Notes under the pieces: generated by a model
Told to the model about the DNA's origin: nothing
Databases searched by the model: none
What the model saw: the letters and a program-made list of their open reading frames with translations, nothing else
Position numbers and translations under genes: made by a program
Source: a virus
Virus record (IMG/VR): IMGVR_UViG_3300023276_001265
Direction: 5' to 3' (one strand)
DNA: 64,000 bases
Shown: piece after piece, positions 1 through 64,000 of the stretch
Numbering within the stretch: the first letter of the stretch is position 1
Layout of the letters: each line of letters opens with the position of its first letter

Positions 1-30
1 TACCTTGATTCGGGCATAGTTGCGGGCTAG
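1..30 (+). CDS. Possible 3' end of an upstream gene (...YLDSGIVAG*), truncated by the window edge
   Basis: Frame 1 is open from base 1 to TAG at 28-30. Too short to identify. Confidence 0.25.
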   Translation, partial: YLDSGIVAG

Positions 31-62
31 TCTGGGATACAAACCCAGGAGCCCGCAATTCC

Positions 63-1190
63 ATGTACAGAGTCGTAGTTATCAAGAATCCAATTGATGG
101 CGCAGTAATTTACGTTGGCCGAGAGAAGCAGTCTGGAAACGGCCGATACGCGCTCAACAGGCTTTTGTCGGATACAAGGCGTGGCGGTAACAGCAAACGT
201 CATTTAGTGGTCAGACGCTTGGTCGAACAAGGCCTTAGTTTGTGCTACCTAGCTATCGCCGAGAATCTGCACGTAAATGCAGCTAAGAAGCTGGTGAACG
301 AGCTACGGGAACAGCACGGAGTTCAGCTCTCCCGTTACGGGTCCACTCGGCCTCGTGTCCACCAGAAAACCGATCCCAACTCGCCATATTTGGACAAAGC
401 AGAGGTCTACTACGTCTACGAACTGATCCGGCCAGACACCGACAATGTGTTCTACGTGGGCAAGGGGTCAGATCGTCAGCAACCACGAGTTGACGCTCAC
501 ATCCGGAAGGCTAAGTCCGGGAAGAAGGGGCACAAGTTCGCGATCATCCGCAAGCTACTTGCGGCCGGTCTCAAGCCCGTTGAGCATAGGATCGCCGAGA
601 ACCTCACCGAGTCCAAAGCGCTCAAGCTCGAAGTCGAGCACATTAGTTCAATAGGATTGAACCTTCTTGCAAACGATGCCTCTGGTGGTCAGACGGCGCC
701 CACTGGCGATGACCACTGGACGCGTAGGCATCCGGAGAAGGTTCTACGAGGTGAGAGCCATCCCATGCGGAGGGATCCTAGTCGAGCCGCACGCGGGCCG
801 CAAAACGGCGCATACACTAAGCCTGAGTGCCGGGTTCGCGGCGCCAAGCACGGGATGTCGAAGCTGGATTACCAGCAGGTCACGAGGATCCGTGCGCGGT
901 ATCAAGAGGGATTGGACTCAGGGAAGCGAGTAACCGGGAAGCGCCTGGCCGCAGATTATGGCGTGACTCCTACCCAGATATCTCGTGTACTTCGTGGTGA
1001 GAGTTGGGACCTGCCGAATCTCATCAAGAAGCACGGCAACGCGAAGCTCACTAAAGAGCAGATCGCGTCTATTCCAGCGAAGCTCGCTGCAGGGTTGAAT
1101 CAGAAGCAGCTGGCAGAAGAACTAGGCGTGAGTCATAGCCTCATCAACTACTACGCCAAGAAGATAGTCGTGGAACTGGTCGTCAACTAG
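63..1190 (+). CDS. Free-standing GIY-YIG family homing endonuclease: tandem GIY-YIG domains, short DNA-binding repeats, two HTH motifs
   Basis: YYVYELIRPDTDNVFYVGKG...R...H...ALKLE...LLAN is a GIY-YIG core, with a degenerate copy at the N-terminus. GxxH/N repeats (GDDHW, GESHP, GPQNG, GAKHGMSKL). HTHs KRLAADYGVTPTQISRVLRG and QKQLAEELGVSHSLI. Confidence 0.8.
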   Translation: MYRVVVIKNPIDGAVIYVGREKQSGNGRYALNRLLSDTRRGGNSKRHLVVRRLVEQGLSLCYLAIAENLHVNAAKKLVNELREQHGVQLSRYGSTRPRVHQKTDPNSPYLDKAEVYYVYELIRPDTDNVFYVGKGSDRQQPRVDAHIRKAKSGKKGHKFAIIRKLLAAGLKPVEHRIAENLTESKALKLEVEHISSIGLNLLANDASGGQTAPTGDDHWTRRHPEKVLRGESHPMRRDPSRAARGPQNGAYTKPECRVRGAKHGMSKLDYQQVTRIRARYQEGLDSGKRVTGKRLAADYGVTPTQISRVLRGESWDLPNLIKKHGNAKLTKEQIASIPAKLAAGLNQKQLAEELGVSHSLINYYAKKIVVELVVN

Positions 1191-1220
1191 ACGCCCCGTA
1201 TCTAGACCCAATTGGAAGAT

Positions 1221-1245
1221 AGCGCCCCTAGTGGGCGCTCTTTTT
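1221..1245 (+). terminator. Rho-independent terminator
   Basis: AGCGCCC-ctagt-GGGCGCT stem followed by CTTTTT, between convergent genes. Confidence 0.65.
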
Positions 1246-1247
1246 CA

Positions 1248-1454
1248 TCAGTCAGACTTGGTGTGTCGACGTCGCTTTCCGCTGCTCACACGCTCAAGAC
1301 GTGAGGCCATTCCGGGAATGGCGTCAGCCAACTTCTTAGCTAGGCTCACCTCAGCCGCGTCGAGGCCTGTTCCCCCTTCCAGGCACTTGATGATGACCTT
1401 GAGCTCCCTATCGCTCAGGTCCAGAGTCCATACGAAGTTGCGCTGGAGGTGCAT
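1248..1454 (-). CDS. Hypothetical protein (68 aa)
   Basis: ATG start, fills the gap between neighbours and ends at the terminator. Confidence 0.55.
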   Translation of the reverse strand: MHLQRNFVWTLDLSDRELKVIIKCLEGGTGLDAAEVSLAKKLADAIPGMASRLERVSSGKRRRHTKSD

Positions 1455-1538
1455 CGTGGGCGCCTATCGGGTAATCTGAGATCTCACCCGGCGGTGCCGG
1501 AATTAGCATCAGTTTACAGCAAGAGAAGACCAGACCGT

Positions 1539-1931
1539 ATGGAGAACGGACTCAAGTACCACGGATCGTGGGACAATGCCTGCCCGAGCGGCGTCTCCTA
1601 CACCGAGCACGTTCAATCTCTTCCTCTGATGTTGGTCCAGATGTACTGGCAGGCTGGAGGGACTGGAATTTTTGCGGTCCATCCGATGATCGCGTCAATG
1701 CTGAGCGTGGTAGATCCGGCCCGCTTCGGGTCGTTCAAGTTTCACGAGGCCCAAGAATGGCCGGTCGAGGTCGGGGCCATAGGTGGTATCTCGGTGTGGG
1801 CTGACGTCTCTATTGGTGGAGCCGAGATCCTGATAGTTGATGAGCCTGGGTCCCTGCAGCCTCACGCGAGGGTAACGCTCTCTAACTTCATCGACGTTCC
1901 AGAGGTTCTGGACAGAATGGCGCGTCTCTGA
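1539..1931 (+). CDS. Hypothetical protein resembling an isolated axial-domain segment of a T4 gp23-type major capsid protein
   Basis: Probable start is ATG 1539. WDNACPSGVSYTEHVQSL...FAVHPMIASML...VGAIGGISVWAD...EILIV parallels, from memory, the gp23-family pattern V.SP.VAS.L...VG.L.G...VY.D....ILVG. Confidence 0.5.
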   Translation: MENGLKYHGSWDNACPSGVSYTEHVQSLPLMLVQMYWQAGGTGIFAVHPMIASMLSVVDPARFGSFKFHEAQEWPVEVGAIGGISVWADVSIGGAEILIVDEPGSLQPHARVTLSNFIDVPEVLDRMARL

Positions 1932-1936
1932 GCGGG

Positions 1937-1951
1937 CGAATCTGATAGACT
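1937..1951 (+). promoter_or_regulatory. Phage promoter motif copy (CGAATCTGATAGACT) upstream of the tail tube gene
   Basis: 12/15 match to the TGAGTCTGATAGAAT motif, contains extended -10 TGnTAGACT, ~30 nt before the start. Confidence 0.55.
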
Positions 1952-1983
1952 CATTGATGTGATGCACACCGGAGGTTAACCCC

Positions 1984-2556
1984 GTGGCCAGAGCGCTCAG
2001 CACCGATCCCCTACAGAACTTCTCCTATTACCTGCTAGACATTCCAGTCGCGGCAAGCCCTCCAGTAGCGTTCCCATTCAAAATCGGCCAGGGACTTTCA
2101 GAGGGACAGCTACTGAGCTTTAAGTCCATCTCAATTCCATCCGTATCAATGGGGATGAAGACGATTCAGGAGGGAAACTGGCCGTATGCACACCAAATTC
2201 CTACAGGACAGATCACAACAGGAGATACGACTATCGAGGCTGCTGTGACCCCGCTCTCAATGGACTTCTATCTGTGGTTCTTCCAGGCAGTGTGGGGAAC
2301 AGGGGCGCCCCGGCGTAACTTCACTGTGGTCCACACGAGAGCTGACAAGCTCATCCCCAGGCGGGTCGTCAATCTCTTTGGGTGCGTCCCTAAAAGCTGG
2401 CAGCCGTCTTCTAACTTTGATGCCAGTTCCAGCGAGCTATCGATCGAGAGCTTAACCGTGTCTGTGCACCAGGTAGAGGTTCTCCCAGGGATCCCAGGAC
2501 CCCCCAGTGTTCCAAATGCTCCAGTGGTCCCAGGGGTCCCAGGAGCTTCTATTTGA
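1984..2556 (+). CDS. Tail tube protein, T4 gp19 / eCIS Afp1-Afp5-like family
   Basis: DPLQNF, F.SIS...IQEG, FYLWF, RRN, L.GCVPKSW...FDASSSELSIESL motifs. GGAGG SD before the GTG start. Pro-rich C-terminal tail. Confidence 0.85.
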   Translation: MARALSTDPLQNFSYYLLDIPVAASPPVAFPFKIGQGLSEGQLLSFKSISIPSVSMGMKTIQEGNWPYAHQIPTGQITTGDTTIEAAVTPLSMDFYLWFFQAVWGTGAPRRNFTVVHTRADKLIPRRVVNLFGCVPKSWQPSSNFDASSSELSIESLTVSVHQVEVLPGIPGPPSVPNAPVVPGVPGASI

Positions 2557-2606
2557 TACGCTCTTTTTGGCCTGAAAGTGTTAATCTGATGCACAGAGGA
2601 AGTCAC

Positions 2607-2876
2607 ATGAGAGCACTACGAAATTCCATCTTCGCCATCGGGCTGGCCCTGTCCACCGGCTGCTGCGCTACCGTAGACCTGATCCGGGCCGACTACACGA
2701 AGGCTGACCGAGCTACCTTCGATGCAGTCGCTCCCGCCTACGAGGCTTACCTCGACGGGGACACGACGCTCGACAAGGACGCGAAGAAGCGAGGTAAGCG
2801 GACTATCACCACCTGGCGCCTCCGCCTGGAGCAAGCTGAAGCTCCCGTGCTTCCTGCTGATGGCGAAGGAGAGTAG
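2607..2876 (+). CDS. Putative lipoprotein
   Basis: ATG 2607 with GAGGA SD. MRALRN, a hydrophobic stretch, then lipobox-like LSTG-C. Confidence 0.7.
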   Translation: MRALRNSIFAIGLALSTGCCATVDLIRADYTKADRATFDAVAPAYEAYLDGDTTLDKDAKKRGKRTITTWRLRLEQAEAPVLPADGEGE

Positions 2877-2878
2877 CC

Positions 2879-3238
2879 GTGGCCGAACTCACAGGTAGCC
2901 TTGAAGACCTCGCGAAGGATCTCGGCGGTAAGGTCCTCGATCAGGTTAAGGACGACTTCGGTGATGCCTGGGACAGCGTCAAGGATGAGGTCAAGGACAT
3001 CCTCGCTGACGTAGCCAAGGATGCGGGGCGTCTTGCAGTCAAGAAGCTCCAGGGCGAGGACGTCTCTGAGGCCGAGAAGCACATCAACGCGCAGCTCCTC
3101 AATCTGAAGGTCGCAGGTGAGATCCTCGCGGTCCGCACCTTCTGGGAATCCTTCGGCAAGGTCATGGAAGTGATCGGAACTGGCCTCGGTGCCATCGCCA
3201 AGGCTGGGATTAAGACGCTCCTAGGCGGACTGGGATAG
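2879..3238 (+). CDS. Hypothetical helical protein with a Gly-rich hydrophobic C-terminus
   Basis: AAGGAG SD, 2 nt after the lipoprotein stop, strong GC3 codon bias, followed by a hairpin. Confidence 0.75.
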   Translation: MAELTGSLEDLAKDLGGKVLDQVKDDFGDAWDSVKDEVKDILADVAKDAGRLAVKKLQGEDVSEAEKHINAQLLNLKVAGEILAVRTFWESFGKVMEVIGTGLGAIAKAGIKTLLGGLG

Positions 3239-3243
3239 ATATG

Positions 3244-3277
3244 CCACTAACCCAGGAATTTCCTGGGTTTTAGTGGT
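3244..3277 (+). terminator. Hairpin / probable terminator
   Basis: CCACTAA-CCCAGGA-att-TCCTGGG-tt-TTAGTGG inverted repeat just after the stop at 3238. Confidence 0.6.
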
Positions 3278-3375
3278 CCATCTCCGTTGACTCGCCCTAG
3301 TGATGCATATAGGATGACCGCATCACCAACTTCGGTGACGAAACCAGGCCTAAACAATAGGGCAAGGAAAACAAC

Positions 3376-3840
3376 ATGACAGTTCGCACTCAATACGGTG
3401 TGCCATCGGCGTTGGCTACGGTCAACAACACCGCCCCGGTCGCCTTCACCGTCAACCGTCCGCGTACCCTTCCGGTAGAGCGGAACACCATCGACCACGT
3501 GGCTCGTCCATACCGTCGTCAGGAGTTTGAGGGTGGCCTTGCCGTCCTGCAGCTCAACGCAGCATGCGCTATCGGCGATGTCGCCGTTCGCGCGGTCGAG
3601 ATCATGGCTTGGGACGGAACGGTCGCTCGGACCGTGCTCAGCACCACTGGCAACGAGTATCTCGGTAACGCGACAATCACGACTGAGCTTCTGGCTCGGC
3701 TGATCATCGCGGAAGACGAGGCTGGCGCCCGCGTTTCTCTCTTCAAAGTCACCGGCGGCACCATCGCTAGCTGTGGACTCACCGGTCGGTTCGACTTCGG
3801 CCTCCACAACGCCAACTACGGGAGCAACCAGGGCCTCTAA
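3376..3840 (+). CDS. Putative virion structural (decoration-like) protein
   Basis: AAGGA SD, strong C-ending codon bias, beta-rich composition. Confidence 0.6.
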   Translation: MTVRTQYGVPSALATVNNTAPVAFTVNRPRTLPVERNTIDHVARPYRRQEFEGGLAVLQLNAACAIGDVAVRAVEIMAWDGTVARTVLSTTGNEYLGNATITTELLARLIIAEDEAGARVSLFKVTGGTIASCGLTGRFDFGLHNANYGSNQGL

Positions 3841-3899
3841 GCCTAACGGCTTAGAACACACCTGGCTGATCTTCCTAGGAAACAAGAAGGAAAACCAAC

Positions 3900-4334
3900 A
3901 TGAGTCTTTACAGTCAACTGCCTCTCGGAAATGTCACCCTCCCCTCCGGCGGAACCGCCGTCGTCACTGGCGCTCAGATGAGCGTCCGCGTCGAGGAAGA
4001 CGAGATGCTTCTTCATCTCAACTTCCAAGGCAACATTCTCGGTGTTACCGCCGCCGTTCTCACGATGGGCTTCGAGGTCGATGGCGTTGCCGCGACCGCT
4101 CTGCCCCTTTTGGGTCACACGTTCCTCACTGGGCAGCTTCAGCTTCCCGTGAACTTCACGCTTCCCGTGACCCTCACCAAGGGTGAGCACGTGGTTGCGC
4201 TGACGGCGAACACCACCACCGCTGCTGCAGCGACGGATGGCACCGCTTTCGATTGCCGCTTCTCGGCGACCCGCGTGTCCAACGCGGCTGCTCTGGCGCA
4301 CGGCGTCGACAGCAAGGTCCAGGGCATCTTCTAG
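3900..4334 (+). CDS. Putative virion structural beta-sandwich protein
   Basis: AAGGA SD, strong codon bias, alternating hydrophobic beta pattern (LTKGEHVVAL), followed by a strong hairpin. Confidence 0.6.
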   Translation: MSLYSQLPLGNVTLPSGGTAVVTGAQMSVRVEEDEMLLHLNFQGNILGVTAAVLTMGFEVDGVAATALPLLGHTFLTGQLQLPVNFTLPVTLTKGEHVVALTANTTTAAAATDGTAFDCRFSATRVSNAAALAHGVDSKVQGIF

Positions 4335-4353
4335 GCCTAGACCCAAGGATCAA

Positions 4354-4390
4354 AACAAGCCCAGAGGGTTTCCCTCTGGGCTTGTTCCTT
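4354..4390 (+). terminator. Strong rho-independent terminator, possibly bidirectional
   Basis: Perfect 15-bp stem AACAAGCCCAGAGGG-ttt-CCCTCTGGGCTTGTT. Confidence 0.8.
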
Positions 4391-4545
4391 GTACTGATGT
4401 CTCTACGAGCCTTGAGGCGCTTCCGGGGGATTAGGCTCTGGCTCCACGTAAAGCTCGCAGAACGTGGCGTGGGGCCGTGAGGACATGTCTACACTACAGA
4501 AGTAGCCCCCACAGCCCTCTGTAGCGCAGGGGAAGAACCCCACGG

Positions 4546-4887
4546 CTATTCGGTGAGGACTTCTGGCTCAGGGGCCTCATCAGCCTCTACGGCGTCCTCA
4601 GCGTCATCGTCGTCGAGCTCCGCGTTTTCTAGCCTGTGAGCTGACATGGCAAGCTCCACCACCGCTGACTCCACCTTAGCCTTCTCCTTACCGATGTCCG
4701 CAGCACCCTGGCTGAGGATGAAGACGCCAGCGAGTCCAAGGATCGCTTGGACGAGAGTAGCTGTAGCTTCTGGATCGAGTCCGAAGCCGTATTTGTTTGC
4801 GAGGAGGACAGCGGCCGATGCGGCTGCCCCGCCAATAGCTGCGAGTGCCTTCTTGGAGCCGAACAGGCCCTTGAGTGCTTCCTTCAT
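4546..4887 (-). CDS. Holin-like membrane protein
   Basis: SKK followed by TM1 (ALAAIGGAAASAAVLLA), TM2 (LVQAILGLAGVFILSQGAAD) and a highly charged C-terminal tail. Confidence 0.65.
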   Translation of the reverse strand: MKEALKGLFGSKKALAAIGGAAASAAVLLANKYGFGLDPEATATLVQAILGLAGVFILSQGAADIGKEKAKVESAVVELAMSAHRLENAELDDDDAEDAVEADEAPEPEVLTE

Positions 4888-4901
4888 TTGGAGTCTCTCT
4901 T

Positions 4902-5360
4902 TCAGGCCCGACTATACGCTTTTTTACGCCTTTTACGACGCCCTGATGCGCGTATTTGAGTTCTCCGGAGGGCCGCAACTAATAGCGGAACTTCGGCCGA
5001 AGCTACACGCTCATCAAGGTAGAGGAGGTCGAGCTTCTTAGTGGTCTTCACGAGCTTCCCAGAGACCTCCAGAAGCCCCCAGCCGACCGGAACCTCTGAT
5101 ACCGGGATAATGCCCTTGGGGGCCATAAAATAGCGCTGCTGGCCGATGCCTGGCCCAGAGTTCCGATACCACTTCTTCAGATCCCGGCGGAAATCAGCTT
5201 TAGACGTCTTACATTCGATTAGGGTCGAATGCTGCCCTCGCCAACCTATCGCGTCCGGAACTTCCCCGCTCTGAGCTTGAGTTTCCGTAAGTACAACAGA
5301 GCAGTTGCGGCCCTTGATTAGCCACTTCTTAGCGATTTTTACTAGGTCGTCGTGGGTCAT
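4902..5360 (-). CDS. PD-(D/E)xK nuclease, MmcB-like
   Basis: THDDL...WL, E.PDAIG, LIECKTSKADFRRD, RYFMAP.G.I...E.P.GWGL motifs. Confidence 0.8.
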   Translation of the reverse strand: MTHDDLVKIAKKWLIKGRNCSVVLTETQAQSGEVPDAIGWRGQHSTLIECKTSKADFRRDLKKWYRNSGPGIGQQRYFMAPKGIIPVSEVPVGWGLLEVSGKLVKTTKKLDLLYLDERVASAEVPLLVAALRRTQIRASGRRKRRKKAYSRA

Positions 5361-5408
5361 TACTGATATCAGTATCCCGCACGACGTAACCTATAACAAG
5401 CGAGTAGT

Positions 5409-8357
5409 TTACTGCACCTGCACAAATGGCTTGCTGAAGCTCACTGATTCGCCATTCTCCATGGCAGCGGCTTCAATCACGACGAAGAATCGCTTATCGC
5501 CGGTTGGTTGGGCGGACAAGGCCGTTCCGAGAATACCGATCTCGGTTGAGGACGCTGGCGGAGTAGCAGCTCCGGTGGAAAATACTGGCACCGCCCCGGA
5601 CCCCTCAGCGTAGACCTTGATGTCGTAGGTTACGGTCCCCGTATCAACGCCTTTGACGAAGATGCAAATCTGAGATATCTCGGTTTGAACCGGCGCCAGA
5701 CGCCCTACAAATGCGCCATGAACTGCACCAGCAGCAGCCGTCGAGCTCATTTCAAAGAAATACTCGAAGTCTGAAGCGAACAACGGGTAAACCGGCCTCG
5801 CGTCTACAGTTCCAGCAATGTTGCCGAACACTGGATCATCGAGGTAGAAATCGGTGATCGATGCGAACCCGGCGATCGGCACCACGCCAAACGCAAGGGT
5901 GGCGTTAATGGCTGAGTAACCTGCTGCTGCGTTGCCGCCCACAGAAATGTCTCGTGTGATAGCGATCTGGATGACACTGCCAGGTGTCATTAGGCTAGCT
6001 GGGATTGATCTGATAATGGACGTTCGGTGAGGATCGATATCGGCAGTTACGGTTACGTCGAAATCTACTGAAGAAATTGGGATTACGGCCCCACCGCCAA
6101 CGTCTGCGATATTACCCGAAGTGTTCAGGCGAACTGTTCCGCCAGAGGCAGTATCAAGGCCGTATTGGAGCCTCAAGAGTGCGTCACTGTTGCCATCCCA
6201 GTTGTCTGGAACTACGAACCTGGCAGATGCGGCCTGGTCGGTCAAATCTGAGTAGGTGATGACTGGAATGTCAGTCGCGAAGAAATCGTTGCTGGGAGAG
6301 GCTGATCCTGAAACTGGCGTGAAGATATCAACGACCGGCTCCATGAGCCGCGTGCTGACTTGACCTGTATAGCGGAATTGAAACGCCGTGACGCGCCAGC
6401 TGCCTGTGTGAAGGTCAGCGCCATCTCCCCCCAGTCGCTTCACATAAAACTGAATGGTGTCTCCGGGGAGAAAGTTGATCTCTCCTGGGTTTACCAGTAC
6501 TTTGATTACGCTGCGGGTTAGGTCGGTAGTAGCAGGTACGACCAGATTGGCGGTTGCAGCTGGGAAAGTTACAGTATCGACGGTGCCGGTCGACGATCTG
6601 ATGATCTTAGCTGTCGTCTCTAGCACGATGTCCTGGGCTACGGCCGTAGTCATCTGGTAGGACGCCAGGAGCTCCATGTCCCCGCCGTCGTAGTCTGCAG
6701 GGACTACGAAGTCGAATAGTTGTCCTGTGGTGATGACGTCAACGTAGTCCTGAACCGGGACATCAGCAGAAATGAAGCCTGCTGTGGGTGCGGTGACTCC
6801 TAGGATATCTCTAGTAGTAAGCACACCGTGCGAGACAAGCCCTGTAGGGCTGATGGGCGCTCCCGTGGCTGTGAGTTCACCGCTGACATTGAAAGCGATA
6901 GAGGTAGTGTCAACTCTCACTTCTGCGATTGCATTAGTCGGACCGCCGGTGATCAACAGACCCTTGTCAGAGTCCATCGTCACCTTGCCAGCTACCGCAC
7001 CCCCAGAGCCAGATGTCGAGAAGGCGATTGCTCCTCCAGCTATTGTGAGCTGTCCGCCACCGTCGAAGGTAATTGAGGAGGTATCAACGCGAACTCTAGC
7101 GATGCCGCCACCAACGACCTCAAGTCCGAAGTCTTCATCGAACGTGGATTGCCCTACGACGAGTCCACCGGGACCAGAGGTGGCCAGGGAGACGGCTCCA
7201 GCACTTAGCTGCCAGGTCCCGGCATCCTCATTCCACACGAAGGCGCTATCCTCAGCACGGACGAGGTGAGTATCGTTTGGCTGCAGCGCTGAGGTAATAC
7301 GACCGAGCCCGAAGTTAGCCGTTGTTGGGTCAGCGGGTACTACCTGAATGCTGGTCCCATCCCGGTAGTCTGTGTCGCCGCCGAAATCGACAAACTGAGC
7401 ATCTGCTGGGGTGGCAAACACTCCGTAGAGCCTGTCGGCGGTAACGGCGGTAGGGACCTGGCGGTAAACGATTACGACATCACCGGTGCCTGAGTTGATT
7501 CCTTGAAGAGTACTGGCGTAGAAGATTGCTGCCCATGCGGTCGAATCAGTGTTGATACGGGCCGCAAGATCAGTCATCGAATCAAGCGCCGACGCACCTA
7601 TCGCTGGAGCGAAGGCCCCAGAACCGCCTGCAAATGTCCAGGTTTCGGTGGTTCCTCCGTCTGAGAGAACAAACGTATCGCCGATTTGTGCTGTATTGAC
7701 CAGGTAGAACGCACCACCGTTAGAGACTGCGTTGTTAACGCTGTCGAGCTGGTTCGCTGAGAGCAAAGTCTCTTTCCAGCTAGCTCCGCCAGATACGGCT
7801 ACATCGACGTAGGCTTTGGAGGCTGCCGCCGTAGGCCCACTAGGAGTCACCGGGAGACCGAGCACCTCTTTACCCGAGCCCATGAGAATGTCGTCAATGG
7901 CGACAATCTCGCCCCTGGTGACATCAGAAGTCGATTGGAGTGATAGGTCCTCGTTGGCAGCAGAGCCACCGATTAGTACCTGTCCACCCGCACGGCCCGC
8001 AAGGATCCCATACTGAGTGTGAACATCGCCAACGGTCAGGCTGCTGAGACCGTTGTGATCAACCGCTCCGCCCTCCGCCGGGGATGAGTGGTCGTGTTGG
8101 GCGTTGGTGAAATCGGTGATCGTAGGAGTAGGCAGAGTCTTGTTCGAGAGGGTCTGCGCTAGGTTCTCGTAGACGACCGCGTCGTTAGCAGTTGGGTCCT
8201 TAAATGTGATGTCGCGGTCAGTTACCGCTGGCTCAACCCAGATGAGATTGATGGCACGAGTAGCCGCCAGGTCCAACAGGCGGACGCGTGTGGCTATTTG
8301 CGGATCATCTAGAGTCTGGTCACTCTGGAGACGTAGTACCTGCTTCGTGGCTGCCAT
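5409..8357 (-). CDS. Large tail fibre / structural protein (982 aa)
   Basis: G/T/A/D-rich, HDH motif, ASKAYVD motif, internal repeats (VRVDTSSITF/VRVDTTSIAF; FVVPADYDG/FVVPDNWDG). Confidence 0.7.
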   Translation of the reverse strand: MAATKQVLRLQSDQTLDDPQIATRVRLLDLAATRAINLIWVEPAVTDRDITFKDPTANDAVVYENLAQTLSNKTLPTPTITDFTNAQHDHSSPAEGGAVDHNGLSSLTVGDVHTQYGILAGRAGGQVLIGGSAANEDLSLQSTSDVTRGEIVAIDDILMGSGKEVLGLPVTPSGPTAAASKAYVDVAVSGGASWKETLLSANQLDSVNNAVSNGGAFYLVNTAQIGDTFVLSDGGTTETWTFAGGSGAFAPAIGASALDSMTDLAARINTDSTAWAAIFYASTLQGINSGTGDVVIVYRQVPTAVTADRLYGVFATPADAQFVDFGGDTDYRDGTSIQVVPADPTTANFGLGRITSALQPNDTHLVRAEDSAFVWNEDAGTWQLSAGAVSLATSGPGGLVVGQSTFDEDFGLEVVGGGIARVRVDTSSITFDGGGQLTIAGGAIAFSTSGSGGAVAGKVTMDSDKGLLITGGPTNAIAEVRVDTTSIAFNVSGELTATGAPISPTGLVSHGVLTTRDILGVTAPTAGFISADVPVQDYVDVITTGQLFDFVVPADYDGGDMELLASYQMTTAVAQDIVLETTAKIIRSSTGTVDTVTFPAATANLVVPATTDLTRSVIKVLVNPGEINFLPGDTIQFYVKRLGGDGADLHTGSWRVTAFQFRYTGQVSTRLMEPVVDIFTPVSGSASPSNDFFATDIPVITYSDLTDQAASARFVVPDNWDGNSDALLRLQYGLDTASGGTVRLNTSGNIADVGGGAVIPISSVDFDVTVTADIDPHRTSIIRSIPASLMTPGSVIQIAITRDISVGGNAAAGYSAINATLAFGVVPIAGFASITDFYLDDPVFGNIAGTVDARPVYPLFASDFEYFFEMSSTAAAGAVHGAFVGRLAPVQTEISQICIFVKGVDTGTVTYDIKVYAEGSGAVPVFSTGAATPPASSTEIGILGTALSAQPTGDKRFFVVIEAAAMENGESVSFSKPFVQVQ

Positions 8358-8635
8358 TAGATGACCTCGCTCGCTTCGATGCCGGGCATCTTGTAGGTAA
8401 CGATGCCCTCGTTGAGGTTAATCGTAACGTCCTTAGCCTCGCGCGGAACTCCCATTCTGGTCGTTACTGCATCGCCCGCTGCCTCTGAAATGGCGCTAGA
8501 CTGTTCCCACTCCACCCTGGCGAGTTCGGCCTTCTTTTTCTGGACCTCAGCAGCAAGTGCTAGCCGAATCAGATGATGCTTGTCGGAAGTTGGGAGTTCA
8601 AGAGTTTTGACCCCAGGTGTAGTGTCTACTGCCAT
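8357..8635 (-). CDS. Small coiled-coil protein, possible fibre assembly chaperone
   Basis: Coiled coil followed by INLNEGIVTY. TAATG-coupled to the 982-aa gene. Confidence 0.6.
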   Translation of the reverse strand: MAVDTTPGVKTLELPTSDKHHLIRLALAAEVQKKKAELARVEWEQSSAISEAAGDAVTTRMGVPREAKDVTINLNEGIVTYKMPGIEASEVI

Positions 8636-8658
8636 GTCCCATCCTTACGCATCATAGG

Positions 8659-8673
8659 ATTCTATCAGACTCA
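8659..8673 (-). promoter_or_regulatory. Phage promoter motif TGAGTCTGATAGAAT
   Basis: Exact 15-bp match to 23997-24011, intergenic, extended -10 TGnTAGAAT oriented toward the downstream gene. Confidence 0.7.
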
Positions 8674-8822
8674 CCCACCTTCTTCGATACTTCTATTCGT
8701 CCACTTCAATCCCGTAGATGACAATAGTGGCCCAAGTCCCGTCGAACTCGACAGGGCCACCGAGGTGGACCTGCATATACATCAGCTGGCTGGAAAGTAG
8801 GGGAATCGAGGACGCATAGCAT

Positions 8823-9413
8823 CTAGGTTAAATATGGTGCTGCGGCGGCTTCCGCGCTTGCTTCGTCCGGTGCCGCGGCAACGGCAGCAAGGTAGGTTTC
8901 AGCCAGATTACGTTCCGTCAGAACAGCCAGCGAGATCGTTCCAAGTGCCCCTGTGAGGTCGGCGCTGCTCACCAAGTCATACGACCCCGCGTGGTCTGCC
9001 GTGTGGGTCGTGAACGGATAGGTTATGAGCCCGCGCGAGTCGAGCATTGCCAGCTTGGACCAATTATCTTGGTCAGCAGTCGAACAGCCGAACATCAGGC
9101 CAGAGGCAGGTGGATACTCTGCCAGGATTACAGTCGCTAGCCGCTTCTCTCGTTTTCTTGTGATCGAGTCCAAGATCGGTTCGCGCCAGAGAGGGTAATG
9201 ACTTGCCGGGAGCGCGAGGAAGGTCGCTTCCTCTGCGGGGCTGAGCGCGGAAACGAACCATGTGTCTATGATGTCGCCCTCGGTGGATACGCCGCCCGCC
9301 TCATGGTCAATCGGGCTGGTGATTGAAAAGCCCACCTCAGCGACCCAGCCGTCCGAGTCGAACGATCCGCCAAAGTCGGCTGCGAGGCTCAGGGTATATT
9401 TTGTCGCGGGCAC
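8823..9413 (-). CDS. Fibre-associated protein: N-terminal adaptor-like domain plus DUF4376-like C-terminal domain
   Basis: N-terminus resembles that of 17377-18036. C-terminal I.RKREKRL...F.C...DQ.NW helical pattern. TAGTG overlap with the upstream fibre gene. Confidence 0.55.
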   Translation of the reverse strand: MPATKYTLSLAADFGGSFDSDGWVAEVGFSITSPIDHEAGGVSTEGDIIDTWFVSALSPAEEATFLALPASHYPLWREPILDSITRKREKRLATVILAEYPPASGLMFGCSTADQDNWSKLAMLDSRGLITYPFTTHTADHAGSYDLVSSADLTGALGTISLAVLTERNLAETYLAAVAAAPDEASAEAAAAPYLT

Positions 9414-11101
9414 TAGGCCACCCTCCAGATTTCCACGTGCGCGTTGCGAATACTCGCCGTGTTGCCGCCCTGCTGGCGATACTGAAGCTCGAACGTTTTT
9501 GCCGCGCCAGAAAACACGACCTCAGCAAACCCCGCCGTGGTCATTCGATCCAGTATGTCTTTCGGCTCGTTTCTCGACCCGTTCGCGCCGCTTCCCGCAG
9601 GGTCGGCCCCGAGAGTGACGCCGTCAGTGGTGTTTCGCAGCCGGCACTCGACCTGGTCTCTAGTATTGGATTGGCCTACAAGCGCACACCAGCCGACCCG
9701 GTATGTGCCCGTCAGAGAAGGCGTAGTCATGGTGATCTTTGTCTGAAACGTCGTGCTCGTCGTGGTGGACAAGGCTACCGAAACCGCCGTCTGGTAGTCC
9801 CGACCGAATAGCGCGGCTGGCGTGATCTCCGCTACACCTCCACCCCCGTCAGCTACCGCGCAGTCAATGAAATTAAGTGTCCCGTGCGGTCCACCGCTGA
9901 CCGTTACTCCGTCGTCTTGGACGATGACATTGCTGCCGGAGCCCGTTGCACCCGTTGCGCCTGTTGCGCCTGTTGCGCCATTCGCGCCGATAGCGTGAAT
10001 CATTACGCGGACGCTGTTTGGTGCGGTGTCTAGCTGACTGGACCCCATCACGACCTGTGCCCTGATCCGTATCACCTCCGTAGCGGCAAGGGTCAGGATC
10101 GCCATTCCGTGGCTCCCATTGTCGTCTTGATTGGAGTCATGGAAAAGCCTGGACCGGGTGCCGCCTTGCTCGACGCCATTGACCTCAATCCACATTTCTG
10201 CGGTGAGGTCGTTTGCTGACGCCTCCGCTGTAGAACAGTCGTAGTCAATGCGATAGTCGCCAGCAGTGTTACAGGTGATCTCCCCATTCACATTCTTACT
10301 GAATGCGGCGTCGGTCTGGCGGGTCGTGTCCAGCGGCAGGGTGCTGGCGCTCGTGGTGATCCCGGCATAAGCCACCGCATGGTAGAAATCCACGTAGATA
10401 GCAGGGACGGGTGCTATGTCCGCAACGCCAGTCCCGGCGTCTGTCGCAGTCAGGCCAACGAAATTCAGCGTCGAGTGCGGCCCACCACTGACGATGCTGC
10501 CATCCTCTTCAACGACAATAGTCGAGCCACCACCACCGCCAGGCAGACTGCCAATGGTGACTCGCTTCTTCGCATTGGCTGCCGCCGAGTCCTCGATCAG
10601 GAGAACATCGGCAGAAACCGGCGTGCCCTTCAAAGTCACAGCCGCAATCTCACCAGCTGTGTTGTCGTGAATCGCAGCTTGCACCGTGGTGTTATTGTCG
10701 ACCTCTGTATCAAAGTCCGAAATGGTGCTCGCCGTCTGAGTGCCCGTATGGTTACCTCTGGCGAAAGTATCGGCAGCCACGGTTGTTGGATCGTAGACAT
10801 CAGCAGTCATCGCAGTGCCGCCTGATAGCACTGCTGTATTCTCTGGGGTAGGGATGCTGCTGAAGACGTAGTCCGTGTCGATGATTACGATGTTGCCTGT
10901 CTGTGCAGTCCCAAAGGTAACGACCACCTCGTTACGAGGATCTGCCGGGTTTGGGTACGCAGACTCGATTAGGTCGTTGCGAGCTACTTCACCGATGCGG
11001 ACAGAGATGGCAACCTGGAGGCGATCCAAACCATGCACCACAGTCACACTAGTTTGGGATACGAATGCCTTTTCGTGTAGCTTGTAGAAATTGCCCGCCA
11101 T
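9413..11101 (-). CDS. Tail fibre with short collagen-like repeat and C1q/BclA-like head domains
   Basis: ARGNHTGTQTASTISDF motif, GANGATGATGATGATG, C1q-like GEITCNTAGDYRIDY, duplicated V..DG..VSGGPH.TLNF linker. Confidence 0.75.
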   Translation of the reverse strand: MAGNFYKLHEKAFVSQTSVTVVHGLDRLQVAISVRIGEVARNDLIESAYPNPADPRNEVVVTFGTAQTGNIVIIDTDYVFSSIPTPENTAVLSGGTAMTADVYDPTTVAADTFARGNHTGTQTASTISDFDTEVDNNTTVQAAIHDNTAGEIAAVTLKGTPVSADVLLIEDSAAANAKKRVTIGSLPGGGGGSTIVVEEDGSIVSGGPHSTLNFVGLTATDAGTGVADIAPVPAIYVDFYHAVAYAGITTSASTLPLDTTRQTDAAFSKNVNGEITCNTAGDYRIDYDCSTAEASANDLTAEMWIEVNGVEQGGTRSRLFHDSNQDDNGSHGMAILTLAATEVIRIRAQVVMGSSQLDTAPNSVRVMIHAIGANGATGATGATGATGSGSNVIVQDDGVTVSGGPHGTLNFIDCAVADGGGGVAEITPAALFGRDYQTAVSVALSTTTSTTFQTKITMTTPSLTGTYRVGWCALVGQSNTRDQVECRLRNTTDGVTLGADPAGSGANGSRNEPKDILDRMTTAGFAEVVFSGAAKTFELQYRQQGGNTASIRNAHVEIWRVA

Positions 11102-13648
11102 TTACAGTGTCTCTCCGTCAGTGAACATTACACCTTCAATGATCATCGCAATGATCGCAATGTTCTGGTTCGGAGTGCCGTCATTGTCTAGCTCCATCCG
11201 GACCAGGATCACATCTTCGGCATAATAGCCTGCGATGGGGTACGGCCCGAAATCAGCTTTGTAAAGGGTGTCTGCGGGCCAGACGGTTCCTATCAGTGAC
11301 GAGTCGAACGTGTAAGAGATAGCCGCTTTCGCTATAGTCGTCTCGGTGTCAGCAATAGCTCGCGGGACAGGCACTTTGCCTCCTGCTGAATCAGCCACCG
11401 TGTTGAATGCCGTTTGCACAGGTATCGCAGACACAAACCCAATGACCGGAGCAGATAGTGTTCCTCCAGGTTGCATGGCAAAAACAATCTCAACCCTTAA
11501 AGGGAATGCTGTGCAGATGCCGCCAGGTAGCGCGAACTGCGCGTATATCGCGTCGCCATTCGAATTCATCAAGCTGTTTGGGGAGTTGTGCGTCCACTCA
11601 GTAGGGATTCCACCCGTACCTACATCAAAGTTCGCGGATACCACTGTCCCAGTTTCCCCGAAGACGTTCCCGGCAGACACTAAGGTCTGCCGCCAGGAAG
11701 ACAGGCCGAGCGCACGCCTACGCCCCAGGGGTGAATACATCACATGGGACGGAGTGAGCCACAGTCGCTCAAATGTCGGAGCCGTGGTTAGTGTCGTCGC
11801 TACCCGCAGACGGACCCAGTAGGCAGTCGTACCATCGACTGCAATCACTGCCTGAGTCGTCGTGGCGTCGATACCGTACTGGATGATCTCTTCTGATGCT
11901 GCCCGCAGAAACAGCGCATCAGCATAACGATATGTCTCGACCAAGCTGGACGCCATGACGCCAACCGCAACCCATGCGGCACCATCCCAAATCTCAACAG
12001 CGTAGGAGCCGCCCACGCCTGCCGTCACCTGTGAAGTGAATAGCCCCCAATGCTTCATTTCGGTGCCCGCAGGCAGCGTCCTGGTGCTCGCGACGTAGAT
12101 ACAGTGATTTGCCGTCAAGCCCTGGAACGACACCGTGGACCCGCTACGGGATTGCGCCGCTGCCGTAGCGTCCGTCAGGTTGCCTCCGAGGGTCGTGCTG
12201 GTCGCGGTGCCGTCACTTGTGACGACCTTGATCCCATCCGAATACGACGACCCCTCACCGACCATCAGGCCAGACCCAAGCTCCGGGAACCCAGTCACAA
12301 GGGCCGAGCCGACCACTCTGGACTCTGCGTTCCGAACATCTGTTTCAGGCTGGTGAAACGACGCAGACAGCTTCATCTCGGCTATAGCCGCCGAAGGGAA
12401 CGAGAACAGCGGCTGGATGTCGGTGCCGGTCACTGTGATGGTCGTGCCCACACCTGTCAGCGCCGGGTCCACTAGGAGCGTGGAGACTGTCGTAGCAATA
12501 CGACCGCCTTCAATAACTACGGTGATTCCATCAGCTGCGATATGCCCGCCGATTGGTGCCGCCCCCCAGTTTGGTGAGTAGATAATCGCGGTGGCTGTGC
12601 CTTCGATGTGCAAGCAATCAACGGCATTGCTGCTCTCGATGTTGACCCCTTGGCCTTGGAACTTTCCCGTTCCTTGCACCAGAACTACGTCGTCAATCGT
12701 GCCCGCAGACTGTGGAACATGCACATCATCCAAGGCAAGCACTGCCGCATCAACGCGAAGCAGAGCAGCCATGCCGCCTCCCTCGCATCGGACGTTGCCC
12801 CCAACGATCTTCCCGGTCCCCGTCTTGTAGATGCCAGTTCCTTTGCCGGTCGCTCCATTACCTCGGAGATCCAAGTCATACAGCGTGCCGGTGCCTGCTG
12901 AGTGCTTAATCCCCGCATAGATCGGGGATGCCGAAACCGGAGCCGGGAGGGTGAGTCGGAAGCCCTGTAATAGGCTCCCACTAGACAACGTGAAGATGTC
13001 AGCCGTTGCACTTGCGTCACCGACAATGGTGGTCAGCAACCCGTCTCCGATGCAAGCTACGCCAGTCGGGACAGTGAGTCCAGATTCGACATAGGTGCCT
13101 CCTCTGACGCGCACCGTATCCCCACTCACTGCCACAGCAAATGCTGCGCTGATGGTTAGAAATGGCAAGTCTTGACGAGCGGTTGTTCCGGTGCCGTCAT
13201 TGCCGTCTTTGGCTACCCAGACGGTATTGGCTGTGTCGATGTTGCCGCTGCCACCACCACCAACAGTGACCCAAGCCCCTCCAGAGCGGACCTGATACTC
13301 GCCAAGGTCTGTGTCGTAGATCGACATACCGTTGGCGGCGACAAGCTGACCCTTCTGCGCTGTGGTGACCGAGACTGCCTGAGGAGCAGACCCAGTCGTA
13401 GCGCCAGACGGCGCGTGGCCGATCACGAGCCCGGTTCCGTCGTCCGGTCCTCGGAGCGCGTCTGCAATCGTGACAGGCGTCCCAGCGGAGCCAATCGTGA
13501 TCGCGGTCGTAAAGGCGTCAGTATAGAGAGCGGCGGTTCCAGCGGCCGTACGTACCAATCCAGAGATGGCGACGGTATCGTTCGCCTCATCAGCCGACGT
13601 TAGGTGTCCCTTGCCGGTTTGTCTCTTTAGGATGGTGATTGACGGCAC
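11102..13648 (-). CDS. Tailspike-like protein with a right-handed beta-helix (pectate-lyase-like) domain
   Basis: VWVAKDGNDGTG...PFLTISAA...SGDTVRVRGGTY beta-helix cap motif. Confidence 0.75.
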   Translation of the reverse strand: MPSITILKRQTGKGHLTSADEANDTVAISGLVRTAAGTAALYTDAFTTAITIGSAGTPVTIADALRGPDDGTGLVIGHAPSGATTGSAPQAVSVTTAQKGQLVAANGMSIYDTDLGEYQVRSGGAWVTVGGGGSGNIDTANTVWVAKDGNDGTGTTARQDLPFLTISAAFAVAVSGDTVRVRGGTYVESGLTVPTGVACIGDGLLTTIVGDASATADIFTLSSGSLLQGFRLTLPAPVSASPIYAGIKHSAGTGTLYDLDLRGNGATGKGTGIYKTGTGKIVGGNVRCEGGGMAALLRVDAAVLALDDVHVPQSAGTIDDVVLVQGTGKFQGQGVNIESSNAVDCLHIEGTATAIIYSPNWGAAPIGGHIAADGITVVIEGGRIATTVSTLLVDPALTGVGTTITVTGTDIQPLFSFPSAAIAEMKLSASFHQPETDVRNAESRVVGSALVTGFPELGSGLMVGEGSSYSDGIKVVTSDGTATSTTLGGNLTDATAAAQSRSGSTVSFQGLTANHCIYVASTRTLPAGTEMKHWGLFTSQVTAGVGGSYAVEIWDGAAWVAVGVMASSLVETYRYADALFLRAASEEIIQYGIDATTTQAVIAVDGTTAYWVRLRVATTLTTAPTFERLWLTPSHVMYSPLGRRRALGLSSWRQTLVSAGNVFGETGTVVSANFDVGTGGIPTEWTHNSPNSLMNSNGDAIYAQFALPGGICTAFPLRVEIVFAMQPGGTLSAPVIGFVSAIPVQTAFNTVADSAGGKVPVPRAIADTETTIAKAAISYTFDSSLIGTVWPADTLYKADFGPYPIAGYYAEDVILVRMELDNDGTPNQNIAIIAMIIEGVMFTDGETL

Positions 13649-13664
13649 GTAACAGCCTCAGACC

Positions 13665-14090
13665 TTACTTCTGTTCTTCGGACCTTGCGACGAGCCAGTA
13701 AACCTCTCCCGTTTTGGGATCCTTCTTGAGCTGTCGTCCTACGACGAGGCCGTAGTCCTCGCGCAGCTTGGTGTTCGCGTCGTTGACCTCGGTCCGCTTT
13801 GTCTCCAGAGCCTTCAGGTCGTTGTCGTGGACCTTCTGACGAAGCGCGATGATCAGCTGATCCTTCTTGATGATGAGCTGTTCCTGCTCAAGGAGCTTCT
13901 GCCGGAGCTCGCAGTTGTCCGCACGAGCCTCATGTAGCTGGCCAGCCTCCCACGCAGCATCGGTAGCAGGAACCCTCTCGAATTCTGGAGTCGGCTGAGA
14001 GGGCTTACTGACCCCTCCGAGTCCCTCGTTGTTGGCTGCGCCATTGATTCGATTCTTCACTGATGTCCTCTTGCGCTTGCGCTTCGACAT
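13665..14090 (-). CDS. Coiled-coil protein, possible assembly chaperone
   Basis: Long heptad region ending LREDYGL...DPKTGEVYW, basic N-terminus. Confidence 0.65.
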   Translation of the reverse strand: MSKRKRKRTSVKNRINGAANNEGLGGVSKPSQPTPEFERVPATDAAWEAGQLHEARADNCELRQKLLEQEQLIIKKDQLIIALRQKVHDNDLKALETKRTEVNDANTKLREDYGLVVGRQLKKDPKTGEVYWLVARSEEQK

Positions 14091-14130
14091 GCGTAATCCC
14101 TTGTCATGTGTATCTCCGCCTACTGCCTGA

Positions 14131-14168
14131 TGCGGGTGAGTCTACCATCTGCGGGTGAGTCTACCATC
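14131..14168. repeat. Perfect 19-bp tandem duplication containing an extended -10 element (TGGTAGACT on the minus strand)
   Basis: TGCGGGTGAGTCTACCATC at 14131-14149 and 14150-14168, intergenic. Confidence 0.9.
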
Positions 14169-14172
14169 CACA

Positions 14173-14778
14173 TCATACTCCAAAGCTCGCCCGTGCTGCG
14201 AGACACTCCTCACTTCCCTTCTCGAAGATAACGCACACCATTGGGCGTTTGCTGTAGATGCCGCACTTGCACGACTTGCCAATCGACCCGCTGAGAGCGG
14301 CGCAAACTGTGTGACCATCGGCGTTTTTCTTGGTCTTGATGTATGGGTGACCACCGTCTCTGACAATCAGCGTCTTACGCATTACCGAGGGGATATTGGC
14401 CACATCCTCTGGCTCAAGCGCCGCGTGTGTGTCTTTCCGCTGGTCCCTGGGACCGCAGCATGCCCCGCACTTCCTGCAGTCCGCATCATCTGGCAGAGGC
14501 GGGTATTGCTTCTTCTGCCTCTTCTCCGGCTCGCGGAACACAGTCGGCTTCGCGGCTCCGATCACCGCCGACAGAGGAGGCGGAGGAGGTGCTTGTGATG
14601 CCTGTGGCAGCTTGACCGGGGTTCGCTTTACGGACCGGGTCTGCTCAGCCTTAGCGAGCATCCTGGTGGCCTGGGCCCTGAAATCAGACATGGACGAGAA
14701 GGTCAGAAGTTCAGGACTTCCCCCTTCTCGTCTCATGACCACCCAGTCGTCGCCAATTCCTTCGAGCAGAACAGCCAT
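14173..14778 (-). CDS. YkgJ-family CxxCxxCC cysteine-cluster (Zn/Fe-chelating) protein
   Basis: CRKCGACC...CAAL...CGIYSKRPMVC..F..GS.EC. Confidence 0.85.
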   Translation of the reverse strand: MAVLLEGIGDDWVVMRREGGSPELLTFSSMSDFRAQATRMLAKAEQTRSVKRTPVKLPQASQAPPPPPLSAVIGAAKPTVFREPEKRQKKQYPPLPDDADCRKCGACCGPRDQRKDTHAALEPEDVANIPSVMRKTLIVRDGGHPYIKTKKNADGHTVCAALSGSIGKSCKCGIYSKRPMVCVIFEKGSEECLAARASFGV

Positions 14779-14844
14779 TCACCCACCAGTGCTAGAGCAG
14801 GGATCAAGTAACCCAGCCTAGCCGAGAACTGGGTTACTTGTGGC

Positions 14845-17340
14845 TTACAACTCGATAAACGTGCCGGGACGCAGCTCAATGTTGAGCAGATCGGAGGCTC
14901 CGGTCGTGGTGGCGGTTAGGCCCGTGTCGTTCCGCACGTAGCCGATCTGGTAGATCACCTCACCTGACTGGGGGTTACCAGACGGGGCGATGGTCGTAAC
15001 GCGCCCGGCCACAAGCTCAGACAGGTAAACCGGGTCACCAGCAACTGGGTAGTCGGTGGTAGTGAGCCCTGCTTCGACCAGGGCCGAGGCCGTTCCAGAT
15101 GTGACGACCTCACCGGTGCCGAGCGCCCCGATTGTCCGAACGATTCCGACGAAAGCCTCAGAGGTAGCTAGAACGTCGGCCTGGGTCGCGGCCGTAGTGT
15201 CGTCGGTCGTTGTAATGTAAACGGGGTTTCCAATGGCCAGGCCAGTAGTGATCAGATCACTGATGACGGCGTCAGCCTCTCCAGCTTCCTTCAACTCGTT
15301 CAGGACACCGACAAGTGTGGTTGCCGTGAAGCTAGAGGAGAGATCCTGGTTACCCGTGTCGCCTGATGTCGTTCCGTTGAACGGCAACGGCGTCGTCATG
15401 GTGTTGCCGTCGAAAGTGATATCCCCGGTTGCACCAGACTGGAGCAGAAGCGAGGACGTCGTGGTCAGCGAGCCAATGGTGAGGGTCTTGGCCGCAGCAC
15501 CGGTTCCGAAGTTCAGCGTGCCAGCAACGGCGTCTGCCCCAATGCTGATCGTGCCCGAGGCGAGCGTGTCGACGGTGATCGTGTCGTCAGCATCAATATC
15601 AATGACGCCCGAGCCGTTGGTGCTCGTGGCGTTGATATCCAGGGTGGAGTCGCCAGCAATGGCGCCGGTGTTGTCGACCGTGATCGTCTGGGTGATGTTG
15701 GTCGAAGCTGCCGTGTTGGTGGCCGTCAGGTTCGAGTCACCGAAGGCGTCGATGCTGACACCGGAGTCGTTTGCGGCGCTGGCGTCGATGGTGACCGCAC
15801 CGGCCGACCCCAGGATCAGGGTTCCCGAGCTCACCGTCTGAAGAGACAGGTTGCCAGAAGTGGCCGAGACGTTGCTGGCGCCCGTTCCGTCGATGCTGAA
15901 CGTGCTCGTGGCGAGCATGTCGTAGGTGCCAGTGACGTCAATGTCGAGGTTGGCGCCTGCGTTGATGTCGATCAGACCGGCGGCGTCCAGGTCGATCTCA
16001 GCTGCACCACTCAGAAGAATGTTGCCTGCGGTTACGGTCGAGAGAGTCAGGTCGCCAGAAGTGGTCGTGCTAAGGGTCAGCGGGCCGGTGGTGACGTTGA
16101 AGGTAGAAGCCGTGTCGGCCTCGATCGCAACGCCTGCGGCGCTGTCGACTGTCATGCCGGTCGCACCAGCATTGATGTCGACCAGAAGGGCGTCGACCTG
16201 AACCTCAGTGGCTGAGGCGTTACCAATGGTGATTGTGCGGGCCGCCGCCGTTCCAATGTTGATCGCCTGAGCGTTGGCGTCGTCACCGACGTTGATCGCG
16301 CCGCCCGAGCTGTTGACCGAGAGAGCGCCAGCAGCGTCGAGGTCGAGGATTCCCGCACTCGTGACGTCAATCGCACCAGAGGTGGTCGTGCTCAGCGTGA
16401 GGTTACCGCTGGCCACCGTGAAGTTCGAGGCATCAGCGGCGTCGAGGCTAATCGCCGGTGTGCCAGACGTGACGGAGACGTCGAAGTCTCCCTCGGCGTC
16501 CGTCATCGAGATCGTGTTACCAGCGACGTAGGACGCCTGCAGCGTAGAACCGGCGGCCGAGGCCAGGTCCGTGAAAACCAGAGCGCCGACCGTGGAACCG
16601 GCGCCAGTCTCCCAAATGCCGTCTGTTCCGGACTGGATTGCCGAGACCGTGACCTTTGTGATCGTGGCCGTGGTGTCCGTCGCATCAACCGTGAAGGCTG
16701 TTTGCGAGAAGGAGTGGGTTGGGGTGGTGTCGATCGTGATGATGTCCGGGTCACCACCGGCGGCGACGGACAGGACCTCGTAGAGGCCGTCGTTAGCGGC
16801 GATGGCTGCGCCGCTTACCTGGATGAAGTCACCGGCGGCAATCGCCGTTCCGTCGACCACATTGACCGTGGACGTGGTGGCAAACCCACCTGTGTCCGTC
16901 GTGGAGGCGGTCGCTGTGGGCAGGTAGTTGACTACGAGCCCGCCAGTCTGGGCCGCGACCGTGGTGTAGTCCTTGTTCAGGTAGAGGTGGTTGTCGGCGA
17001 TGTTGACCACCTCGGAGTCGACCGAGACAGTGGTCCCGCTCACAACCAGGTCACCGCTGACGGTTACGGTTGAACCCGCCCCGCCTAGTGTGAGGTTGTC
17101 GCCGACACCCATGCCTGCGCCGACGGTTAGCGTGTCCATCAACACACCATCGAAGAGCGAGCCAGTGGTCTGCACCGAACCACCAATGGTGATTCCCGTG
17201 GTGAACGCCTCATTCCAGAGGGTAGTCACGCCGGTGGTGCGCCTTACGAGACTGCTCAGAACAGCATCGTCGGTGCCCTCGGCGAGAGAGGTAAGGTGGC
17301 CCTTACCGGCGGCTCTCTTGAGAAGAATTACGTCAGCCAT
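14845..17340 (-). CDS. Long fibre protein with repetitive beta shaft and C-terminal cement/DUF2190-like domain
   Basis: Repeated S(N/T)F.V.SG.LTLSTTTSG units. C-terminal G.PVYI...VGIV...GDPVYLS...G.VT..AP...QIGYV. Confidence 0.7.
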   Translation of the reverse strand: MADVILLKRAAGKGHLTSLAEGTDDAVLSSLVRRTTGVTTLWNEAFTTGITIGGSVQTTGSLFDGVLMDTLTVGAGMGVGDNLTLGGAGSTVTVSGDLVVSGTTVSVDSEVVNIADNHLYLNKDYTTVAAQTGGLVVNYLPTATASTTDTGGFATTSTVNVVDGTAIAAGDFIQVSGAAIAANDGLYEVLSVAAGGDPDIITIDTTPTHSFSQTAFTVDATDTTATITKVTVSAIQSGTDGIWETGAGSTVGALVFTDLASAAGSTLQASYVAGNTISMTDAEGDFDVSVTSGTPAISLDAADASNFTVASGNLTLSTTTSGAIDVTSAGILDLDAAGALSVNSSGGAINVGDDANAQAINIGTAAARTITIGNASATEVQVDALLVDINAGATGMTVDSAAGVAIEADTASTFNVTTGPLTLSTTTSGDLTLSTVTAGNILLSGAAEIDLDAAGLIDINAGANLDIDVTGTYDMLATSTFSIDGTGASNVSATSGNLSLQTVSSGTLILGSAGAVTIDASAANDSGVSIDAFGDSNLTATNTAASTNITQTITVDNTGAIAGDSTLDINATSTNGSGVIDIDADDTITVDTLASGTISIGADAVAGTLNFGTGAAAKTLTIGSLTTTSSLLLQSGATGDITFDGNTMTTPLPFNGTTSGDTGNQDLSSSFTATTLVGVLNELKEAGEADAVISDLITTGLAIGNPVYITTTDDTTAATQADVLATSEAFVGIVRTIGALGTGEVVTSGTASALVEAGLTTTDYPVAGDPVYLSELVAGRVTTIAPSGNPQSGEVIYQIGYVRNDTGLTATTTGASDLLNIELRPGTFIEL

Positions 17341-17376
17341 CTGTGTTCCTCCACGGAAGTGGCATCATAACAGGGA

Positions 17377-18036
17377 TTAGTATTCATCGAATCCCCTACT
17401 GATGTCCACCCATAGCTTACTAGCTGATGCGGCCAAACCCACCTTGTATCGTGTATGGCCGCTTTGTGGTGTTTCGTCTGGATAGTCTACGTCTACGGTG
17501 TCTGTTTCTTCGACAATTAACCCGGCGGTCTGGCCGAGCAGATAAATTTCACCAACGGTTAGGCCGGTAAATCCCTCTAGATCGCCCAGGTAGCGAATAA
17601 CGGCGTAACCGACCATTGGAACGTCGATTTGCTCGACAAACCCAGCGAGGATCGAGGTAGCTACAGTGGCGCACGAGGCCTTCTCGACTTTCCCGTTGGC
17701 CTTCTGGTAGACCACGTCTCTAACGGCAACACCCGTCTCGTATAGACGCGAGATAACTCCAGGCCTGCCCTCGGTTGGGTCCTCTGGTGTCGGGTCAACT
17801 GGGGTGTGGGCCGCGACTACAGCGTCTAGGGCGGTGACCTGTGGACCCGTTAAAACAGCCGTAAACGTGATCTCTACATCATCAGCGTCTTCGTCAACGA
17901 AGATGGTGTCGGCTGCAAACCCGAGCGAGTCTTCGATCTCCTGGTTGAGCTGAGAAGGGTAGACGTAGTCGGTGACCTGTGCAGGGGATCCTGGCCATCC
18001 GAAGTCCGTGCTGATTACATAATTATGGACCGACAT
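17377..18036 (-). CDS. Fibre-associated protein: adaptor-like N-terminus plus DUF2190-like C-terminus
   Basis: F.AVLT..Q..ALDAVVAAH N-domain, then DVVY....G....A...GFV...GLTVG.IY.L....G. Confidence 0.6.
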   Translation of the reverse strand: MSVHNYVISTDFGWPGSPAQVTDYVYPSQLNQEIEDSLGFAADTIFVDEDADDVEITFTAVLTGPQVTALDAVVAAHTPVDPTPEDPTEGRPGVISRLYETGVAVRDVVYQKANGKVEKASCATVATSILAGFVEQIDVPMVGYAVIRYLGDLEGFTGLTVGEIYLLGQTAGLIVEETDTVDVDYPDETPQSGHTRYKVGLAASASKLWVDISRGFDEY

Positions 18037-18620
18037 TAGGTCGCCACCTCAAAGAACTCAAAGCGAGTCCTGCGGATCAGTCCATTCTGTAGTGCCTGGA
18101 CAGTTCGGTATTGTAATTCAAAGGTGGGTGTTTCAGCGGCGAGTACGACGTAGATGAACCCCGAAAAGGAATTCCAGTCATCGCCGTCTTGGGCTTCCTC
18201 CTCGGCGTAGCCCAGCACGGTCGAACCACCATCGGTCCGCACTACCTGACATTCGGTATCGCCGCCTGCTGGAGTGTGTGAGAATTCAGAACTCCAACCC
18301 AATCTAAATGTGCCTGTAAATGGTGCCCCAGTGGGGGCAAAGGCTAGTTTGACCTGAAACGCTGTTGTTCCGTTGGAGATGGACGTTCCGTCTGAGGAGC
18401 CCTGGTCTGTGAGCAGGAGTCCACTAGGCACAAGGATCGGGAATATCTGGACCCAGTCCGAGTCTGTAAACCCGGTGGCCATCCAAATCGAGTCGTCGGT
18501 CGTATTGCGATAGGTCTGACCAATCTGGTCCGGAGTGACCGAGCCTACGGGTGTACCGGCAGCGCCGACAAACGTGTTGCCGTGCCAGTGAACCGGAGGT
18601 AGATCGCGGTGCTCAGTCAT
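18036..18620 (-). CDS. Short fibre/structural protein sharing its C-terminal domain with 9413-11101
   Basis: FQ.K...TGT(F/Y)R.GW...EC...GF..VV....TFELQYR present in both. Confidence 0.65.
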   Translation of the reverse strand: MTEHRDLPPVHWHGNTFVGAAGTPVGSVTPDQIGQTYRNTTDDSIWMATGFTDSDWVQIFPILVPSGLLLTDQGSSDGTSISNGTTAFQVKLAFAPTGAPFTGTFRLGWSSEFSHTPAGGDTECQVVRTDGGSTVLGYAEEEAQDGDDWNSFSGFIYVVLAAETPTFELQYRTVQALQNGLIRRTRFEFFEVAT

Positions 18621-18994
18621 GGTCCGGTAGCCACTACCGCATCACCCCCGGCCGTAACCACAGTTGTCTCGTGAAGGCTGGTGAGCGGTCCAGAAGCGAC
18701 AACAATCCAATCCTCCTCAAACCTTGAAAGGGCGTCGAGACGTGCAGATACGAGAGACGGAGGAATAGGCCTTCCGCCATCGTCTAGGCTGATCGTACCA
18801 AACCCGGATGGGAAAGCCGCATCAGTTGCTAAAGTCCGTAACGAATCGGAATTTGCCGCGTTGTCTAGGAGCACTGGATCAGTGATGCTGACAGGTGTCG
18901 CAGCTGCAGCCGGGACGTCGAATCCCAAGTCCGGGATGATGACAGGACTACCTGTAGACGGGTGAGTAGTGATTGTGAGGGTTCTGAAGGTCAT
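18617..18994 (-). CDS. Hypothetical structural protein (125 aa)
   Basis: ATGA overlaps with both neighbours in the fibre operon. Confidence 0.65.
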   Translation of the reverse strand: MTFRTLTITTHPSTGSPVIIPDLGFDVPAAAATPVSITDPVLLDNAANSDSLRTLATDAAFPSGFGTISLDDGGRPIPPSLVSARLDALSRFEEDWIVVASGPLTSLHETTVVTAGGDAVVATGP

Positions 18995-20256
18995 GGCGTT
19001 GTGTATTCTAGCGCACCAATGATGCTCTTGATGGGATTAGAATTACCAGAACCGCCTGTCCGTCGAACTCGGGCCCCAATTTCGACACCCAGCCCAATTG
19101 CCACGGATAGATTTCGTCGTTCGTTGTTTCGGTCAGTCGGCGAGAGCACGATTGATCCCAGCACGAGAGGTCCGGTCCCCTGGCGACCTGTAGGGTCCTC
19201 CATAATCTCTAATGTGTAAGTATTCGTCGGATGGGCGAGGTTTACCGTAATCGAGCAGCCGATTAGCGTTGATGCAGCCATCGGCGTAAACCCGACATCG
19301 GACGACGCGGTCGGACCCCAAACGCTGAGGTATTGGAAGGTAGTGGAAGCCGGAATGACCCCACGATAACCCAGAGTAACGGTGCTTCCGCCGCCTCCGC
19401 CGCCCCCGCCAGTGCTCTGATTCTCGGTAAAAGTGAGACCGGTAACTCCGACTGTGATCGGATCGTTAGTCGTTAGCTGCCAGAGGGTGTCCCCGTGCGC
19501 GGTTCCCTCACTGACCGAGACCATCTTGGCGCCAACAACCTCTGGGTCAGCATCAGCATCAACGGCTCGGACCCAAGCTCCTGCATCAGAAACGTAGATA
19601 CCATTCTCGCTGGCAGTGGTCTGGTTCTTAACCAGCACCCGATAGGCACTAGTCAGAACACCGTCGATGACTTGCTCACCTGAGAGGGTGATGTTGCCGG
19701 TTGTGGCTACCCGAGCAGGATCCCAGTGAGCATTGCTGCCACCAGTGGCGCTCTTGATCTCAGCGAAGGACAGGCCGGTAGCGCCAACTGTGATCGGATT
19801 GTTGGTAGTTAGGATCCAGAGCGAATCGCTGTATGCGGTGCCCTCACTGACCGAGACCAGCTTTGCTGCGAGGATCTCTGCGTCAGTGTCGGCATCTGTA
19901 GAGCGGACCCAGGCTCCTGCGTCGGACACATAAATGCCGTTGTCAGCTGGAACCGCTTGACCATTAACCAATACGCGGTCCGCACTCGTGAGAACGCCAT
20001 CAATAACCTGCTCACCTGAGAGGACGATGTTCCCGACTGAGGTGACTCGGACAGGATCCCAGTGCGAGTTAATGCTGCCGCTACCGCCCCCACCGACAGG
20101 AATCCAGACACCAGCATCACATTGATAGAGAAGGTTGGTGTCTTTGACGACGACCACAGACCCGTCGACGCACGATACGGGAAGGTCCCCGAACGTGGGT
20201 ACTGGGTAGAGCCACGTGCTCTTTCTATGTAGTCCGCCGAGGCCGAAGGTGCCCAT
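18991..20256 (-). CDS. Virion fibre/decoration protein with a tandemly duplicated ~115-aa domain
   Basis: Two copies of HWDP.RV...GNI.LSGEQVIDGV....RVLV..Q.....NGIYVSDAGAWVR..DAD, a common phage fibre-base module. Confidence 0.75.
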   Translation of the reverse strand: MGTFGLGGLHRKSTWLYPVPTFGDLPVSCVDGSVVVVKDTNLLYQCDAGVWIPVGGGGSGSINSHWDPVRVTSVGNIVLSGEQVIDGVLTSADRVLVNGQAVPADNGIYVSDAGAWVRSTDADTDAEILAAKLVSVSEGTAYSDSLWILTTNNPITVGATGLSFAEIKSATGGSNAHWDPARVATTGNITLSGEQVIDGVLTSAYRVLVKNQTTASENGIYVSDAGAWVRAVDADADPEVVGAKMVSVSEGTAHGDTLWQLTTNDPITVGVTGLTFTENQSTGGGGGGGGSTVTLGYRGVIPASTTFQYLSVWGPTASSDVGFTPMAASTLIGCSITVNLAHPTNTYTLEIMEDPTGRQGTGPLVLGSIVLSPTDRNNERRNLSVAIGLGVEIGARVRRTGGSGNSNPIKSIIGALEYTTP

Positions 20257-20328
20257 AATCTATCCCTGGAACCCCCAGTCTAACTCAGCTGATGCTCCTC
20301 TGACGTGTCTTGTGCCTACGTGGACTCC

Positions 20329-22440
20329 TTAGAGAGCGGCGGGATCAACATAATGAATAGTGACGGAAACGATTCCACTTGCTGGGGCGTCTCCGGACAC
20401 AATGATTGGTGCTTTACTCTTCTGAACCATGCGACTTTGAGCCCAGTGGTCCATGCCATAGATCAACGCGCCACCAGCGAGATCGGTGCTCGGCCCTGAG
20501 AACCTGTTCGGGTCTGCAGTGTCTCCGACCATCAGGAAGCGAACCCCGCCAACGTCGGTCACGAGCTTGACCATCACGGCCTCGACTCGAACACCGGCCG
20601 GGATCTCGAAACTAGTGCTGTTGCCCTTGCTGAGATCGAGCTCTTCTGTGTGACTCTTGAATACGAGTCCACCTACTGCAAGATCGCACGAAAGGTGAAC
20701 CCCGCTCTTCTCGAAAACGACTTTGTCATCACAGAAACTGGCGCCGCCAGCAACGCCAAGCGCCTTGGCCTTGACTTCACCGGCATCCAGTTTCGACACA
20801 CCAAGCAGCTCCCAGCTCTTGCCCTCAAAGGAGAGTCCGCAGTTGGGCCCACCCATCGAGAACGTGGCAGAGCCCCCCGCTCCCTGCAGGCGCAGCGTGT
20901 TGCTGACCTCGATCTTCGGAGACTTAAGCAACTGGAGGTTGTTGGTCACCAGGACCGGTGCATCGATAGCGAAGTCGACAGGGTGAGAAATGCTGCCCGA
21001 CCTGTAACCCGTATCGGCTACGGAGACGAACTTCTTAACTGTCAGCGAGCTCCACTTCTTCAGAGCCCCGCCAACCCCGACTAGATCCCCATCCGTAGAG
21101 GCAAAGCCTCCAGCCACCTCAAACGGTGTGCTGGTGTCGGACGATACGCGGACCGCACCTGAGAAGGTGTGCGACCTAGCCTTGTAGGAGGTAGCGCCAT
21201 TCGAGAAGGTCATGCTCTCATCGGCGTGACCGGAGATCCCATCGATCGATATCTGGCCGAGCACGATTAGGTCGCCCTGGACTTTGGCGCCACCAAAGAT
21301 GGTTGTGCCGTCATCGTTGACCCGCAGACGGGCGCTATCCCCGTCCCTCAGAACGAATTCGTCGCCGAATACAGCGCCCCATGAGCCTCCGGTAATCTCT
21401 CCGCTTGTCAGCTTGAGACGAGAGGTCCCGTCTCCGACTAGGATGTCACCGCGAACATCAAGACGTCCTTCAGGGGACTCAGTTCCAAGTCCAAGCTGGC
21501 CGGTTGGGGAGACGATAAGAGAGTTTCCGGGGGCCGATCCGAGAATCTTTAGTGGAGACTGCTTCGAGTTAGAAGCGATCTGGAACACCGCTCCGCCGCT
21601 GATGTCGAGATCAACAAGTGCGGCCGACTTCCACCGAGATAGGGGCACGCCTAGCGTGAGACTCCTGGACGGGTTCGGGTTCAGGCTGGACCGCACGGTC
21701 CCACCAACAGAGAGGTGGTTTTTCACATCAAGTGAGCCAGACAGATTCAGGCCACTCGAAGTGAGCTGCGCCTTGATCTGTTTGCCAACCATGAAAATGG
21801 TGCCTTTGTCCGCACCGAGAACCAGGTCGTGCCCCTTGGCGCCGTAGAGTCCCTCTGACGCGGTGATTTCGTCGTCAAAGGCGGCTGGTCCCTTGAACCC
21901 ACCGGCGAATTGTGCGGCGCCTGACGACTTCAGTGAGCCGTCCCCGGATACCACGAACAAGTCCGAGCCCTTGCCGCCTACAACGCGGAGGACGGTTTGG
22001 GCGCCGTTACCGGCGTTGACCCACAGGAGGCCTTCTTTATTTCCGGCGTCTAGGCCGACCCGTAGGACGGTGTCACCAGACATGATGCGCAGTTGGTCGG
22101 CCTTATTTTTGCCCGAGAGGGCAACGCCCTTGGGGACCTTTACCGACGCGCCATCTCCAACGATGTCTTGGAGCGTTGTCTTGTGAGGGTTCCCCTCGGA
22201 GTCGACATGGTCCGCAAGTTCTTCTGGGAGCTTGCCGCCAACCTTCTTCAGAGTTCCGATGACTGACCACATGCGGGTGGTCTTGTCCAGGCCAAAGACC
22301 TCTTCCGACTCCCGCACGATGATGCGTGTTCCAGGTTCTGTATCGAGCGCAGATGGGAGATCCGCTACCGTGTTGACGATCTTCTGGAAGCGCGGCTGCC
22401 GCTTTACTCCTCCCCCGTGTGATCCGCCTTTACTGAGCAT
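20329..22440 (-). CDS. Long fibre-like protein, Lys/Gly/Ser-rich (703 aa)
   Basis: H....NPH motif, GQLGLGTESPEGRLDVRG fibre repeat, LG....W motifs, AGGAG SD. Confidence 0.65.
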   Translation of the reverse strand: MLSKGGSHGGGVKRQPRFQKIVNTVADLPSALDTEPGTRIIVRESEEVFGLDKTTRMWSVIGTLKKVGGKLPEELADHVDSEGNPHKTTLQDIVGDGASVKVPKGVALSGKNKADQLRIMSGDTVLRVGLDAGNKEGLLWVNAGNGAQTVLRVVGGKGSDLFVVSGDGSLKSSGAAQFAGGFKGPAAFDDEITASEGLYGAKGHDLVLGADKGTIFMVGKQIKAQLTSSGLNLSGSLDVKNHLSVGGTVRSSLNPNPSRSLTLGVPLSRWKSAALVDLDISGGAVFQIASNSKQSPLKILGSAPGNSLIVSPTGQLGLGTESPEGRLDVRGDILVGDGTSRLKLTSGEITGGSWGAVFGDEFVLRDGDSARLRVNDDGTTIFGGAKVQGDLIVLGQISIDGISGHADESMTFSNGATSYKARSHTFSGAVRVSSDTSTPFEVAGGFASTDGDLVGVGGALKKWSSLTVKKFVSVADTGYRSGSISHPVDFAIDAPVLVTNNLQLLKSPKIEVSNTLRLQGAGGSATFSMGGPNCGLSFEGKSWELLGVSKLDAGEVKAKALGVAGGASFCDDKVVFEKSGVHLSCDLAVGGLVFKSHTEELDLSKGNSTSFEIPAGVRVEAVMVKLVTDVGGVRFLMVGDTADPNRFSGPSTDLAGGALIYGMDHWAQSRMVQKSKAPIIVSGDAPASGIVSVTIHYVDPAAL

Positions 22441-22485
22441 GATTTCGTCTCCTAGGCCTATAGCTTAACAGGCATCAGTCCTTTT

Positions 22486-22818
22486 CTACCAAGCCCAGAC
22501 CCGATACTCTTCGTCTCCAGTAGCGCCCCGCAAGTAGACGATTTTCCGCCTGAAGGTGAAGAAGTTCATCGATTCCTGGGCGAGGAGATCGCCTTCGACG
22601 GTGACACCATCGAATGAGAACTGGATCTCTCTGGCGGAGTGATCATTCGCCACGATCAGTCCCTGACTGATGAAGTTGGTTTTTCCGTCACCCTTGTCGA
22701 TGAACACGAGTTTGCAGTCGGCGAAGTCGGTAGTCAGGTCTGGCCCGATGCCGCCACTGGCGAGGTCCCTCACGTAAAAGCGGTAGCTACGAACGCTCGA
22801 ATCGAATGGTCCAGACAT
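22486..22818 (-). CDS. Small beta-sandwich structural protein, paralogue A
   Basis: About 81% identical (hand count) to the adjacent 22831-23160. AAGGAG SD. Confidence 0.8.
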   Translation of the reverse strand: MSGPFDSSVRSYRFYVRDLASGGIGPDLTTDFADCKLVFIDKGDGKTNFISQGLIVANDHSAREIQFSFDGVTVEGDLLAQESMNFFTFRRKIVYLRGATGDEEYRVWAW

Positions 22819-22830
22819 TGATTACTCTCC

Positions 22831-23160
22831 TTACCAGGCCCAGACCCGGTATTCTTCCCCACCAGACCCGCCGCGCAGGTAGACGACTTTGCGTCTGAAG
22901 GTGAAGAAGTTCATGGATTCCCCTGCCACAAGGTCGCCCTCGATGGTGATGCCGTCAAACGAGAATTGAATCTCAGTTACGGTGTCGTCATTGGCGATGA
23001 TCATGCCCTGACTGACGAAGTTGGTCTTTCCGTCGCCTTTGTCAACGATCACGAGCTTGCAGTCCGCAAAATCAGTGGTCAACGTCGGACCGGTTCCGCC
23101 GCTGACGTTGTCTCGTACGTAGAAGCGGTAACTACGAACGCTCGAATCAAAAGGTCCCAT
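22831..23160 (-). CDS. Small beta-sandwich structural protein, paralogue B
   Basis: Tandem paralogue of 22486-22818. Confidence 0.8.
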   Translation of the reverse strand: MGPFDSSVRSYRFYVRDNVSGGTGPTLTTDFADCKLVIVDKGDGKTNFVSQGMIIANDDTVTEIQFSFDGITIEGDLVAGESMNFFTFRRKVVYLRGGSGGEEYRVWAW

Positions 23161-23170
23161 GTTCTATACC

Positions 23171-23962
23171 TTACAATGAAAGATCAGTTGGGCTGTGGGC
23201 GGAGATTTGGTAATCCCTGGCCAACGCCGAGTAAGCCTCTGCGCCAATGTAGCGAACGTTTGTGCCCTGGGAGGACGTAAGTTGGACGATTTCGGCAAAT
23301 TGCAATGATACTGATGCGGACCGCAATTCGCCAGAAGGGAACCATGATTCCATCGTGACGTTCGCAGCCTTCATAATGCACAGGATGCCGTCCTGATCTT
23401 TGGCGCGACCGAGTTTGGTCCCAGGAAGCACCAATACCAGCTTTTTGGGCGGTCTCGTGACGCCCTTTCCAGCTGTCTGATCTCCGTATGTTGGGTAGAG
23501 GTATTGTTGGAGCGCCGCCAACGCGGCTGACACGTTTACCCTGTAACGAGAGGATGGAAGCATCCCAGCCCCGAGCCGAGCCGTTGTTATCTCAACATTG
23601 GTGGGAGAGCCAGCAGACGCGTCCTGGATTCGTTGGTTAAACGGGACGTTGTTCCCAACCTCCTGCTCGCGAATTTCAGCAACAAAGTTTGCGGTGAAGG
23701 AGATGTTACGACCTGAACCGCCGATGTATTGAAAGAGGGGGTGGCTCGCACCGGGAATTTGCTTTGTTGAATAGTTAGGCGTGTAGCTGTCTGTTACTTG
23801 ACTGGGCCAGAACTGGAATACGAAAACATCGTTAGTGTTAGCCCCAGCTGTAAATCCGCCGCTACCGTTTCCTTTGCCAGCCTGGTTGGTCGTTCCGCTA
23901 AACTCTGGGAATAGATAAGCCACACTCTGCCGAGGCGCTGCAATCGCATCTAGAAGGGCCAT
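23171..23962 (-). CDS. Tube-initiator / CIS-tube domain protein (gp48/gp54- or Afp7-like)
   Basis: FQFWP......Y..NY....IPG.SHP..QY.GG..R.ISF, PP...LV, C.......V....F..G..RSA.VSL.F.E. Confidence 0.75.
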   Translation of the reverse strand: MALLDAIAAPRQSVAYLFPEFSGTTNQAGKGNGSGGFTAGANTNDVFVFQFWPSQVTDSYTPNYSTKQIPGASHPLFQYIGGSGRNISFTANFVAEIREQEVGNNVPFNQRIQDASAGSPTNVEITTARLGAGMLPSSRYRVNVSAALAALQQYLYPTYGDQTAGKGVTRPPKKLVLVLPGTKLGRAKDQDGILCIMKAANVTMESWFPSGELRSASVSLQFAEIVQLTSSQGTNVRYIGAEAYSALARDYQISAHSPTDLSL

Positions 23963-23996
23963 AACTGCTCCAGCAGGGTGGTCGTAACTTCTAGGT

Positions 23997-24011
23997 ATTC
24001 TATCAGACTCA
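23997..24011 (-). promoter_or_regulatory. Phage promoter motif TGAGTCTGATAGAAT heading the fibre operon
   Basis: Exact copy of 8659-8673, 35 nt upstream of the ATG at 23962. Confidence 0.7.
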
Positions 24012-24107
24012 TCACTTGGTAGGCTGAGCTATCGATGCTCGTTTTTACGACGCACTAAGTCATCTCACCGAGCTGAAAGGCGTTGCCGCTGATCTCATAA
24101 TGAACTC

Positions 24108-24137
24108 TTGACGCGGACCGCGAGGGGGTGATATTCC
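24108..24137 (+). promoter_or_regulatory. Possible sigma70-type promoter (TTGACG-N18-TATTCC with TG extension)
   Basis: Near-consensus -35 and weak extended -10 in the intergenic region upstream of nrdJ. Confidence 0.35.
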
Positions 24138-24436
24138 TTGAGGGCGGCAGCGGGACTAAGAGATCAAGCGTGAGTAGAGATTCAGAAAATTGTGAAAAAC
24201 ACCTCACTTCTGATATCAAAAACTTCTCGAAAATCTTTCATTTCGCTACTGCCATTCGTCGGTATAAGACCGATCTAGCGACTGGGATTTCTCCTTAGCA
24301 ACTTCACCGCGTTCGGTGTCGTCGGGGAGTATCATGTCTGAGTCGTGAGGGGCGCTGTGAAGTCTGATAGCTTAAGCATCAACTGCCTGAACCCCCTCTC
24401 TAACCAAGCATCAATAGCTACTACGGGGAGATCCTT

Positions 24437-27400
24437 ATGGATTTCGGGACCAAATCCTACTATTCAAACGCCGTTCAACGCCCCGTGCTCAACATCCGAG
24501 ACAGTGACCGCTTCAAGCTAGCCCCGGAGTTCCTGGCTAAGTTTGAGGGACAAGAGCCTGAGTGGGGTCCAGTCGGAAAGTTCACGTTCAAAAGGACTTA
24601 CGCACGTCCCCTCAGCGAGGACAACCTGGAGACGGAAGAGTTCTGGCAGTGCCTAGAGCGAATCGTCAACGGCGTTTACACGGTCCAGAAGGCGCATTGC
24701 CTCCGCCTCAACCTGCCGTGGCTCGATTCCAAGGCCCAGCGCAGCGCCCAGATAATGTTCGAGCTCATGTGGGACTTCAAGTTCCTCCCTGGCGGTCGTG
24801 GGCTGTGGATGATGGGCACCGACTACGTGGAAAAGCACGGGTCAGCTGCGCTCAACAACTGCCTCGGATACAACACGGAGATCATCACCGCTGACGGGAT
24901 CAAGAAGATCGGTGACTGTGCAGGGACAGTCCAGACGCTGCTGACGCGGGGCGGCAAGTGGGTCGACGCTCCAGTTCGGTCATTTGGACACCAGAAACTG
25001 ATGAGGGTAACGCTGAGGCGTCAAGGCGCGGAGAAGGAGATCTACGCCACTCCCGACCATCGCTGGTTTGCCAAGGATCGACGACAGGCGCACCGGGACA
25101 AGGGACACTCGGAGTTCACGACCGAGAACCTCCGGCCCGAGGTTCATCGCCTCCAGTATGTCTTTGGGCAGGGGATCAAGAACGTCAAGCCATCGGCGTT
25201 CGGCATCGCGCACGGAATCGCTTTCGGAGATGGCACCACCATTCCCGGTGAACGAAATGCTAACTGCTTGTACCTCTGCGGTGAGAAGGATGAACAGTTG
25301 GCTAAGTTCTTCTCACATTGTGCAGTTACCGACGCCCCCGAGGTGTCCGATGGCGGGGCGATCAGAGTAGCTGGGATCCCCAATAGTTTCCGGGAATTGC
25401 CATCGATTCGGGAGAACAAGGCCTTCCTCTTCGGCTGGTTGGCCGGTTATCTCGCGGCTGATGGGAATGTAAGCAAGCAGGGTCAGGTATCGCTGTCGAG
25501 CAGCATCCGCGAAAACATCCTCTTCGTGAAAGATGTGTGCGCCGTCCTCGGCGTGGGGAGCTACTCCATCTCTGAGCAGACTAGAGAGTCAAACCTGACG
25601 GGCAGAGAATCAACCATGTATCGCCTGACACTCATGCGAGATACGTTGAGCGAGAAATTCTTCCTAGTCGATGAACACCGGCGCAACTTCGCCGCCAATT
25701 CCGATGCCTCATCTAGGTATTGGACCGTGTCTGATGTGCAGAAGACCAACGCTGTCGAAGAGGTCTTCTGTGCTACCGTAGATGGTTACGGGGCCTTTGC
25801 GCTGGCGGATAACATCCTGACTGGTAACTGCGCGTTCGTCAGCACCAACGAGATCGACCTCGCCTTCGCAGAGCCCTTCTGCTACCTCATGGACTTTTCT
25901 ATGCTCGGCGTCGGCGTCGGGAGTGATTGCCGTGGCGCTGGCAAGGTTGTCATTCAGCGACCAGTCCAAGGTGATGACGTCCACGTCGTCGCGGATACCC
26001 GCGAAGGGTGGGTCGATCTACTCTTCCGCATCCTGGAGGCATACGTCGGCAACGGCTCACTTCCCAAGTCCATCGACTACAGCAAGGTCCGCCCTTACGG
26101 GGCTCTCATCAAAGGCTTCGGCGGGACAGCGTCCGGGCCGGATCCGCTGATTCGCCTCATTGAGGAGGTGCAGCGCATCTTGAATGCCCTGATTGACCAA
26201 CCGATCACTTCTGAGGCGATCGTTGATCTGTGCGACCTTGTGGGCGTCTGTGTGGTCGCTGGTAACGTCCGTCGGACCGCAATTATCATGTTCGGCGAGA
26301 AGGACGACACCGAGTTCCTCAACCTTAAGAACCCAAAGGTCAACTCAGAGGCCATGAAGAGCCACCGGTGGGCGTCCAACAACTCAATCTTCGCTGATGT
26401 CGGCATGGACTACACCGAGACGGCCGCAATCGCAGCTAAGGCCGGTGAGCCGGGCTACATGTGGATGGATAACGCCCGGAAGTATGGTCGTATGGGCGAG
26501 CTTCGCGAGGACAGCCGCGTCCTCGGGTTCAACCCATGCGCCGAGATCAGTTTGGAGAGTAACGAACTCTGCAACCTGGTTGAGACCTTCCCATCACGTC
26601 ACGCCTCCTACGAGGAATTCGAGCGAACCCTCAAGTTCGCTTACCTCTACGCGAAGACGGTGTCCCTTATCCCGACGCATAACCCCAAGACCAACATGGT
26701 CACGCTCCGCAACCGGCGGATAGGTGTGAGCCAGTCTGGGATCGTCCAGAGCTTCAAGCGCCACGGGCGCCGTCGGCACTTCGAGTGGTGCGATCGGGGC
26801 TACAACTACATCCAAAAGACGGATCGGCTCTACTCGGAATGGCTTTGCATTCGCAAATCCATCAAGACCACCACGGTCAAGCCCGCAGGGACTACATCGC
26901 TGCTACCTGGAGTCACGCCTGGTATCCATTACGAACACGCGGAATACTACTTCCGTACGGTGCGGATTGCGGCTCACAGCCCTCTAGTGGAGGAATACCG
27001 CAATGCTGGGTATCGCGTGGAGCAAGACGTCTACGACAAGTCGGGCCGCACTTCGGTCATCTACTTCCCCATCAAAGCCGAGCTCTTTGAGCGCGGCAAG
27101 TCCGATGTTTCCATCTGGGAGCAAATGGAAAACGCGGCCAAGCTACAGAAGTATTGGTCTGACAACAGTGTCTCCATCACTGTCTCGTTTAAGCCCGAAG
27201 AGGGCGACGACGTTCAGCGCTGCCTGGAGCTCTATGAGAGTCGACTCAAGACGGTGTCCTTCCTCCCATTGAACGATCATGGGTATGAGCAGGCGCCATA
27301 CATCACGATCGATGTGGACACCTACAAAGAAGCTGCGGCTAAACTCAGTTCAACCAGCTTCACTGGAATCGGACACGACATCGACGCGACACCGAAGTAC

Positions 27401-27457
27401 TGTGACGGCGATCAGTGCACCGTCTCGTTCGGATCCACGGAGCAAGCTCTCCCGTAG
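24437..27457 (+). CDS. nrdJ: Class II (adenosylcobalamin-dependent) ribonucleoside-triphosphate reductase, intein-containing
   Basis: RTY.R, P.GRGLW..G, LNN^CAF, GVGVG, VVAGNVRR.A, SNNS, NPCAE (thiyl Cys), LCNLVE, NRRIG, TTVKP.GT, C-terminal CDGDQC: monomeric RTPR-type signature. Confidence 0.95.
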   Translation: MDFGTKSYYSNAVQRPVLNIRDSDRFKLAPEFLAKFEGQEPEWGPVGKFTFKRTYARPLSEDNLETEEFWQCLERIVNGVYTVQKAHCLRLNLPWLDSKAQRSAQIMFELMWDFKFLPGGRGLWMMGTDYVEKHGSAALNNCLGYNTEIITADGIKKIGDCAGTVQTLLTRGGKWVDAPVRSFGHQKLMRVTLRRQGAEKEIYATPDHRWFAKDRRQAHRDKGHSEFTTENLRPEVHRLQYVFGQGIKNVKPSAFGIAHGIAFGDGTTIPGERNANCLYLCGEKDEQLAKFFSHCAVTDAPEVSDGGAIRVAGIPNSFRELPSIRENKAFLFGWLAGYLAADGNVSKQGQVSLSSSIRENILFVKDVCAVLGVGSYSISEQTRESNLTGRESTMYRLTLMRDTLSEKFFLVDEHRRNFAANSDASSRYWTVSDVQKTNAVEEVFCATVDGYGAFALADNILTGNCAFVSTNEIDLAFAEPFCYLMDFSMLGVGVGSDCRGAGKVVIQRPVQGDDVHVVADTREGWVDLLFRILEAYVGNGSLPKSIDYSKVRPYGALIKGFGGTASGPDPLIRLIEEVQRILNALIDQPITSEAIVDLCDLVGVCVVAGNVRRTAIIMFGEKDDTEFLNLKNPKVNSEAMKSHRWASNNSIFADVGMDYTETAAIAAKAGEPGYMWMDNARKYGRMGELREDSRVLGFNPCAEISLESNELCNLVETFPSRHASYEEFERTLKFAYLYAKTVSLIPTHNPKTNMVTLRNRRIGVSQSGIVQSFKRHGRRRHFEWCDRGYNYIQKTDRLYSEWLCIRKSIKTTTVKPAGTTSLLPGVTPGIHYEHAEYYFRTVRIAAHSPLVEEYRNAGYRVEQDVYDKSGRTSVIYFPIKAELFERGKSDVSIWEQMENAAKLQKYWSDNSVSITVSFKPEEGDDVQRCLELYESRLKTVSFLPLNDHGYEQAPYITIDVDTYKEAAAKLSSTSFTGIGHDIDATPKYCDGDQCTVSFGSTEQALP
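24860..25828 (+). mobile_element. Intein (323 aa) with LAGLIDADG homing endonuclease in nrdJ
   Basis: Block A CLGYNTEI, block B ATPDHRW, endonuclease blocks GIAFGDG and LAGYLAADG, block F EEVFCATV, C-terminal ILTGN followed by Cys. Confidence 0.93.
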
Positions 27458-27487
27458 CTTGGTCCCAACCGGAGGTGAGCAGGGAAG

Positions 27488-27518
27488 GAAAGAGGGCCTA
27501 ATGGGTCCTCTTTCTTTC
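27488..27518 (+). terminator. Probable terminator after nrdJ
   Basis: GAAAGAGGGCC...GGTCCTCTTTC stem followed by a T-rich tract. Confidence 0.55.
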
Positions 27519-27546
27519 GTTACCGCTCATTCGGGTAGAACCTTAT

Positions 27547-28587
27547 ATGGCATTCAAGATCAAAGCTCGCGGCGAAGGTGACCTTAAGACTCGGTATAGG
27601 CCGCAGAGACTCAGTGAAATCTGCCCGACCTTCCCGGTCAAAGAGGCCAAGAACATCCTCACAGACCCAAATGCCTCACAGGTTTACCTGTTTGAGGGGT
27701 TGACGGGGTGCGGAAAAACTACGCTGGCTAGGATCATCGCCAGGGCCACGGTCTGCAGTTCGACAGAGGCCGAGAAGCCGTGCCTCCAATGCACTCCGTG
27801 CAAGGCAATGGAGTCCAGTAACGACTACATGGAGATCAACGGAGCAGACGTTCGTGGCATCGAAGCTATGCGAGCGATCACGCCTGGGTTCCGACAGTAC
27901 GGTGGACAGCTTCAGCCTGGTAAGGGCACGAAGATTTACATCTTCGATGAAGCGCAGCAGATTACGCCCGCAGCACAAGAGCTTCTCAATAAGGTTCTAG
28001 AGGAGCCGCCCGAGCACATCAAAATCTTCCTCTGCACGACTAACAAAAAAGGACTTAAACGAACCTTATTGGGCCGGTGCAACAAGATCAACTTTAGGAG
28101 AGTGACGAGGTCTCAGGCCAACTCTCTGATCGAGCAGGTGATGGCTGACGTAGGCAAGGAACTCCCCGAAGAGTCCGTGCTGGACGACCTGTTCATGCGT
28201 GCCGAGGGGTCAGTCCGCGACCTTCTGAACCTCTTGGACAAGGTAGTCCTCGGCACCTACAACGTCGGATCAGATGACTCTGGTGAGGCTCTGAGCACTG
28301 GTTCACCGGACATCCGCAAACTTGTTGCGGGATACATCAACAAAGACTGGGATGCGGTCCGCAAAATCCTGCAGACCGAGAACGTCAAAGGTGACCCGGA
28401 CGGCTACCGAGAGACGGTCTGTACTTTCCTCTCACGGGACGCCCTCAAGTTCAAAGACTTGAAGATGAAGATCGCCGCTGCCCTAGGACACCTAGGCGGT
28501 TCGATGTGGAATGAGCCCAAGCGTGAGCAGTACAACCTTCTCGTGCTACGAAGCATGCGGTGCTGCTATGAGAAGTTATCGAGGTGA
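27547..28587 (+). CDS. dnaX: DNA polymerase III gamma/tau-like clamp loader AAA+ subunit
   Basis: YRPQ, Walker A GLTGCGKTT, Zn module C...PC..C..C, Walker B IFDEAQ, L.K.LEEPP, GRC (SRC motif), GS.RD. Confidence 0.9.
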   Translation: MAFKIKARGEGDLKTRYRPQRLSEICPTFPVKEAKNILTDPNASQVYLFEGLTGCGKTTLARIIARATVCSSTEAEKPCLQCTPCKAMESSNDYMEINGADVRGIEAMRAITPGFRQYGGQLQPGKGTKIYIFDEAQQITPAAQELLNKVLEEPPEHIKIFLCTTNKKGLKRTLLGRCNKINFRRVTRSQANSLIEQVMADVGKELPEESVLDDLFMRAEGSVRDLLNLLDKVVLGTYNVGSDDSGEALSTGSPDIRKLVAGYINKDWDAVRKILQTENVKGDPDGYRETVCTFLSRDALKFKDLKMKIAAALGHLGGSMWNEPKREQYNLLVLRSMRCCYEKLSR

Positions 28588-28896
28588 CTAGGTGCGGGAG
28601 CCCATGCTTCCGGAACTACCACCAGCGCCCCTAGAGCCGCTCACAGGCGCCACGCCGCCCACCATCTTGAAATCCATGCGGGCGAGCTTACGGAGACGCT
28701 TCAGGCGCCTCTCACGAGCCGTGGTCTCTTCGTGCGCCTTCTTGATCATGTAGACGCGGAGCTTCTCGTCCTCGGCTGGATCACCAGACGGTGGAACAGG
28801 ATTTACCCCATCACTTGTGAAGGCAGCCCCGTAGCCGAAGTCCATTTCATGGACCAGTCCGATCTTCTCTAGGCACATTAGCCTTGAGCGGCGCAC
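28588..28896 (-). CDS. Hypothetical basic protein
   Basis: Last ORF of the minus-strand operon, abuts the dnaX stop. Confidence 0.55.
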   Translation of the reverse strand: MRRSRLMCLEKIGLVHEMDFGYGAAFTSDGVNPVPPSGDPAEDEKLRVYMIKKAHEETTARERRLKRLRKLARMDFKMVGGVAPVSGSRGAGGSSGSMGSRT

Positions 28897-28899
28897 GAG

Positions 28900-29271
28900 C
28901 TATCCCGTCGTCAACGTGGCGCGTACTGTTGCGCAGAGTTCGGTTAGAAATGAGTTGACCGCTTTGGAAACGGACTCATCGTTAAGTTTGAGCTGATCGA
29001 CGGCTGCTTCGACGCCGACGCCGATAGCCTCGCCGATACTGCGAGGGGTCGCCGCGCCCGGCGCCCTTGTGATGGCGTATTCAACGATCGAGCGAACCAG
29101 CTCTGGGAGCAGCTCCTCCCGCTCATCGATAGCCTTTTGCTCTGGGCTCGTAGTTGGCTCGGCTGCGAGGAAGAATGACTCATCGATCTGAGGGGCGTCG
29201 TGGGTACGCGGAGCCGCTGTCAGGAGCTTAGCAAGATCCTCAGCCATCAACTTTAGGTCGTGATTGCCCAC
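28900..29271 (-). CDS. Hypothetical protein
   Basis: GAGGAG SD, tight operon packing. Confidence 0.7.
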   Translation of the reverse strand: MGNHDLKLMAEDLAKLLTAAPRTHDAPQIDESFFLAAEPTTSPEQKAIDEREELLPELVRSIVEYAITRAPGAATPRSIGEAIGVGVEAAVDQLKLNDESVSKAVNSFLTELCATVRATLTTG

Positions 29272-29291
29272 GTCGTCTCCTCTTCTGGTGA

Positions 29292-30935
29292 TTAGCTACG
29301 CGTCCGGGCCTTGCTGCGAATGGCGGCAAGGTTACCCAAACGAGGCGTCCGACCAGAGGCGCGGACCAGAGTTAGACGGCTACGGCTCGTGGTGTTCTCG
29401 GACATGGAGGACGCGCCAGGCTTTTTGCCCAAGATGAGGCTGAACATGAACCCCTCGTTACCTTTTTTAGGCGACTTGCTCTTGCCGAACTTCTTCTTCA
29501 GCGCATCAGGAAGGTCTAGACCCTCGTGGCGGACTTCGATGTCAGGACGTGCTCCACATTCTGGGCACTTGCCGTGTTGACCGGCGTAGTCGGTATAGCT
29601 CGTACCGCTCGCGCCGCAGCCCTTACAGCCGCAGGATTTGTCCTCGTTGCGAACATCGATCTGCTCACGATCACTGAGCTGAGGATCGGTCTTGTTGCCA
29701 CCAGGCGTAGCTGAACCGCCGCCGCCTTTGCCCTCTTTGTTCATGGCGACTTGCTGGCGCAAGGTCAACTGGGGGTCAGTTGACGCTGCGAGCGAATACT
29801 GAGTGTCTGGATTGCGCTGGAAGTGTTCGGCATCACCCGCTTGACGCGCTGCCTGATTACCAGAACGACGCGCTCTCCTGGTAATACCCCTCCGCTCGGC
29901 GTTTCCGCTACGACCATCACCGGTACGGTCGTAGGCCTTCCCTTGAGGCTTGGAGTAGGGAGTCTGTCCAGTCTTCTGCCCCGTGTGACTCGTCGTTGCG
30001 CGGTTTAGGTGGTCGGCGAAATTGTAAGCTGGTGATTTGATCGGGTAGCTGTTCTGGTGAGGAGCGCCGCCAAGTCCGGACTGCTTTCCAGGGCCGGTGT
30101 CCCTGCGGACTGATTCACTGAACGCGCCAGTGTCCTTGTTCATGCGGACCAGCTGGCGCAGCTTCATCTGCGGGTCGCACTTGTTTCCACCAGAAGTAGC
30201 GCCACCGCTGCCACCGCCAGTCTCGCTGTTGACGTCGACCAGTTCGCGCTTGTCGAGCTGGGCATCTCCATCTTCGACGTGCATCATCGAGTGTCGTAGA
30301 GGGCGACGATGAACAAAGCCGTTCTCGTCTTCCATATCCCAAGACTCACTCTTGGAGCCCGCACCTTCAGGGGCCTTAGGAACGCGATCGTCCTTTTCCT
30401 TGACCTCTTCGAACTCCGTCTCGCTCTCAGGGCCTGGGCCCTTCTTGCACTCGTTCTCGGTAAAGAACTTCTCCATGTTCCGGAGACGGCTCTTGCGACG
30501 GCCCTTTGAGCTCTTGGTCAGAGTCTTCTTGATACGGTCGAGCAGCATGTCGACGTCGGTGCGCTCCATCGTCTCTCGGAGAAGAGGCTGGCGCACCTCG
30601 ATCAGGCGAGTGGTGGTGTCCCAGTCAGCGTCCTGGGTCATCTTTGTGAGCTTGTGGTAGTTGGCGTAGGTCAGGCCGGACTCGGTCATGCAGACGAATG
30701 TTTCTCTGCCATCCCAACCAGTAACGTAGTGAGGATTTGACCCATCAGCCTCAGTGAGGCGCATCACAATGCTTGCATTGTCGCGGCCCGCACTGTTCCA
30801 CTGTTCTTTGAGCGTGACGCTCGCCTCAGGGGATAGGATGGCCCGCTTTGCAGCAACGAGGTATTCCCTTCCACTGGCCCGATTACCGGTAGCCTTGAAG
30901 AGGATATCGCTGACAGTGTTTTGTTCTGCGCTCAT
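29292..30935 (-). CDS. Putative head-interior / scaffold-like protein with internal repeats and a Cys cluster
   Basis: Low-complexity charged sequence, four D(P/A)Q(L/M)..R...N repeats, CKGC...CPEC, many hydrophobic-x-E motifs. Confidence 0.6.
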   Translation of the reverse strand: MSAEQNTVSDILFKATGNRASGREYLVAAKRAILSPEASVTLKEQWNSAGRDNASIVMRLTEADGSNPHYVTGWDGRETFVCMTESGLTYANYHKLTKMTQDADWDTTTRLIEVRQPLLRETMERTDVDMLLDRIKKTLTKSSKGRRKSRLRNMEKFFTENECKKGPGPESETEFEEVKEKDDRVPKAPEGAGSKSESWDMEDENGFVHRRPLRHSMMHVEDGDAQLDKRELVDVNSETGGGSGGATSGGNKCDPQMKLRQLVRMNKDTGAFSESVRRDTGPGKQSGLGGAPHQNSYPIKSPAYNFADHLNRATTSHTGQKTGQTPYSKPQGKAYDRTGDGRSGNAERRGITRRARRSGNQAARQAGDAEHFQRNPDTQYSLAASTDPQLTLRQQVAMNKEGKGGGGSATPGGNKTDPQLSDREQIDVRNEDKSCGCKGCGASGTSYTDYAGQHGKCPECGARPDIEVRHEGLDLPDALKKKFGKSKSPKKGNEGFMFSLILGKKPGASSMSENTTSRSRLTLVRASGRTPRLGNLAAIRSKARTRS

Positions 30936-30975
30936 GGTCAGATTCCTTCGACGGTATTCTGCATCAATGTACAGT

Positions 30976-31872
30976 CTACTTCAACAACAGGCTCAGACGG
31001 GGCAAGTTGTTGGAAGTGAGTCTATACGACTCATGGTGAGGTTGAGATTGTTTGATCTGCCGCAGCAGTCCTTCTAGCTCGTCATTCAGGCTATCGATCT
31101 GCTTCTGCTTTTGATCAATTTGCTGATGAACCCCGATAAGCTGTGCCGACTGTGGTGGCGGCTGGGCGTGGTGGCGTCTCCCTTGATCGTGCTGGCGCTG
31201 TACCTGCAGACGCTCGCTATCGGACTTTCTAATCTGACGATAGTCTCTAGATGTCTTTTTGCGCAGTCCCAGAGGCTGTTCTCGGGGTTTCTCCAGGTTA
31301 TTAACCCAGGTCATTCCGCCCGCACTGTCAGCGGGTCCGGGAGTATGTGGGTAGTCCCCGAGCGCCTCTCCAATCCGGACCGCAGATTGAGGATCATAGG
31401 CTGGTCTTTGGGACAAGGAGTCCTTCCCGGCCTGTGTTAATTGTTGCGACTGGTGGTTCAGCTCGGCGACCTTTTTCCGAAGCTCGGCGATTTCTTTGTG
31501 GATAGCATCAACCCTATCGTGTCGATGGTCTCGGGCCCCAGGGGAGGGGTGGGCGGTCGATGAAGTGAACGATGGATGAGTAGGAGGGCTACTCTTGAAT
31601 TCGCCTTCAGCCATATGCTTGGGCTTCGGAAGATCATACTTCCAGTCTTCTCGCTCTATCGCATCCCACGCATAGGGCGGCGCCATCTCGCCCCTCTGAC
31701 GACCTGGTGGGACGATCTTTAGTCGCTTGATCGGTCGCTTACCCATCGTCTTCTTGAGAAGGCGCAATGGGACCCTATTGATGTTGTCTACGTCAATTCC
31801 AGGAGGAGGCGGGTCGCTGGAATATCCACGCCCGACCGAGTTACCTGAAGTTGGAGCGAGGAATAAGCTCAT
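30976..31872 (-). CDS. Hypothetical disordered / coiled-coil protein (putative head-interior protein)
   Basis: Pro/His/Gln-rich with two coiled coils, packed in the operon. Confidence 0.6.
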   Translation of the reverse strand: MSLFLAPTSGNSVGRGYSSDPPPPGIDVDNINRVPLRLLKKTMGKRPIKRLKIVPPGRQRGEMAPPYAWDAIEREDWKYDLPKPKHMAEGEFKSSPPTHPSFTSSTAHPSPGARDHRHDRVDAIHKEIAELRKKVAELNHQSQQLTQAGKDSLSQRPAYDPQSAVRIGEALGDYPHTPGPADSAGGMTWVNNLEKPREQPLGLRKKTSRDYRQIRKSDSERLQVQRQHDQGRRHHAQPPPQSAQLIGVHQQIDQKQKQIDSLNDELEGLLRQIKQSQPHHESYRLTSNNLPRLSLLLK

Positions 31873-31878
31873 ACTTGA

Positions 31879-33348
31879 TTAGTAGATCGACCCGCGACCC
31901 TGCGCCATATCGATCATGCGATTGATGGTAAACACCAATGGCTCAGGAGTAGTGGACGACGCTCTAGACGCGTTTTGCTCAGTCTCGGCCGACATCATCG
32001 TCTGCCAGAGCTGGGTCAGGTTGGCGCCCTCAGCGACAAAGCCTTGATCTCTGATCCAAGGCTCTGCGAGAGAAGAGCTGACAATCTCGTGGTAAGCGTC
32101 CGGTGCGCCCTTACTGAGGCACTTCTTGTGGAGCTTCTTGGCCCACGTATCGGTGACCTTCTTGTCCTTCACGGCGGCGCAAGCATGGTCCATTTTGTGA
32201 CCGAGCTGCTGGAACAGGGACGCAACTTTGACGTTGGCGATGGTTTTGTCCATCTTGTCCGGGTCGGCCTTGATGCCCAGAGCCTTCTTATCTGGGGTCT
32301 TCTTACCACCCTTTTTGCTCTTGGTCTTGCTCTTGCTCTTCTTGGCCTCCGCGATCATGCTCTCCATCATGGTCGTCTTCTGGAAGAACCCGTTTGAGGA
32401 CTTGGAGCGCGTGCGCGTGCGGCGCTTCTCGTCCCGAATCGCCTCGCTGCGGATCTCGATCTCAGCGGCTTGATCTTTTGGATCCTTCCGCTTACCGCCA
32501 CCTAGCGCGTTGAGTGGCTCCCTTTGAAGAAAGGCCCCTTGGCGCATTTTGCCGATGTCGCTGAGGTCGCCGAGAGGCTTCAGAAATGGGCCGACAGATG
32601 GGGCACTAGTCGCCTCATGGCGCTGGTTTGTAGGCACCTCTTGTCGTTGGGCCGCAGTTGCGCCCTGTGCCGGATGTGCGGTGCGCTGGGGCTGACCGGT
32701 GGGTTGATCAACATTGGTGGGACCAGCGCCCTCTGGGACGGCTGATCTCTTAGCAGCTTCCTGGGCGCAGCGCTCTGACTCACAGCCGTGATAGTCCGCC
32801 AGCGCAGCATGCGACGAGCGCAGCTGCTTGAGCATCCCCATCTTCGCCTGGTGCTTCGCTGCAGTGAACGGCAGACCAGCTTTGCTAGCTTCTCCCGCTA
32901 GTCTGGTTAGCTCTTCTTCTTCCCTGCCGCTCTGGTCGGCCAGCGTTGCGTAGTGCTTCTTGAATGCAAGATGCTTGGCCGCTTCGTTCTCGGAGATAAC
33001 GGGGAGTCCCTTGCGAAGCTCCTGCTCAAGGCCGAGCATCGCTGTTGCGACGAAGTCCTTGACAGCAAGCGCTTCATCACCAGCCAGGCCATAAAGACCA
33101 AGGTCTGGAATGCGGCCCATGCGCATCGATGCCTCAACAGCACCGGCGACTACAGCCGGGTCAATCCGGCGATCTTCAGCGAATGCCATAATCTCAGGCA
33201 TACGGGCTCGAAGAACCAGTTCTCTGGTGTCCGGGCTCATATCACGGGCGTAACGGCTAAAGCCGCGAACTGGCGCCTCAAGGGGCGAGTTCTCAGAAAG
33301 ACGACGGCGGAAAGTCGCAGCCGCTGCGTTGAACTTGTTCTTGCTCAT
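31879..33348 (-). CDS. Putative head-interior protein (489 aa)
   Basis: RLSE, VISE, MIAE, FVAE motifs separating Lys-rich or disordered segments. Confidence 0.6.
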   Translation of the reverse strand: MSKNKFNAAAATFRRRLSENSPLEAPVRGFSRYARDMSPDTRELVLRARMPEIMAFAEDRRIDPAVVAGAVEASMRMGRIPDLGLYGLAGDEALAVKDFVATAMLGLEQELRKGLPVISENEAAKHLAFKKHYATLADQSGREEEELTRLAGEASKAGLPFTAAKHQAKMGMLKQLRSSHAALADYHGCESERCAQEAAKRSAVPEGAGPTNVDQPTGQPQRTAHPAQGATAAQRQEVPTNQRHEATSAPSVGPFLKPLGDLSDIGKMRQGAFLQREPLNALGGGKRKDPKDQAAEIEIRSEAIRDEKRRTRTRSKSSNGFFQKTTMMESMIAEAKKSKSKTKSKKGGKKTPDKKALGIKADPDKMDKTIANVKVASLFQQLGHKMDHACAAVKDKKVTDTWAKKLHKKCLSKGAPDAYHEIVSSSLAEPWIRDQGFVAEGANLTQLWQTMMSAETEQNASRASSTTPEPLVFTINRMIDMAQGRGSIY

Positions 33349-33415
33349 TCGTTTGCCTCAAACTCGCTAAAGTCTATACCAGGCTTCATGGTAACGCGGT
33401 AAGTGATGCAAGTCA

Positions 33416-33718
33416 CTACTCGTTCACCAGCTCGGTGTAATAGCCCTTGAAAAGTAGTTCCTGACGCGCCCGCTCTCGCTGGTTGGTCAGGTGGAACCGG
33501 AATTCGGCGAAATCGGTGCCGAAGCTACCGCCAAACTGCCAGTCCTCGGGATCTGGAACCACCCCTCGGATGATCTTACCGATGCTATCCTCGGTCTCTC
33601 CGGCAATCATTGCGTGGAACGGACTCCGACGACGAACCCTGAGCACGAGAGTGTAGAGCTTTGGGCACTCTACAATCTGCTCTTTCCGCTGAGGGAGGTT
33701 GTCGGAGAGGTATCCCAT
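33416..33718 (-). CDS. Hypothetical protein (100 aa)
   Basis: ATG immediately after the stop of the 862-aa gene, plausible globular composition. Confidence 0.65.
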   Translation of the reverse strand: MGYLSDNLPQRKEQIVECPKLYTLVLRVRRRSPFHAMIAGETEDSIGKIIRGVVPDPEDWQFGGSFGTDFAEFRFHLTNQRERARQELLFKGYYTELVNE

Positions 33719-36307
33719 TTAGGTGGAAAGCCTCAGTGAAACTGACTCGTAGAACACCTGCTCGTCGTGAAGAGCACGCAGCTCAGTGATGATGATGTCG
33801 AGACGACCGGGGTGGAGATTGACGTGCTCACCGAGCCACCCACGGAACAGGGCCAACATGTCGTCTTCAACGAGACGCTGATCTTGATTAGGATCATGCT
33901 CGCGCGTATGAGCACCCTGTTGTCTAGAAAACCCTTTTAGGGCTGGGTGCAAAACGTGCCATTCTTCATTATGATTTATCGCGTTTTCTGCCCGCTTAGC
34001 GACACTGCCTGTTTGTTTCCCCAACTTATGGTCGCGCCCAACAATGGAATGCCAAAATGGGTAGTATTCGTGGGACGTGAGCTCTTCACCTTTCAAACCC
34101 TTAAGGGAACTGGTGATGCGATCCCACTGAGGAATCTGCTTTCTAACAGCGTCCGCCATACTCTTTGAAGTCTTAACCGCCCCCCTCTCTATTTTACTCC
34201 TACCAGGCTTTTTAGAACCGGCCTGCCAATCAGCCATTAGCTTGACCGGATCGAGCTGATTGTTGTTGATCGCAATTCCGGGTGGTGGTTGAACCTCCAA
34301 CTTATCAACTGAAATTGGTTGGAGCGCCGGGTGCCCAAGCGTCCGAAGCATGTCACCCCTAGCGGCTACACGCTGGGCATGAGCCTGAGGCTCTTCACCT
34401 ATGTGTCGCTTAATTTCTGCGTGGGTATGCCACGCCTGTGTCGCCCGGTCCCGAAGACCATTGAGGATACCTGTCCACGGCCCACTGTGGGTGTAGTTAG
34501 GGATCACAGTCCTGAAATAATCAGCTCCAGAACCTCTCTTGAACATCCCCGCCTCTAACTGACCAGTCTTTGGGTTCTCTACCGCCGGAGCTCCGAGGGT
34601 GCTGCGCAACCAGTCCCCCATGTTGACGGTGTAGGGCACAACCGCCCCGGTATTTGGATCTTTGTAGGATCGTTCAAAAACCCCAAGCCGCCCTTTGTTT
34701 CCACCTAGTCGTGGATCAGTAAGCAGTCTCTCCGCTCTCGCTAGAGCCCTCCCCTGGTAGGCCTTGATAGCATCTCTCGGCGACATATCTCCGTGTTGGG
34801 CCGCATCGAACTCCGAACCCATTGCGAGTCTACCGAGTGCATCGCCAGCAGCTCGCTGTTTCACAGGGTCGAGAGGTGCGGCCTGCACATCGCGTGCTCT
34901 TTCCAGGGCACCTTCTGCATGTTTATCAATCGTCTGGTCGCGGGCAACCTGTGCCCGCTCCTTGGGCGTCATAGCTTTAAGTTCTTCAGGAGTGTAACTA
35001 GGACGGGCTGCGCCAGTCCCCTGCCGCCTATCGTTAATTGCGGACCGCAGACCCGCTTCGCCCTGCTGTCTTCCTCGTGCCCCTAAGCCTTCGACCCCCG
35101 CTTGACCTTCTATATATCTTCCCATGTTCGTCAATTGCTTAACAAAGGTTGAAGCGTGGTCTTGGTGCGAGTCGTGGTCAACTTCGGGGTTTATTGACCC
35201 TGCCTCCCACGCCGCCTGCGCTTCCGCCCTCTTTGCACGGTGTGCATCCATTGCATCAGAAAAACCTGCCGGATCACCTCTAAAATCCTTTTTAACGGGC
35301 TCTCGCCCTAGCCCGAGGATAGCGTCATCGTGGTGCCTGAACTTCGTGGCGATGGCATTCGCCATAGCGGATCGACCGCCAATCGCATTACCCTTACCGG
35401 CGGACGGAGTCGCCCATGTGGCAAGAATCTCTGAAGCCCTAGCATCACTCTGAGGATTACTCTGCCCATCATTTAGTGCAGCAGAGATGTGTGGGTGAAG
35501 ACGGGTCACCATGTCATTTATATGAGGCCTTACATTGTCCTCGACGTACTTCGCCGCAGCGCGTTTAGCCTCCGTACGCTGGGCGCGGGTCATGCCTGCT
35601 CCATGACCTTTAGCGTGTACCTCCTTAGCCCCAGCAAGCCCTTTATTGATGGCATGTCCGCTTTGGCGGGCGTCATAGCCCTCTTTGTAGCCCGCAGCGT
35701 ATTCTCCACCCTCGGCCGGGTCCTCGTAAGCCTTTCCACGCTTGGATGCCACCCAACCGGCCTGATAGCCCTTACGGTGCTCAGGGGTTCCACTTGCTCC
35801 AGATTTTGATGAAGCGGGCTTAGGCTCCGGCTCCGGCTTTGATTGCGGCGCCTGACCTCCAGATCCCCGCATGAACCTGGCAGCAGCGTCATCATCAGGA
35901 AGGGAGCCAGCATCGTCTGGATTATCATCGCTACCATCATCGATGAACAATGGCTCTGGTTCTGGTTCTGACTTTGGCTCTGACTTTGGCTCTGGCTCCT
36001 CAGAATCTTTGTGAATTTTGCGATAACCTGGATCGTTTTTCATTCTCCAATCGTGGATAGCATCGTCGTCTTCATCTTCATCTCCAGCAGCTCTGTCGCG
36101 CTCTTCTGCGCCGTCACTCCCATCATCAAAGTCATCGTCGTCGTAGTTATCCCAGTCGGGGCCCTCACTAAGGAGCTTCGCCTTGATACCTGGGGATAGG
36201 CTCTCCAGAACATCAAGGGTCTTCTGATACATTCGCTCAAGAACGGCGTTGCAAGAGTAGAACCCGTCAATGCTCTCGGCAATCAATTTGCCTACATCTA
36301 CTGCCAT
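33719..36307 (-). CDS. Large putative head-interior / ejected protein (862 aa)
   Basis: N-terminal LIAE/VLE/LLSE segment, acidic disordered linker, C-terminal RLVE...FYE. AAGGAG SD 8 nt upstream of the ATG. Confidence 0.65.
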   Translation of the reverse strand: MAVDVGKLIAESIDGFYSCNAVLERMYQKTLDVLESLSPGIKAKLLSEGPDWDNYDDDDFDDGSDGAEERDRAAGDEDEDDDAIHDWRMKNDPGYRKIHKDSEEPEPKSEPKSEPEPEPLFIDDGSDDNPDDAGSLPDDDAAARFMRGSGGQAPQSKPEPEPKPASSKSGASGTPEHRKGYQAGWVASKRGKAYEDPAEGGEYAAGYKEGYDARQSGHAINKGLAGAKEVHAKGHGAGMTRAQRTEAKRAAAKYVEDNVRPHINDMVTRLHPHISAALNDGQSNPQSDARASEILATWATPSAGKGNAIGGRSAMANAIATKFRHHDDAILGLGREPVKKDFRGDPAGFSDAMDAHRAKRAEAQAAWEAGSINPEVDHDSHQDHASTFVKQLTNMGRYIEGQAGVEGLGARGRQQGEAGLRSAINDRRQGTGAARPSYTPEELKAMTPKERAQVARDQTIDKHAEGALERARDVQAAPLDPVKQRAAGDALGRLAMGSEFDAAQHGDMSPRDAIKAYQGRALARAERLLTDPRLGGNKGRLGVFERSYKDPNTGAVVPYTVNMGDWLRSTLGAPAVENPKTGQLEAGMFKRGSGADYFRTVIPNYTHSGPWTGILNGLRDRATQAWHTHAEIKRHIGEEPQAHAQRVAARGDMLRTLGHPALQPISVDKLEVQPPPGIAINNNQLDPVKLMADWQAGSKKPGRSKIERGAVKTSKSMADAVRKQIPQWDRITSSLKGLKGEELTSHEYYPFWHSIVGRDHKLGKQTGSVAKRAENAINHNEEWHVLHPALKGFSRQQGAHTREHDPNQDQRLVEDDMLALFRGWLGEHVNLHPGRLDIIITELRALHDEQVFYESVSLRLST

Positions 36308-37158
36308 GCGGGTAGCTCCTTCTTGATCGCTGAGATCAAGCCCGTTCTGTGACTACGATCCCCCCACGCTTGGCGTGCGTCGATCAGCCGTCTGTAGGTC
36401 TCATATTTTCGCGGCAGGTGGGGGACCTGATCGCGAATCTCAAACATCCATTCTAGGATGGTAACCGAATCGTGATGCGGCCAGATCACCTGATTGGTTA
36501 CTACTGATCCCCTGGTGTTGAGTTCAGCGCTGAGGCGAGACTTTACTGATTCCAGAAACTTAGGACTAGCTCCTGCGATAGATAGACCGACCATCGGCTT
36601 ACGCCCAGGTCGTGATCCGTTGCTGTGGTAAACAGATCCATCACCGTCGAATAGTCCGAGCATGAAGTGCTGCATCAGACTTTCAGGAACTAGAGGAAGG
36701 TCAACCATCTTTAGGGACTTAGCCGGAACGACTCCTACCTGGGTGAGCCAGGTGGCCATTCGTGGGCTGCACACATTTAACGTGTAAACGTCGTCTTTGT
36801 AGGGACCACGGACACTACCCCCGACCAGGGGAAGAACGGATCGCAAGTGGTCACGCCCGCTCTCATGGCTCTGACTAACGGAGAATCCGGTGCCGTTTTT
36901 CCTCACGTTCCCATCAGCGGTCAAAAACCCCACAACGTAGGACAACGACGCCGACCACGACTCGACGAATGCTTCGTTAGGAACGAGATTTGAGCCCCCG
37001 GTATGTGGGACTCGGATCTTCCAATAACGATTGTTCCGGAGACGTACGGAGGTCCTAGACCGACCAAGTTGGTCGGCCACAGCTCCAAGATCACGGCTCT
37101 CCTCAAGGAGGAGACGGCCCAGAGAATTATCGTCTGACGTCCAACGCTTACCGGGCAT
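36298..37158 (-). CDS. Free-standing LAGLIDADG homing endonuclease with N-terminal HTH
   Basis: YVVGFLTADG and FMLGLFDGDGS motifs, L...G..P.KS, LPRKY. C-terminus duplicates the end of the upstream gene. Confidence 0.9.
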   Translation of the reverse strand: MPGKRWTSDDNSLGRLLLEESRDLGAVADQLGRSRTSVRLRNNRYWKIRVPHTGGSNLVPNEAFVESWSASLSYVVGFLTADGNVRKNGTGFSVSQSHESGRDHLRSVLPLVGGSVRGPYKDDVYTLNVCSPRMATWLTQVGVVPAKSLKMVDLPLVPESLMQHFMLGLFDGDGSVYHSNGSRPGRKPMVGLSIAGASPKFLESVKSRLSAELNTRGSVVTNQVIWPHHDSVTILEWMFEIRDQVPHLPRKYETYRRLIDARQAWGDRSHRTGLISAIKKELPAWQ

Positions 37159-37160
37159 CG

Positions 37161-38066
37161 CTATTGCCAGTTAGGCAACTCCTTCTTTATGGCAGAAATA
37201 AGGAACTCATTGATCTGATCTGAATTTGCCTGGCAAGTCTCGACCAACTCGCCAATTAGTTTATTGAGATGCGCCGTCTCGTTGACGACCAAGTGGGTGT
37301 GACCGGCAACGCCAAAGTAGAGATATCCCTGGGTGCACGTATCTGCGCTCTGTTGCAGGACGTCCATCTGGAACGCCTTCAGTGATGTCAGCAGGGCCCT
37401 TTGATCGGCGAAGGCCTTCTTCTTACCCTTGCCCGGCTGGGTCGTGACTTCGTTACCTTCGTCATCCTTTGGGGGACGGCGCTTATCTGGAGAGGCTCCA
37501 GTGTTGGCCTGCTCTGATGGTGTCTTGGAGTTCGAGGATCCGCCGCCGACCTTCGCCTTCTCCACTTCGACCATCGTGTCAATCACTTCTTGGCTGTAAC
37601 GCTTCTTGAGATCCTCCATTCGCTCTTCACGAACGAGCATGCGCCGACGCGCAGCCTCAGATGAGATCCCCCACTTGCCAGTGATCTTCTTCTGAAGCTC
37701 TGCGTAACGCGTCCGGTTGATCTTGCCCCGGATGTTGTTCCGCTTAACGCTCCACTCCATGAGCGCTTCTTCGTCCGCATCAGAGAGGTGCTCTTTGACG
37801 ACGCACGGCATGTGCGTCATCTCAAGCGCCAGGCACACCTTCTTACGGTGCTCACCACCGAGGAGACGGAACTTTCCTTTGTCCTCCCCCTCAGTGATAG
37901 GAACAACCTGTCCAGGCTCATCGAACCCGCCGTCCCTGACTGCTTCAAGTAGGGCCGCAAATTCAGGCTCGTCCATCTCGTTCACGTTCCAGTCGCACAA
38001 GACTAGAGCATCAACGGGAATTAGAACGGCACCCTCCCAGGTTGCGAATGACGCGTTTTTAGACAC
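37161..38066 (-). CDS. ParB/Srx N-terminal domain protein
   Basis: WNVNEMD...F..L...V...GF.EP..V...LLGGEHR...L...MPCVV...N.IRG. Confidence 0.85.
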   Translation of the reverse strand: MSKNASFATWEGAVLIPVDALVLCDWNVNEMDEPEFAALLEAVRDGGFDEPGQVVPITEGEDKGKFRLLGGEHRKKVCLALEMTHMPCVVKEHLSDADEEALMEWSVKRNNIRGKINRTRYAELQKKITGKWGISSEAARRRMLVREERMEDLKKRYSQEVIDTMVEVEKAKVGGGSSNSKTPSEQANTGASPDKRRPPKDDEGNEVTTQPGKGKKKAFADQRALLTSLKAFQMDVLQQSADTCTQGYLYFGVAGHTHLVVNETAHLNKLIGELVETCQANSDQINEFLISAIKKELPNWQ

Positions 38067-38071
38067 AGGAA

Positions 38072-40057
38072 TTATCTCCGTGGCGACCCAGTGTCGCGAC
38101 GGCTTTGCCGCGCTGCAGCGTCTTGGGCGATATTGCGGCTCGGCTTGTCCTTCTTGCCGCTCTCAGCAGCCTTGTGGAGCCCAGTAATCTTGTCCTTGTC
38201 GTCGTGCTCAGGCCCGAACCCGGTCTTGTATTCACTACGACCCTTCTTAGTACCGCCTACGCCGTCATGCGAACCCTTGCACAGACGGTAGAACTCTTTC
38301 GGGTCCCGAGCCTGCAGCGCTTGACCCGCTTGGCCGAGGTTGCCGTCCTTATCCTTCTGGCAGGCAGGGCGCTCATCGTGGAGATCACCAGTTGGGCGAA
38401 CATTGATCTGGTGTCCAGACGAGTCTGCGAATCCGGTGCCCTTTACCTTGTCAATGACGCGCTGACTGGTCTCCTGGTCCTTGTGGTAGGACTTGCCCAG
38501 TGAAGCCATAGCTGATGCGTAACCGCCCTCCTTGGAGACGCGATACCACTTTTGGCGTGGATCCCTATCAGTGTCGCCGACAAAGGCGAACTGATCATCA
38601 CCGGCCGACCCGCGAGATCCGGCCTTGCTCTTGTCGGTGTGAAGCATCGCGTCATCGTCTGAGTTGCCGAACGTCGTCGCGTTGGCAAACTTCTTGTTGT
38701 TCTTCTTCCCGGAAGAGTGGACGTTTTCACCTGTGTCGGGGTCCTTGTGGTGGCCCTTCCACTTCGGGTGCTCGTCCTTGCTGTAGCCCTTCGCATCGTC
38801 ATGCTCGCGATCGCGCGAGGACGGGTTTGTGAACTGTGCCCGACGGAGCTTGGCAGCCTTTGCCCGTGTTGATCGTTCTGCGTAGTTAGGGTCCGAAGGA
38901 TCTGTAACCCCTTGGGCCATTCCGTGCTTGTCCGGTCCTACTTTCTTGCCGGTATCCGGATCAATACGACGAGCTGAGTCGCGGTTTCCACGGCCACGGC
39001 CACGGCGCTTACGCTCGTCACTCAGCGATTGGAAGTCGGCGTTCGCCGATGCTCGATAGCGGGCGTGCTGCTCAGCGTCGTGAGTATCTTCTGGGTGATG
39101 GGCCAGAGACCTACGACGATTAGGCGCCACGAAGGGAGCGGCCTTGGTTGCCTTTCGACCCTTCTCAACGTGTTGCGTCAGGTCATTGAGCGTGTTCTGA
39201 AGCGCAGCGACCTTGTCGTGGATGCTGTCACCGGCCATGGTCTTTTCTGGCATGGCCCCGCTGCCGACCTTGCCTTCTCCACGGCGCTTGGCCATACGGT
39301 TCAGTCCGGCCTTACGACCTTGTCGATTGCCAGCTGGTGTTTTGTAGACGTCTGCTGGGTCTTCGATCCCCGTTACCTTCTTGGCGCGGGACTTCCGAAC
39401 ACCTTTCAGCTTTCCTTTGATGCGGTCCGCAACTGCATCGTCGTCAGGAATCGGAGAAGGCTCAGGCCGGTCAGGACCAGGAGTAGGACGACCTAGCCAA
39501 GCTGGCCTCTTCGACTTTTTCTTGGAACCTGGATCGTCATCTAGGGCCTGGGCCCCGGCGCCTGGGGCAGCCGGAGGTGGAGTTCCACCACCACCATCAC
39601 CACCACCACCACGGGGCGGCTTGTCCTTCTTGTCCTTCTTCGCCAGGGCCTTCATCTCATCTGGAGACATCCCGATCTTCTTACGGTCATAAGCGATCTT
39701 CGGCTTGAACTTGGACGCTTCCGGCTCCGGCTCACCGGCCGCTGCACGCGCCGCTTTTGCCGCCGCACGCTTTCTGGCCTGCTTAGCCTTGTTCTTCTCG
39801 TTCGCCCGGTTCTTAGCCACCTTACGGGCGGCTTTGCCTTGAGCAAACTCTTCAGGAGATTGCTTCGGGATAGCCGCCTCCGCCAAGAAGCGAAGCGCGA
39901 AGCGCGAGTGTGTCCGACTTAGTCCTGCTGGGACTGGGGACTGGTGAGCACGTTCAACCAAGCGCATTGCGCCTGATCTACCGAGATCAGTATTGATGCT
40001 CTCAAGGATGTTGAGCACGCGAGCCGCGTGAAATTCCATCTTTGCTGTGTTGGCCAT
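38072..40057 (-). CDS. Highly basic disordered protein (661 aa), putative head-interior DNA-binding protein
   Basis: N-terminal ILE/LVE/FLAE segment followed by K/R/G/D-rich low complexity. Confidence 0.6.
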   Translation of the reverse strand: MANTAKMEFHAARVLNILESINTDLGRSGAMRLVERAHQSPVPAGLSRTHSRFALRFLAEAAIPKQSPEEFAQGKAARKVAKNRANEKNKAKQARKRAAAKAARAAAGEPEPEASKFKPKIAYDRKKIGMSPDEMKALAKKDKKDKPPRGGGGDGGGGTPPPAAPGAGAQALDDDPGSKKKSKRPAWLGRPTPGPDRPEPSPIPDDDAVADRIKGKLKGVRKSRAKKVTGIEDPADVYKTPAGNRQGRKAGLNRMAKRRGEGKVGSGAMPEKTMAGDSIHDKVAALQNTLNDLTQHVEKGRKATKAAPFVAPNRRRSLAHHPEDTHDAEQHARYRASANADFQSLSDERKRRGRGRGNRDSARRIDPDTGKKVGPDKHGMAQGVTDPSDPNYAERSTRAKAAKLRRAQFTNPSSRDREHDDAKGYSKDEHPKWKGHHKDPDTGENVHSSGKKNNKKFANATTFGNSDDDAMLHTDKSKAGSRGSAGDDQFAFVGDTDRDPRQKWYRVSKEGGYASAMASLGKSYHKDQETSQRVIDKVKGTGFADSSGHQINVRPTGDLHDERPACQKDKDGNLGQAGQALQARDPKEFYRLCKGSHDGVGGTKKGRSEYKTGFGPEHDDKDKITGLHKAAESGKKDKPSRNIAQDAAARQSRRDTGSPRR

Positions 40058-40170
40058 TGAGCAACTCCGAAAACCGTGTGATGGAGGAACAGACGTTGAG
40101 AGGATAGCATCAGCTGGATAGCTCCAACAAGATCAAGTAGCTTATCTTATGACGATGCGGGCTGTAATGT

Positions 40171-40179
40171 TGCTATAGT
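40171..40179 (+). promoter_or_regulatory. Extended -10 element TGCTATAGT upstream of terS
   Basis: Near-consensus TGnTATAaT 26 nt before the ATG at 40206, in a divergent intergenic region. Confidence 0.5.
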
Positions 40180-40205
40180 GATGGAGTCAAATTCCAGAGA
40201 GAAAC

Positions 40206-40895
40206 ATGGCAAAGAAGAAACAAGGCAAAAGAGCTAAGGCGACTCAGGCATCGATCCATGAGTTTCAGCAAAAGTTCGAAGCCCTCGACAATAAGCGGAA
40301 AAAGCACACAGCTCAGGCTATTGAGCGAAGGCGACATGACGTATGGGAGATGATGTGCCAAGACATCCCTCAGACTGAGATGGCTAACCTTCTATGTGTC
40401 AGTCGGTCTACGGTTGCGCTTGACGTCAAGTACTGGAAATTGAAGCTGGCTAGACGGGTTAGCCGCATCAAGGAGAACCCCGACTACGCGAACATCGAGC
40501 TTGGAACAACGATTCGCAAGCTCGACTCCTGCACGGCAGCCGCATTTCAGGAGTACTCCATGGCCAAGAGCGGTGGAGAGAAGGCTAAGTTCCTGGACAT
40601 TGTCACGAAGACACTGAGCACCAAGACGCGTATCCTCCAGGATGCTGGATATCTGCCAAAAGCGGGCATTGAAATTCGTACTAAGGTCGAGCACGTCGCG
40701 ACATTTGCGGACCGCTTTGGTGAAGATCACGCCACCACAGCACTTGATGATGACACAAAGCGTCATAGACTCCTCGCCATGGCCGAGCGGTTCATTCGGT
40801 TGTCCGAGAGTAAAGAGACGATCGATGTTGAGGGCACGGTGGTCTCGTCCGACCCCGATGCCAGCAAGCGCCTCACCAACGGTGATTCGGCCTAG
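40206..40895 (+). CDS. terS: Probable terminase small subunit (HTH)
   Basis: RR..VWEM......QTEMANLL.VSRSTVALD HTH plus helical hairpin, directly upstream of terL. Confidence 0.7.
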   Translation: MAKKKQGKRAKATQASIHEFQQKFEALDNKRKKHTAQAIERRRHDVWEMMCQDIPQTEMANLLCVSRSTVALDVKYWKLKLARRVSRIKENPDYANIELGTTIRKLDSCTAAAFQEYSMAKSGGEKAKFLDIVTKTLSTKTRILQDAGYLPKAGIEIRTKVEHVATFADRFGEDHATTALDDDTKRHRLLAMAERFIRLSESKETIDVEGTVVSSDPDASKRLTNGDSA

Positions 40896-40898
40896 TCT

Positions 40899-43508
40899 TT
40901 GATCACCTACCAAAACGGACGATTTCGCAGTGTTCGACCGGTTGCAGAGGCAATGGCCCTTCTGCAGACTGAAATTGATGAGCTCACTCCTGATGAGAAA
41001 GGAGCTCTCGATCTCCTAATTAAGGACATCGCTGGGAAGCAGGCAAAAGAGATTGCCGATGCTGCCGAGCGCCTTGAGTGGGATTCTGATACTGGACCGG
41101 CCATCCCAATCCGTCAGTGGGTCAACGACGAATACTACCTCGGCGAGACGGCCCGCACTCTGTGGCCCAGGCTCAAGGAGGACATGATTGAGTATTTTGA
41201 GGGCGACTATGCGGAGTGCATCCTCACTGGGTCGACACGCTGGGGTAAGGATTATTTCAGCACTACAGCCCTAATCCGGATCATCTACGAGCTTTATTGC
41301 CTGAAGCGGCCCACTGACACACTGGGACTTGGTCGTGGTGAGATCATTCACATCGTCCCTATCTCGCATACTAAGGAAGCTGCTCAACGAGTCGTTTTCC
41401 AGGGAATCGTGCGTAAGCTCGCCCTGACCCCATTCTGGAAGGGCCGGTTCGAGGTCACTAAAGAGGAGATTCGCTTCCCAGGTAAGGACATCATCATCAT
41501 TGGTGGTGGATCTAATGAGGGCGCTGCACTTGGTCTTAATGTGTGGGCCGCACTTATCGATGAGGGCAACTTCATGGGTAAGCAGAAGAAGGGTCACGTA
41601 GCCGCCGGTGGCGGTAAGGACGACAAGTCCGAGTCCATCTACGATTCACTGCGACGTCGTATTCGAGGCACCTACTCGGCCACAGGCCTTCGTGGTCGTC
41701 TGATCATGATTTCATCGAAGAAGTCGATATATGACTTCACCGAGCGAAGACTCCGCGAGGCGATGCGGGAAAACGATACGAGCGTTTTTGTCCGAGATTA
41801 CGCCACCTGGGACGTCCGACCAAACGCGTTTATGGGCCAGAAATGGTGGCGTGCAGCCGTTTCTCAGAAGATTGGCCGCGTTCGCGTCCTTGATGATGGG
41901 GAAGAGGTAGAAGACCACGAGATTTGGTTCCGCTTCCCTGATGAGTATCTTCAGGACTTTCTGAACGATCCCGCAGGTGCGGCCCGAGACATTGCTGGTA
42001 TTGCGCTGGAATCGTTCCGTCCGTTCTTCTCGAATCGAGAAGCCATTGACGCAATGATGAAGCCAGAGCGGGCGCACCCATTCCATATCTACGAGTGGGT
42101 CACCAGTAGGGAGATCAAGCCGATCTGGGACAACATGATGATCCGGAACGTGCACGGAGATCCGGTCCCGAGATGTTGCCCAAACGCACACCGACACGTC
42201 CACATGGACCTTTCAAAGAACAAGGACGCTACAGGGTTTTGTGTGGGCCACGTTGCCGGAGAGGTCGAAGTCTCGCGCCTGGACCCAGAGACTCACGAGA
42301 AGAGGAAAGAGGACGCCCCTCTAATCCACATTGACTTGTGCCTCCGTATCCTGGCCCCTCATGCGGGAGAGATTGAACATCAACTTGTCAGATCGTTGAT
42401 CTACATGCTCCGAGAGGGTGGTCTCCCGATCAAGTCGGTATCTGCGGACCGTTGGATGGGGCTTCCAAACCTCCAGCTCATCGCTAAGCACGGATTCAAG
42501 ACACAGGAGATATCGACCCAGAGAACCCTTGATCCTTACCTGTCTGCACAGGGAGCTCTCTATGAGGGGCGGATTGAGAGCCCTGTTTACACCTTCTTGG
42601 CGAAGGAGCTCCGAGAGCTTGAGCTGAATTCCCAGGGAACCAAAGTCGATCACCCGCGCACGGGCTGCTTCGCGGGTGACACGAAGGTTCGCCTCTTGGA
42701 CGGGAGGGCGATCACGTTTGAGCAGCTAGTGGCTGAGTATGGAGAAGGTCAGAGATTCCACACCTATACGATGCGAGAAGGTGCCGTGTCTGTCGGAATC
42801 GGTTACGCACCACGTCTGACGGCTAAGAACGCGCCTGTAGTGGCGGTCACGTTGGACAACGGCGAGACCGTCAGGTGTACGCCTGACCACAGGTTCATGC
42901 TCCGAGATGGGAGTTATCGCGAGGCCGGGGAGCTGCAACCCGGCGACTCGTTGATGCCGCTCTACACCAAGTTGTCCACAAAGTCGGCCCACAAGATGGT
43001 CGGTTACGAGCTCTACTTGTGCCCCGGCGATGGTAAGTGGCACTTCACCCATCGGATGGTCGGAAAGTGGAAGTACCCGGGCTACACAGGCAACCAGCAC
43101 GGTAATGGACTGATTCACCACGACCGGGGGAAGCTAAACAACGCGCCCGACGCGTTCTGCATCGCGCCCGGTAATCACAAGGTCGTGAGCGTTGAGCCTA
43201 GTGGGACCGCCGATGTCTACGACATTTCAGTCGAAGAGACATCGAACTTCGCTCTTGATGCAGGAATCTTTGTCCACAACTCAAAGGATCTGGCCGATGC
43301 GTTTGCGGCCGTCTGCTACTTCCTAGCCACGAACTGGAGATCCATTGGAGGGGGCGGCATTTCAATGGGCGCCTCTGTTATCGAGACTCCAGGCCTGCCA
43401 GGCGAGGCGGTTCCTACGTCAGACGGTAATTTCAGGTGGCCAGACGAGCCGCCCCTACCCACTGAGGGCGGGGAAGATTGGACCGGTCTACCAACGTGGA
43501 TCATCTGA
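40899..43508 (+). CDS. terL: Terminase large subunit, intein-containing
   Basis: Walker A-like GSTRWGKD, Walker B ALIDE, coupling motif ISSK, RNase H-fold HMDLS..KD.TG, SAD, KVDHP..G^SKDLADA. Confidence 0.93.
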   Translation: MITYQNGRFRSVRPVAEAMALLQTEIDELTPDEKGALDLLIKDIAGKQAKEIADAAERLEWDSDTGPAIPIRQWVNDEYYLGETARTLWPRLKEDMIEYFEGDYAECILTGSTRWGKDYFSTTALIRIIYELYCLKRPTDTLGLGRGEIIHIVPISHTKEAAQRVVFQGIVRKLALTPFWKGRFEVTKEEIRFPGKDIIIIGGGSNEGAALGLNVWAALIDEGNFMGKQKKGHVAAGGGKDDKSESIYDSLRRRIRGTYSATGLRGRLIMISSKKSIYDFTERRLREAMRENDTSVFVRDYATWDVRPNAFMGQKWWRAAVSQKIGRVRVLDDGEEVEDHEIWFRFPDEYLQDFLNDPAGAARDIAGIALESFRPFFSNREAIDAMMKPERAHPFHIYEWVTSREIKPIWDNMMIRNVHGDPVPRCCPNAHRHVHMDLSKNKDATGFCVGHVAGEVEVSRLDPETHEKRKEDAPLIHIDLCLRILAPHAGEIEHQLVRSLIYMLREGGLPIKSVSADRWMGLPNLQLIAKHGFKTQEISTQRTLDPYLSAQGALYEGRIESPVYTFLAKELRELELNSQGTKVDHPRTGCFAGDTKVRLLDGRAITFEQLVAEYGEGQRFHTYTMREGAVSVGIGYAPRLTAKNAPVVAVTLDNGETVRCTPDHRFMLRDGSYREAGELQPGDSLMPLYTKLSTKSAHKMVGYELYLCPGDGKWHFTHRMVGKWKYPGYTGNQHGNGLIHHDRGKLNNAPDAFCIAPGNHKVVSVEPSGTADVYDISVEETSNFALDAGIFVHNSKDLADAFAAVCYFLATNWRSIGGGGISMGASVIETPGLPGEAVPTSDGNFRWPDEPPLPTEGGEDWTGLPTWII
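42666..43280 (+). mobile_element. Intein (205 aa) in terL with a truncated HNH endonuclease remnant
   Basis: CFAGDTKV block A, CTPDHRF block B, DVYDISV...NFAL..G.FVHN/S end. Internal THRMV...IHH...KLNNAP. Confidence 0.93.
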
Positions 43509-43554
43509 TCACCAGGTCTGGACCTCACCGGTCGACTATTGGTAAAATACTGGG

Positions 43555-43875
43555 ATGACTTTGCCTAGACGACAACAAGTCAGCGATGCACTGCATTTAA
43601 TCGCAGACAGCATTCAAGAGGCAGATATTCTCTTGCGTGAAGGGATAGTGCACGGCAAGTTTGATGCTCCGAAGCCGAAGCTAAAGGATGGCGTCGAACC
43701 CCATAAACGTGGAATCATGGACCGCATCGAGCGGCGAGTTCGAGAAAAGGTCACCCCACTATCTCGCAATGTCTTGCGAGCGCGACGTGAGCGGAAAGCT
43801 CGCGACCGTTATCAAACGCTCAAGAACGTCAAGACGCCTCGTAAGGTGCTCGGATCGAGAATCCGTAAGCGATGA
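43555..43875 (+). CDS. Basic hypothetical protein, possibly leaderless
   Basis: TGGTAAAAT ends 6 nt before the ATG, LLRE motif then Arg/Lys-rich, ATGA overlap with the next gene. Confidence 0.6.
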   Translation: MTLPRRQQVSDALHLIADSIQEADILLREGIVHGKFDAPKPKLKDGVEPHKRGIMDRIERRVREKVTPLSRNVLRARRERKARDRYQTLKNVKTPRKVLGSRIRKR

Positions 43876-44120
43876 AATGCCCTCGGTGTGAGCATGAGAA
43901 GACGTATGTCTTAAAGTCGACAAGACCGTCCCGCAAAGCGGTTGATGTTTGCAAACAGAGAAGGCGTTCATGCGCCAAGTGCAAACGATCGTTCATGACG
44001 TTTGAAGTTCACGAAGTAGAGTTTGAACGTCTCTGCGCTCTAATTAAGCTAGAAGGCCCGACACGGAGCCCTCTACTAACTAGGACAACGGCGTCAGAGC
44101 CAGAGTCCAAGAAGTCCTAA
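43872..44120 (+). CDS. NrdR-like N-terminal zinc-ribbon protein lacking the ATP-cone
   Basis: MKCPRC....T.V...R.......RRR.C..C...F.TFE matches the NrdR Zn ribbon. Only 82 aa. Confidence 0.8.
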   Translation: MKCPRCEHEKTYVLKSTRPSRKAVDVCKQRRRSCAKCKRSFMTFEVHEVEFERLCALIKLEGPTRSPLLTRTTASEPESKKS

Positions 44121-44150
44121 TCACCACCAGCAAACAGCTGAGGTAAGCAA

Positions 44151-45071
44151 ATGAGCGTTACTGATACCATCGAGACCCGCATCAAGTCCTTTAAGGCCTC
44201 CTCGTTCTTTACGGCAGGAGACCCTTATAGCTTCAGCGTGAAGCTGAGTGATGAGTTTGCGCTTCCCGGAAAGTACAACCCCCGAGACTACCTGGCTCGC
44301 CTCGGGCTTGAACTTGAGGGCAAGAATGTCCTAGTTGTCTGCCCAGGCAATTCTGGCCTCTGCATCGAGGCGATCCACGCAGGAGCATCAACGGTCGTAG
44401 GGTTCGAGCCGCGCACGATCTACTTGCGGCCCATGAACACGATCGCTGAGTTCGTTGACGAGCTTGTCGGGACATCGTTTATCCGCAGGAAGGCAGACGC
44501 CGAACTCGTTGAGAAGTTCGATGTGGTCATTTGGGCCGAAGGTGTCGATGACATCCCCCACCCAAGGCAGATATTCAACAAGGTCTTCGACGCTATTGCC
44601 CCTGGCGGGCAGTTCTGCTTGGAGATTGGTCTCGGGACTCACGGAGAGCTCCCCCTGACCACTAACTGCTGGAAGCCAACCTCCCAGGCCGTTGTGTCCA
44701 CCGTTGAGTCCTACGGTGACTTCTCGGTCATTGGGAAGTCTGCGGGCCGCAATCAAACGCGAAAGATATTCACGATCGCCAACAACGAAAAAATGAAGGT
44801 GGAATCCCTGTCCGGTTCGGGGTTCACCACGGTTGAGAGTGTTGAAGATTTCGCTGCAAAGCTCAAGGAGGAGCTGTCCCCTAGCGATACCGACATCGAC
44901 ATTACGGTGAGCACCCCCAAGAGGGGCGCCCCGGACACTGGACTGGATTCGGTCTACGATGCGGCTGCCGATGACCAGAAAACGGCTTCAACGCCCAAGA
45001 GTCAGGCCAAAAAGGACAAAGCAGCAGCTGAGGCTGCCATCAAGCCAAAGAATGGCAAGCCTAAGGCATAA
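44151..45071 (+). CDS. Class I SAM-dependent methyltransferase-fold protein (CmoB/DUF1698-like), degenerate motifs
   Basis: L.GKNVL....N.G....A...GA..VVG.E, FDVV, P.........PGG...LE, TN.W.P, plus a disordered C-terminal tail. Confidence 0.65.
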   Translation: MSVTDTIETRIKSFKASSFFTAGDPYSFSVKLSDEFALPGKYNPRDYLARLGLELEGKNVLVVCPGNSGLCIEAIHAGASTVVGFEPRTIYLRPMNTIAEFVDELVGTSFIRRKADAELVEKFDVVIWAEGVDDIPHPRQIFNKVFDAIAPGGQFCLEIGLGTHGELPLTTNCWKPTSQAVVSTVESYGDFSVIGKSAGRNQTRKIFTIANNEKMKVESLSGSGFTTVESVEDFAAKLKEELSPSDTDIDITVSTPKRGAPDTGLDSVYDAAADDQKTASTPKSQAKKDKAAAEAAIKPKNGKPKA

Positions 45072-45129
45072 AGGTAACTGGCTACGCGCGACTGATGCTG
45101 TCGTGTAGAATGCCTGGACGAGGTGCGGT

Positions 45130-45492
45130 ATGGGTGCAAAGACAATCAAGGTCAACGGTACTTTCCAGGTCTACAATTCTGCTGGAACTATCGAGGCGCA
45201 GAAGGTCCTCAACGACACACTCCTCGTGTCTGAGGTCACTCAGCACTTTCCAATGGTCATCGCTGGCGGGGCTGTAGATCAGCAAGTAGGCTTCGGAGGG
45301 GTGCAGCTGTGTAAGCGGTTGTTCCTGCGGACCAACTTTCCGGTCATGCTTAAGTTCGATAGTATTGTCGCGCCTGCATTCTCGTTCGGTCCTGGAGATG
45401 GAATCCTGATGTCTGAAAACGGCATCACCGCTCTCTTCGTCACGGCCGGTCCAAATGCAACAGAGCTTGAGGCGATGATCGCCGGTGACTAA
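45130..45492 (+). CDS. Small beta-rich putative structural protein
   Basis: GAGGT SD, upstream TAGAAT, GC3 bias. Confidence 0.7.
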   Translation: MGAKTIKVNGTFQVYNSAGTIEAQKVLNDTLLVSEVTQHFPMVIAGGAVDQQVGFGGVQLCKRLFLRTNFPVMLKFDSIVAPAFSFGPGDGILMSENGITALFVTAGPNATELEAMIAGD

Positions 45493-45535
45493 CACCACTA
45501 GTCGCCCTCAACACAGAAAGTAACGGGAGAATCAG

Positions 45536-45880
45536 ATGCACATCAAAAAGGACGACATCCCGCTCGTTGCAGCGCCGCTGGACGATCTCTGGATCAAGTT
45601 TGACACCCAGTCTCTAGGCGCTGTTATCTGGGTTTCGTCCGTGTCGTCTGGCGCCACGTTCGAAATTTCGAGTGGCGTGACGGCTGAGCCAGGACTTCTC
45701 ACGGTTCCAGTTGTGACTACCCTAGGTCAGAAGGGTCTCGTCGCCCTGACAACACTCCCTCTTGGTGCTGGAGACGTTTCGCACCGCTACGTGCGAGTGC
45801 GCCCTACTGCTGGACAGATATCTGTTTCAGTGGCCGGACCCCTTGGGTTTAGCCACCACATGAAGGTGCTGATCACGTAA
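45536..45880 (+). CDS. Small beta-rich hypothetical protein
   Basis: GGAG SD, operon packing. Confidence 0.65.
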   Translation: MHIKKDDIPLVAAPLDDLWIKFDTQSLGAVIWVSSVSSGATFEISSGVTAEPGLLTVPVVTTLGQKGLVALTTLPLGAGDVSHRYVRVRPTAGQISVSVAGPLGFSHHMKVLIT

Positions 45881-45890
45881 CCTGGCATCA

Positions 45891-47741
45891 ATGCCACTGA
45901 ATAGGTCAGCCCAGATGTCACTACAGCGATCTGCCTTAGTACTACGTGAGTCCGAGAGTATTGCCTGTCGGGCTTATCATCTAGTTGAGCATCAAGAGCT
46001 CGAACTGGAACACGCTCTTTACCGGAGCCCCCTGATTCTCCTTGATGAAGGCTTGGCCGGAGATGCGGCCAGAGGAATCGGAAGAGGACTTGGCTGGGCA
46101 GGCAAGGGAATTGCCGGAGGGATCGGCAGGGGGATCGGTCACGTAGGCAAAACAGCGTTCGATGCCGGAAGTCACGCCGCTAAGAAGGTTGCTGGCGGTG
46201 TCGCTGATACGGCTGTGAACTTTGCCCGTGGAGCAGCTGGAGGGGGCGATGATAAGGCCAAGGAGACCGCAGCTTACGCCCTTGGCAATAGGATGCAGTC
46301 GACACAGGTCGGCGGTAAGACCGCAGGAGGTGCTTTGGCCGGTGCTGCAATTGGCTCAGCCATCGCTCCTGGCGTTGGAACGGCCATCGGCGCTGGTATA
46401 GGTGCGGCAGCCCCTCACATCGCCAGTGGGGCAGCAAAAGCTGGTAAGAGCATCGCCGGTGGGGCAGCGGCGGCTGGACGCGGCGCAGCAAAAGCTGGTA
46501 AGTGGGTGCGCCAGAAGTGGCAGGACCGTGGGGGCGGTCCAACCGCAGATGCGCCAACTGGGGACGAACACGGCCCTGTAAGATCAACACAGAATGCCCA
46601 AGATGCCCCGTTTACAAGGTGGGAAGCAGGTGAAAAGGAAAAAGCAGCCATTAACGCAAGGGCTACTGCTGCTGGTGACGACACACCGAAACTAGACACG
46701 TTTAATATGAATCCGGAAGCCGCCGCCGCCGAGCGCAACCGGACCGCTAAGGCCTCTAAGGCTACGGCTGATGCCTTACAAAAGCAGCAATGGACACAAG
46801 GTAAGGCGATAGCCAATGCCGGACCTTCCGCCGAATTCGCGGATCAAGCTCGCAAGCAGGCACGACTTGATAAGGTAGCCAAGGCAAAAGCGGCAGCAGT
46901 TCTACCGCCCGATGCTGTACCTAGCATCGGACCCAGCGCACGGGCAGCGGCAGCACCAACGGCAGCACCAACGGCAGCACCAACGGCAGCGCCAACACCA
47001 GCAGCTTCTGATGCCAGTGCGATGAGCCAGGCCTACGCCCAGGGCGCCCAGACTCAGAGGGCGCCATTCTCCTACCCAGAAGGCGCCAAGCCTGAGGTCA
47101 AGCCTGAGGTCGAGCTGACCCCACAACAAAAGAACGACCAGGCCTCTGCTGATTTTGCAAATCAGCAAAACATTAACAGGAGAAATACTCAGCAGACTAA
47201 TCAGCCAACATCCAACATCCCGAGTAACCTTAAAGGTGGGGGAGCGCCAGTTGCTGCCCAAGGCCAGCAACTTCCAAGTAATCTTGGAGGAGGAGCAGCG
47301 CCAGTCGCCAGTAACCCAGAAGCCAACCCTCTCGGTGACCCTACTGGAGATGGTGAGCAGATAGACCTTCACGACACACCACCGCACGCAGCAGCGCCTC
47401 CAGGTGGTGCTGCCCAGGCTATTCCGAATATCGGAGGAAAGAGGGAAAAGTCAGCTGGCGGTGGCGGTGGTAATGCTGATGACGCGGCCAGTTTAATGCC
47501 AGGCGTCGAAAACGCTGGCGACGATGATGATCCAACAAGCTGCAACAAACAAGCTGATGGCTCCACAAAGTGCTACAACCGAAGCCTGTCGAAGAAGGGC
47601 TTGAAGGGTAACGTAGGGCGCAAGCCATCAGGAAAAACAGCAACGGCAACACCGACAGCATCGGTTAATGCGCTGATCGACTCCTTCGATTACTCACGAA
47701 CCTTCAGAGCTAGGACCTGCCGGTTCAAGCTGCTAGCCTAG
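45891..47741 (+). CDS. Ala/Gly-rich protein with glycine zipper, putative head-interior / ejection protein
   Basis: VLRE, LVE, LLDE N-terminal segment, GxxxG zipper (GALAGAAIGSAIAPGVGTAIGAGIGA), disordered C-terminal half. Confidence 0.6.
   Translation: MPLNRSAQMSLQRSALVLRESESIACRAYHLVEHQELELEHALYRSPLILLDEGLAGDAARGIGRGLGWAGKGIAGGIGRGIGHVGKTAFDAGSHAAKKVAGGVADTAVNFARGAAGGGDDKAKETAAYALGNRMQSTQVGGKTAGGALAGAAIGSAIAPGVGTAIGAGIGAAAPHIASGAAKAGKSIAGGAAAAGRGAAKAGKWVRQKWQDRGGGPTADAPTGDEHGPVRSTQNAQDAPFTRWEAGEKEKAAINARATAAGDDTPKLDTFNMNPEAAAAERNRTAKASKATADALQKQQWTQGKAIANAGPSAEFADQARKQARLDKVAKAKAAAVLPPDAVPSIGPSARAAAAPTAAPTAAPTAAPTPAASDASAMSQAYAQGAQTQRAPFSYPEGAKPEVKPEVELTPQQKNDQASADFANQQNINRRNTQQTNQPTSNIPSNLKGGGAPVAAQGQQLPSNLGGGAAPVASNPEANPLGDPTGDGEQIDLHDTPPHAAAPPGGAAQAIPNIGGKREKSAGGGGGNADDAASLMPGVENAGDDDDPTSCNKQADGSTKCYNRSLSKKGLKGNVGRKPSGKTATATPTASVNALIDSFDYSRTFRARTCRFKLLA
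46950..46997 (+). repeat. 12-bp coding tandem repeat x4 (AAPT)
   Basis: GCAGCACCAACG x3 plus GCAGCGCCAACA. Confidence 0.9.
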
Positions 47742-48107
47742 GATACCTGGGATATCTAGCCCTTCACTCTTAGCCAGCTTCTTAGCGATGTCGAGGAGTC
47801 CGTTCCCGACGCCTGGTTGCACGCTGCGCAGCTTGTCGATCTCTGCGTCGAGGTCGAGGCCTTCGTACTTGGCGAGCTTCCTCAGCACTACGAGGAAGTC
47901 CTCTACGCACTTGTCCGGGTCTAGCTTTCCAGTCCGGTAGACCACCTTTGATGCGGTCTCTCTAGTAGTTGCTAGAGCTTGGGCCGCATTTAGGATCTCC
48001 TGAGCCATCGGATGATCCCTAGGGATACTTAGACTGATGGGTGCGGTCGGCTGGCCTGTTGGCGGATTAGACAGCCCACCGAGTAAACCGAGTAGATCAC
48101 CAAGCAC
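47733..48107 (-). CDS. Hypothetical protein (124 aa)
   Basis: GGAG SD before GTG, internal repeat KLAKYEGLDL/KLAKSEGLDI. Confidence 0.6.
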   Translation of the reverse strand: MLGDLLGLLGGLSNPPTGQPTAPISLSIPRDHPMAQEILNAAQALATTRETASKVVYRTGKLDPDKCVEDFLVVLRKLAKYEGLDLDAEIDKLRSVQPGVGNGLLDIAKKLAKSEGLDIPGILG

Positions 48108-48125
48108 TTTGTCACTCTCCGATTA

Positions 48126-50666
48126 CTAACCAACGAACATCACAACTGCGCCGCCAGTTATGGCCAGGGATGGTGTCAGTGTTATACCGCCAGCCCCGAG
48201 GGCCGACGAGACTATGGCAGCGGAGAAACCGACATTGTTTTGGAAGGATGTCCCCCACCCACCTGTGAGGGCATCCAACACTCCAGCAATCTCTCCTGAA
48301 GCTGTACACGTGGTATGGACGTGCCCATTGCCGCCACCTGTGGCCATGTGGGTGCCGCCGACCGCCCACTGACCCGCACCGGTGATGAACCCGAAGCTGT
48401 TCGCAGATTCACTGATACTTCTGACAGTCGTGTATCCGGAGAAGATGACGAAGCCGAAGAGAGGGGTAAAGGAGACGACGCCGGTACTTTGACCGGTCAA
48501 AGAGTTGGCCCAGGCTAGAGGAACTACATCGACCTTTAAAGAGGCTGGGTGAGTGTGGTCTGATGCTGAGGCAAGTAGACTTCCAAGAGGGTTAGCAGCG
48601 CCAGACCCACTTTCGATCAAGGGTGGGGTCCCTGTTTCTAGCGCCAGTCCGGCAGGAGGCGCTACCGCTGTCGACCTGATAGTGATGTTGATCCGCCCTG
48701 TTGCTGGATCGTCTTTGACGACGAGTCCAATATCCGCCCCTTCAATGAAGTTGAGCACTCCCTGAGGCGCACTGATTGCCGTTGCGCCTAGGGTAGAGCC
48801 CGTGTCCGTGCCCGCATACTGAGCCCTGACCGACAGAGGAGCTTCGCCTGGTTGCGCGTCGAGGGCCGCATTGAAGTTTGATTTCTCTGCCGTAAACCAC
48901 GCTGGGAAATAGAACTGGTAGTCACCGGCTGGAAGTGTAGCCGCTACTTCAGCGCCAGCGACCACTGTGTAGAACTCAAGAATGTAACGATGCCGGGTCA
49001 TGCTGCCGACGTTGATCGCGGTCGGGCCAACGTAAGGCTTGGCGACTGGAGTGTCGAAGCTCGTGATCGGACCGCCGGTGACCGAGGATATCTCGTAGAA
49101 CCTTCCATCATCGCCTTCGATGATGTCTCCAACGTCGAGATCCGCTGGGGTGTTGATGGTTCCCGCAGCTACAACTACCGTCGACGTGCTCGCCGTGAAG
49201 TTGAGTTGCTGGCCCGCCGCCAGTGTCAGGGCTCCTGGATTACTTGCCCCGCCAGGACCGTAGACCACTCGACCATAGATGATCTGGCCGGTGGTGTTGA
49301 CGAGCTTCTGACCAGTGTCGGAGTCGACAATGGTTGCTACGTTCCGGCTCTCAATTACGGCCCCAGAGACCTCTGTAACGGCACCTTCTCTTAGGCTCAC
49401 GGTTGAGACTGTTGCCGTTGCCGCAGGAGGGCCGCTCTGGTTAATTACCTCGCCGACAAAGAGTGATCCGACAAAATCACCTAACGTGAGTGTGAGCCCG
49501 ACCACCTCTTTAACGATGGCAGTGCCACCGCTCGTAGCTCCTGTTATGAGGAGTCCCGGTGTGAAGGTTCCAACCAGTCCGGTGATCACTACGTCAATGA
49601 ACTCAGATCCATCGTCAGCAATGATTACGGGCACTCCTGCTGGTAAGTTAATTCCGGTAGCAGGGGAGATGTCCTTGTACGGCTCAAAGTCCCTATTGCG
49701 GGCCGCAAATGATCCGGAGACGTTAGCAGAGGTTCCAGGGGCAGCGAGTGTGAACTCGTTGCCTCTGACAGTGATGAGATTTTTACCCAGTCTCCCTGCC
49801 ATGCTTACGTTAGACAGATCAGCTTTAAGACGCGCTGGGAGTCCAGTCGTTTGAGGAAAGAGCGAGTCGAACGTGCTCCCAGCAGTTCCATCGATGAGTT
49901 GGCGTGACGCGATTACCTCTTCTGTAGTGATCGCGGCAGCGATCAGCTTGGTGATCGAGCCGCCCGGCATGAAGCCGATCCGAGTGCCGTCGAACGCTAC
50001 GGGCTCGTGTCGTGTCACGGGTGCTGTCGCAGCAACCGTCAGCACTGCTCCTACCTTTGTCACGACACAGATCAGGACCTCCGCAGCGCCGGACGGTTCT
50101 GGGGTAGTTCTGGTAATAATCGAGCCTAGAGTCGCGGCCCCAACCTCGTAAGACGCCTGAAGGATGACGTAGTAAGTGCCGTCGCTGAATCCTGTGAAGT
50201 CCAGCGAGGTGGTGTCTGTGGTTACCACATCCAGCATGCGATCACTGCGGCCCGCAGATAGTGCAGAACTGGAGACAACACGCCCTATAGAAACATCCTC
50301 TTCTATGAAGAGTGCCACCGTAGCGGATATAGGACCACTAGTGACGGTCTCCCCTGTTTGGAATATCCCGACCACATTGTCTACGAGGATGTAGCCATCG
50401 CTGATTACGCGGATGGTTGCGGTCGCTCCGCTAATACCGCCGAGGATCGCGCTTCCGATAACGAATGACCCTACCAGCGTAGTGAATGTGATGGCCTTAT
50501 CGACCTTGAGATCGAGAACAGCTCCAGTAGGGGACGGGACAAACCCGAGGTAGATCCCACGGGGAAGCCCGAGGAATTTCTTGTTGATGGCATCTGATGT
50601 ATAGCGTTCAGTCCAACGCGCTTTGACGTCGTCCTTTGTGAAAACTTGAACTGGTCCGGCTACCAT
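48126..50666 (-). CDS. Baseplate-attached fibre / peripheral baseplate protein (846 aa)
   Basis: GIYLGF N-terminal motif, F..GE.(V/I)T..SG.TA repeats, ASDHTH fibre motif, position after the wedge genes. Confidence 0.65.
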   Translation of the reverse strand: MVAGPVQVFTKDDVKARWTERYTSDAINKKFLGLPRGIYLGFVPSPTGAVLDLKVDKAITFTTLVGSFVIGSAILGGISGATATIRVISDGYILVDNVVGIFQTGETVTSGPISATVALFIEEDVSIGRVVSSSALSAGRSDRMLDVVTTDTTSLDFTGFSDGTYYVILQASYEVGAATLGSIITRTTPEPSGAAEVLICVVTKVGAVLTVAATAPVTRHEPVAFDGTRIGFMPGGSITKLIAAAITTEEVIASRQLIDGTAGSTFDSLFPQTTGLPARLKADLSNVSMAGRLGKNLITVRGNEFTLAAPGTSANVSGSFAARNRDFEPYKDISPATGINLPAGVPVIIADDGSEFIDVVITGLVGTFTPGLLITGATSGGTAIVKEVVGLTLTLGDFVGSLFVGEVINQSGPPAATATVSTVSLREGAVTEVSGAVIESRNVATIVDSDTGQKLVNTTGQIIYGRVVYGPGGASNPGALTLAAGQQLNFTASTSTVVVAAGTINTPADLDVGDIIEGDDGRFYEISSVTGGPITSFDTPVAKPYVGPTAINVGSMTRHRYILEFYTVVAGAEVAATLPAGDYQFYFPAWFTAEKSNFNAALDAQPGEAPLSVRAQYAGTDTGSTLGATAISAPQGVLNFIEGADIGLVVKDDPATGRINITIRSTAVAPPAGLALETGTPPLIESGSGAANPLGSLLASASDHTHPASLKVDVVPLAWANSLTGQSTGVVSFTPLFGFVIFSGYTTVRSISESANSFGFITGAGQWAVGGTHMATGGGNGHVHTTCTASGEIAGVLDALTGGWGTSFQNNVGFSAAIVSSALGAGGITLTPSLAITGGAVVMFVG

Positions 50667-50668
50667 GC

Positions 50669-52291
50669 TTAAACCCCAGTAATCCTGTCTACGATGCGAA
50701 GGAGTAGGTTATCAAAGTCACCATCAAGGTCGGCGAACGTATCCCAGTTAAAGAAGTAAGGATCGCCAGATGGTGTCGCTGCGAGACTGTCTACGCCGCT
50801 ATCGGCATCACCTTGCGTCATCGGGAAATACTGGTCTCCATCGATTGAATACTCAGGGAGTATTCCAACAGTACGCGCCGGATCGGCCTTTACGATGTAA
50901 TCAATCCTAACCCGACCAGGGAAAGGTTGTGCGGCACTTGTGATGTGGACCGTTGGCTGCAGATTTGTAAAGGTTGCGCCTTCGCCTGTGCGCGTAGCTG
51001 GTAGAAGAAAGTCGGACCCGGTAATGATCCCTTCTTCTACAAGAGCGGAGGCCCCATCCCAGGATGTAACTAGAGTCGTCCCTGCGTTCAGGTCGCGGAT
51101 CAAAAGAGTCTGAAGAATGTTATCGCGGCGTCGGTCATCGGTGTATAGCGTAATGCCGAGGCTCGTCTTGGCCGCTATCGCTGAGGGGAGGATAGTGTTT
51201 GTCAGATCCAAGAACGAAAGAGGAAATAGCTTACTGGTTGTTTTCGCCAACTTGGTGCTACCAGACCCAGAGTAAAACAAGCAGAGGTCGTCAGTCTTGT
51301 TGACGAACATCGACCACATACCGGCATCTCCCGATACGGTTGCGATACCAACGTCACCGACTCCTGTGAAGATGACAGCCGTCCACTGCGGGGCAGGGAC
51401 AACGAGAGGGGCTTCCCAGCTCGCGTCGAGCGAGTAGATCCTGATAGGACCATTGACCGTCTTCGGCTGCATAAAGTAGAGATTGCCATCCCAGCTTGCA
51501 AAGCTCCCGAGCAGGTTCGCTGAGCCCGATGCTCCCGTAAGGAACGTGTCGCTTCCGGTATCCGGTGCAGCGTTTACGAATGATGTGCTCGACGAAAAGT
51601 TTCCAGTGGCACCGCTGTTAAGACCGGTGACTACATCACCTATGGCAAAGCCAGTTCCTGAGACCGTATCAATGCGAAGCAGGGAACCGCTGAAGCTCCT
51701 GACCACACCTGTAGTTAGGCTAACGCTTCCGGTAACGGTCTCACCTGCTGTGTAGGCCCCTACGATACCGGCGAGCGTAATGAACCTGGCTAGGGGCGCA
51801 TAACTCCACAGACCAATCGCCGTTGCAAACCAAATGGCGCCACGATATACGATTGAGTCTCCACCGTTTGATGCGCCGATTACGGCCAGCTCAGTCAAAG
51901 GCGTTGACCACGTAGTTCCGTCAGTAGACGACGAGACCGAGATTCCGTCCCCCGCGCCCGCTTCGTCTGACCACAGGGCCACAACGGTGTCATTGACGAT
52001 CTGTAAGCAGATTGGCGTAAGGACATGCCCAACTAGAGGAGAGAACGGCCCAGCAACGACGGACCATGTCCCAGCTATCAGCTGGTGAACTTCTATGTCC
52101 CCGACGGCGGACACGACGAGTATCAGGGGATTTCCCTGGAATACGGTGTAGATATTCACACAACGCGCTGGAAATGGCGCTGCAGTTTGCACGCCAGTGA
52201 TGACAGTGCCTAAATCTGTGGCCGTAGCCTCCACCGTGTTGATGGTTACTGGCTGGCCAGTCGACCTCTTTAGCGCAAACGCTTTAGCCAT
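50669..52291 (-). CDS. Baseplate-associated protein, probable beta-propeller with inserted repeat module
   Basis: Asp-box-like SSTDGTTW, GETVTG/GDVVTG module, baseplate operon context. Confidence 0.6.
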   Translation of the reverse strand: MAKAFALKRSTGQPVTINTVEATATDLGTVITGVQTAAPFPARCVNIYTVFQGNPLILVVSAVGDIEVHQLIAGTWSVVAGPFSPLVGHVLTPICLQIVNDTVVALWSDEAGAGDGISVSSSTDGTTWSTPLTELAVIGASNGGDSIVYRGAIWFATAIGLWSYAPLARFITLAGIVGAYTAGETVTGSVSLTTGVVRSFSGSLLRIDTVSGTGFAIGDVVTGLNSGATGNFSSSTSFVNAAPDTGSDTFLTGASGSANLLGSFASWDGNLYFMQPKTVNGPIRIYSLDASWEAPLVVPAPQWTAVIFTGVGDVGIATVSGDAGMWSMFVNKTDDLCLFYSGSGSTKLAKTTSKLFPLSFLDLTNTILPSAIAAKTSLGITLYTDDRRRDNILQTLLIRDLNAGTTLVTSWDGASALVEEGIITGSDFLLPATRTGEGATFTNLQPTVHITSAAQPFPGRVRIDYIVKADPARTVGILPEYSIDGDQYFPMTQGDADSGVDSLAATPSGDPYFFNWDTFADLDGDFDNLLLRIVDRITGV

Positions 52292-52301
52292 TTAACCCTC
52301 T

Positions 52302-54110
52302 CTAGACCGCGACGTCTGCTGATACAGGACCGGTTGTCCATACCTGCGAAGTTGCTAGTTGATTTCCGACCACTGAAGCTGACCACACGGCAGCTGCGGA
52401 CGAGTCCGCATTAACCCCAGCTATCCGCCACACCTGTGATGACGCACGTGCCCCATCGAACGAAATTTTATCAAACTCGACGTGAATCGGCCTAAAAGAC
52501 TCTAGAGCGAGCAGAACTCGGGCCGCGACATCGGTAAAGTTCTCGATTTCGGTGTTGTCTGGGGTAAAGAAGAAGAGTCTCAGTGAGTGAGACCGGCACT
52601 CACCATCGGTGATGATCCCTCCCCTAATTCTCACAGGTCTGAGCGTGTCGGGCCATTCTTCGTATCTGTCCGTCTTGATGAGGTCTATAGGCAGGAGGTC
52701 CGCACTCACCTCATCGTAGGACGCTAAGAACTGGGTAGGGCCAGCAGTAAGTAGTTCGACAACGAAGTTAACCGTGGAACCGGCCAGAAGAGGCACAGTC
52801 TCTCCGACCATCGATCCGCCGATGTAATCAATTGTGCCGTACGAGATTGCGTCAATGGTGGCCGAGTTGGCCCCAGAGGTAATAGTTTCCCCAACAGAAA
52901 ATCCTGGGAGAGTGATCAATTCGACGTTGATAGCTGATCCGCTGACACTTCCCACCAACCCTACAGAGGTGCTAGTGCCGCCAGTGACCTCGTCATCTGC
53001 GATAAACGCGCCAACTATGGCTGAGAGCGTAAGGCGAGCCCGTAGAGGACCAGGCACTAGTTGAGTGGTAATTCCGGCGATAGCGCGGCCTGAGCCCGTC
53101 AGACAGCGCAGAACTTCTCCGGGAGTGAACCCGGCAAGCGTGGTAATCCGGTCAATGATCATGAAAGACGTTTTGAAGTCTCTGAGAACTGCGGTAGTCC
53201 CAGATGTTTCTCCTACGAACGTATCCCCAGCAGCGATTACATCTGGCGAGGTGATGGTAACCGTAGCTGTAGCGAGAGACGTGGTGTCGAGGATAGCGCC
53301 TGTCCCAAACACGCCAGCAGTAGTGACAACATTGATAGAGGAGGCGCCTATGGCGATGATCGTCCCGGTTGTGGCGCCCTGGGTGACCGTGTTGCCGACT
53401 CCGAAAAGCCCGACGATTGACGTGAGAGACAGAGTAGTAGTAGGGGTAATATCGATGCGAGTAAGTGGACCGTTTTGCTGATTGCCAGTTCCGAATAGCG
53501 AACCAAGTTCGTCATCGCTGATCTGTTCCGAAATACCGTATTTCGTGGTCACGTTGATGTGTAAGGTTCCAGGGCCGATAGGACGTGGATTGAGGAGAGT
53601 TGTGGAAAGATCGAACGGAGTTGCGAGCTCTCCAATAGTGCTGAGAACATGGTCCGCAGGCCCACAGGTCTGGGCCCACAGTGGGGTGGTCGTAACGAGC
53701 AGTCCTTCAAATGCGGCAGTGATGTCGTAACCCTTATCGGTGCCCTTATTCACCCAGAGTGTGCTGGCATTGAGGACCGAGCTTCGCTGTAGGCCTTCAG
53801 ACTTGGTTGGATCGACCGTAATCCCGACGTTGTAGGCCAGCTGCGGGAGTTGGTCTAACGGAACCCTGATCGCATCCCACAGAGTTAAAAACTGGTGCCA
53901 TTTGATCCGTAGATCCTGGTAGGACGGTTTGAGCGCCGATTGGAACTTTCTTAGTGGCTGCTGGACCGAGCTTCCTGTTGGACCTTCTTCATCACAATCC
54001 CTGTAAGTCTCTGGAATAGCTTTCCAGAGCATCTCTTCGGCCCAATCACCAAACCCGAATTGGTGACTTCCGAACGGATTGTGTCCCCAACCGATAGAGG
54101 AATCAGGCAC
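52302..54110 (-). CDS. Baseplate wedge protein (P2 gpI / T4 gp7-like) with inserted repeats
   Basis: IP..YR..D, L..LA...G, KGT..G, and C-terminal LE.FRP.H motifs. Confidence 0.7.
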   Translation of the reverse strand: MPDSSIGWGHNPFGSHQFGFGDWAEEMLWKAIPETYRDCDEEGPTGSSVQQPLRKFQSALKPSYQDLRIKWHQFLTLWDAIRVPLDQLPQLAYNVGITVDPTKSEGLQRSSVLNASTLWVNKGTDKGYDITAAFEGLLVTTTPLWAQTCGPADHVLSTIGELATPFDLSTTLLNPRPIGPGTLHINVTTKYGISEQISDDELGSLFGTGNQQNGPLTRIDITPTTTLSLTSIVGLFGVGNTVTQGATTGTIIAIGASSINVVTTAGVFGTGAILDTTSLATATVTITSPDVIAAGDTFVGETSGTTAVLRDFKTSFMIIDRITTLAGFTPGEVLRCLTGSGRAIAGITTQLVPGPLRARLTLSAIVGAFIADDEVTGGTSTSVGLVGSVSGSAINVELITLPGFSVGETITSGANSATIDAISYGTIDYIGGSMVGETVPLLAGSTVNFVVELLTAGPTQFLASYDEVSADLLPIDLIKTDRYEEWPDTLRPVRIRGGIITDGECRSHSLRLFFFTPDNTEIENFTDVAARVLLALESFRPIHVEFDKISFDGARASSQVWRIAGVNADSSAAAVWSASVVGNQLATSQVWTTGPVSADVAV

Positions 54111-55123
54111 TAGAACTCGACCTCGCGGAAGACGGTGAACCTCTCACCGGTAACCGCAGGAATGGTGATCGTGACCAGACCAGATGGTAGATCCAGTGTG
54201 TAGTCATCTGGAGCAGATTGGATCGAACCGTTTCGGTGGAACTCGATGCGCTGCAGAGCTGGGTAATCCAGAGATGTGACAAGCATGTCGATTTGGAAGG
54301 TCCCTGAGAGGGGATCAACGACACGCGGCGCCATATGTTGGTGATCGCCGGTAGTAATGATTGGAGGGAAGGTCTCCATCAAGATGACGAATCGCTCTGG
54401 ATCCGGATCGAGGAGGTTCGGCCGAAAGCTGGGTACTACAAGCGTGACCAGTCCGGTACCAGTGTCTACAGAGTAATCATCTGGCTCACTCTGGAACTCG
54501 CCGTTACGGAAGAGCCTAATCCGCTTGAGGAGCGCCGGGGCGAAGCTGGCAATGTTCAGATCAAGGATTGATGTCCCTGAAAGTGGGGGCTCTATGATCT
54601 TCGCCGTCTGATGCTCGTGTGGTTGGACAGTAGATCCGGTGCCTCCACCGAATATCTCTCCAGACTCTCCATCCTTCAGGGACTTTCCGTCAGCGAAGAA
54701 TACAGTTGTCCCTACCCGCGTGGCGAGGAGAGTGATGTCGTGGAGTCGTGTGCCAGGAATTAGAGTGATCGGGCCAACAATTAGAGAGGCGATCTGATTT
54801 CCAACGAGCAGTCGGGGGTGCTTGAAATAGGCACACTCGCCATCCAGTAGTACTACAGAACCACCGGGGGCAGGCGGACCTTGAATGGTGATGTTCCAGA
54901 CCGTTGTCTTGGTGCGGATTTCCACTGGGTTCGACCATATAAGAGCGCCCGTAGTGGCGCTCCAGGAGAAAGACCCACCTCCGGACCACACAAAGTTATC
55001 GTTCTCAGCAAGAGCCCAATCGGCCATGTCGGTAGCGAGAAAGTAAGACTTGATGGTCGGGTAGTAGGGCTCCTCGAACTCTGTCGGGATCGGGAATTCA
55101 TTTTGTGGGGTTAGGTCGGCCAT
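54110..55123 (-). CDS. Baseplate-associated protein with duplicated C-terminal domain
   Basis: Two copies of H.H....PLSGT...RI...RNG..QS.PDDY..D..GLVT. Confidence 0.65.
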   Translation of the reverse strand: MADLTPQNEFPIPTEFEEPYYPTIKSYFLATDMADWALAENDNFVWSGGGSFSWSATTGALIWSNPVEIRTKTTVWNITIQGPPAPGGSVVLLDGECAYFKHPRLLVGNQIASLIVGPITLIPGTRLHDITLLATRVGTTVFFADGKSLKDGESGEIFGGGTGSTVQPHEHQTAKIIEPPLSGTSILDLNIASFAPALLKRIRLFRNGEFQSEPDDYSVDTGTGLVTLVVPSFRPNLLDPDPERFVILMETFPPIITTGDHQHMAPRVVDPLSGTFQIDMLVTSLDYPALQRIEFHRNGSIQSAPDDYTLDLPSGLVTITIPAVTGERFTVFREVEF

Positions 55124-55136
55124 TGTTTCCTATCTC

Positions 55137-57701
55137 CTACAAGAGCGATATATCAGGAGAAGCGCCCATCGTAATCACCTCGAACTCCGAGATTTCGAGA
55201 TCGCCGAACGAGTTGAGTCTGGTGGAGCTAATATCGTCCCCGATGTTGTTTCGCACAACCACTGTGATGTGGGAATAGTCGACCCCCGTGATAGCCTCGA
55301 CTGTCTGGTAGAGGTCTCCAGCCCTAAGAGAGTCGCCAAACTCCCGACCAATCAGGAGACTTTGAACTGCCGTACGAACATTGTCGACGATGCCGATTCG
55401 TATCTCATCACTGGTGATGTTACTAAGGGTTTTGACACCAATGATGGCATCCACCGATAGTAGGTTGACGGAACCATCTGTTACGACCGCCTCCACAGTG
55501 CTTTCAGCGATACCATTCAAAAACGTCGCTAGGTTTCTTGCCAGGCCTTCACTGGCAGGGACGTAGCGCCCGATCGAATCGGCCGCGAGGATCTGCGCGT
55601 TGACCACATTAGCCGAACAGTTTGATGACAGGATAGCTTCGACGTAGTCCGAGAGGCGAGTTGTGAGCGAGGTTGGGACGTTGAGGGCGATCAGGCTAGC
55701 AATAATGCTCTGGGCTTCAGCGTCAGCAATAGCTGACCTAGGCGATGTGGCACGGCCTTTAGATACCGCGCCAAACACAGGATCAACGTAAGAGTTGATC
55801 CAGCCCGTTAGGTCGTCAGCCGTGACCGCCCGTCCAGCTGCTTGGAATACTTGAGGGGCGTTGACCTTGATGCTGTTCAGCGGCTCTGGGTCAGACCCTG
55901 GAGTAGACGGGGACGTGTTTGAGAGCACGGTCGAGATGGTGGTCGTCCCGGCCACAATTGGAGTGGTGAAGTTTCCAATCGTGTCAGAGGCAATCGACCC
56001 AAATACGCCAGATGTTACGAAGAACGTGACGATGATCTCCGCATCTTTAGGTGGAATGTTTCCGGCAATACCATCGCCGAAGATCACGCGCGGAGGGGAC
56101 AGGCCATACTCGATCTCAACCTGATCAGTCTGCTCATACGCTAGTAGAGCGGTCTCCGGCCACAGAATGCCAGCTACTGAGGTAACAGGCGATCCCTGGG
56201 CGATGGTAGAGGTTCCCGGTACAGAGAGTTCGTATATCTGGAACGGCTCTCCAGTGCTACGGAACACAGCCTGAAGCGTTCTCCCCTCCCGCATCTGAAC
56301 GATCTTGATCGGATCATCAATCCCATTGTTGATCGGATCCCATGTGACTGCTGAATTGATCGACACGAAGATGCCGCCATCGGTTGACCCAGCGTAGACG
56401 GTTACCGGGGTCAACGGATCAATAGCAAGGGCCTGATTGTTCGTGGCCGTCAGACCAGAAACAGCTGTGGCCCAGTTTGCGCCGCTATCGACGGTCTTAA
56501 AGACACCAGAGTCACTTGATGCCGCGTAAATGATCGATGGGGTGACCGGGTCGATTTTAATGTCTACTGGGGAGGTTGCGGTGAAACCGGCGTTAGTCTG
56601 GGCCCAGAGTGCACCAGATGTCGTCGTCTTGTAGATCCCCCCGCCTACGGTAGCCAAGTAGATCGTTGCGGGGGTGACTGGGTCGATGGCGATGTCTGTG
56701 ACGTTGGTATCTGCGAGCCCGGTGTTCGATGCGGACCATGACAGGGCAGAGTTGATGGTCTTGAATACTCCCCCGCTGAACATTCCCGCGTAGATAGTAG
56801 CCGGGGTAACAGGATCGATGGCAATGGACTGAATGACAAAATCAATGATTCCTACGTTGACCGACGACCACGTAGTCCCTGAGTTGATTGACTTGTACAG
56901 CCCGCCAGCGTTTGTCCCGGCGTAAAGCGTCGAAGGGGTAACCGGGTCGACTGCAAGCGCGGTTATCTTGATGTTCGACAAGCCGGTGCTGGAGGGTCCC
57001 CACGTTAGTCCGCCATCTGTCGTCTTGAAGACCCCAGAAGTAAGCGTCCCTGCGTAGAGGGTGGTAGGTGAAAGCGGATCAATAACCAACGCCGTTATGT
57101 TGGTGTTGCTCAGACCACTATTGGCAGAACTCCACAGCGTACCGGATGAGAGTGTTTTCAACACTCCGGACGTTGTGGCCGCATAGATCGTCGCTGGTGT
57201 CGCTGGATCGATGACCAGTTCGACCACGTTCATGCCCAGGGGCAGCCCAGCGCCAACTTGACCAGGATCAAACACGAGATCCGCTAGGGTCTCGAAGCCT
57301 AGCCCGTCAGGTCCGGACGCCTTCTGACCCTTCGGAATGGTGAGTTGCACTGGAGGGGCTGTTACGAGCTGGACTCTTACATCAACTACGGCTGGAACTG
57401 ACGAGGTGGTCTTGTAGCCCAACTGACGGGCGATAGTGACGGCCGCAAAACGCAAGCGTGCGTATTGAAGTGTGACGTCATCGCCCTGACGATCTCCATA
57501 CCACGACAGGGTAGAGAGGGCGTTAGCGTTCGCCTCGATGAGCATGACTCCCTGCTCAGATGCGACGATGTTTGATGCTACATCTGCGCCAAATGTGGCG
57601 TTGATCGCATCAATGATCTCCTGACGATGGGTGTCGAAGTCTTTGCCGAAAAATGTGGACCGTGTCAGGAGCCGTGCGGTTGGGCTAAGTTCGATGCTCA
57701 T
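55137..57701 (-). CDS. Baseplate wedge subunit (T4 gp6 / gpJ-like) with an inserted 7-blade beta-propeller
   Basis: KDFD, G.MLIE, IARQLGY, FET, FGDG..G..P, G.DPE....IK..AP, RAVT.DD, plus seven ~44-aa Asp-box repeats inserted. Confidence 0.88.
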   Translation of the reverse strand: MSIELSPTARLLTRSTFFGKDFDTHRQEIIDAINATFGADVASNIVASEQGVMLIEANANALSTLSWYGDRQGDDVTLQYARLRFAAVTIARQLGYKTTSSVPAVVDVRVQLVTAPPVQLTIPKGQKASGPDGLGFETLADLVFDPGQVGAGLPLGMNVVELVIDPATPATIYAATTSGVLKTLSSGTLWSSANSGLSNTNITALVIDPLSPTTLYAGTLTSGVFKTTDGGLTWGPSSTGLSNIKITALAVDPVTPSTLYAGTNAGGLYKSINSGTTWSSVNVGIIDFVIQSIAIDPVTPATIYAGMFSGGVFKTINSALSWSASNTGLADTNVTDIAIDPVTPATIYLATVGGGIYKTTTSGALWAQTNAGFTATSPVDIKIDPVTPSIIYAASSDSGVFKTVDSGANWATAVSGLTATNNQALAIDPLTPVTVYAGSTDGGIFVSINSAVTWDPINNGIDDPIKIVQMREGRTLQAVFRSTGEPFQIYELSVPGTSTIAQGSPVTSVAGILWPETALLAYEQTDQVEIEYGLSPPRVIFGDGIAGNIPPKDAEIIVTFFVTSGVFGSIASDTIGNFTTPIVAGTTTISTVLSNTSPSTPGSDPEPLNSIKVNAPQVFQAAGRAVTADDLTGWINSYVDPVFGAVSKGRATSPRSAIADAEAQSIIASLIALNVPTSLTTRLSDYVEAILSSNCSANVVNAQILAADSIGRYVPASEGLARNLATFLNGIAESTVEAVVTDGSVNLLSVDAIIGVKTLSNITSDEIRIGIVDNVRTAVQSLLIGREFGDSLRAGDLYQTVEAITGVDYSHITVVVRNNIGDDISSTRLNSFGDLEISEFEVITMGASPDISLL

Positions 57702-57707
57702 TGTCCG

Positions 57708-58076
57708 TTACACCACTCGTGGGAGGGCCAAAGTCGTTCTGGCTTCAAGGTTTCCACTAGACCTCCATGTTACATGGAGGGTGATCGTAGTATCGTCCAG
57801 CTCGAACAAAACATCTTGAACAGCGACCCTTGGCTCCCATACTGAAATGGCCCGAAACACCTCAGCACGAGCGCGGAACCCGGTGGCCCTTGAGATCGAA
57901 TCGAACAGAATAATGCGTAGGTAAGACCCGAAGGTCGACCGCATTACGCGTTCTCCTGGAATCGTGCTTAGGATTGTGAATACGGAGTCGTGAAGACACT
58001 TCTCATCCACACACGACTCTGGATAACCACGACTCGTGAACTTGAAGGGGACTGAGATTCCTTTGATTCTGGTCAT
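57708..58076 (-). CDS. Baseplate wedge / sheath initiator, gp25/GPW family
   Basis: GIS.PF, IL.T.PGERVMR..FG..L...LF, I..WEPRV. Confidence 0.92.
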   Translation of the reverse strand: MTRIKGISVPFKFTSRGYPESCVDEKCLHDSVFTILSTIPGERVMRSTFGSYLRIILFDSISRATGFRARAEVFRAISVWEPRVAVQDVLFELDDTTITLHVTWRSSGNLEARTTLALPRVV

Positions 58077-58077
58077 G

Positions 58078-59520
58078 TTAGGTCGACTTCATGATTGATG
58101 CGTATTGGGCCAAGGTAATAGGGGGCAAAGCGTTTCCAACGAATCCAGGGGCAAGCGTGCTGATAGGCCCTGGAGTAGGTATTCCGGTCGGCGAGCCTGA
58201 GTCTCCGAGAGGGTGCTCGTGATTAAGCACAAAGTCTACAAGAAGGTCATTGGCCAGGTTCCTGGCAGTAGCCGGGTTACCGATGGTGACGAGCCCGCCG
58301 AACAACACGATCCCCGTTCCAGGGGGCCCCAGAGACACAGCCGCTGCGGGGACGTTGAAGATCCCCGAGTTAATGATCAGGGAAGGCGTAGTAATGAGCA
58401 TCGATGTGGTCGCAGTAATCGCCACGGTCGCGGCCGTCTGGGCAAACGATCCCAGCGTCTCAGTGACAGCTCCTACGAAGTTGATGATCTTCGCACCGAC
58501 CCCTGTCTCGACTGCAACCCCAGGACCACTAGGAGCAGGTGGCGCAGCCCCAGAGCCCATCGCGATGCCTCCAGCAGCGGACATGGTTAGAGCCCCAGTA
58601 GCAGTCACGTTGATGTTCCCGGTGTTCGAGTCGATAACGACAGACTGAGTGGGCCCAACTCTTGACTGAATTGTGATCAGGCCAGTCTTGTTATCAAGGT
58701 CGATCGTATGCGCTAAGCCTGCTGGACCAGCTGTCTTAACCGTGACCTTGCCAGGTATGTCTTCTATCTTGATCGAGTTGGCATTGATTCCATCTACATC
58801 AGCTCGGAGTCCGGAGATCATGATGTATTTGGATGTGTCGTTAAGAGCGATGCGGTGACCGTAGATCGTGTCGGCGTAAATGCCTTCCTCAACTGTTTCA
58901 TCCCTCACAGTGGGAGCGGCCGTCGTATCAGAGAGCGTGATCTGCTGACTGCGCCGAGCCTCACCCTGCTTAGGACGCCCCTTGTCGTCTTTTCCTAGCT
59001 GCTCGCCGCTCCAGATCGCCACATAGGGCTCCTCTGGGTCATCGCAGAAGATCAGACCATGGCCGAACCCAGTCTTGATTCCACGCTTCAGTGGAATGCC
59101 CTTCCCCTTTTTGGCTTTGAATTCGGTCGGTAGGTGAGATGTGCTAGCCGCCTTCGACGCGTTTGGGTTCGACCAGAAACTTCCGACCTGTCGAGGGGCT
59201 TGACCATCACCGTGATCGAAGGACACGTAGATCGAATCACCGTCTTCTGGAGGGAAGTAGATGCCGTGCTCGACCCCTGCGTAAATGGACATAGGCATGA
59301 GCATTTCCGGGTGAACGTCCGGAGTAAAAACTTTAGCCGCGTCCGTAGTCCCGATTGCTAAGACGCCAATTCTCGCTGAGACACGTCCTTGCTGGCGCCT
59401 GTCATCGTTCGACTCTACAGTGGCTCCGTAGAGCCCGTAGTAGCGCCTCGACGCGAACTCTAGCCCGAGCTCGGTTACGTTTGAGATCCATCTCACTACT
59501 GAGTTAGCTGTAAATTCCAT
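58078..59520 (-). CDS. Central spike protein (gp5/gpV/VgrG OB-fold plus beta-helix)
   Basis: YYGLY.A.V..N.D....GRV, G.YFPPE.GD...V.F..GD...P...G.FW, KT..GH...F.D repeats, C-terminal HEH tip motif. Confidence 0.88.
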   Translation of the reverse strand: MEFTANSVVRWISNVTELGLEFASRRYYGLYGATVESNDDRRQQGRVSARIGVLAIGTTDAAKVFTPDVHPEMLMPMSIYAGVEHGIYFPPEDGDSIYVSFDHGDGQAPRQVGSFWSNPNASKAASTSHLPTEFKAKKGKGIPLKRGIKTGFGHGLIFCDDPEEPYVAIWSGEQLGKDDKGRPKQGEARRSQQITLSDTTAAPTVRDETVEEGIYADTIYGHRIALNDTSKYIMISGLRADVDGINANSIKIEDIPGKVTVKTAGPAGLAHTIDLDNKTGLITIQSRVGPTQSVVIDSNTGNINVTATGALTMSAAGGIAMGSGAAPPAPSGPGVAVETGVGAKIINFVGAVTETLGSFAQTAATVAITATTSMLITTPSLIINSGIFNVPAAAVSLGPPGTGIVLFGGLVTIGNPATARNLANDLLVDFVLNHEHPLGDSGSPTGIPTPGPISTLAPGFVGNALPPITLAQYASIMKST

Positions 59521-59521
59521 A

Positions 59522-61201
59522 CTAATTCCCCAGATTGAGGACTTGGTCCTTTTGAAGGTCTAGTTTCTCTTCCTCAATTGCACTTGCAGTAGCATCCCCT
59601 CCGCCAGCCCCGGTTGTCGGCGAGCGCACGTCTTTCGGCTTTTTCACATCGTGCCCTTTAACCGTGAGTCGCATCAATTCAAGCTGCATGTCATAGCCGC
59701 TATTCCCGATGGTGTGCGTCGCATTCAAGACGTAGTAAGGACCATCAAACAGGACGCTAGTGCCCTCAAGTTGCACAACTACACCAGGCCACATATCAAC
59801 AACACCTGGGGCGGTCACCCCCACCTTGGGGTGGGAAAATGTCTGCGCCTCCTTGACTACGGCCGCAGCTTTCTGATTAGCGTTGTGGCCTTTAGCTGGA
59901 GTGGATAGCACGTTAGGAAGATCCTTATCCTTCTCGTTTGCGGGTGACGGTGTAGTAGGGCCTATCTCTTCGTCCGGCTCGCTTACTCCGCTTCCTTTAT
60001 CGAAAAGAATTCCAGCATCCTCGGGAGAGTTCCCTGTGGTCTTACCGGGCTCACCGCTTCCCGGACCGAGCAGGGGTTTGTCTGAGTCTGCCCCAGTGTC
60101 CTCAACCATTGAGCTTTTGTCGTCACCGTCAGCATCAGGATCGTATTTGTAAGAAACTAACCCTCTACCGGATACTGGTAGGAAAACCCACGGTTGCAGA
60201 TTCCCGTTAATGTTCATGACGGGTATATCGTTCGGCCCCTCAGGGGCTTGACGATAAAGAAACCGATAGGAGTAGGTGTTGTCCTTAGACGAATCGTGCA
60301 AAGAAAAAATGCGGAACGTGTTGCTCGATGATGTGAAGGTCAACGAGTGGTCACGGCACAGTCTTCTAATGAGGGCCCAATCTGTGACCTGCTGCATAAC
60401 CCCGCCTGGAGGGGCTGGGGGCCCCTCTTCTACCGGCCTGTTCGCTCCGGTAAGGAAGGTTGAATCTTCCGGCACTGCCGAGATGTCTAGAAGGGTCTGA
60501 GTTCGGCCTACGATCTCAGCTACGATCTCGCAATCGTTCTTGTACTCTTTGAACAGCCAGTTCCTACGACCTGTGTTCCTAGAACCAACAGAGTAGGTCA
60601 GGTCATGCCCAGAAACGGTGATCGAAATATCCTCCCCAAATTGGGCCTGCGGATAGTTGTTCCGGAACACATAGACATCGCTAAGAATGGTGGCCCCTCC
60701 CCAACCCGCGTAGCCCCATTGAACCTTTACTAGGGTTCCGAAGTTAAGCAGTTTATTGTTCAGCAGCCTGATCCCATCATCGTATGGAGGGGTCAGAACC
60801 AGCGTGAACTTCAACGGGGACCCAGCCTTTGATTCAATCTTCAGATTCGCGGCTATATTCTGGAGCAGTCTGGAATCGAGCGCGAACGAATCATCTCCTG
60901 GAACCAAGGATTCTTGCTCAGAGAAATCTGAACTTCCAAGATTGGAGATGATGCTCCCGAGAGCCGATACATTCGTTGCGCCCGCAAGTGGATCTGCACC
61001 TGGAACGAGTGCAAGCGCGTCGTTTATTTGATCGATGTCGAACTGATCCTGGTTTCTTTGGTTAGCGACTTGCTCCTTGGAGACGTTCTTAAACTGCACT
61101 CGAAAGAATGGCGCAAACAGATCACCGACGTTGCCGGTCTGGGAGGACCCAGATACAGGATCGGCACTATCGTCTGGAAGTTTGGCGCCCGCTTGACTCA
61201 C
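59522..61201 (-). CDS. Baseplate hub protein (gp27 / late control gpD-like)
   Basis: V..QWGY, Q..TDW.LI.RL, G.....PG.VV.L.G....F.G.YYV....H.I...GY motifs. Confidence 0.82.
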   Translation of the reverse strand: MSQAGAKLPDDSADPVSGSSQTGNVGDLFAPFFRVQFKNVSKEQVANQRNQDQFDIDQINDALALVPGADPLAGATNVSALGSIISNLGSSDFSEQESLVPGDDSFALDSRLLQNIAANLKIESKAGSPLKFTLVLTPPYDDGIRLLNNKLLNFGTLVKVQWGYAGWGGATILSDVYVFRNNYPQAQFGEDISITVSGHDLTYSVGSRNTGRRNWLFKEYKNDCEIVAEIVGRTQTLLDISAVPEDSTFLTGANRPVEEGPPAPPGGVMQQVTDWALIRRLCRDHSLTFTSSSNTFRIFSLHDSSKDNTYSYRFLYRQAPEGPNDIPVMNINGNLQPWVFLPVSGRGLVSYKYDPDADGDDKSSMVEDTGADSDKPLLGPGSGEPGKTTGNSPEDAGILFDKGSGVSEPDEEIGPTTPSPANEKDKDLPNVLSTPAKGHNANQKAAAVVKEAQTFSHPKVGVTAPGVVDMWPGVVVQLEGTSVLFDGPYYVLNATHTIGNSGYDMQLELMRLTVKGHDVKKPKDVRSPTTGAGGGDATASAIEEEKLDLQKDQVLNLGN

Positions 61202-61503
61202 TTAACGATCCCCCGTGCCTGCAAGCTCGCCCTAGTCGGGATAAAGATCCTGTGACCAGGTACGAGATCGTTGGGAGCTAGGCGGAGGTCGTTCCGGTGG
61301 AGAATGACCCAGCCCAGTTGTTCATCCAGGAGCTGCTCCGCTGCAATGTTGTCGAGGCGGTCGTGACTGCGGATGAGATAGACAACATCATCGTCACGAG
61401 GCAGGATCTCCGGGGGCCTGGTTGGCGCCCAGAAGATTACCTCGTTCACTCGACGCAGAGTCGACGTGGTAAGTGGTCCAGTTGGGTTTCGTTTAACTCC
61501 CAT
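61198..61503 (-). CDS. LysM-like baseplate protein (gp53 / gpX-like)
   Basis: Y.I...DRLD.IA...L.D..L.WVI...N......L.PG..I.IP. Confidence 0.85.
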   Translation of the reverse strand: MGVKRNPTGPLTTSTLRRVNEVIFWAPTRPPEILPRDDDVVYLIRSHDRLDNIAAEQLLDEQLGWVILHRNDLRLAPNDLVPGHRIFIPTRASLQARGIVK

Positions 61504-64000
61504 TTATTGACCGGCTCCAGTCTTTCCGGCTAGATCATTCTCATCAGCCTTCACTTTGAGACTCTCTTGAGCATTCGCAGCGAGTCCGACCTGGAAATGG
61601 GGCGGAACCTGCCACCACGCGGGAGGTTTGTCCCAGAACGCCCCTTGACCTTGTCCCTGACCGGGGGCAACCGGGCCAAGCCCCGCTGACGCAGCCCCGG
61701 CCGGGGTTGGGACTGCCTTTGCAGTGGCCTTACGCACGTTCTCCTGAACAGCTTGTGACGGGTCAGCCGATCCTGCCGTCTTGTAGGCATCACTAGCCTT
61801 AGCCTCGCCAAGCACCTGTGACCCGACAAGGCCTTCTGTCTCCTTCATGAGAGACATCATCTTGTTTGGATCGTGCATGACCGTGAACTTGTCAATGTTC
61901 TCGCTCATCTGCGACATTGTTGAACCGATGCGATCCGCGAATTCAATCTTGCCCGCCTTGGCGTACTGGCCTTGGTAGTGGGCAAGACGACCCATCAGGG
62001 CCTCGGTACGGCCAATAAATCCGCCGCGCATCTTGTCGGCGATTGCGCCCTGGGCGAGCTTTTCATCGTGTACAGCTTTACGGCGGAGGTGCTTAGATTT
62101 CGCTGTCTGCTCAGCACGGCCTCGTCGCTCTCTTGCATTCTTATCACGCGCCTCAGCCTTGAGCTTGTAAGACGCCTTACCCCTCTTTTCTTCTTCAGCG
62201 AAAATAGTCGCGTAACCGTCCGCAGCCGTCCGAGCTGCCTTTGCCGCTTCTTCGATCCCCTTTGTCTTGATTGTGCTCGCTTTTATCGATGCCTCGGCCT
62301 CTTTGCCCAGAGAGGCGGCTGTGGCATCGGCGACCTTCATTCGCTCTTTGTAGAGAGCGTTCGCCTTTAACAGGTCAGCCTCCTCGCCGTTAGCTGCATA
62401 ACTGGCCTCAGCCATCGCCATTGCTACCTTTGCGTAGCCCTGCAACAGCGGCCCGAATGTATGCTCAATTATCCAGCCGATGGCTGTGGCCATTGAGTAC
62501 TTAATGGTGTTCCACGTCTTTGACGTTTCTACGACCAAGGCTGACCATACCTCTAAGGCATCCGCTTTTACCTCTAACCACGTTGCGGTAATCGGAGCCA
62601 TTGCTACGTCTTTGAACCAATCTGCCCAGTCCTGGAACCAATCTCCGACATCCTGGAACGACGCCTTAACCTCCTCCAGGCTGGACCCAAAGCTCAAGAA
62701 TATCTCCTCGGCAACCCCAGCAGAAAATTCTGACACGACGTCCCAAACCCCTCCCAAGATGTTCATGAAAGAGTTATTGAGATCCGTATCAGAGGCGAAC
62801 CATTCGGTGACGGCTTTCCACGCCTTCTGCCAGTTACTGACTTTGAACAGCTCTTTGATGCCGTCCCAGGCCCACTTTCCCAGTCGACCCAAGACTCGAC
62901 CGATGTTCTTACCCATTTCACGAGCACCGGTCTTCCAGCCCTCAAGTTTCCCCTTCATGTTGGCCCAGATGTTGTCGAGCTTTTCGCCCATCCAAATGCC
63001 GATTCTGGTGAACACCTCTGAGAACGAGGAATTACCGGCTCGAACCATCTCCGCTTGGAGGTGGAGGAACAAACGACGAGTACCATCTGCGAGTGTACCC
63101 CGCATTTTAGGGAAGAAGAACTTCACGATCTTTGTTGGGATGCCCATCAGTAGCCCATCGACGAGGTCAACGATGCCAACAAAGACGCTTTCAACTCCCT
63201 TCAGCATCGCCTCAGCGCCGCCGAGGTTCGGGTCGGCCAGGGCTTTACCAAACCCCTCGATAGCCGTAACAACGGCCGCGATAGCCGTAAGCGGGAACAG
63301 GATCTTCTTGCCGAGAGTCATGGCGATCTTCCCAAGACCGCCGAAGAGACTAGAAACCGGACCGCCTACGATCGGGAGTCTAGTCAGAAGTACCTTCAAA
63401 GATGTGAACGGCAGGACCAGAGCACCGACAGCTGAGGCCAGCGTGGCAGCAGTAGCTCCGAGGATGGCGCCGTACTTAATCAGCTTCTGAATCTGAGCAA
63501 CAACAGGTTTGTTTTCGTCCCGCCAATCAGCGAAGCTGGTTGCAAGGCCCTTGATCCTGAGGTTGAGAGCCTTCGCCCAGTCATGGAGATCCTCGAAAGA
63601 TTTCGAGGCGTCGTCCACTATTGAAAGCCCAATAATGGACTTCCCAAGGTCTAGAAGGTTTTTGAGGGTGTCGAGCGCCGTAGCTCCAACTTTACGGAGT
63701 GCGCCGGACATTTGAGCGAAAGTTGCTTTCCCCTTTCCAAAATTAGACGCCGCCTCCTTCTCGGCCGCACTCGCAGCCTCAAACGACTCTTTAATCTTGC
63801 TCGGGAACTGGAGCATATCCTGTACGGTCTCGGAAGATGACGCCCTTACCTGCTCCATCAAGCGGCCTGCCATCATCTCCCCGGCCGGGCCTGTCGCGAG
63901 CATCGCATCGCGCATCTTCAAAATTTGATCAGCAAATTCGGCTGGATTATCTTGACCCTTAGTTATCAACTCATCGACTTCGCTGAACTGCAGACCAGCT
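61504..64000 (-). CDS. Tape measure protein, 3' part (ORF open beyond the window end)
   Basis: Long Ala-rich helical protein with hydrophobic segments and W/F-periodic repeats directly upstream of the baseplate genes. The frame has no stop from 63969 to the window edge. Confidence 0.8.
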   Translation of the reverse strand, partial: AGLQFSEVDELITKGQDNPAEFADQILKMRDAMLATGPAGEMMAGRLMEQVRASSSETVQDMLQFPSKIKESFEAASAAEKEAASNFGKGKATFAQMSGALRKVGATALDTLKNLLDLGKSIIGLSIVDDASKSFEDLHDWAKALNLRIKGLATSFADWRDENKPVVAQIQKLIKYGAILGATAATLASAVGALVLPFTSLKVLLTRLPIVGGPVSSLFGGLGKIAMTLGKKILFPLTAIAAVVTAIEGFGKALADPNLGGAEAMLKGVESVFVGIVDLVDGLLMGIPTKIVKFFFPKMRGTLADGTRRLFLHLQAEMVRAGNSSFSEVFTRIGIWMGEKLDNIWANMKGKLEGWKTGAREMGKNIGRVLGRLGKWAWDGIKELFKVSNWQKAWKAVTEWFASDTDLNNSFMNILGGVWDVVSEFSAGVAEEIFLSFGSSLEEVKASFQDVGDWFQDWADWFKDVAMAPITATWLEVKADALEVWSALVVETSKTWNTIKYSMATAIGWIIEHTFGPLLQGYAKVAMAMAEASYAANGEEADLLKANALYKERMKVADATAASLGKEAEASIKASTIKTKGIEEAAKAARTAADGYATIFAEEEKRGKASYKLKAEARDKNARERRGRAEQTAKSKHLRRKAVHDEKLAQGAIADKMRGGFIGRTEALMGRLAHYQGQYAKAGKIEFADRIGSTMSQMSENIDKFTVMHDPNKMMSLMKETEGLVGSQVLGEAKASDAYKTAGSADPSQAVQENVRKATAKAVPTPAGAASAGLGPVAPGQGQGQGAFWDKPPAWWQVPPHFQVGLAANAQESLKVKADENDLAGKTGAGQ

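Follow-up and report, generated by a model that had tools for sequence, protein, structure and literature searches.

The window, a stretch of 64,000 nucleotides of viral DNA from a giant phage (IMG/VR record IMGVR_UViG_3300023276_001265), contains a ParB-like gene whose 3' end is duplicated; the second copy forms, in frame, the C-terminus of a LAGLIDADG endonuclease encoded directly downstream. A free-standing LAGLIDADG element of the terminus-replacing type, with neither intron nor intein and with predicted cleavage activity, very probably explains this locus. Its features are as follows:

37161..38066, minus strand: ParB-like gene, 301 aa, intact, ending ...NEFLISAIKKELPNWQ before the stop
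37161..37202, minus strand: upstream (replacement) parB tail, 13 codons plus TAG, encoding LISAIKKELPNWQ and the stop, putatively part of the mobile element
36298..37158, minus strand: LAGLIDADG endonuclease gene, 286 aa, single-chain, ending ...RTGLISAIKKELPAWQ before the stop
36904..36939, minus strand: LAGLIDADG motif 1, YVVGFLTADGNV, residues 74-85, acidic residue D82
36631..36666, minus strand: LAGLIDADG motif 2, FMLGLFDGDGSV, residues 165-176, acidic residues D171/D173
36298..36339, minus strand: downstream (displaced native) parB tail, equal to the final 13 codons and stop of the endonuclease, in frame
36316..36321, minus strand: AAGGAG Shine-Dalgarno (SD) sequence of the 862-aa gene, within the displaced tail, 8 nt 5' of the ATG
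33719..36307, minus strand: 862-aa gene, with its ATG (36307-36305) within the last codons of the endonuclease, an overlap of 10 nt
36340..37202, minus strand: putative insert relative to empty alleles, 863 bp, comprising the replacement tail, the spacer CG, and, as far as the fusion point, the coding sequence specific to the endonuclease

The extent of the insert was derived from a comparison of occupied with empty junctions; homology between the replacement tail and the native sequence leaves the left boundary of the 863 bp ambiguous. The ParB-like ORF matched the profile phrog_26387 (ParB-like, E 3e-15), and PF02195 was found in homologues of the protein, which consists of an N-terminal ParB/Srx-type domain (modelled pLDDT 83-93) and a conserved C-terminal tail. 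The host of the phage is uncultured.

The parB and endonuclease ORFs share the C-terminus LISAIKKELP[N/A]WQ, followed in each by a stop. A preliminary description of this DNA had reported 12/13 identical residues but only 29/42 identical nucleotides, and recomputation returned the same figures, with synonymous changes in eight codons (L, I, S, A, I, L, P, Q). As had also been described, the copy at the endonuclease end is richer in G/C-ending codons (10/13, GC3 0.769) than the copy that now ends parB (7/13, GC3 0.538), a true difference in a tiny sample; GC3 is 0.667 in the parB core and 0.571 in the endonuclease core. The AAGGAG and the overlapping ATG were both seen inside the endonuclease-end copy, where they had been placed. 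The match between the tails is not due to chance, since the peptide is found family-wide in ParB, recurs in two other diverged endonuclease copies, and is encoded in 1100 bp, covering both tail copies, that are identical in four independent assemblies. This identity also means that the duplication is not an artefact.

Homologues of the ParB-like protein show that members of the ParB family conserve this peptide at their C-terminus. Nearly all of 91 ParB homologues end in FLISAI.KELP.WQ, with A292, K295, E296, L297, P298, and W300 invariant. Endonuclease homologues at other loci (≤38% identity) lack the tail peptide, which answers the possibility, raised in the preliminary description, that endonucleases at unrelated loci share it. 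One such homologue (P0104), which adjoins a gp19 tail-tube gene, is without the peptide, and more distant homologues stop at approximately the fusion point.

The endonuclease gene itself, on the strength of its sequence and structural model, is an intact single-chain, two-domain LAGLIDADG homing endonuclease with predicted cleavage activity. It matched PF14528 (LAGLIDADG_3; 33.4 bits, cut-off 22.5) and phrog_4645 ("endonuclease", E 2.6e-23). Across 38 homologues, G77 and G83 of motif 1 and G168, G172, and G174 of motif 2 are invariant, and D82, D171, and D173 are nearly so. The AlphaFold model (mean pLDDT 93.4) shows a domain of three helices at the N-terminus, then two LAGLIDADG domains and, at the C-terminus, a long helix running into the ParB-derived tail; the order of secondary structures fits two pseudo-symmetric alpha-beta-beta-alpha-beta-beta-alpha domains. 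A Foldseek search matched it, with probability 1.00, to I-Tsp061I (E 2.3e-9), PI-PfuI, I-OnuI, I-SceI, I-AniI, and I-DmoI. An intron- or intein-encoded endonuclease was considered and rejected: an Rfam search of 35500-38500 (E ≤ 0.1) gave no intron RNA match, a Pfam search gave no Hint/intein domain, and each gene keeps a signal of its own, a stop for parB and an ATG for the endonuclease. These results agree with the splicing-free invasion of a coding sequence that had been proposed from the sequence.

Occupied alleles were found in three diverged forms, all fused at the same point: the window, L025, and L002. The L025 allele is 61% identical and intact. The L002 allele (68% identical) has decayed through an in-frame deletion of 128 residues (residues 73-200) that removed both catalytic motifs. 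The full layout of parB, endonuclease, and displaced tail is also present in L002, while L025 shows its downstream half. Upon inspection of the downstream junction, we noted that L002 retains the F codon, so the duplicated unit is probably 14 codons. The insertion had been placed ~13 codons before the parB stop; this position stands, and a unit of exactly 13 codons is the less likely one.

Related phage contigs without the endonuclease provided 14 distinct empty alleles, in each of which the end of parB overlaps the ATG or GTG of a homologue of the 862-aa gene. The same overlapped start was found in all empty and occupied alleles, and the displaced tail of the window is joined to the 862-aa gene exactly as in 14/14 empty alleles. 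Empty alleles with a G/C-rich type of tail joined directly to this gene had been predicted, and parB does end in this way in them. In the closest one (L003, ParB 85% identical) the junction reads ...ATC TCG GCG ATC AAG AAG GAG CTA CCA TCA TGG CAG TAG ATG TAG GG, and its tail shares 37/42 nt with the downstream copy of the window and 30/42 with the upstream copy. The downstream copy also agreed with L014 at 37/42 nt and with L005 and L007 at 36/42. A reconstructed empty junction of the window matched L003 at background level (83-88%).

Collectively, these comparisons support the downstream copy as the native one and the upstream copy as its replacement. When the two copies of the window were each compared with the 14 empty alleles, the downstream one was the better match 11 times, with one tie and two reversals; for L002 it was the better match all 14 times. 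The advantage is modest per comparison. The AAGGAG is present in 13/14 empty alleles and in all three downstream copies, and is lost from the upstream copy of L002 (AAA GAA). The preliminary description had thus correctly named the endonuclease-end copy as the displaced native end. Its expectation that empty alleles would not carry the A/T-rich version was borne out for most of them; L021 and L019 are marginally closer (by 1-2 nt) to the A/T-richer upstream copy.

These two alleles, together with the AAGGAG still found in the upstream copy of the window, would fit a reversed polarity, in which the upstream tail is native and the element comprises the endonuclease and a downstream tail brought in with it, from which the 862-aa gene would take a new SD and start. 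We consider this very unlikely, given the 11/14 and 14/14 comparisons and the 37 versus 30 matches to the closest relative. It also sits poorly with the divergence between the window and L002 (42 nt, two alleles): the downstream tails diverge like the host flanks (74-77% identical; flanking parB 77%), and the upstream tails (62%) like the endonuclease (62-66%).

With the native copy so assigned, the terminus-replacing element can be outlined. In the ancestral empty allele, parB would have ended in ...NEF-LISAIKKELPxWQ and a stop, with the same codons holding the SD and overlapping start of the next gene. The element sits ~13-14 codons before the parB stop and is made up of a substitute tail that brings its stop, two spacer nucleotides, and the endonuclease ORF. 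Thanks to this tail, ParB keeps its full length, and the ORF, having no stop of its own, reads in frame into the displaced native tail. Because of this read-through, the native SD/ATG context and the stop that ribosomes meet just past the ATG are unchanged for the downstream gene, and its translational coupling would presumably be kept. The endonuclease ORF starts 2 nt past the parB stop (spacer CG) and no SD was evident for it; from this arrangement, it is probably translated by termination-reinitiation. By analogy with the WHO and mORF systems described below, the enzyme would act on a relative infecting the same cell and cut the conserved sequence that surrounds codons F288|L289 of its empty allele; the occupied allele would be immune. 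Repair would then be templated on the occupied genome, where parB would provide the left homology and the displaced tail, together with the downstream gene, the right one. It would copy the element in, swapping the tail of the recipient for that of the donor.

The upstream copy shows a modest excess of synonymous divergence from L003 (8/11 codons, where the background is 42%; p = 0.039); for most of the other empty alleles the excess did not reach significance. All of its changes are at wobble positions that vary among natural empty alleles too; by this measure the upstream copy may be a natural variant of the donor lineage, or may have diverged after insertion, rather than having been specially recoded into the cleavage-resistant end that the preliminary description had proposed. 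Two other nuclease-associated end duplications in the same genome are identical at 25/27 nt, so heavy recoding is not a general requirement.

Such near-identity, along with the ordinary wobble changes and the weak divergence excess, lends weight to a rival account of the same insertion. According to this account, the duplication was forced by the overlap of parB with the next gene, since an insertion between the two must double their common SD, start, and stop region, and the upstream copy, at first identical, diverged later instead of arriving as an imported nuclease-resistant tail; the divergence would stem from release of the SD/overlap constraints or from protection against deletion by repeat recombination. 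The SD and start lie inside the tail in all empty alleles, and the loss of AAGGAG from the L002 upstream copy is in keeping with a released constraint. Nevertheless, the 13-14 duplicated codons exceed the SD-to-stop segment that needs duplicating (~24 nt), and the upstream changes in the window extend to the 5' LISAI codons, which are free of overlap constraint. Moreover, between the window and L002 the upstream tails have diverged to the same degree as the endonucleases, and in the WHO and mORF systems, which have been studied by experiment, the upstream end comes in with the element. On balance, we regard forced duplication with later divergence as unlikely.

The ParB-derived tail might instead be a functional gain for the endonuclease, for example as a docking helix to a partner or compartment of ParB, in a gene nearing domestication. 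The tail does lengthen the modelled C-terminal helix (249-281), and the peptide is retained in three diverged endonuclease copies. However, every downstream tail was inherited from the parB of its own host, the L002 copy has decayed, pLDDT drops to 73-80 in the tail, and the model of the ParB C-terminal domain is of too poor a quality for judging a docking role. We find this explanation scarcely credible: the tail is constrained at the DNA level (SD, start, and first codons of the next gene), so conservation of the peptide needs no function at the protein level.

As to the history of the terminus-replacing element, presence, absence, and decay at one codon form, in the alleles compared, a pattern typical of homing endonucleases. 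The downstream flank of every occupied allele is most similar to an empty allele and not to another occupied one, and no co-conversion tract was visible in parB upstream of the tail. A tree of the flanks is compatible with both horizontal spread and ancient insertion plus repeated loss, which it cannot separate. A GIY-YIG gene at a tube-like gene of the same genome counts, with the LAGLIDADG locus, as a terminus-duplicating insertion under a broader reading that we offer tentatively, as possible but somewhat doubtful: such insertion may serve nuclease families of unrelated origin generally as a way, free of splicing, into the packed, overlapping genes of giant phages. If so, in-frame capture of the displaced end would be selected, leaving the ribosome-binding site, start, and translational coupling of the next gene untouched.

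Our literature search found no report of a terminus-replacing design in phages; it is known from fungi. WHO elements of Torulaspora and Lachancea yeasts home into FBA1, and both allele-specific cleavage (WHO6) and 3'-end replacement have been demonstrated (Coughlan et al. 2020, eLife; PMC7282813). Like the phage locus, they are splicing-free, their unit is an endonuclease gene plus an upstream replacement 3' end of the target, and the old 3' end of the recipient is moved downstream as the right-hand homology. The 3' end of the WHO target evolves differently from the remainder of the gene (PMC7282813). In WHO proteins, which belong to the eukaryotic nucleus, an intein-like nuclease is joined to zinc fingers; the replacement covers ~400 bp, and what is displaced survives as a non-coding relic (PMC7282813). 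By contrast, the phage locus has a plain two-domain LAGLIDADG enzyme of predicted cleavage activity and 13-14 replaced codons, and its displaced end is still translated, as the nuclease C-terminus, and holds the SD and start of the next gene.

The preliminary description had likened the locus to a strategy of fungal mitochondria, and its architecture indeed matches that of mORF gene hybrids, besides the yeast elements. These hybrids are found in atp6 of Allomyces macrogynus, in atp6, atp9, cox2, and nad3 of Glomus sp., in atp9 of Rhizopus, and in cox2 of Mortierella (PMC3630166 and its reference 48). They share with the phage locus the order of inserted C-terminus, endonuclease ORF, and native C*-terminus, with the protein sequence of the end preserved. 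Similarity to uninvaded relatives is 91-98% for the native and 64-81% for the inserted copy in mORF hybrids (PMC3630166), and 88% versus 71% at the phage locus. Some mORF elements are in phase with a neighbouring coding sequence, namely the upstream host gene (PMC3630166), whereas the phage ORF stands apart from parB (stop plus 2 nt) and continues in frame into the displaced end on its downstream side. The mORF hybrids belong to organelle genomes; the role of the displaced end in expression of the next gene is peculiar to the phage operon, with its compact and overlapping genes.

Among phages, the Seg and Mob genes of T4-like phages are likewise free-standing and phage-borne. They adjoin conserved genes, flanking markers are co-converted, expression is weak or coupled, and the occupied genome is protected by differences in target sequence. 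Unlike the endonuclease described here, they are intergenic, target a neighbouring gene that is left undisturbed, and encode GIY-YIG or HNH rather than LAGLIDADG enzymes; we know of no gene-end duplication or in-frame fusion to a displaced end described for them. Their "intronless homing" was reportedly described by Belle et al. in 2002 and reviewed by Edgell et al. in 2010.

Further phage parallels are MobA with the bypass cassette of gene 60 and, in phage Aeh1, mobE in the split nrdA. Here too a phage coding sequence has been entered by an endonuclease gene that relies on neither intron nor intein, and the function of the host protein is retained. In these insertions, either the host gene is split into two polypeptides or ribosomal bypass is needed; they were reportedly described by Bonocora et al. 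in 2011 and Friedrich et al. in 2007. Unlike gene 60 and nrdA, parB remains undivided, thanks to the duplicate end.

We rechecked the open reading frames around the ParB-like gene, together with their tails, and all coordinates and identity counts reported for the two gene ends in the preliminary description were correct. The genes concerned are:

38066-37161, minus strand: ParB-like gene, 301 aa (match to phrog_26387, E 3e-15; homologues with PF02195)
37158-36298, minus strand: LAGLIDADG endonuclease gene, 286 aa (LAGLIDADG_3 domain; phrog_4645)
36307-33719, minus strand: 862-aa gene, with its ATG within the final endonuclease codons and AAGGAG 8 nt before it

In the window, the endonuclease gene starts 2 nt past the parB TAG. 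ParB ends in LISAIKKELPNWQ and the endonuclease in LISAIKKELPAWQ, each followed by a stop codon. Between these two ends (37161-37202, the upstream tail; 36298-36339, the downstream tail), 12/13 residues and 29/42 nucleotides are the same, and eight codons differ synonymously. Four independent assemblies agree at every position over 1100 bp of the locus, which rules out an assembly artefact, and the endonuclease protein was found on 13 contigs. The samples in which this phage occurs are ERZ27250271, SRR7615657, ERZ23491324 and ERZ27237643. A terminator scan returned a 5-bp hairpin (TTGCC/GGCAA) in the upstream tail; it is not conserved in a second occupied allele (L002) or in alleles lacking the endonuclease, and was dismissed as a consequence of the codons for LP.WQ. 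The 862-aa gene and a 661-aa neighbour (33719-36307 and 38072-40057, minus strand) are rich in charged, low-complexity stretches, and neither had a match in Pfam or PHROG. Homologues of the 862-aa gene share a conserved N-terminus (MAVD.G.LIAE) and diverge very fast beyond it.

Next, we considered where the shared peptide came from. The motif ...NEFLISAI(K/T)KELPxWQ forms the C-terminal end of nearly all of 91 metagenomic ParB homologues, and in the closest 36, 6 of the last 10 positions do not vary. When the endonuclease was used for an exhaustive profile search, 5263 relatives were retrieved; of these, the best 150 were inspected for the peptide. Only the two closest, P0093 (68% identity) and P0106 (61%), carry it. 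The other relatives among these 150, all at ≤38% identity, end a few residues past a conserved ...RKY...AR..W helix, approximately at the position of the fusion. The preliminary description had named sharing of the peptide by homologous endonucleases at unrelated loci as a result that would refute its reading; the absence of the peptide from the ≤38%-identical relatives among the best 150 speaks against this, and rules out that it is intrinsic to the endonuclease family. Since the peptide is common to ParB homologues and missing from these endonucleases, it is, on sequence comparison, a ParB peptide that was appended to the endonuclease. In another metagenomic phage, a 38%-identical relative, P0104 (L026 1-1350), directly precedes a Phage_T4_gp19 tail-tube gene, so the endonuclease family is also found at conserved phage genes other than parB.

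The endonuclease is intact: both LAGLIDADG motifs are conserved and retain their acidic residues. Its AlphaFold model (pLDDT 93.4) consists of an N-terminal three-helix domain followed by two alpha-beta-beta-alpha-beta-beta-alpha domains, and Foldseek matches were LAGLIDADG enzymes throughout. The modelled terminal helix (residues 249-281) runs on into the ParB-derived tail, where pLDDT is 73-80. In the ParB model, pLDDT was ~50-56 in the C-terminal domain, too low to tell a packing helix from a docking peptide. No intron RNA was detected at the locus and Pfam found no intein domain, and both an intron and an intein were ruled out.

Related contigs from IMG/VR, JGI, ENA and Logan provided 14 distinct empty alleles, in which a homologue of the 862-aa gene comes directly after parB. 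In all 14, this homologue has its ATG or GTG inside the parB tail, at the codons ...xx[A/G] TGG..., and in 13 of them AAGGAG stands 8 nt before that start. The closest relative, L003 (ParB 85% identical), has the parB end that had been predicted for an uninvaded gene joined to the 862-aa gene: its tail matches the window's downstream copy at 37/42 nt, compared to 30/42 nt for the upstream copy. The downstream copy was nearer in 11/14 empty alleles, with one tie and two alleles (L021 and L019) reversed by 1-2 nt. When parB through F288 was joined in silico to the downstream copy, the resulting virtual empty allele was 83-88% identical to L003 over the junction, equal to the local background. 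No cultured phage relative of the locus was found by blastn against 50,697 phage records, which returned only a spurious 48-nt match. The genome-contig collection contained no relative of ParB or the endonuclease; the viral-contig collection contained no additional endonuclease copy and, on the L001/L023 contig, a single ParB relative.

Two further occupied alleles were found. L002 (Logan) has the same layout as the window, with a 3-nt spacer between the parB tail and a decayed endonuclease:

L002 113-586: endonuclease remnant, with the N-terminal three-helix domain and the C-terminal helix kept in frame

The remnant (157 aa) ends in FLIHAIKKELPKWQ and its stop, which overlap the downstream gene's GTG. 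Residues 73-200 were removed by a clean in-frame deletion and both LAGLIDADG motifs are gone. Such decay would maintain translation into the displaced tail, although an in-frame deletion could also have arisen by chance (1 in 3). The upstream parB tail of L002 is A/T-richer (...ATT AGT GCT ATT CGC AAA GAA...) and has lost the SD, and the downstream tail is nearer than the upstream tail to 14/14 empty alleles. The second allele, L025 (JGI), encodes an intact endonuclease (61% identical) that ends in VLISAIKKELPSWQ and its stop over the downstream GTG; this contig begins within the endonuclease and hence shows the downstream junction only. Between the window and L002, identity was 77% in adjacent parB, 74% in the downstream tails, 62% in the upstream tails, and 62-66% in the endonuclease. 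These values, from tails of only 42 nt, are consistent with an upstream tail that belongs to the mobile unit. As the junction codon directly before the downstream tail, L002 has TTC (F), L025 has GTC and the window has GGC, and the original duplication probably spanned 14 codons. A maximum-likelihood tree of the first 150 residues of the downstream gene was completely unresolved, and we therefore used best-match rankings alone, which are weaker evidence for a patchy distribution. In these rankings, the best match of every occupied allele's downstream flank was an empty allele, not another occupied one.

The upstream tail may be a recoded, cleavage-resistant copy, as the preliminary description proposed. 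Among identical-residue codons, 8/11 in the upstream tail differ from L003 (p = 0.039), compared to 3/11 in the downstream tail and 42% in the parB core; the upstream excess is not significant against most other empty alleles. All upstream-tail changes are wobble changes, of kinds that vary among natural empty alleles. GC3 was 0.54 in the upstream copy and 0.77 in the downstream copy, too weak a sign of foreign origin with 13 codons, and was set aside. No co-conversion tract upstream of the tail emerged when the final 285 nt of parB were compared with L021 and L003 in sliding segments.

Other end duplications were found in the genome contig that contains the window (C1):

Window 63-1190, plus strand: GIY-YIG (PF22945) and HTH gene, 375 aa, ending ...KKIVVELVVN and stop
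C1:55572-55598, shortly before the window begins: end of a tube-like gene (ORF of 162 aa, stop-to-stop), ...EEIVVELVVN and stop
C1:127620-127646 (window-scale 72009-72035, past the window end): end of a capsid-like ORF (483 aa, stop-to-stop), ...SMVNITNLV and stop
C1:129704-129730 (window-scale 74093-74119): orphan repeat of the capsid-like ORF end, closing a 17-codon frame

The tube-like and GIY-YIG/HTH genes share IVVELVVN and the stop with 25/27 nt identical; this pair is the same end-duplication design as at parB, with an unrelated nuclease family. The MVNITNLV copies of the capsid-like end, 2084 bp apart, are likewise identical at 25/27 nt. What these cases have in common is thus the duplication and not heavy divergence. 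The parB duplication may be older, or the upstream tail may have come from a diverged donor. Divergence between the tails would also guard the element against deletion by recombination between the repeats. Separately, two adjoining ORFs of ~110 aa at window 22486-22831 (minus strand) both end in ...EEYRVWAW and stop (9/12 identical) and resemble tandem paralogues more than a nuclease-associated duplication.

The parB arrangement is most likely the layout of a terminus-replacing homing element. By analogy with the fungal WHO and mORF elements, the homing cycle would run between co-infecting phages, with a target spanning the highly conserved ...AAT GAG TTC/CTC ATC... region of empty parB alleles (the slash separates the F288 and L289 codons). 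The displaced end holds the SD and start of the next gene, and the endonuclease ORF enters it in frame and stops at parB's original stop, so that ribosome traffic over the next start would be as in the empty allele. No SD is recognisable before the endonuclease gene, which begins 2-3 nt past the parB stop; this suggests low-level translation coupled to parB.

Collectively, the case for a terminus-replacing element at parB is well supported. Natural empty, occupied and decayed alleles show how a nuclease gene can enter the coding sequence of a conserved, essential-looking phage gene with no intron, no intein, and both neighbours unbroken. For annotation, the final 13 endonuclease residues and the final 13 parB codons have histories unlike the rest of their genes. 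Such elements would exchange gene ends among co-infecting phages, thereby making recombination boundaries. The enzyme and its predicted ~20-40 bp target around F288/L289 of empty parB alleles are a candidate meganuclease pair, which would have a new LAGLIDADG specificity. The main value of the locus lies in this directly testable pair and in a clean natural series of empty, intact and decayed alleles.

The principle is established, with experimental support, in fungi. The yeast WHO nuclease cuts a sensitive allele; during repair templated by the occupied chromosome, the FBA1 3' end is exchanged for the donor's resistant version, while the old end is pushed downstream and serves as right-hand homology (PMC7282813). 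In the fungal mitochondrial precedent, mORFs make like replacements in atp6, atp9, cox2 and nad3, and in the hybrids the native C*-terminus is nearer to those of uninvaded relatives than the inserted one is (PMC3630166). The literature that we searched, with incomplete coverage that leaves absence unproven, yielded fungal and organelle papers only and no phage precedent for the design. To our knowledge, the T4 Seg/Mob paradigm is intergenic insertion without a duplicated gene end, whereas a duplicated end is present at parB. Unlike a dead relic, the displaced parB end still carries the SD and start of the next gene and is translated in frame. The advance is therefore the extension of the principle to phages, together with the dual use of the displaced end.
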